DNA from: Wallemia ichthyophaga EXF-994
Lineage: Eukaryota > Fungi > Basidiomycota
NCBI RefSeq assembly: GCF_000400465.1
Contig: NW_008806288.1
Span: forward strand, 180,001-212,000
DNA: 32,000 bases
Reading direction: 5' to 3'
The position numbers were made by a program, and so were the translations under genes. Positions 1 to 32,000 of the stretch are shown here, one piece after another. Each line of letters starts with the position of its first letter. The first letter of the stretch is position 1. A model generated the notes under the pieces. That model was not told where the DNA came from. It ran no database searches and saw only the letters and a program-made list of their open reading frames with translations.

Positions 1-1970
1 GCAACAGTCTAATTCCTATAAACAGGAATTGCGGCTGACGAGGCTGCAGCTTGAAGAATGTCAGTCTCAATGGGAAACCACCAAGGATAGATTGCTAAAT
101 GCAGAAAAGCAAGTTGATAGAGTTAAATCATCTCTTATTCCAAAAGTTCATCAAGAAGCCGCTCCTGCAAAGGCTGATTCTCCAATACACATTCAAAAAG
201 CTGACTCTGTTGATCACGTCAAGTCTGAACCTAGTCAAGCACCTTCACCCGCTCCCAAAGAACCATCTCAGCCTCCACCGCCCGGTCCGACGAAAGAAGA
301 ATTGGAAGATGCACGCAAGTTAGCTATGCAGAGAATGACGGAATCTGTTGAATTGAGAGCTGATAGAGTTAAGCTTTGTCAGGAGATTGACAGTCTTAGA
401 GTTACGCTCAAGCGGCCTAACGATGAAGCTATTATTGAGTCAGGGCTTTACAAAGACCTTCAACACCAGATAGATCATTTTCAAACTGATGCAGATACTG
501 CTAAAGCACAATACAATCAATTACAGAAACAAGTGGAATCAATTCTCACATCGAGGGGAGAATACGAAGATGGTTTGAAATCAGAGATCAACTCTCAAGT
601 GGAAGACGTTTTGCAAAGATTACAGGCAAAGGAAGCTGATATCAATAGGCTAAGAGGTCAGCGAGAAGAACTTAACAGCGAACTTAACGTTAGGCGTACA
701 AAAGATTATGGCAAACTGCAGTACATTGAACAAACTCAGCAACTATCTGAATCAAGACTAGAACGAATAAGCTGTCTAAAATCCGAAACACAGCGTTTGA
801 AAGGACGTATTGCTGCTGGATATGGAAATCAAACTGCTTACCACGCTATCATGGGCGATAACGTGAATGAGGATGATTTCAATTTGACTATTAAACTCGA
901 TACCCAATTAAAAATTGCTAGTGAAGAAATAACAAGTTTGAAGAGTCAAATTAGGAATCTCCAACAAGAAGGTGATGTACATCTTAGGCTGGAGCAAGCT
1001 GAGAAAAAGCTGAGTGCATTCGAGAAAGCTTTCGGTGAAGCAGCTGATCCTGAAGTCCAAAAGCTAGTTAATACAATTAATCAGAGAGATGAACGGATAA
1101 GAAAACTTGAACTACAAAATACCGAATCTGAAACTACATCGAATGCAATATACGGCGAGATTGAGAGATTATCGAAAGCATGGGAGGTTCTTGATGAGCA
1201 GAACAGATCGAAGATATTTGACTTGCAACATCTCGAAGAGAAAGTGACGAGGCTAATGACAGAGAAGGCTAAAGCTGACAACAAATATTTTGCTGCAATG
1301 AGAGCCAAAGACGCAATTGATATTGAGCGGAAGACGGCTCAAAGGACACATGAAAAACAGTCAAAAACAATTGAAAAGCTACTTGAAACGGAAAAGCAAC
1401 TGGAAAATCAAGTGTCAATTCATGAAAAAGAGCTTGTGGTGTATTCAAATAAAACCAAAGCATTGGAAGATAGAATGTTCTCAACTGAACGAGAATTGAG
1501 CAGTGCGAGATTACTGTCTGACGAGTCAAAGAGAAGGCTAATGGAGGTTTCCACCAAGTTGAATGAAAGGCACGTCATGTACGAAGATGAGAGAGCAGCA
1601 AAAAGAAGACTAGAAGAGGACAATACGAAGCTGCGCAGTGATTTACAAAGGATTCCAACCAATGGACAAGTAAGTAGTGGTGTAATGAACGGCATTCACA
1701 CAGCCAAAGAGGAGAATTTGCAGAGAGAGCGTGACCAGCTGTTTGTGAGTTGAGAGTTTAGCGTCAACATCACTAGCTAACCAAACAAATCAGTTCTTGC
1801 TTCGTTGCTCGACTTGCAAAAACGAGCTGAAATCACATTGCATAACTAGATGTATGCACACATTCTGCAAATCGTGCATCGACGCGCGTATTGAAACCCG
1901 ACAAAGAAAATGCCCAATCTGTCAAATAGGTTTCTCTGCTTCAGAAGTCCAGAAATTGCAGTGGGCTTAA
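1..1970 (+). CDS. BRE1: E3 ubiquitin ligase Bre1 (histone H2B monoubiquitination), 5'-partial
   Basis: Long coiled-coil ORF open from position 2, containing LEEKVTRLMTEKAKADNKYFAAMRAKDA. GT-AG intron at 1745-1793. The last exon (1794-1970) encodes a C3HC4 RING: CSTCK...CITRCMHTFCKSC...RKCPIC. Confidence 0.93.
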
Positions 1971-2269
1971 TTACCCATGGCTATTTGAATAAACACCTAA
2001 ACTAACTTAAATGATTCATGTATTACTAAAATTTTAATCGATTCTGTATAGCTTCTGTAATGTTATTCTCTCTATGCTTATTTTTAATGTTCTTAGTAAT
2101 ATTCTTGGACATAATGAGTTGTGAATAAGCTTGCGAATTAAGTGTGATGTGCCTAGTGTAAGATTACCATTGTTGATTCATTCTGTTTGTTGAAGTGCTT
2201 GAGTAATCGGGGAAGAAGCCAAATATATAAAGCACTATGAACACTAACAGTATAGATAGACGTGTATTG

Positions 2270-2665
2270 GCTACGTCTGAGCGCTTGCTTTACATAACGA
2301 TAGCCACGTGACTAGGATTGAGGGTATGCGAGAACCAACAGTCAGCACTAAGACCAACTGAGTGCACCCACGGCTTGAGAATAAGTAGCTGAGCAGATGT
2401 TTACACCGTCAGCCGCGTGACTAGGAACGAGGGAGGGTATCGGTGTTTGTGAAACACAACAAAGGCAAGGTACGGGCCACGAGCTCCTCGGCAGCCGCTC
2501 GTTATTTAAGCAGACTATACACCCTTCCTCTTTTCTTTGCGTTTCGGCGTCTTGGGGGCCATAGTAAGGCGGGTATATCTCTTTCCCTGTAAATAGTCTG
2601 CGCTTCTTCCAATAAGCTTTATCTCCACTAGTTATTTCTCTCCGACCTTCCACTCAGACCTGGAA
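2270..2665 (-). ncRNA. Candidate structured non-coding RNA, family unidentified
   Basis: Sits in an unusually long (~790 bp) intergenic gap. Nested complementary segments at 2275-2283/2651-2659, 2294-2298/2631-2635, 2510-2516/2595-2601, 2517-2524/2571-2578, 2479-2484/2497-2502 and 2403-2408/2441-2446. Two helices contain G-U pairs on the minus strand but A-C mismatches on the plus strand. No canonical family motif recognised. Confidence 0.3.
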
Positions 2666-2761
2666 TCCCGTTTAAAGTCTGCGTTTAGCGATACTCCTAG
2701 TAAGCGTCACTTTTCCACTCGGTCTTTCTAACCTCAACCACCAAGACGAGGAAGTCCGCAG

Positions 2762-4419
2762 ATGAAGTTTCTGCTAGTGTTTTCGCAGTCGTTGCTTGAT
2801 TTCAGACTGGCAGAGCTAGATTCTGTGGTGGAGGTATTGAACTTAGACCTTAGCAGACCTAGTGATGAGAACGTCGACTTGAATTCTGCTTGCTTGGTAG
2901 TCGATATTGGTTCTGAAGACGGTGCAAGAGCGTTAGCTGGCCGATGTGTTTTGATAAAGTGGGTGATATGTGGTTATGGAGGACAATCTCACAACGCACA
3001 AGGCATATTATACAGATATTCGCACAGGGTAGTTCATATGATGATCTCCACGAGAATAACAAAAAAGCCGTACATTTATGGAAGGTGTACACCGATAAGA
3101 CATTCGCATTCAACGTAGAAGCAGCATACAAATCTATACCAAAGGAGCGTAGAATGAACATCATCAACGCCTTCTCTTACATGCAATTCACAGCCCAAGT
3201 GAATTTCAAGAAGCCATACATACAATACGAAGTATTTGAAGAGCATAAAGCGGATATAAACAGTGATGTTGATCATGCACATACTTACGCACCAAGATTA
3301 TTCCACCGTGTTTACTTTGGTCGGTTTATAGCATTTGGTCAGCGCAGTCTTGTGCCCAAATTTGTGGGTGTCTCTTTGATAGAAAATGACGTCTAATATG
3401 GAACTCTCTAGGATGTCAAGAAGAGAGCGTATTTTGGTAATACCTCGATGGAGTCTGAAGTCACTGTCTTGATGGCAAACCAAGCTTTGGCGAGGAAAGG
3501 CACGCTGATTTGGGACCCATTCGTAGGCACTGGTAGTATGCTTTATTTATGCGCATACTTTGGCTCTTATGTTATGGGCAGTGATTTAGATGGGCGTCAG
3601 ATGCGTGGTCAGCGTGAGTAGACTATTGTGTTTGTTTTTCTTAGCTCATAAACTACAGCTGGTAAGCAGCATACAGGCCATCCAGGCTCTCGCGCCGGAG
3701 GTATACTCTCGGCTGCTAAAGATTATGGTGTTTTGGACAAATTTTTGGATCTTTTCACTGCAGATGTCACCAGAATCGGTTGGAGAACGGGTGGTACACT
3801 CGACGCGATTGTTACTGATCCTCCCGTGCGTATATTTTACCGCACAAGTGTCATTTCTAAAATTTCGTGTATCGGAACAGTATGGTGTGCGCGCAGGTGC
3901 AAAGCGCATTGGATTGAAACAAGGTGTGGAGTACAAGGAAAGGTGGGTGAAAGCAAAATGTTAGATTTAGCTCAATATATTCCAGCTACTCGGCTCAGCC
4001 AAGACCTCCAACGCAGGATTATGACCTGCTTAATCTCACGATAGATTTGGTCGTGATGAGCGCCTACTTGCTCAAGAGGGGAGGTCGGCTGGTTTATTTC
4101 CTACCCACCGTCAACGAAGAGTACAAAGAGACAGATGTGCCAACGTGTCAGGGTATGCGGATAATTGCGAACTCTGTTCAGGATTTTGGAAAGTGGTCGA
4201 GGAGAGTAAGTAGATTTCTTTGTTAGTGAAAATTCTAATATGCCATTCAAGTTAATCACGATGGAGAAGTTTGAAGATATTGATACAGATGATTCACTAC
4301 AAAATATACTATCAAATATAGACATAAATACGGCTGATAAAAATGTCTCGCATTCAAACTTCAGAGAAAAGTTCTTTAGAGCATTCGAGCCACTAGAAGA
4401 ACAAATTGTTAATCAATAA
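2762..4419 (+). CDS. TRM11: tRNA (guanine10-N2)-methyltransferase Trm11
   Basis: Spliced ORFs give MKFLLVFSQSLLDFRLAEL..., KKRAYFGNTSMESE, WDPFVGTGS (SAM motif I), GSDLDGR, DAIVTDPP-YGVRAG and a C-terminal HSNFREKFF. Several ~45 nt GT-AG introns. Confidence 0.94.
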
Positions 4420-4465
4420 ACATAAATGTGTATTTTTACTGTCATAATAAAATTTCCACCACAAT

Positions 4466-6574
4466 CTACCGACCTAGAACAGGTTTCGACGATTTGACGC
4501 TAACCATAGAAGGCCGCTTTGTGGCAGTCTTGTTAGTGGTTGTACGCTGAGCAGCAGCCTGTGCCAACAAACCCTGTCTCGGATTATTAGACTGTATTGA
4601 TTTTTGTTTGTTTTCTGTTTTGCGCAGAAAAGGTGATGGTAGATCATCCTCATTTACGTTTACGTAGTTAGGAGTGGCGGGTGGGGGTGGTAAATTGGTC
4701 CATTGTGGTATACTGCTTATTGAGCTTGAGGCTGATGTTCCTGATGCTGATGCTGTGTCTGCAGGTGCAGTATCCGCGCGGTGTAACTGTGGTGGCTTCG
4801 AGGTAACCACGTGCTCCGCTCTGTTCTCCGCCTCGTCTTCCTCTTGTGCGAGCGCGAGAAGTTTAGCTTGTGTCGCATTGTGAGCGTTTAGACCGTGTTT
4901 GCTACTCATCCGACGTGCTTGAGGTGGTGTGCAGATGGACATCTCGGCGAGCGTCTCACTAGGAGTGGCCCTGTGGATATTGTCAGTTGAATCTTTTATT
5001 TCTAATACTAATCCTACTACGCACTCTTTCATCGTATTGCTGGGAATCTCTTCAAAACTGTCTTGGTTTTTATCTGTCAATATCCTATCTTCTATGCCAC
5101 TGTTGTGCATTATCCTCTCAATTTCCGCCTTGACATTCTTCTCTACTTGAGTTTTTATGTAGGCGTCAATTTGGGTCTCTACTGTCGAGATCTGCTGCTC
5201 GCGTTCGCATACTTTCTTTTCGCGCACTTGAAGTTCGCTGAGACGCTCACTTAGTCGCACTCTTTGCGACGCTATTGATGCAGCCATCTTGTTAAGCTCA
5301 ACGGTGCGCATTTGTAGTTTGATTTTATCATGCTCGAGGATTTGAGATGCCGATGGTCTGTCTCGGGGCTGTAATGTGTGAGAGTGGCTGGAAATTGTGC
5401 TCGGCAGCTTACGTTGGGACTCAGCATTCTGCGAATCATATCATCGAGCATTGGGGAGTAGAAGCGTGAGAGTCGTGGTATACGTCCTTGCAGAATCTTG
5501 TCCTGAAGTTGCGCATGTGTTTTAGCTTCGTAGAATGGTGGACTTGGGGATGCATTTAGTTCCGGTCAATCTAATAAAATGTACCCACTTCAAGCAAGCT
5601 AGTTCGTATACGACGCAACCTAGTGACCAGATGTCAGACTTGTGGTCGTATGGCATGTCTTTCATCAGCTCGGGTGACATGTAATATGGCGTCTGATGTC
5701 ATGTCAGCGTGTTCTACACTAAATTTCAACTTTACTCACTCCGACGTATGTTTTAGCAAATTCCCCAATCTGTGTTGCTTTTGACAAGCCGAAGTCACCA
5801 AGTTTGAGGTTACCTGAGTTATCTAAAAAGACTGTGGTGTTTTAGTGAATTAATGTAGGTTATCTGTTCAAACACACCATTTTCCGGTTTGAGATCTCTG
5901 TGAAGAATCTGTTGATTCGCTGCAGCCACATCATGCTGAGAAGGCCTACGCTCCAATTTCTGCCCGCCACCAACAACACCACCTCTACGATGACAATGAT
6001 CGAGTGCGCCAGCGAGCTGTGAGATGTAACTCCAAATGGTGTCTTCTGGCAACAGTGTATTACTACGCTTGCAGGATTTAATGATAGACTGTAGATCGCC
6101 ACCGCCGCAAAATTCCATCAAAATATAGAGCATGCCGCCTTCCCTGTCGACGTACTGAAGGAGTCTTAGTCGATAAACACCGAATCAGACATAACTCACT
6201 CTCTCATGGTAAGCGACGATGTTTGTGTGATCCAACTCGCGTAAAATATTGCTGTGAGTGTGAGTGTGAGAACTAGGCAGCGACGCCAACGCTTAACGCA
6301 CACTTCCGCGACGATTTGTTTCCTATCCCTATCGCTCATCTTATCAAAGTCTAATTCCTTCCTAGCGAAGACCTAGGAGAGTGTTAGATGTTTTTGAACG
6401 TAGATAATCACGTGTATCGCGTATATTCACGTGTACCACCACCAAATTACCCTAACTCACCATCCCATCCTTTTTACGCCTAACTTTCCTTATTTTACCA
6501 AAACTGCCTTGCCCGATAACCTCAATTGACTCAAATTCTTCTAAAAAGTTGTCGCTTGGTGATTTCGCTGTCAT
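4466..6574 (-). CDS. KIN3: NIMA-related (Nek2/Kin3-like) Ser/Thr kinase with C-terminal coiled coil and low-complexity tail
   Basis: [88 protein letters not shown]. Large last exon at 4466-~5575. Confidence 0.88.
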
Positions 6575-6767
6575 TTTTACGTGATTTCGTTCGCGTTGAT
6601 TCAGTCGAGGTATGTGAGTGCACGAAATCAACAGCGTTTTGATTAGAGGGAATAATAAAAATTTCAGCGTTTTATTCATATTTCACGTTCATGCACCACA
6701 AATGTAAAATGTTGCAAAATGATTTATTATCTCATCGCCCACACGCTTCTATCACCGCGGCGATGAG

Positions 6768-9700
6768 ATGATAAACAATCTAATTGGAAGACCTTCAGAG
6801 CAATGGAGGAGAACGCAGGCAAGTCGCAGCTTTCGTCTCGTAAACCCGAAATTCTCATTATCTCTGTGAAGGTTGTACTCGTCATACTGTTTTGGCTGTG
6901 GAGATTACTCAAAGGAGATAAGAACGGCTTAAGATTTTGGTACATAAAATCAATAAATAGACGCTTAAGTGGGTAGCTGGGATTTTTTCTCTAGTTCGCC
7001 TCTCATCCAGATTACGCCTAGAACGATTCACACCTTATCAACTGATCGTCGCAACACTCACATCACTTTACGCAATCAGGCACTTTGATGCTTTATTAGG
7101 CTTACAGGGTGTGTATTGATTAGTATGACGTGTTTTGTACTCAATCCACATTCTTCAGCCCCTGAACCACTCGCACACCTCTATTCAAGATCATATTACA
7201 GAGCAACTTGGATATCAAATGCTCTGGACGCTGGTTTCGCAACAGCCATGTCTATCCATAAGCCTAAGTGGCTCAAGGACTTGGCAGGTCCCGTGTTTGG
7301 ATTATATTACCTTATATGGACAGAACAGGCTGAGGAAAAGGTGCGCGTCATGTGATTACATAGCCTTTCCGACTAAACTATCCTCAAAGCTGCTCAAATT
7401 CAGAGCTACTTGCACAGTAGAGTTTCTTAGAAGCACAGGAGAGAAACTATCAAATCCATATGTCGGTGCAACCATATAACTATATCTTCTAACATTCTCT
7501 CCAGATACGCGCTGCAACGATTCTTGCAAGACCAAGATGCAACTTGGTTCGCGAAATATTGTTGCCAAGACCAAAATCATCCAAGTATACCAAACCAATT
7601 TCCTGCTTGATGTTGTTCAACGGCACAAAAGAAGAATTGTCATGCTGTACAGAGCTCGTCATTGATTTCCCAGGTGGCGCGTTTGTTTTTATGACCCCAC
7701 GCGATCATGAAGAAAGATTAAGGTGGTGGGCAAAAGAAGGCAAGAAGAAGGTCGTCTTGAGCGTCAATTACATTAAAAGTCCTGAATGTGAGCGTGTAGT
7801 TGTTTATTGGTGATTCCTGCTAATTTCAATCAAGATCCTTTCCCATGGGCTATCGATGAAGCTTTTGATTTATACAAGATCATACTAGAGACGAACGGTC
7901 GCTTACTTGATATGAAAAGTGAGACGCTTAACATTCTCTTGGCTGGGGACTCCGCTGGTGGAAATGTGAGAGACTGATTTTTACTTTCGTTGTCTAACAT
8001 GGGTCAGATCGTCACTGCTGTTATGTTTAAGGTAAAGAACGGCTAATAATCTGCAGTTAGGCTAACAAATGGCAGATATTAGAATCTGAAGTACAGCTCA
8101 AGCATCCAGTTGGAATAGTGCTGACATATCCAGCATTAGACTTCAGTAGGTCTTTGCAATAAACAAAAACTCCGTCTAACAGTCAACAGACTTCACCAGT
8201 TGGATGAGTGATGAAAATCTTGAAGTACTTAGAACCGAGCAATCCTCTGCAAGTTTAGCTTCCTTATTCGAGTCCAAGGACCACCTAGCCCATAAATCAC
8301 CCTTATCAATAACGTGTGACATTCCTAGCAATAAAAATATTAAACGGCAAAAGAGCTGGTCTGATCATTTATCTCACTGGGCATCTTCCACCTCCTTATC
8401 AAAGCTAGGTGCTCCTTCACCAAAGATACCTTACAGTGCAGGTGCGCAAATAGCATCAGCAGCAGCAATGCAAACCTCTTCCAAGTCAACAACATCTCTC
8501 AAAGATACGACCACCTCACCTCGCAGGAGAAGAGTGTTGTCGTTCGCTGACAGTCCACCCAAGCTCAATTTTGAGGTTGATGAGCAGGAAGTGTTGGGTA
8601 TAGCTGTAAATGATGATGTATCAGAGGAAAGGGACAGGGACTGCAGGGTTGAATCTGAGAAACCACTGTACGAGAGAGTGATCGCCGAGCCTGACGAACA
8701 TGTAAGAAAGGAGCTGCAGAAGGAGCTTGAAAGGGAGCATATGGAAGCCAACAAACGCATCAACAACAAGAAGAAAGCTCCTATAGGTACACGCCTAACA
8801 ATGACTAGCAGAACTGGCTTCTTTAATGACAGGTGGGTGAGATTCAACAGACAAAGACACTCACTCTAACGCCCAGTTTATAGAATTATTCCACCCTCAG
8901 TTATGAGAGCGTGTGCTTTGCTTTACATTGGACCAAAGAACAGGCCAGACTTTAAGAAAGATTACTATCTCTCCCCCATTTTAGCACCGTCGTATCTCCT
9001 TGAACAATTTCCAACCACTTTGATTGTTTGCGGGTGGGTTTTAGAATCTTAGGTTGTTCAACTACTGACGGAAAACCAGTGAACGCGATCCTTTCGTCGA
9101 TGACTCACTAATTTTCGCTGGACGGCTTCGCAAGGCTAAGCTGGCACGTCAGTCGGCAGCTTTACAAGAGCAGGCCAACTACGAAAATTCCACTGAAGTT
9201 AGAACCCCTACTGGTGGATTAGGTTTAGGAATCGCAGACATTAAAGACAACTACGTCGAGGATCCCATCGTTCACGAAGATGAGGATGACTGGGTGCACT
9301 TAAGAATTATTGAGGGTGTGTCATATTAAACATGCACGAATTAACTGACACTTTCCAGGCATGAGCCACGGGTTCCTTCAAATGACTGGAGTTGTCAGCG
9401 AGTCTCTGTTGATTATCAAAAAGTTAAACCAATGGATCGAAGGTGTGTTCTGCTAAGGTTGAAGCTTATATCTAACGGTATTCAGAATCATTCCTCAACG
9501 CAATTGAGAAGGTGAACGCTAGTAGAGAGAGGGACGAAGAGCTCGAAAAGCAAGCAAAGGAAGAACAATCAGGAAAACCTGTACAAAGCAACCACAAGCA
9601 TTCAGAAAGTGAATACGAGTTAAGTGAGCCGCTAGTATTTTCCACTAAGAAATCAGCGACGCCTTCCATGTTGTCAGAACCAGCTACGCAAATACACACA

Positions 9701-9985
9701 CCGATGGGCGAGACCTTCTCCCATGATCAACCACCACCACAGGCTAAACCCAAACAAATCCGCACCCAATCCACTCCGCCTGCACAGCTCCCCCTCAAGT
9801 CAAACAACCTGGACCATCGCGGAAAGAGCTTTGAGAAGGATAAAAAGAATAAGGAAGACATGAATAGCATTCTGTTGAGTGAGGCTGAGGTTATGAGGAG
9901 AAGACGTATCGAGGCTGTAATGGGGATGGGTGAGACTGGGTCAGCTAATATATCAAGTGATGAAGACGAAACGAGTAATGGGTAA
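6768..9985 (+). CDS. Hormone-sensitive-lipase-like alpha/beta hydrolase (abhydrolase_3 type) with N-terminal membrane segments
   Basis: MINNLIGRPSEQWRRTQ, then APEPLAHLYSRSYYRATW, IDFPGGAFV (oxyanion region), YPFPWAIDEAFD, LAGDSAGGN (nucleophile elbow) and HGFLQM. Many introns, including a predicted GC-AG intron at 6819-6871. Confidence 0.86.
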
Positions 9986-10413
9986 AGAATAAGTAATAAC
10001 GACAATCAACTATAAGATTACATCAGCACGAAGGCATTCTACGCACTTGTATCTATACATTCTGTTATCAATCAAGTGTTATATCAACACGAATGATTTA
10101 TTTAAGGATACGCGTGTGTTTCACTTCTAGCAATGCATTGATGAAGAATTTCAACTGTCTTCGTGAAGAAAGTCAATGTTGACTATTGGCTTCACCGTCA
10201 GAAATAGCCCTAGTCTTAGTGATTATGATTAAGTCAGCCTTCAAATCGTCAGGAACGCCTCGTCGCTTCCATTCCAAAGCTAATATTACGCCTGATGGTG
10301 TGATTAACTTCCTGAGTAAGCAAGATTCACGTAATCTTCTACGGCTTAATTAAAATGCGCTATTATGCCTTTTTTCGCTCCACTACGCCAACTACGTCGG
10401 AGAAAATAATAAG

Positions 10414-11010
10414 ATGTTTACCGGAAATCCAGTGGATCTACCTCCACTCGAGACAGCAATCGATTTCGGTGTGACGGCTATATCCCAGACCACAGAAAGT
10501 ATAGACGAGGCGTCTAAATTGCTTTCAAGAGCACTGGCCAGCTTCAAACACGTGACAGATGACTATGCCACGCTGCCATACGAGGTATCGTTTAATTGGG
10601 ACGAAATTGAGTTACCGGAGGATTTAGAGAAGGAGTACTACTGCGTGGTCTTCAGATCAAAGCGGAAAGCAGACGTAGATCCTGATCTCTACACCGCTGA
10701 TAGATTGGCTCATGAGGAGGCTGTTGTAGCCAGTCAAGGTAATCTCCTCATGTACTGTGAGTTTCCTGCTGCATTGTGGCAGGGTCGGCTGATCCTGAGG
10801 CTAGGGTTTGGTAGCGCAAAAGCTGATACCAGAGAGTGTCTTGCTACTTGTATTTGGTCCTCTCAAAGCTGGGCGAAACGCGCTTCAAAGCTTCCAAAGC
10901 ACGTACAGGCAGCAAAGTTGTCCAAAGATGCCTATGAATCGTTCCAGCTTGAGCGCTTCCGATTAATCAAGCCACTCGGAACACGCAAGCTGAATTTAGA
11001 AAGGGTGTAG
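10414..11010 (+). CDS. UPF0643-like conserved fungal protein
   Basis: SFNWDEI...YYCVVFRSKRK...LYTADRLAHEEA...LLMY-WFG...CLATCIWSSQ...PKHVQAA resembles UPF0643 proteins, from memory. One in-frame GT-AG intron restores YWFG. Confidence 0.72.
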   Translation: MFTGNPVDLPPLETAIDFGVTAISQTTESIDEASKLLSRALASFKHVTDDYATLPYEVSFNWDEIELPEDLEKEYYCVVFRSKRKADVDPDLYTADRLAHEEAVVASQGNLLMYCEFPAALWQGRLILRLGFGSAKADTRECLATCIWSSQSWAKRASKLPKHVQAAKLSKDAYESFQLERFRLIKPLGTRKLNLERV

Positions 11011-11129
11011 AAGACTGTTTTACGATCTAATTTCAAGAACACTTATATAGTTTCTTTGTAGCATTCTACTCACTTGTAGCTTATCTTTCAACCATCACCC
11101 AGGCTTTTACGCACGACAAACATCTTAAA

Positions 11130-11399
11130 ATGTAACCATGATATTTGTCTATGTATTATTGACAAACCCTTCTCAGGCCATTACCTGCCGAACAATCGAA
11201 AAGCAAGAAACGCATGCTAGCTTTCTGGGAGAAGAATTTGAACGCACAGACATTACAGCCGGCGCAGAAAGTGCAGCAGGAACATAGCGAGAGCCATCCA
11301 ATACCTCCCCCAAGCCCGCCACCGATGCCTGTAGGATACCGCAGACGCCGAACCGACCAGGCGACTCCTCTGCCCACAGAACCACATTCAAAATCCTAG
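11130..11399 (+). CDS. Putative 74-aa proline-rich microprotein with an intron-split start codon
   Basis: AT(11130-11131) + intron 11132-11176 (GTAACC...TTGAC...TCTCAG, 45 nt) + G gives MPLPAEQSKSKKRMLAFWEKNL...PIPPPSPPPMPVGYRRRR...HSKS*. No homology recognised. Confidence 0.45.
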
Positions 11400-11906
11400 C
11401 GATTGAGTCGGTGCTGCTGTCTTTAATCTTCTCTTTACTCCCGTTGTTGTTACAAATACCTTGAACTTTGCCCTGATCTTTTCTAATAAATTTGACATAT
11501 CCCATTCTTCGTTGCTGTCGTCTTGCTGGGCGTTGGATTGAGGGAACTTTTGTATCATTTCTATTATCTGTTGTGCATGTGCTTTGTGCCTGCCGCGTCG
11601 TCTTAGTTGTTGTATTTTGGTGGTGGTCGTTCTCTACTCACTTAGAGTCGGGCTGAGTTGAGAGGAGAAAGACAGCAGATGCTTCCATGAATCCAAGCTC
11701 TTCCCAGATTTCATATCCTTTCTCCTTACCTAAGGCTCTGCCCTCTATCTTGCCGTGTATCTTGCCATGATCATACCCCGACTGGTATCCAGCATTGTAG
11801 AAGCTATGGAAAGCGTGAGAATAGGTTCTTCTATATTCAAGTATACCCACGTTTGCTCTAAATGGTTTATGCTATCTATCTCGTCGATTGGCATTATTTC
11901 TTCCAT
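11388..11906 (-). CDS. LTO1: Lto1/ORAOV1-like protein (Yae1_N deca-glycine repeat domain)
   Basis: Spliced product MEEIMPIDEIDSINHLEQT-FYNAGYQSGYDHGKIHGKIEGRALGKEKGYEIWEELGF...LLEKIRAKFKV...GF*. Two GT-AG introns. Confidence 0.85.
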
Positions 11907-12004
11907 ATTGGACTCGGCCAAAAAGAATCAGTATTTCAAAGAAGACAGCCTAAAATTATCAAAACACAAAAAATGTGCGGTCTGAAAACTCGACTTTCAT
12001 AGTT

Positions 12005-12052
12005 TGATGATGATGATGATGAAATTTGAATATGTTGTTTAAGACGATACAT
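12005..12052 (-). mobile_element. Extremely 5'-truncated non-LTR retrotransposon 3'-end remnant (R1) with (TCA)n tail
   Basis: (TGA)6 at 12005-12022 on the plus strand, followed by AATTTGAATATGTTGTTTAAGACGATACAT, which aligns with the terminus of element E2 (AATATAATATATAGTTAAAGCGATACAT). Confidence 0.6.
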
Positions 12053-12059
12053 TCTTAAA

Positions 12060-12709
12060 TAGATAGATAGAAATCATATTATATATTCAAAAGCGTTACA
12101 ACGATTAATAATCTTCGCTTATCTATACTTCTTTTGCATTGAAAGCTGACGATTGTAGTGACTCAAATGCATGCGGTTCTTGGCATGTGTGCCGTAAATC
12201 AGGAGGAAGCTAAGTGGAGCTACCGGAGACGCGCGGGTGGGTGCTAAAATAGTTTTTGAAAAACTCGTAGAGAGCTTTAAGAGCGTCTTCAATTGAAGCA
12301 TATATTTCATCTCGAACCTTAAAAACCCTAATCCATAAATCCTCCTCAACGATAATCTTGCTTGGTCGAACTTCCTACATCTGAAAATCATATGTGTGAT
12401 AATGTCTACTTCACTGCACTTGCTGTAAAGTGGTGAGTCGGACAGTTTGAATCGGAATCGGTAAGACTTGGCAGTAGGGAAGTGGCTTGAGCAGATCTGT
12501 GTGGCCACACTTCGCATACCACGGGGAAGATTGCTGAGCATCTTGTCCGCCTGAGTAGAAGTCTTCCTGCAAAATGCTCTCTCCGCGTCTTTCGACGTTG
12601 GTCCTGGCAAACTACGCGCATTTACTCTCAAGAGAGCAGTGTGTCGCTCCCGCAGGCGTCTACGGAAAGCGGAGGGAGCCGGTTTGAGGGTGAAGTTTAA
12701 AGAGATCCT
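12060..12709 (-). mobile_element. Degenerate 5'-truncated non-LTR retrotransposon (E1): ORF2 C-terminus plus 3' UTR with (TCTA)3 tail
   Basis: Translation ISLNFTLKPAPSAFRRRLRE...LPRGMRSVATQICSSHFPTAKSYRFRFKLSDS...KC...HMIFRC aligns with E2. The terminus shares TATCTATACTTCTT with E2. Possible 10-bp TSD with one mismatch: ATTCTTAAAT (12051-12060) / ATTCTAAAAT (12710-12719). Confidence 0.87.
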
Positions 12710-12915
12710 ATTCTAAAATTACGCCCACCAATACTTAAAGCAAGAGAAGTCAAAGGGTGTGCAGAATTACAGGAAGCGTTTCTTGACAAGTTTCGTAAAT
12801 TGTAAGTTTTTGGCGGATTTCTTTTACGCTAGACAGCCTCTTCTTAATTTTATAGCTAACAAAGGGTTTTATGAAGACATGCGAATTAGATGTACATGAG
12901 CTTAGGCTTGTTCGT

Positions 12916-12998
12916 GTCGATGTAGCTCAATTGGCGAGAGCGTACGACTGAAGTTTATAGCATTCGTAAGGTTGGGCGTTCGATTCGCCCCATCGACA
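12916..12998 (+). tRNA. tRNA-Phe(GAA) with ~9-nt intron
   Basis: Cloverleaf: acceptor stem GTCGATG/CATCGAC, D stem GCTC/GAGC, anticodon stem TACGA/TCGTA around CT-GAA-G, T arm GGGCG-TTCGATT-CGCCC. Confidence 0.96.
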
Positions 12999-13003
12999 TT
13001 TTT
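12999..13003 (+). terminator. RNA polymerase III T5 terminator
   Basis: TTTTT immediately after the tRNA-Phe discriminator base. Confidence 0.8.
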
Positions 13004-13226
13004 GGCATTTTGCGATTCTTTTGTTACAAAATTTTCTCCTCATTCTGAGTTTGTATAGTTTATAGACTGATGTATTTTTCTGCAGAATGCCTCTGATTCT
13101 TGTCTTCTGTATCGCTAATGCGGTCTAGTCGTGCAAAAGTTTCCAATTTCAGTCTCGCTTTTAGACACGCTTGCAGCTTACAAACCATCTACAATAATCA
13201 ATACTGCCTATTTAATCTGCAAACGA

Positions 13227-13735
13227 CTAAGTAAGTGAGAAGGCGAACGCAGAAATACCGTATACTGACAATTTGAAGAATTTAGCAAGAATTTCATTTT
13301 CGTAGGATCTCCAGTATTTAGAATTCATCGTTATGTCAACTCTCCGCTTAATATCCATAGAGTTGGATTTCTCCTTGACCATGTATCTTATCTCGAATGG
13401 CTGAGCACGAGATTCGACGATCGTGAAGTAAAAAGGCTCGACAAATAGCCCTGAATAAATTCTATAAAATTTCACCAGAATTATATCACTTAGCTACCAA
13501 TTGCGTCCGGTAGGCTGTTCGGAAGTTGGAATCAAACATCACTTTGGAGTACGCTATAGGATGGATATGGAGACTTTTACCCAATTCATGAGTAAAACCA
13601 AAAAATTCTGACTTGATAAATCCCAAAGTTTCGGCTATATAAACGCGATTTACTTATTCCGACACGTAGCGTCTACAGGACTCAATGCTGGGTCCAAGGA
13701 AAAAGTATTGTCCTTCCGGATAAATAAACGCCTAA
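13227..13735 (-). other. Possible orphan or decayed spliced gene in an AT-rich segment
   Basis: Three consecutive open stretches: AFIYPEGQYFFLGPSIES, ETLGFIKSEFFGFTHELGKSLHIHPIAY and IYSGLFVEPFYFTIVESRAQPFEIRY...FFKL. They are separated by intron-like gaps, but I could not build a clean model with a start codon. Confidence 0.2.
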
Positions 13736-14465
13736 AAATGCAATACAAGTAAAATAATGGGGGTTCAGCCCAACTCTGAAATCGGTGATTTGGCTTCACT
13801 ATATGCATTTCGCAGGATCAGTTCATGAGATATCAAAGGAATTCAAATGAGATCGGCTTTGATTTGCATCACAACTATTGAATGCTTCACCGTATTTTTT
13901 GTGCTCAAACTACTCCATTGATTGATTAGATGATTTTCATAGGCTCCTTATTCCACGACTCTTGGTAGGGAATGATTGAATGTGTTAGAGGTGATTTTAA
14001 TCGTTTGAATCTTATTTGCATTCTTCATTTTAAGTTATCTACTTCTAACCATTTGCAAGTGACAAAGTTCATGGTGATCAGTTGCGTGCCGGAAAACTAA
14101 ATAATGTGAGTAGAGGAGCAGCCGAGGATGTCTCGCTATATTCAATCTCAAAGTACTTTATAATTACTTTTATCTGGCAAATAATTTTTCATAATAGATC
14201 ACATCTAATGATGACTAGAGAAGGCTCAACAACATTAAGGAGATTATTACATCATCTAATCTTCTACACGTCTAATCGTTAAATAAATATATATTAAGAT
14301 AGCTGATTTTTGTATTCGTCACGGATAAATGACTCAATTCTCATTGAGCACGTGGTTTGGTGACATTAGATTGCACCAAAAACATATCGCCAAAACTTGT
14401 AGAACCGTAAAGACTTGATTGCAGAGTTTGCTAAAAGAAGTAAGTTGGTTCTGAGACTTCCAGTC

Positions 14466-14470
14466 AAAAA
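14466..14470 (-). terminator. RNA polymerase III T5 terminator of tRNA-Ile
   Basis: The minus strand reads TTGTTTTT after the tRNA 3' end. Confidence 0.75.
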
Positions 14471-14473
14471 CAA

Positions 14474-14554
14474 TGGTCCCTGCAGGGCTCGAACCTGCGA
14501 CTTTGGAGTGATCTAATATTAGCTCCACACTCTAACCAACTGAGTTAAGAGACC
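14474..14554 (-). tRNA. tRNA-Ile(AAT) with 7-nt intron
   Basis: Minus strand: GGTCTCT-TA-ACTC-AGTTGGTTA-GAGT-G-TGGAG-CT-AAT-A-[TTAGATC]-A-CTCCA-AAGTC-GCAGG-TTCGAGC-CCTGC-AGGGACC-A. Confidence 0.95.
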
Positions 14555-14576
14555 GATAGGTTTATCATGAATGTCA

Positions 14577-14606
14577 ACATAATGATTCTGACATAATGAT
14601 TCTGAC
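14577..14606. repeat. Perfect 14-bp tandem duplication (ACATAATGATTCTG)x2
   Basis: Copies at 14577-14590 and 14591-14604, plus AC. Starts 22 bp upstream of tRNA-Ile. Confidence 0.9.
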
Positions 14607-14643
14607 ACATTGATTTGACTTAAATTTCACAGCACAAGTGCGC

Positions 14644-14663
14644 TTTTTTTTTTTTTTTTTTTT
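14644..14663. repeat. T20 homopolymer
   Basis: Twenty consecutive T, followed by ATAGAGA and the ATG at 14671. Confidence 0.95.
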
Positions 14664-14670
14664 ATAGAGA

Positions 14671-15885
14671 ATGGACGATCATTATCGAAAATCGGCTGGT
14701 TTGCTGGAGTGTCATCAAAGTCCTCCTAGTGAATCCTCAAGCGCCGCATTTTATGGGAAGCACCTTTTAAACGATATATTGCTTGATATTAGTATTGAAG
14801 ACCCACGCGAAAACCTCACTGAATCGCAAGACGGGAGGAGACAGAGCCCAAGGCTCAATAATAATTTAAACAAAAGGCGAATAACCAGTACTGATGCTTA
14901 TACAGGTCGTCCCCCTACACCTACGGTAAGGGAGCAAAACTCCAAGGCGCTGGAGCAAGCCCTCGAAAAGTTCAAATTAGAGGTGACAGACACATTGAGA
15001 GAGTGTCTACGTGAGTAACAGGACAATTACGCCAAATCTTTCAAGGAGACGACACTGGCACTCGAGCAGCAAATACACGAATTAAAGAAGCAAAACGTAG
15101 CGCCACAACTTATGCATGCAGCACCATCGTATGCACAAAAGCAGCTGCAGAAACACCAATGGTACCGTCAAAAAAGGCGATCACGCTCAAACTTCATCAA
15201 GCCGACCCAGCCAAGCCAGTGCTGAGTGATAATGATTTAAAGTCGGTCGATATTAATAGAGTAATGGACGAACACATACCAAAGACGTTCGGCGACCGAC
15301 TTAATATCACGGAAAACTTCATTAGCACCGCCAAACGTCTCCCCACAAACTCCTTCAAACAACAAGCGTAAGACTCAAAGATAGCCATGGAGCTTAGAAA
15401 TTGCGAGGAGTGGATCCCCCAAGGACTACGCCCTCACGTATTGACTCAAGAAGTGGCAGTTTTGAGAGTACCCACCACCAGCAACCCATCCGTCATTGCC
15501 AAACAGATGAAAGCAGAAAACATGATTTGGGAAAACAAGGTTATATACGCGATGTGGGCCAATATATCCGCGAAGAAACAACAGTTCGCTACGCTAAAGG
15601 TGCAGCTAAACAACATCAACGCCGCCAAAGCTAGCTTATCCCTGAATGTTGGTTATAGCGGAGAAATGATGAGAGTAGAACCAGCGAACCTCATTCCGGG
15701 ACAATGCCTAAAATGTTGAAAATTGAGACACACCCAAAAAGTATGCAGATCACCACCTTGTTGCCTGAGATGCCCAGAGGAACACGAGACAGCGAAGTGT
15801 ACAAAAGCACCATGTGCAAAGTCCGAAGCAGGGGCGCGCGGAGTAGCGTGTACACAGCTCAACACATGCACACACAACATCACTC
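14671..15885 (+). mobile_element. Decayed ORF1 (gag-like) of a non-LTR retrotransposon (E3), ORF2 absent
   Basis: Coiled coil, then APSYAQK-AAA (across a frameshift near 15135), VAVLRVP, and zinc knuckles QCLKCxKLRHTQKVC and CLRCPEEHETAKC. In-frame stops at 15016-15018, 15369-15371 and 15717-15719. The 5' boundary is uncertain. Confidence 0.82.
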
Positions 15886-15886
15886 T

Positions 15887-16003
15887 AAATATATTGTCAA
15901 GAATAAACATATTTAAAACTGCGTTCATCAGTACTTCTTAAAGCATGAGGAGTGAACGGGTGTTCAGAATCACTGAAAGCGTTTCTTAGACTAGTGTCGT
16001 AAA
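15887..16003 (-). mobile_element. Old 3'-UTR remnant (R2) of the same non-LTR family, tail lost
   Basis: AATATATTGTCAAGAATAAACATATTTAAAACTGCGTTCATCAGTACTTCTTA aligns with E2's AATATATAGTTAAAGCGATACATAGTAAAACTGCGCCTATCTATACTTCTTA. AGCGTTTCT...CGTAAA follows at similar spacing in both (37 vs 40 nt). Confidence 0.65.
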
Positions 16004-17397
16004 CTATAAATTCTTGGTGATGATGATGATGATGATGAAATATAATATATAGTTAAAGCGATACATAGTAAAACTGCGCCTATCTATACTTCTTATGTTG
16101 CTATTTGGACTTGTGTGACGTTGATTTGAGAGTATAGCGTTTCTGTGCTGAGCGTAAAGGTTTAGATTTACTCGATCCGACCGATGGCTGTACCGAGAAC
16201 CCGGAATTGTGCGAGTTTTGGTTAGGCTGTTGTGGTGTGTCGAACTAGTGTACCGAAATCAATAAAAATGAGAGGGTGGGTGGGCCTGAAGGGGGAAAAG
16301 CCTGAATGGCACCCGAAAGTACCACTCCGCGTAAAACCCTCTGCAGTTTGTGTGCTCTACAGAAGTCGGTGAGAATGGGAGATTTGTGGCTTGAAGAATT
16401 CGTATAGCGCTTGGAGAGATTTGGCGTTTCTCAGCATAGGTCCCAATTCGAACCTAATACCGAGAGCGAGAATCTTCCTTCTCAAAGCTATTCTCGCCAT
16501 GATGTGTCTTGAGCAGATGAAGATACGGTGTGGGATAGTGTCGTCTAATCGACAGGTGCTGCACTTGGCAGAATCAGTGAGCTTAAAGCGATAGCGATAG
16601 GACTTAGTGGTAGGGAAGTGTCCAGAGCGGAGCTGTGTTGCTAGACAGCGAGTGGCCCGGGGCACACTTTCCAACAGCTTGGCGGTCTTGATGGAGCTGA
16701 GATTGCCTTTGGCGGTTCTTGCTGTTCTTGAGGTGAGACCCGTGAGAGTGTTGCCCTCCACGCGCATGGGTGCAGTGAGGGTTTCGTGGAGGTTTCGCCG
16801 GGTAACAGAGCAGGAGGTTCGGAGTTCTATATCCAGAACAAAACCGTTTCCGTGGTTTGCTCTGCCTTTGTTCGCGGCGCGGTCTGCTCTCTCGTTGCCT
16901 TCAATTCCCTTGTGGCCAGGTATCCAGTGAAAGTTGAATTGGGTGTCTGGGTGAAGCGCCTTCATGTCCGTTAACTTCGTGAGTATACTCTTCAGGATGT
17001 ATTGGGCTGGGCCGTGCAGTGTGCATGATCTTAGGGCTTTCAGTGTCGCTTGGCTGTCCGAGTAGATGTGGATGTTTGGTGGTGCCGTTAATTGAGAAGA
17101 GTCGATTGCCTCTTGGACGTTGAGAACAGCACTGTATAGCGCAACGAGTTCAGCTTCGTATATTCCAAATCTGTGTGTTGAGCCAAGGTAGTAGGAGTGG
17201 CCGCTCCAACTGTTCGAGACTTGATTGTAGGCGACGATGCCGAGGGCTACTGCACCTTCTGCCAGAGAGCCGTCAGTGTAGATGTGCCAGGCTGGAGCAG
17301 GGGACTTGGTTATTTTGTCATGTGCTTCACGTGCAGTAGTCTCGTTTTCAGGAATTGAGATTGATAAGTCGATTGAGTGCTATAAATTCTTGGTGAT
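16004..17397. repeat. Target-site duplication CTATAAATTCTTGGTGAT (16004-16021 and 17380-17397)
   Basis: Exact 18-bp match. Its last 4 nt (TGAT) overlap the tail repeat. Confidence 0.93.
16018..17379 (-). mobile_element. Young 5'-truncated non-LTR retrotransposon (E2; Tad/I-group-like): RNase H, CCHC knuckle, ~335-bp 3' UTR and (TCA)7 tail
   Basis: Uninterrupted frame 17379-16357 (341 codons) with IYTDGS, IYEAELVAL, IYSDSQATLKAL, WIPGHKGIEGNERAD and CSTC-x7-H-x4-C. (TGA)7 at 16018-16038 on the plus strand. Flanked by an exact 18-bp direct repeat. Confidence 0.95.
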
Positions 17398-17584
17398 TCT
17401 CCATTACGCCAAACCACCGGAGTCTTTGGTTTGTAGTCAATTGCGGCTTGAAAAACTCGTAAAGGGCTTTTGGAGTTTTTTCTGATTTTTTATCCTAGTT
17501 CAAGCCGATTCCGGCCTGATGTAAATAAAAGTTTTTGTATATATGCAAGCGATATACACCACATATAATAGTCAAATTTTCGAC

Positions 17585-17667
17585 GTCGATGTAGCTCAAT
17601 TGGCGAGAGCGTACGACTGAAGTTTATAGCATTCGTAAGGTTGGGCGTTCGATTCGCCCCATCGACA
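17585..17667 (+). tRNA. tRNA-Phe(GAA) with ~9-nt intron, identical to 12916-12998
   Basis: Same cloverleaf as the first copy, 83/83 nt identical including the intron. Confidence 0.96.
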
Positions 17668-17673
17668 TTTTTT
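17668..17673 (+). terminator. RNA polymerase III T6 terminator
   Basis: TTTTTT immediately after the tRNA. Confidence 0.8.
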
Positions 17674-17915
17674 ACCCTGAGTCATCAGGTGCCAAGAAGT
17701 ATCTATTGTTAGATTTTTTTACTGATCAGGAATGAACAAGGGGATTCAAAATTCAAACCAAAATCCGGAAATCCCTGAAAATGGTAGTCACTATTTCAGG
17801 GCATTATAATTGCAACATTAGCTCTTTTGACAACCTGTTAGTTGCTAAATTTATTTTCTTGGCATGGATTGTAATAGCGACATCCTTTTGAGATAACACC
17901 CACTTATCATAAGAA

Positions 17916-19648
17916 ATGTCCGATCAATGGGGGCAGTCATATCCACCTAATGATCAGCAATACCACATGCAGCAGCCGTATTACGCTCCTCAGCAACCTC
18001 CTCCTCCTCCCCCGCCTCCAGTCGACGAGAAGGGCAGTCGATTCAAGCCTAAACTGAAATTACGTGATCCAATATTTTTTGTCTTTTTCCTGCTTACTTT
18101 CTTTGCCTTTATTGGTCTCAGTGGATACGCTTTATATGAGTGGAATCAAGCAGGCAGTATTCAATCAGGATTTGGTAACACCACCGCATCTAGTAACGTT
18201 ACATTCACGAAAGAGACTGGATATCTGTTGCTCGTTGATGCTGCTATCGGTTTGGTATTTGCGGCACTTTACTTGCTCGCATTGCGCATTTTCACAAAAG
18301 TTATCTTGGAAGTCACACTCGTTCTATCCATTATCACTACATGGGCACTCGCTATTTATCAATTTACGCAACATTACTGGTGAGTTTGTGCATATCGTCT
18401 CAGAGTGAGCAAATCTAATTCTGAACAGGAGTGGAGCAATTGTTCTTCTAATTATTGGAATATTACAAGTGAGTTGATGCCTCCAAAAACCCTGAACACC
18501 TCTAATAACGGTCTTAATCCAGGTGAGTTAGAGTCTGCAGACAGCCTTCAAAAATCTAACAATGGATATAAAACAGGTCGTTTTCTACTTTGGAATGCGC
18601 AAGCGAATCCCATTGGCATCTTTGCTCCTCAAGATAGTCATTGACATTGCTAAGCACTATCCAAGTGTTTATGTGGTTAGCTTTATTGGTCTAATCATCC
18701 AAACAGCTTGGAGTATCTTATACGCTTTCGCCGTGGCTGCCGTGTATGTTGTTTGGACTCCTGGCTCACAGGTCTGTGGCAGCGGAACAGGCGGATCATG
18801 CTCCTCAGGTAAGGTAGCAGGTCTAGTTTTTTTCTTAACCTTCGCCTATCTATGGGTATCTCAAGTGTTTGGAAATATCGTGCTTGTCACACTTGCTGGT
18901 GGACCTTACGGAGGCTGGTACTACTTCGGACCTTACAACCAAAATGGAAGCGGCATGCCAAAGCATCCAACACCATCAGCCTTCATGAGAGCTTCAACTA
19001 CATCGCTCGGGAGTATCGCCTTCGGTAGCCTAATAGTCACCATACTTGAAATCATCAAGATGATATTCAGAGCACTGCAAAACAACGCTGATGCTGCTGG
19101 TGAAATAGGTCAGATTCTCGCTTGTTGTGCTGTTTGCGTCCTCAATGTGATCCAGTGGATGATAGAGCTCTTTAATAAGTACGCTTACATCTCCATAGCC
19201 TTATACGGTAAATCGTACTTGCAATCGGCTAAATCAGTGCGTGAGACATTCTTAAGAATCACTCAAGTGCTCACAACTCTTCTAGACATGGCACCTCTTC
19301 AAAGATCGCGGAATTGACGCCTTGGTTAATGACAGTTTGGTCAGTATTGGACTGACCTACGGCTCGTACTTTGTTGGTGTTCTCTGCGGTCTTTTCACAT
19401 ACGTATACCTCAAAACTGCAACTGTGGAGTGGAACTCAGAGGGCCAATACACTGCAGCGCTCCTTCTTTACGCTTTCTTGATCGGATTCACGTGTAGTAT
19501 GACTCTACTCTGTGGTATCGATGCCGGTGTTTCCACGCTGTTCGTCGGTATGGCTGAAGATCCTCATGTTCTAGCTCAGCGTGCACCTCCATTGTTCCAG
19601 GAAATAAGAAATGTTTATCCTCATGTCGTGGAAGGTGTAAACGTGTAA
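17916..19648 (+). CDS. PNS1: Pns1 / choline-transporter-like (CTL/SLC44) membrane protein
   Basis: Pro/Gln-rich N-terminus, RFKPKLKLRDPIF, RIPLASLLL, AFMRASTTSLGSIAFGSLIV, FNKYAYISIALYGKSY, MVNDSLV, STLFVGMAEDPHVL. Confidence 0.93.
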
Positions 19649-19724
19649 TTGCAGTCGCCCATGCCTAGATTAGCAATATTATGTCATCTTCTACTTTTAA
19701 TTTATACTTATGTACACTTGAAAT

Positions 19725-21578
19725 TCATTGAATTATTTCTCTATTCCTACGATGCAGTTTGAGTTCTCCGAAGGTGTTTTTCTGCTGCCAAGATTTGAAG
19801 GGAAGGTAGAGTGTACGTGTTAAAATGTGCGACAAAGAAGGATCGAGCATTGGGAGTGATGCTATGACATTCCAATCATCGTTTGCTGCATAATTTGGCT
19901 CAAGGAGAGAAAATGTCGTCGAACTTGAAACCAAATCGATAAGGTAGTCACAACTGTCAACATTCACGAAGCGATCCCTCTCTTGCTTATTCTGATCATT
20001 CATATTAGGTGGTATCCGTCTGATATTGTTCAGCAAGTTTGCACTGCTTCTGAATTCTTGGGGCCAATGTGCAGGCAGAATCCCATCGAATTTACTCTCA
20101 ACGAACTCAACATCTACGTACTGTGGAACGAGATACGACGAAGGGAATCTATACCAATCTTTTCCATAGCAGAGAGTGTAATGTTGTCCTTTAGGTGGCC
20201 CTGTCCTGTTAGCGAGCTCTTTTTCTGTCAACTCAAACAAGATATCAATTGGAGCATGATAGTATTGCTGCATTGCAAGAACACGCATCACTGAGACAAC
20301 TAAAGAAATTGCGATAAGTGAGCAGGTAGTCACACGTCCAACGAGGTTTCCACTTATTGACTAGTTGAGCGTGAGCGTATTGCACGAGGGTTAAATTGAT
20401 ATACTCACTACTTTAGAGGATTTTGTGAGTGTTTTCGCCACGTGTGTAAAAGCCACGGTGACGAGATTACGCAAGTAATACAATCCAACGGCTGCATTGA
20501 AACAGAGGAGGGTGTACGACGGGAACATGAATCTTTCCTCCTTATGTTGTTGGAGAGAGAGGAGAGCAAACCATCCATAGAAGGGCGCAAGCCTAATAGC
20601 TACGTAAGTCAAATGACGTCTTTCGAATAAGACAGCCAGAGGAAGTGCAGCTACTGCGAGTAAAAATACCAAATTGAAATTGAGCAGTAAGTTTAAAATA
20701 TAAAAATGAGCAGGCTCGACACCGTACAATGTCGGTCCATTCCCCGAGAAAACATTGTATTTGATGATGTTCACAGACACTGCCGTCAGTTTGCCGTAGA
20801 AGAGTGTATCGATTGCAACGACGGGTATAAAGAGTAGCGAGGAAATTGCAGCAGATTTGGTCAGGTGTTGAACGCGCTTTTTCAAGACAGGAGCACCTCC
20901 GGAATACATCAACAGCTGCTCGAGCACGAACGGAACGCTCAGTGCTAGGGAAAATGGCCAGCCAGCGATAGCACCCACTGCAAATGACATGGTAGCGAAT
21001 AAACACCTCTTCTGGCCATTTGAGGTGTGTGTTGGTGGGTATAGAGCGAAGTTGCTGGCGAGTGTAGTGGTGTAAAGAGTGAGAGAAGATGGTAGGAATG
21101 CTATAGCTGATATGTACATGCCAGCGCTACCTATCAAGAAGAGCAGTACATAGCGCCCGACTCTTGGATTCAGGTTCTTGGTTACAGACGCGTAGAATGA
21201 GGCCTCAATCAGACTTGATATGAGAGCCAAATAAGATCTTGTACCAAAAAAGGCTATTCTTTTGTCCCATTCAAAGTATGAGGTAAAGAATGCGACTGGT
21301 GAATTCAAGAGAACATAGAACCAGCTTCTGATTGAGTATTCGGGTGAATACTCCCACGTTTGAAATCCCTTTTGGTGAGTGAGGTAGTGCAATGCTTCCC
21401 AGTAGTTGTACGTTTCGTCACAGTCTGTGACTATAGAGTACATCGCACCAAGAAATCTTGCAACGAGGAGCAATCGCAGAGCCACAAAGAATGAAGGAGA
21501 CCAAGCGCTGCGTCGTTTGAGCCTACAGCGACCGCAAGCACGCAGTTAAGCTCACCCTCTTTGATCATCTTTGATCAT
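19725..21578 (-). CDS. ALG9: Alpha-1,2-mannosyltransferase Alg9 (GT22)
   Basis: DCDETYNYWEALHYL, FQTWEYSPEYSIRSW, IAFLPSS, IAGWPF, HKEERFMFP, LCYGKDWYRFPSSY. The start requires a 33-nt first intron (21523-21555). Confidence 0.94.
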
Positions 21579-21618
21579 GGTTGTTGATAGCACAAGGCCA
21601 AATAAAAAGTACATATGT

Positions 21619-24600
21619 TTAATTTAATTTAAGTAAAAAGTACGGTAATACTTTTATTGCGGTGTTTATATCATTCAATACGACACCAGAATCAATGATT
21701 TTGGTTTGTTGTGGGTACTTGTCCAATAACTCCTGCTTGATGCTGTCTAGAGATGTCATTTCAGAGTGCACAAGACGTGAATAAATGATTGGTTCTATTT
21801 TGTTTTTCAGTGAGCGTGTTCCATCGACGATGACTACTCTCCGCTCAACGAGCAAGATGTCGACAATCTCCTTGGCTCCTTTGACGCGCAGATAAGTGCA
21901 AGATTTTTGTTCAACTGTCGCATTTGTGAGTGACTTTGTAGTGTTTGTCAAGTTAGCAGTATTAAGCAAGAGCTGAGAGAATCTGTAGAAGAAGCTACTA
22001 TCGCTCATATACTCCTGTAGCCGCCTATTCAAGTCCTCTTGGACAGCTGTGTGGGGATTACTTTCACCACCAAAGTCTGCATATAAACCTTTAACAAAGG
22101 GGTTCCACCTCAAAACTACAGTGTAGCTGTCCAGGTACCCCAGCTTCACGCTCTCTGTATCGTTGGCGAGAAGCTTCATTGGAGAAATGCTCCTGCTCAA
22201 GTTATGAGCTATCATTGTAACCTTGACAAATGTCGTTAGTTGTCCTAATATCTGTGACATGCTTTGTTCTGCATCTGTTGTCGTAATTTCGATAACGTTA
22301 TTTTCATTATTGTAGTTAGTGTTACCACCGTTTTTTCTCGTCATCCGCTGAAGTATTTCACTTGGCGCTTTAGGCTTGAACGTGGCCTGTATACGACAAC
22401 CAGTCATTGGTGTCGCCCACCAGTCGAGAACCTTGAATACTGTCACTGGCTTTAGTATTTCAGCTATTGACCCATGGTTTTTTAATATAGAGCTCGTCGA
22501 CACCGCCATGTGAGGGATGAGGCGAGCCAATCTTGAACCTTTATTAGACGCTACGGCGCTGTACGGCACTAAAAATTGTTTAAGTTGTCTTTCAAGAAGA
22601 ACGTAGTTGAAACGAGCGAGTGAGTAAGCATACAGTGTTCGCATGTGATTGGTGTCCAGGAGGAGATAATCTGTACGCTTCTCATCTCCCAGTATTTTGC
22701 CTGTGTCTAGCCATCCCACGTAATCTACATGCAATTCAGTATCTTTTTCCTTCATTCCTAATAGTGCGACGTGTACTCTGGCCTCTCCAATTGCGATCGC
22801 CATTGTAAACAGAGTGTTTGAGGTTGAGTTAATTGATTCGGTTGAGTCAATTAAGTCAATTGAACAAGTTGGAAGATGCACAAACATCCAGAACCTCGCT
22901 TGTAGTTTGAGCTTACTTAATTCTCCTTTAGCGAATTTGAGTCGTCGACTACCTTTGAGATCGAGATATGAACATTTCTGCTCAATATCTTCAATAGCGA
23001 TACTCTGCCTTAGTCTGTTCACAATCTCTACCAATACAGCAGTGTTGTCAGAAATACCACCAGCCTCATTCATACGATCGAGTAGAGTCTTAATGCGAGC
23101 TGGTGCACTAGTCCCACTTTCATTAGGATCTCTCACTATAAGCCGACCAGTTGTCGGCGAGATTGACAAAATCAACTTATGGGTTTCAAAAACTTGGACA
23201 TGTAGCGTAGGGCTTACGCCAAGACCCAAAACTTCTGGTATCTGCAGCTGCACCGTATCGTCGTTGAACCACATAGAAGTTGTACATAGTGCGTTTTTGT
23301 ACCTATCTAGAAGTGCGACGCTGTGCGACGCAAGTGCCTGAAGCATTACTCGTTCAATAGATAGAGTATCAGAGTTCTTTATTGTGTTGTGTTAAATGAG
23401 AAAATTGACACTCAAGCTTAGCACTTACCAATTCCAACGACGCATAACCAACTTGCGTGTTATCATTGCGGATCCACTCTACTTGCAAACGCTGGTCAAT
23501 AATATTGTCTGCCAATGCAGTCGCTTTTAACTTGGACTTGATTTCTATGCGATTGAGTATACTCTCTACAGCATTTTGCTTCTCGTAAGGGACAGTAGCA
23601 ATTGATATGTTTAACCTTCCACTCTCGTGCTTCTGGTGCGGAGGAGGGCTTTGGCCGGGCCTAGGTTGCTGTCGTGGCCTCAGCCAATAACCAATCGAGA
23701 GATTTTTACGATCTTTAGAGAAAGACATATCTATTCTGTTCTTCCATGTCTTTCTAGTCATTTTTAGTGCTTGGGTATGCAGTATCTCCATCTTGTAGTT
23801 GAGAGAGAGGTTTGTGAGGAGGTTACACAGCCGTACTAAAGGTGCGTCACCCAATTTTGAGGACTTAGGGGGTTTGCTTGCCAATTCATCATTTGCTATG
23901 GCTAAAATTTCGTCTCTTAGGGCAAATTTAGGACTTTGAGTGTAGTCGGAAGAGTCTATATCAAATTGAACGGATAGAAGGAACCATATGTCATCGTCTG
24001 ATCTGCCTGAAAGGGTAACAGAGCAGGTAAAGAGGTTTTTAACATGAAAGTGGACGCGACCGTCTGCGATCGTATGAGGTATCTGTTTCATAGAGTTGGG
24101 GATGATCTCTTTTGTGCGTAAACGAAAACGAATAACGTCGTTGAGTTGATCGAGGTGCGAAATAACAGCTGAAGCGGGAAGAGGAGGATCAGGCTTGAAT
24201 GCTCGCTGTGGATAAACGTCAGTGGGGGTAAGTGAGAGGATGATGAAGCTCACCCTCAATCCGACAGGCAAGCCATGATAAGTGCCAGATTGTAGAACAT
24301 CAACAGCAGTGAGAATATCAGCACTTGGAACGCTTTAACGAGAGTTAGAATGAAAAGGCCAGATGAACGACGCGTATTTGGACACACCGAGCATTAGAGA
24401 AACTCATGCCAACATCTCTAAGACCTTGAATAGCAGCTTGGAAAATAAAATTCTGCCTCCAAAGCATTTCATTGATAGATCTCGCAATAGAAATCTTGTC
24501 AGAACCAGCAATCGGATCGCGCGCCCATCGCAACAACACGAGTAATTTGATTACGTGCTTCCTAGCAGAGATAGAGAAATTAACGATATTGATAGCCCTT

Positions 24601-24776
24601 TGATTTGGTTGGGCGGAAGGTAGCGTCTCAGCGAGAATGGAGAGATGATTGAAAATACTGGCAATAACCCGCTCAATGATAATAGATAAAGGAACCAAAG
24701 ACTCCGTAAGATCAGGGATTGAATTTCTACTGGCCAATTGACTGCCACCGAATTTGCCGTGATTGGCAGTCATCAT
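21619..24776 (-). CDS. MED14: Mediator of RNA polymerase II transcription subunit 14
   Basis: VPLSIIIERV...LAETLPS...RKHVIKLLVLLRWA, then AFKPDPPL...LNDVIRFRL...IADGRVHFHVKNLFTCSVTL and LNYKMEILHTQA, which is the Med14/Rgr1 N-terminal signature. Three exons. Confidence 0.88.
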
Positions 24777-24820
24777 TGAAGCCCTGGAGAAGCTTTTAAA
24801 TTCAAACGACCAAGATTAAA

Positions 24821-27004
24821 ATGCCCAAAGATAAATCGAATTCAGATAAATCAACTGGAATTAAGAAAGTAAAGGGTGAGAATTTCTACAGAGATGCTAA
24901 GAAGGCGTCCATGCTTAAGGTTTGTGCGTTGCTCGATTCTGTCACACAAAACTCATACTGCCCTCAGATGTACTCTGGCGGTAAAGCTAAGAGAGACGCT
25001 AATGGCAAAGTAATTCAATCTGCTGCCTTCCAAAAGACCGAGAAGGAGACGGAAGACGGTAGAGTTGCCCCTGATAGACGATGGTTCGGAAACACTCGCG
25101 TTATCTCACAAGACGCTCTTAATCATTTCAGAGAGAGCCTTGCCGAGAAATCTCATGACCCTTATTCGGTGGTTTTGCGTAGAAATAAGCTTCCAATGGG
25201 TTTGATTCAAGAACCAAATCTTGGGAAAGCTAAAGGTATGGCAGGTAACCATATCGTCGACACGGAACCGTTTAGTGATACTTTTGGTCCAAATGCCCAC
25301 CGCAAAAGACCAAATATCAACGTTAGCAGCTTTGAAGAGCTTGGTCAAGTTGGTGCAGGTGCTATCACTGAGGACAGACTGGATAGCTCTGCTCCAACTC
25401 CTTCACTCGACCATATCAAGAATTTAAACATGTCTGCCGCTGAAGCATCTGGCCCTATTGATCTTGACAAGGTTGACGCTGATCAAATCCCGTTCGATCT
25501 TGGTGACTTGAAGAACACCAACAGAGAAGCTGCGTATCGTAAAGGTACAAGTAAACGTATCTGGGCTGAGTTATACAAGGTTATCGACAGTTCTGACGTT
25601 ATCATACACGTCTTGGACTCTCGCGACCCTGAAGGCACTCTCTGTCACAGCGTCCTCGAGACTGTCAGAAAGGAACGTTCACACAAGCAAGTCATTCTTG
25701 TCCTTAACAAGGTCGATTTGGTTCCAACTTGGGTCACCGCTAAGTGGGTTAAGCATCTCTCAAGAACTTATCCAACCTTGGCAATGCACTCTAATATCAA
25801 TAACTCATTTGGTAAAGGCGCCCTCATTCAACTCCTCCGCCAATTTTCCGTTTTGCACTCTGACAGGAAACAAATTTCGGTTGGTTTGATTGGTTATCCT
25901 AATGTCGGAAAAAGCTCTATCATTAACACTCTCAAAAAGAAGAAAGTTTGCAATGTTGCTCCAATTCCTGGTGAAACCAAGGTCTGGCAGTATGTCGCTT
26001 TAATGAAAAGAATTTACATGATCGATTGTCCTGGTATCGTTCCAGCATCTAAAAATGACACGGATACAGACACCGTGTTGAAAGGTGTCGTTCGTGTAGA
26101 AAATTTGGCTACACCACCAGAGCATATCGGTGAACTTCTTAGAAGAGTCAGACACGAGTACCTTGAACGTACATACCAAATCAAGAAACCTGAAGATGGT
26201 GTTTGGGAGGGCGAAAGAGGTGCCCAGGATGTTTTAGAAAAGATCGCCAAGCGCACAGGCAAGCTGCTCAGAGGCGGTCAACCTGACCAAAATGCTGCCG
26301 CAAAAATGCTTCTCAATGACTGGATCAGAGGCAAAATACCGTTCTTCACTAATCCACCTGGTATCGACGCCGAGCCTGTGATCAAGACTCTTCCTGAAGA
26401 ACCTCAAGTCAAGCCTGCAGATTGGAAGGGTAAGGGTAAGGCCAATGAAAACGATGAACAGGATCCAATCGAGTCTAAGAAGTTGAAGGGTGTTAGTCAG
26501 CCTATCAAACAGATCCCAGTTGCTACCAAGTTCTTACCTGATGACGTAAAGGGACATGAAGATGCCTTTGAAGATGATGGCCAAGGTGAGCAAGCAGATG
26601 GAGATGCAGATGACGCCGTAGCTATCAACGAGGAAGATGAGATTGAAGATGAGGAAGAATACGAAGAGCCCCAATTAGAAGACATTGGATGGGATGAAGT
26701 CTTTGGTGGTAACAACGCACCAGCTGAAGAATTAGAAGTAGAATCAGCTGAAGAGGGTAGTAATGATGATGAATTCGCCAAACCAGCAAGAAAGGTCGAA
26801 TTTGCAGAGGAAGACGAAAAGAAGAAGGGCAAGGAACCACGTATGACTACGAACAAGGGTAAAAAGTCTAACTACTACACCAATGCTAACGTCAAGAACA
26901 AGAATAAGAGCAAACAAAGACCAGAACCACCAGTGGAGGAGGTTGAGAAGAAGAAACGTAAATCTGGTAGTCTTCGTAACACACAGAACAAGAAAAAGAA
27001 GTAA
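24821..27004 (+). CDS. NOG2: Nucleolar GTP-binding protein Nog2 (circularly permuted GTPase)
   Basis: [64 protein letters not shown]; acidic/basic tail. In-frame 48-nt intron near the 5' end. Confidence 0.97.
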
Positions 27005-27067
27005 CGATTTTGTACAAATATTATATATAGATTATCTCATTCAACTGTGTTTGCCATTCCAACGACC

Positions 27068-29152
27068 ATGTGGCTACAATCACTGAGCTGCCTTACGAGT
27101 ATATCCGACCACTTACAGACGAAATTAAAATCAGATGACAATTCAGACGCGTATCTAAAGCTGTGGATAGATTTGTTGAGGCAACTTAAAGATCTCGGAT
27201 TGGACGATAAGCAGGAAGTGCGATTGGGTACGATATCGACATTGTTCCAATCTCTGGATTTCTATGGCCATTCTCTCTCATTGCAGAGCTGGGAGGAAAT
27301 CATTTGGACCGTGATTATACCTCTGCTCGACAAGTCGCTGTCGTCTCATTGGCAAGAGTCGCTCATCTTAGCGCTGGAATCTACTGCAAATGTATTTAAG
27401 AACTACTTGCATTCAAAAATTAAGCATCTCGATTCATTCAATAGATTCTGGTCCAACTTATCAGACATCCTCACCGAGATGTTCAAAACAGCGGAATCCA
27501 AGTCAGTCAGCTTAGCTCTCAAGTCCTTCATTACAATACTGGAGGTATCTGAGAAAGGTGAAGTTAGCAGGGACGTCTATCAAGTCGGATGGAGTACCTC
27601 TCAGACTTGTTTAAGTATTATCAAATCAACCGAGGCAGTATACGCGCAGGAAAGTCTTGAGTTATTACTTAAGTTCATCAAATGCCTCTATCAATCTCAA
27701 GGCTCTTATTGGGATGATGATCGCTGCGTAGAATACATCAAGTCGATCGACTTTGTCCTCAAATACACAAACCACTCTAAAATTAGAGCTGACTTTGATA
27801 TTCTAGTGGGTTCACCTTCATCAATATTTTGAAAACCTTATTAACACGAACAGACTCCCCTCCAGAATCAGTCACTCAAGAATTTGTCAACAGTAGAGAA
27901 ACACAACGCGAGTATTACGTCGATCGTTCTCGATACTATGTCACGGTGGTCAATGTTAGCATATAATAAGGAAGCGGTGCATAATGCCAGGGTATCGTTT
28001 GTGGCATTATCCAAGCAAACCATGGCTAAATTTGCACCATTCGTCAAAGAGAATTGCATGCTTAATCAGACAGTAATTTCTAGTGGATCTCTCAATCACT
28101 CTATCAAAGTGAGTATTGCACTGGACAGCCACTCTTGGCTAACGTTGCGCAGGCACTCGGCACCCCGATGTCCATCAAATACTTGTGTCCACCTGCTAGC
28201 AAACGTGATGATAGTACTTTATGGGAAATTGCACAGGATCACTATTGCAATTATGTGCAGGTCGTGCTGGACATGTTGCAGCAGCAAAAGAGTGAGTTGT
28301 GGATGTGCGGTAAGGATGTAGCTTATTCATAACAAACAGATAGCATACGGGATGAGGATCACGCAAGTATTCTCACAAGTATGGTAAATATTATGAGTGA
28401 CAACTGTAAAGTTGATAGGTGCGTTGGATGTATGACTTTTTCTTTGTCTAATATCAGTTCAAGGCGGCTGGCGATGAATGAAAAAATCGAGCTTCAAGCA
28501 CGCTGGGAAAGACACGAGGTGAAGCTGATAAACAATTTCAAGCAGACGCTTCTGCCGCAGCTAGGTGACAAACGCATACCCCTAGCATTAACAGAAGAAC
28601 TGATCGAAACGCTCTGCAATGCAACATACCCATACCTCAATCCTGAAGACTACAATTATGGTAGTTTGATAGAGGAAATTACAAGCCCAGTGGAGAGGCT
28701 ATCGTATTATATATTTGACGTTCTTTTTCAAATCTCCCAAGAAAAACTAGGTCCAGCTGATTTAGTGGGTGTCGTACAACGATATGTTGTTGCAAGATGT
28801 ATCACATCATTCGAGCGCTACTGCTGCGATAGAAATATGCGAGGTCCTTTTCCGCTATCGAGGTTGGTGAATAGCTCATCTTCAAGACTAACCAGCTAAC
28901 GTGCACAGGTGTAGACGATACGAGATAGTCTATATTTTGAACAGTGTGTACTCGCTGCTGCTTTCGCAGAAATTGGACAAGACGTTGGTCTCACAGTTGA
29001 AACTCGCAATGGCAAAGCTGTTGGCTGTGATACACAACGATCCTTTCAATCCGCGCATAAATACACAGCCTTCCTCTATTTTCAATATTGAATCCAAGCA
29101 ATTATCACACAACATCCACCAGCTAGCATTGAATTGTTTATCGAATACATAG
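27068..29152 (+). CDS. MON2: Mon2 C-terminal half only (no DCB/HUS N-terminal region in this locus)
   Basis: LWIDLLRQL...DDKQEVRLGTISTLFQSLDFYGHSLSLQSWEEIIWTVIIPLLD and PVERLSYYIFDVLFQIS...RC...YCCDRNMRGPFPLSR-RYEIVYIL match Mon2 C-terminal motifs. Begins 63 bp after the NOG2 stop. Confidence 0.8.
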
Positions 29153-29354
29153 TGTATAGTGTACATAAATTGTTATATAAGATTAATAAAAAGCTGTAAA
29201 TAGAAAGTATTAGATGAATGAATTGTGCGTTGAATGCGATCTGAGCGAATATCTTTGTCTAAACTAACTTCCTATCTAAGTCTATGCTCAAAAGTAAGAT
29301 TAGAGTGATACTTTATTTATGCTTGCTTTGCTTGATGGTGATACTCTGCTGCAC

Positions 29355-30813
29355 TCAATAAGTTCCTAACATTCGACGCTCACCCGCCTTGAGCCAATGT
29401 GACAACCACATGGGTAGCGTCTTGCCTTCGAATGAGTGAGCGTAGCTGTGCGTGCTCCTACTATAATCTTCATGTGTACCCTGAGCTGGTACGAGAATGG
29501 GGAAATTTGAAATCCACGGATGATTAATGGCATCTGTTGCCGACAACCTTCTTGCGGAAGAGTATTGAAGGAGTCGTTCAATGAGGTCGTATACAGTAGC
29601 TATGGGCTTATAATTTGGCGTGTGCATGAATGTATTGGGCACGGGATCGGGCACTTCTGGTAAATATGGGAGGTAGTTTGAAAGGTGATTCGGGATGGGT
29701 TTGTTGAAGCTTATTTTATTGTAATCAGGTAAGGTAGCATACTCCGGCCAAGTTTCATCTGTGATAGGTCCCCTCACGCTTATTATACTAGACGCTAAAC
29801 CAATTTCACCGTAGGAAGCGTCGAACAATGTCTTCCTCGACCACCGTGATTGAGGCTGAGCATTGTGAGATGAGTCTCTGCGGTTGTGAATGTCGGGCAA
29901 GCTAGGCAGAGTGATTGGAGCGTCTAATCGAGTGAGGCCACCTTGACTTGAACTTGAAATGGAGGATGAGATGGATGATGTACTGTCAGTTCTGGGCGAC
30001 GCTGGGCATGTGTAGCTACTCAAATGAGTAAAAAAGGTTGATATAGTAACGCCTAGACTCCATAAATCTGTGCTGCGCGCATCGTAGCATCTGCTACCGA
30101 ATATAAGCTCTGGCGCTCTATATGCACCCGTTGCAAGCTCAAAAAACATGCCGCCGTTCGGATGCTCATTTTCCATACCCAGACCATCCTCATAGGCAAC
30201 ACCAAAGTCAAGGAGCTTTACACAGCCATTACCATCGAGTGCAACATTGGAGGGATTGACGTCACGATGGGCTACTCCGACCTCAGACGAATGCAAGTAC
30301 TCGACGGCGAGAAGAAGCTGATAGATGATAGACCTAGCTATGTGCGTAAATGGAGAGAATGAAGGGACGAAGTCCGGGTAAGAGAGTATCATGGATAGTG
30401 GGAGCGGTTGCAGCGGTAGAGCAAGAATGTAAATTCTATCAGACTCGTAGGCATTAAGGAGGCTGATAATGTTTGGATGGTGTGTGCGGGATAGTATAAA
30501 TGACTCCCTGAGCGCATCGTGAGGCAGCCTCTTCTTGTTGATGAAGACGTTAACAGCCTTCAGGGCGATCCAGCCATTTATACCGCCGATATTGTCATTT
30601 ACTCGTCGCTGGCACCGGTAAAGCAGTCCATGTCTGCCTTCCGTCAGCGGCTCAAGAGTGTCCTTTGTTTAGTCGTGAGAAAACGACCAAGTGCGGAAAT
30701 GTACAAACCTCGTCTATAGCTAAGCCATTGCCTTTAAGAATACCCATTGCAATTAAAGTCTGTGGATTAGCATCGTTTAGATCGCTACCGGCAATCAATG
30801 ATGTTGAGCTCAT
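29355..30813 (-). CDS. CMGC kinase, Cak1/Csk1-like CDK-activating kinase
   Basis: IALK...RLPHDALRESFIL...HPNIISLL, AHRDVNPSN, KLLDFG, ATGAYRAPELIFG, DLWSLG. Degenerate Gly loop (EGRHGLLY). Intron after ...AIDE. Confidence 0.75.
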
Positions 30814-30946
30814 CAGCGTGTGGGCATAACGAACAAATTGCCTTGAATTGGTGATCAAAGTGTTATTTTGCTAAGATACATTTGTATTGGCTTTACATTC
30901 TAAACTTATTCGATGCATTTAAACTCATCCGTGCCTTTCAGCGTGC

Positions 30947-32000
30947 CTATGGCTTTAGACTGCCGACGTCACACGACGAGGCTTTTCCGTCTATCATAAT
31001 CTCACTCAGTACCTTACCAGTACCTGTATGTGCGTGAGCTTAAGATTACCCATTTACGCCAAAACCCACCAACTCCAAGTGTTATTCCCCATACTGTTTC
31101 AGATATCAGTCATTGCGATAATAGAATATCAGGTAGTTACTCACCCGCATGGCCAGCTCCAATAAAGACTCCATCACTCACCTTTCCAACTATTGGAGAA
31201 TGTGATGCTGATATTGGCAAGTAGCACGCTTGTTCCTTTTCAACAGACATTGAGCTGTCGAAGTAATCCGATATCAATGCCGATTGTGATTTGAGGTCTG
31301 CGATGGCGGATTTTGATGGTACTACTTTAGACGCATCTTCGGGGAGAGGAACTGTGTCGGAAGCACCACAAATATATGCTGTGCCTTGAGGTCTGCAGTA
31401 GATCTCTGGCTCGTGGGTCGTCGTTCTCTCCTTCACCATAGTGAATAGACAGTGGTCAGTGAGTGTTTTGCCCTGGCTTGGCCTAACGATTATAGAGTGC
31501 GCTCTCTGTCCTGTCACGCTGCACTTTCTTGCTTCTGCTGGTGACAGTAGCTTCTGTGCGAGTCTGCCTGTCCATGGGCCAGCTTTGAGGCTTTAAGCAT
31601 AGAAAAAAAGCCAACTGCAATACCCACCTGCTAAGACGACATCAGTTGCAGGTATTTCAACAGAGTTACCCTCTTTCGTCTGCGCTCGAACCGAGAAGAT
31701 ATTGCCATCGTTGTCTCGATTGACCTGCTCAGCTGACGCGATTACCACATCTGCTTTACTCAGTTCAGCGAGAGTTTGAACCAGAGGTTCTGGTGTAACT
31801 TGTGCTGTGCTTGGTGGTGTACCGAGAACGCTGCACTTGTCAACGACCTTGTCACTCAGCCAATGAGCGCCCTTCTTTTTTGCATCATCCACTTTGCCTT
31901 TCTTTGGGCCAACTTGACCCATAAGGCTGAGTGCGTTGACAGGCCTGTATTCCCAGTTGTTGACACCGTCGTACTCATCGGAGAGCTGCTTGTGCAAGCT
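30947..32000 (-). CDS. FAD-dependent oxidoreductase, DAO family (Tda3-like), 5'-partial
   Basis: TAQVTPEPL, DVVLAGG, RAHSIIVRP, EPEIYCRP, QACYLP, IGAGHAVWGITLGVGTGKVLSEI...LKP*. Confidence 0.85.

Follow-up and report, generated by a model that had tools for sequence, protein, structure and literature searches.

The window, i.e. the whole 32,000 nt stretch of DNA analyzed here, stems from the salt-loving fungus Wallemia ichthyophaga, whose gene-dense genome comprises ~10 Mb. The genome is compact and the window is mostly occupied by genes. Three tRNA genes with associated retroelement sequence follow each other in the order Phe, Ile, Phe, and in each case the 5' end of the element faces the tRNA (Table 1). 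When all 32 kb were searched by tblastn with four full-length relatives, element coding sequence was found at three places only: 12213-12712 (minus strand, E1), 15036-15887 (plus strand, ORF1 of E3) and 16363-17379 (minus strand, E2). Each of these copies is located upstream of a tRNA gene and head-to-head with it. The original prediction had claimed this arrangement for all recognizable retroelement sequence in the window, and the search bears it out. Intergenic DNA elsewhere in the window, e.g. 13000-14470 downstream of two of the tRNAs, contained no element sequence in the same search.

Table 1. tRNA genes, element copies and associated features in the window.
Feature	Position	Strand	Description
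O1 distal part	12005-12059	-	last ~37 nt of older B-family copy; (TCA)6 tail 12005-12022; distal E1 TSD copy 12051-12059
E1	12060-12711	-	family A, 5'-truncated; ORF2 C-terminus and 3' UTR; tail (TCTA)3 at 12060-12071
O1 proximal part	12712-12830	-	3' UTR fragment of older B-family copy split by E1; 5' end ~86 nt upstream of tRNA-Phe gene 1
tRNA-Phe(GAA) gene 1	12916-12998	+	9-nt intron; ARAGORN; target of O1 and E1
tRNA-Ile(AAU)	14474-14554	-	short intron; Rfam tRNA, 54.9 bits; ARAGORN -i: Ile(AAT); target of E3
20-T run	14644-14663	.	between tRNA-Ile and 5' end of E3; 90-109 nt upstream of tRNA-Ile; read from sequence
E3	14671-15886	+	intact 5' terminus, then degenerate ORF1; 3'-truncated; first base 116 nt upstream of tRNA-Ile
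O2 distal part	15884-16003	-	3' UTR end of older B-family copy; no tail; abuts truncated end of E3
E2 TSD, distal copy	16004-16020	.	17 nt, CTATAAATTCTTGGTGA; part of O2; perfect direct repeat with 17380-17396
E2	16021-17379	-	third family, 5'-truncated; (TCA)6 tail 16021-16038
O2 proximal part	17380-17508	-	ORF2 end and 3' UTR start; includes proximal E2 TSD copy 17380-17396
tRNA-Phe(GAA) gene 2	17585-17667	+	9-nt intron; ARAGORN; target of O2 and E2

At both Phe genes, the younger element (E1, E2) is nested in an older copy (O1, O2) that belongs to a related family and is truncated at its 5' end. The reading frame of E1 is degenerate. Its protein is 67% identical to residues 1087-1249 of the ORF2 of L009 (tblastn), and on the nucleotide level E1 shares 86% identity with L005B and 85% with L006X (blastn). 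The insertion is flanked by a 10 nt target site duplication (TSD) with one mismatch, ATTTTAGAAT vs. ATTTAAGAAT, at -204 to -195 from the tRNA. The 5' junctions of E1 and E2 had been placed 206 and 205 nt from their tRNAs; both values are correct as counted, but by codon homology the 5' end of E1 is set at 12711/12712, which shortens its distance to 204 nt. The (TCA)6 repeat formerly taken for the tail of E1 had to be reassigned to O1, since E1 itself ends in (TCTA)3. In accordance with this, the distal part of O1 can be aligned with L003A, L004A and L006Y at their 3' ends and tails, and the proximal part shows 77-78% identity to the 3' UTRs of the same three copies.

E2 retains an uninterrupted frame of 340 codons (17379-16360) that covers RNase H and a Cys/His C-terminal region and matches Pfam RNase_H with E = 3e-13. 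A 100% identical counterpart exists among the W. ichthyophaga proteins at NCBI, in support of the species assignment. Protein identity amounts to 59% with the ORF2 of L010 and 55% with L008. The TSD is perfect over 17 nt, its proximal copy being located at -205 to -189 from the tRNA. For the surrounding O2, local alignments of the distal part to L003A, L004A and L006Y reach 15881-15884. The proximal part, whose 5' end lies ~77 nt upstream of the second tRNA-Phe, is 77-85% identical to L006Y, L004A, L003A and L005A over the stretch from -202 to -77 relative to the tRNA. The third copy, E3, exhibits an ORF1 with a coiled-coil region and two CCHC knuckles, interrupted by stops and frameshifts. 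This ORF1 is 42% identical to those of L009 and L010 (tblastn), and the nucleotide identity to L004B is 89.5%.

With E1 in O1, E2 in O2 and E3, the window thus contains five separate head-to-head insertions. The assumption that E1 and E2 were inserted independently could be substantiated, as they differ in family (67% identity to L009 vs. 59% to L010), tail and TSD. The idea of one element family, on the other hand, had to be abandoned: judged from their sequences, E1, E2 and the B-family copies differ and are assigned to several families.

The full-length ORF2s of L007, L009 and L010 comprise 1253-1283 aa with Exo_endo_phos_2, RVT_1 and RNase_H domains (Pfam), and the window copies align to their C-terminal parts. 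Knuckle motifs CX2CX4HX4C and CX2CX3HX4C occur in the ORF1 of E3, L009 and L010. Homology among full-length copies begins at the ATG, the elements having no 5' UTR. With a predicted APE-type endonuclease and reverse transcriptase and no LTRs, the elements classify as non-LTR (LINE) retrotransposons. They carry the marks of target-primed reverse transcription, namely variable 5' truncation, microsatellite 3' tails of (TCA)n or (TCTA)n, and A/T-rich TSDs of 10-17 nt; in the old copies TSDs were looked for and none were found. The ORF2 order APE-RT-RNase H and the Cys/His knuckles of ORF1 match the Tad1-clade pattern, as far as domain order and motifs can tell. The best matches outside Wallemia are ORF2s with 24-33% identity, mostly unnamed or from ascomycetes.

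Altogether, 14 insertions at 10 tRNA or tRNA-like genes were compared, representing sampled loci and not a genome-wide census. Beyond the window, three other W. ichthyophaga assemblies contributed four loci (including the L003-L006 copies), and a metagenome contig contributed one (L021). Distances were counted from the mature tRNA 5' end, and the 5' boundaries of old copies are accurate to about +/-10 nt. The targets are Phe (two), Ile, Val (three), Lys, Leu, one Gly/Gln-type tRNA and one tRNA-Arg-like gene. Head-to-head orientation was observed in 14/14 insertions at the W. ichthyophaga loci and L021. In all four W. ichthyophaga loci retrieved via the element proteins alone, the region immediately upstream contains a tRNA or tRNA-like gene in head-to-head orientation. 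In the loci sampled, the elements are adjacent to tRNA genes of varied acceptor type at a defined distance and orientation, as is characteristic of the tRNA-gene-targeted class. This recurrence of the layout at other tRNA species in other assemblies supports the orientation-specific, tRNA-directed RNase H LINE lineage proposed at the outset. For the five window insertions, the chance of falling within ~210 nt upstream of three tRNAs in one orientation is (3 x 210 / 32000 x 0.5)^5, or about 1e-10 by rough hand arithmetic. In a control set of 80 loci with distant relatives, covering 330 kb, there was a single tRNA, which is not upstream of the element.

The insertions fall into two distance classes, at about -77 to -116 (nine copies) and about -182 to -206 (four copies, with 5' junctions 194-205 nt from the tRNA); the 14th is the displaced copy L004B. 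The spacing of ~205 nt first noted is therefore one real class, but there is a second class at ~77-116 nt, and the Phe loci hold nested insertions. No two of the seven B-family copies share a truncation point, and each of them starts at a distance of 77-107 nt from a tRNA. The intact 5' end of E3 is separated from tRNA-Ile by 116 nt, and that of L021 (full-length 5' end, ORF1 and ORF2 open) is separated from tRNA-Leu by 92 nt. In the distal class, L006X is nested in L006Y with a perfect 13 nt TSD at -194 to -182, and L005B is found at -198 with no older copy beneath. Measured from the 3' end of the host copy, the nested insertion points of E1, E2 and L006X fall at ~55, 120 and 530 nt. Since these are different positions in the host copies at the same distance from the tRNA, the common factor is the distance from the tRNA and not the host sequence.

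Two loci fit poorly. The full-length copy L009, from a metagenome source, has 520 nt of 5' flank in which no tRNA or other Rfam match was found. At L011 of W. mellicola two copies are found 755 nt past a tRNA-Met, and the closest tRNA in head-to-head orientation is 930 nt away from them. In addition, a 3' UTR fragment at L003 (11975-12085) is located ~2 kb from the nearest tRNA.

We consider it highly probable that the window records five independent insertions of a Wallemia-specific autonomous LINE lineage whose integration is directed upstream of Pol III-transcribed tRNA genes. This lineage is predicted to encode an ORF1 with CCHC knuckles and an ORF2 with APE endonuclease, reverse transcriptase, RNase H and a Cys/His C-terminal domain. 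ORF1p or ORF2p would recognize something asymmetric that is common to all tRNA genes, the TFIIIB/TFIIIC/Pol III complex being the most likely candidate, and the endonuclease would then nick accessible DNA at a set distance from the tRNA. The two windows could correspond to either edge of the first nucleosome positioned upstream. The families seem to favor one distance window each, although numbers are small, and younger copies land at the same tRNA distance whatever part of an older copy lies there. Integration directed in this manner would allow the elements to persist in a ~10 Mb gene-dense genome without hitting genes. Having no 5' UTR, they may also depend on the chromatin upstream of the tRNA for their own transcription.

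A similar picture might arise by passive retention, if integration were near-random and selection in the gene-dense haploid genome spared only the harmless copies upstream of tRNA genes. The compact genome with a window consisting mostly of genes, the predominance of old, truncated and degenerate copies, and the survival of copies away from tRNAs at L009 and L011 are in line with this. Selection does not, however, account for the uniform head-to-head orientation, the two narrow distance windows or the repeated insertion at the same distance inside copies that were already dead, and other intergenic DNA of the window such as 13000-14470 is free of elements. We therefore regard retention as very unlikely. 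It is also very improbable that younger families recognize a DNA motif or the older copies themselves, in which case proximity to the tRNA would go back to the first colonist. Of the four insertions in the -200 class, three do lie inside older B-family copies, and the TSDs are A/T-rich. The three nested sites are nevertheless non-homologous and all 182-206 nt from a tRNA, L005B took its place with no older copy underneath, and the targeting of the first colonists would be left unexplained.

Hardly any credence is given to a spread of one or a few ancestral insertions by duplication or gene conversion of a tRNA-plus-flank module, by which the copies would not be independent: the tRNA-Phe genes are identical over 88 nt (repeat comparison within the window), both Phe loci carry a B-family fragment (84% identical over 51 nt) and the 5' ends of E1 and L005B are <=2 nt apart, but there is no homology in the 76 nt adjoining the Phe genes or in the 100 nt downstream of them (47/500 and 274/500 shuffles reach the observed score), the truncation points of O1 and O2 are >100 nt apart in element coordinates, E1 and E2 differ in family, tail and TSD, and Phe, Ile, Val, Lys, Leu and other targets have unrelated flanks. 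The Phe loci have only the tRNA and element-derived sequence in common and hence do not constitute a duplicated module; a single duplicated ancestral insertion, named in the original prediction as a finding that would refute it, was looked for in these flanks, which are not homologous.

Directed integration upstream of tRNA genes has a precedent in Dictyostelium discoideum, where TRE5-A and other TRE5 elements, which are autonomous non-LTR retrotransposons, insert at a fixed distance upstream of many tRNA genes in opposite orientation, using them as a safe haven in a compact genome (PMC5911963, PMC5006619). The Wallemia elements share the position upstream of many tRNAs and the opposite transcriptional orientation. 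TRE5 elements, however, are listed in the L1 clade and have a zinc finger, no RNase H, an oligo(A) tail, a structured 5' UTR and insertion sites 44-54 nt upstream, whereas the Wallemia elements exhibit RNase H, microsatellite tails, no 5' UTR and distances of ~77-116 or 182-206 nt. Membership in the TRE5 family was rejected due to the RNase H, the microsatellite tails, the closest junction at ~77 nt and the fungal origin of the best named relatives, which are ORF2s with <=33% identity. The resemblance is convergent. NLTR-A and NLTR-B of Dictyostelium purpureum and Polysphondylium pallidum are independent inventions of tRNA targeting unrelated to the TREs (PMC5006619); they differ from the Wallemia elements in having amoebozoan hosts and sites ~4 nt or ~50 nt upstream.

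Among fungal retrotransposons, Ty1 and Ty3 are likewise targeted upstream of Pol III genes. They differ from the Wallemia elements in being LTR elements with integrase-based targeting (Ty1 IN with AC40, Ty3 IN with TFIIIB) and an orientation that is not fixed; Ty1 targets a window of up to ~1 kb and Ty3 the transcription start site. Ty1 of Saccharomyces cerevisiae uses positioned nucleosomes upstream of tRNA genes, resulting in periodic hot spots (PMC5911963), and the two Wallemia windows would suit such a nucleosome-edge model. The fungal non-LTR element Zorro3 of Candida albicans prefers a defined target and has a very short 5' UTR (PMC7175516), but it is of L1 type and targets poly(A) tracts instead of tRNA genes. 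In architecture alone, the Wallemia elements resemble LINEs of the Tad1 and I groups (fungal Tad1-like elements, I factor of Drosophila), with the same ORF1 CCHC knuckles, an APE-RT-RNase H ORF2 and a tail of simple repeats rather than poly(A). The I factor ends in (TAA)n. In the literature searched, no description of tRNA targeting in the Tad1 and I-group clades was found, and none of the Wallemia targeting reported here.

Taken together with these comparisons, it seems fairly probable that a genus-specific RNase H LINE lineage in Wallemia evolved the targeting of Pol III genes independently, with strict head-to-head orientation and two apparently family-specific rulers at ~-90 and ~-200, possibly nucleosome edges. 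Position-specific integration at tRNA genes is a textbook case of retroelement survival in compact genomes. For non-LTR elements, the reviews covered give social amoebae only. If the reading is true, no tRNA-targeted non-LTR retrotransposon lineage would have been described in fungi before, and targeting of this kind would have arisen a second time, independently, outside the dictyostelids. A fungal LINE following the same orientation rule with other distances and another protein architecture would represent a clean case of convergence. It would also offer a second system for asking whether Pol III machinery, nucleosome positions or both steer target-primed reverse transcription. With two distance classes in related families, a small culturable genome and many sequenced strains, this question is accessible to experiment. 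The insertions upstream of tRNA genes further explain why short-read Wallemia assemblies break at tRNA genes.

Coding sequence of the elements was sought by tblastn in the entire 32 kb, with four full-length relatives supplying the ORF1 and ORF2 queries. It was found at three sites only, 12213-12712 (-), 15036-15887 (+) and 16363-17379 (-), all of them upstream of a tRNA gene and with their 5' ends towards the tRNA. The original prediction that retroelement sequence occurs only upstream of tRNA genes, its 5' end facing the tRNA, is thus borne out, and the 5' junctions of the copies E1 and E2 with their spacings of 206 and 205 nt were confirmed on recount. Since the anatomy is nested, E1 lying in an older copy O1 and E2 in an older copy O2, these together with the ORF1 remnant E3 give five recorded insertions, each head-to-head with a tRNA. 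The right part of the window is matched at 99.6% by a public read-assembly contig (L001), the sole other contig that overlaps it, which begins inside tRNA-Phe #2.

Features of the window and of the comparison loci (distances are from element to tRNA)
Feature	Position	Strand	Remarks
tRNA-Phe(GAA) #1	12916-12998	+	9-nt intron; ARAGORN
tRNA-Phe(GAA) #2	17585-17667	+	9-nt intron; ARAGORN; identical to #1
tRNA-Ile(AAU)	14474-14554	-	Rfam and ARAGORN -i
E1	12060-12711	-	(TCTA)3 end at 12060-12071; protein 67% identical to L009 ORF2
O1, split by E1	12005-12022, (TCA)6, + adjoining 37 nt (3' end); rest 12712-12830	-	older copy
E2	16021-17379	-	(TCA)6 tail; perfect 17-nt TSD; uninterrupted 340-codon RNase H + Cys/His frame
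O2, flanking E2 on both sides	15884-16003 + 17380-17508	-	one older copy; colinear with L003A, L004A, L006Y
E3	14671-15886	+	degenerate ORF1; intact 5' terminus 116 nt from tRNA-Ile
L003 tRNA-Val	9805-9907	-	L003A from 82 nt
L004 tRNA-Val	9612-9714	-	L004A from 82 nt, then E3-like ORF1 (L004B)
L004 tRNA	16002-16086	-	L004C from 90 nt
L005 tRNA-Val	13082	+	L005B (E1-like) at 198 nt
L005 tRNA-Arg-like gene	9822-9933	-	L005A at 86-101 nt
L006 tRNA-Lys	9814-9886	-	L006Y from 107 nt, split by L006X at 194 nt
Non-family-A tails, (TCA)n/(TAC)n/(TTCA)n/(TCAG)n	L007 4503-4522; L008 3993-4003; L010 5550-5570; L011 5938-5950		
Full-length 5' ends compared	window 14671; L004 10703; L009 521; L010 89; L021 302; L023 37		

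The uninterrupted E2 frame matches a W. ichthyophaga protein at NCBI with 100% identity. O2 belongs to a different family and has its 5' end ~77 nt from tRNA-Phe #2. The E2 target has TGA as its last three bases, and these continue the phase of the tail repeat, a hint of microhomology priming. For E1 the two copies of the target-site duplication (TSD) read ATTTTAGAAT versus ATTTAAGAAT. The (TCA)6 run at 12005-12022 was rejected as the E1 tail, as alignment to other copies and reading of the junctions assign it to O1, the 5' end of which lies about 86 nt from tRNA-Phe #1. TSDs were also sought for the old B-family copies L003A, L004A and O1, and none was convincing. E3 is cut on its 3' side at 15884-15887, exactly at the start of the tail-less O2 end. 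Twin priming or inversion for E3 (+) abutting O2 (-) was rejected by reasoning, because a tail-to-truncated-body junction has the wrong geometry for it. The ORF1 fragment L004B is 3'-truncated as well. It stops at L004 11388, which is 82-83 nt upstream of a tRNA-Ala in opposing orientation, a distance typical of the insertions. 3' truncation is unusual among LINEs, and both fragments may result from insertion-associated deletions.

The two Phe loci share only the tRNA and element-derived DNA and are otherwise unrelated. Alignments of the 76 nt adjoining the two genes and of the 100 nt downstream of them were no better than those of shuffles, which reached the score in 47 and 274 of 500 cases, respectively. 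O1 and O2 start more than 100 nt apart in element positions, and E1 and E2 differ in family, tail and TSD. The independence of E1 and E2, for which a single duplicated ancestral insertion had been named as the refuting case, therefore stands: such an insertion is excluded by these sequence comparisons. A segmental duplication of the loci was rejected too, given the non-homologous flanks and the different truncation points of the older copies.

Four further W. ichthyophaga loci (L003-L006) were fetched from three other assemblies with the element-encoded proteins alone as bait. In all four, the element is immediately preceded by a tRNA or tRNA-like gene in head-to-head orientation. L006X, an E1-like copy only 211 nt long, is bounded by a perfect 13-nt TSD, TTAAGTCCAACGC. 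A search for ORF1 homologues returned four matches only, all on short contigs. Among them is the metagenome contig L021, with an intact ORF1 and at least 559 ORF2 codons; the element begins 92 nt upstream of a tRNA-Leu that faces it head-to-head, and the junction is repeated in a second assembly (L022). In total, the window and the sampled loci hold 14 insertions at 10 tRNA or tRNA-like genes, and 14 of 14 are head-to-head.

The tRNA-like gene of L005 (GCA_004918415.1, SPOL01000044) consists of circularly permuted halves: the tRNA 3' half (T arm, acceptor strand) is followed by 4 nt, the matching 5' half (acceptor, D arm, anticodon stem) and T runs. With the halves rotated in silico, ARAGORN reports a normal tRNA-Arg(ACG); in Rfam only a sub-threshold YrlA match (33 bits) was obtained. 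The arrangement could represent a genuine permuted gene or else the rearranged remnant of a tandem. The element copy faces it head-to-head and at the same distance as at ordinary tRNAs.

The distances fall into two classes. Seven B-family copies, with seven different truncation points, and two intact 5' ends lie 77-116 nt from the tRNA. Three copies of family A, the E1-like family, and E2 lie at 194-205 nt, and their TSDs occupy -182 to -206. Of these four far copies, three are found inside older copies, entered at about 55, 120 and 530 nt from the 3' end of the host copy, and the fourth, L005B, has no host copy. Hence the constant among the far insertions is the distance to the tRNA and not the host sequence. 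E1 (12060-12711) and L005B (L005 12232-12883) are 86-90% identical and lie at different tRNAs with unrelated flanks, and their 5' truncation points are at most 2 nt apart. These coinciding ends could mark a hot spot of truncation; alternatively, a derivative of ~650 nt could itself have been mobilised.

Some copies depart from this pattern. The full-length metagenome copy L009 offers 520 nt of 5' flank, in which neither a tRNA nor any other Rfam match was obtained. In L011 from W. mellicola, two tandem copies are placed beyond a tRNA-Met, at 755 nt, and are 930 nt away from a head-to-head tRNA, with unassigned DNA in the interval. Neither the L009 flank nor L011 4970-5724 contains a hidden Pol III gene by ARAGORN or a permissive Rfam search. 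For L009, either a genuine off-target insertion or a chimeric assembly may be the explanation. L003 has a short 3'-UTR fragment about 2 kb away from its tRNA. A scan of JGI metagenome contigs with the conserved 5' terminus as query gave zero matches, and a protein-profile scan of the same contigs gave distant relatives only (at most 36% identity), not tRNA-associated. These relatives serve as a weak negative control: their 80 metagenome loci (330 kb) include a single tRNA, which is not upstream of the element.

The insertions bear the marks of target-primed reverse transcription and occur at diverse tRNAs, in a fixed orientation and at two sequence-independent distances. Selection alone, duplication of a tRNA-element module and self-nesting each fail to account for the copies, being contradicted by orientation, distance or flank evidence. 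We infer that an element protein would bind an asymmetric feature common to tRNA genes, for which the TFIIIB/TFIIIC/Pol III complex is the most plausible candidate, and that the endonuclease would then nick accessible DNA at a set distance. Since TFIIIB itself falls short of -200, the two distance classes could correspond to the near and far edges of the first nucleosome positioned upstream. This nucleosome is the chromatin feature used by Ty1, and TRE5-A ORF1p is thought to act through the Pol III machinery of tRNA genes (PMC5911963).

Architecture was deduced from near-complete or full-length copies on three metagenome contigs (L007, L009, L010). ORF1 comprises 480-530 aa with CCHC knuckles. 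ORF2 (1253-1283 aa) contains Exo_endo_phos_2, RVT_1, RNase_H and a conserved Cys/His C-terminal domain, in agreement with the predicted RNase H-bearing LINE. Between families the ORF2 C-terminus differs by 34-67%, and tail repeats vary as (TCA)n, (TCTA)n, (TTCA)n, (TAC)n and (TCAG)n, with (TCTA)n in family A. The elements lack a 5' UTR, since in six full-length 5' ends the ORF1 ATG is the very point where homology sets in, and all sequence before it is dissimilar. Invariant positions number 41 in the first 70 nt of these ends, compared to an identity of only 36-46% among the ORF1 proteins compared, which suggests that the 5' end probably carries an internal nucleotide-level signal. Host genes beside the related copies in L011 are those of W. 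mellicola, so the lineage extends to at least two species of Wallemia. Beyond that genus, the top ORF2 matches reach at most 33% identity and are unnamed or ascomycete; by architecture the clade would be Tad1-like.

The closest functional counterpart is Dictyostelium TRE5, non-LTR elements inserted upstream of tRNA genes in opposite orientation at 44-54 nt (PMC5911963, PMC5006619). The Wallemia elements do not belong to that family: they encode RNase H, lack an oligo(A) tail, insert at other distances and have fungal relatives. Reviews list tRNA-targeted non-LTR elements in dictyostelids only, and full-text literature searches gave no description of tRNA-targeted LINEs in Wallemia or other fungi, an absence that is not proof. 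Judged from sequence, we class this as convergent tRNA targeting, a known functional type, by a lineage of fungal LINEs with RNase H.

Between the 3' ends of tRNA-Phe #1 and tRNA-Ile, ~1.5 kb of A/T-richer DNA (13000-14473, GC about 0.38) shows no long ORF and no element similarity, its sole match to another locus being 62 nt (L004 607-668). At the contig end of L004 (1-57, -), Rfam recognises the 5' portion of a U2 snRNA gene (56 bits). Twenty consecutive T (14644-14663) separate tRNA-Ile from the first base of E3. Further, an exact 14-nt tandem duplication (14577-14604, two copies of ACATAATGATTCTG) lies 23-50 nt upstream of tRNA-Ile, in the region where TFIIIB is expected.
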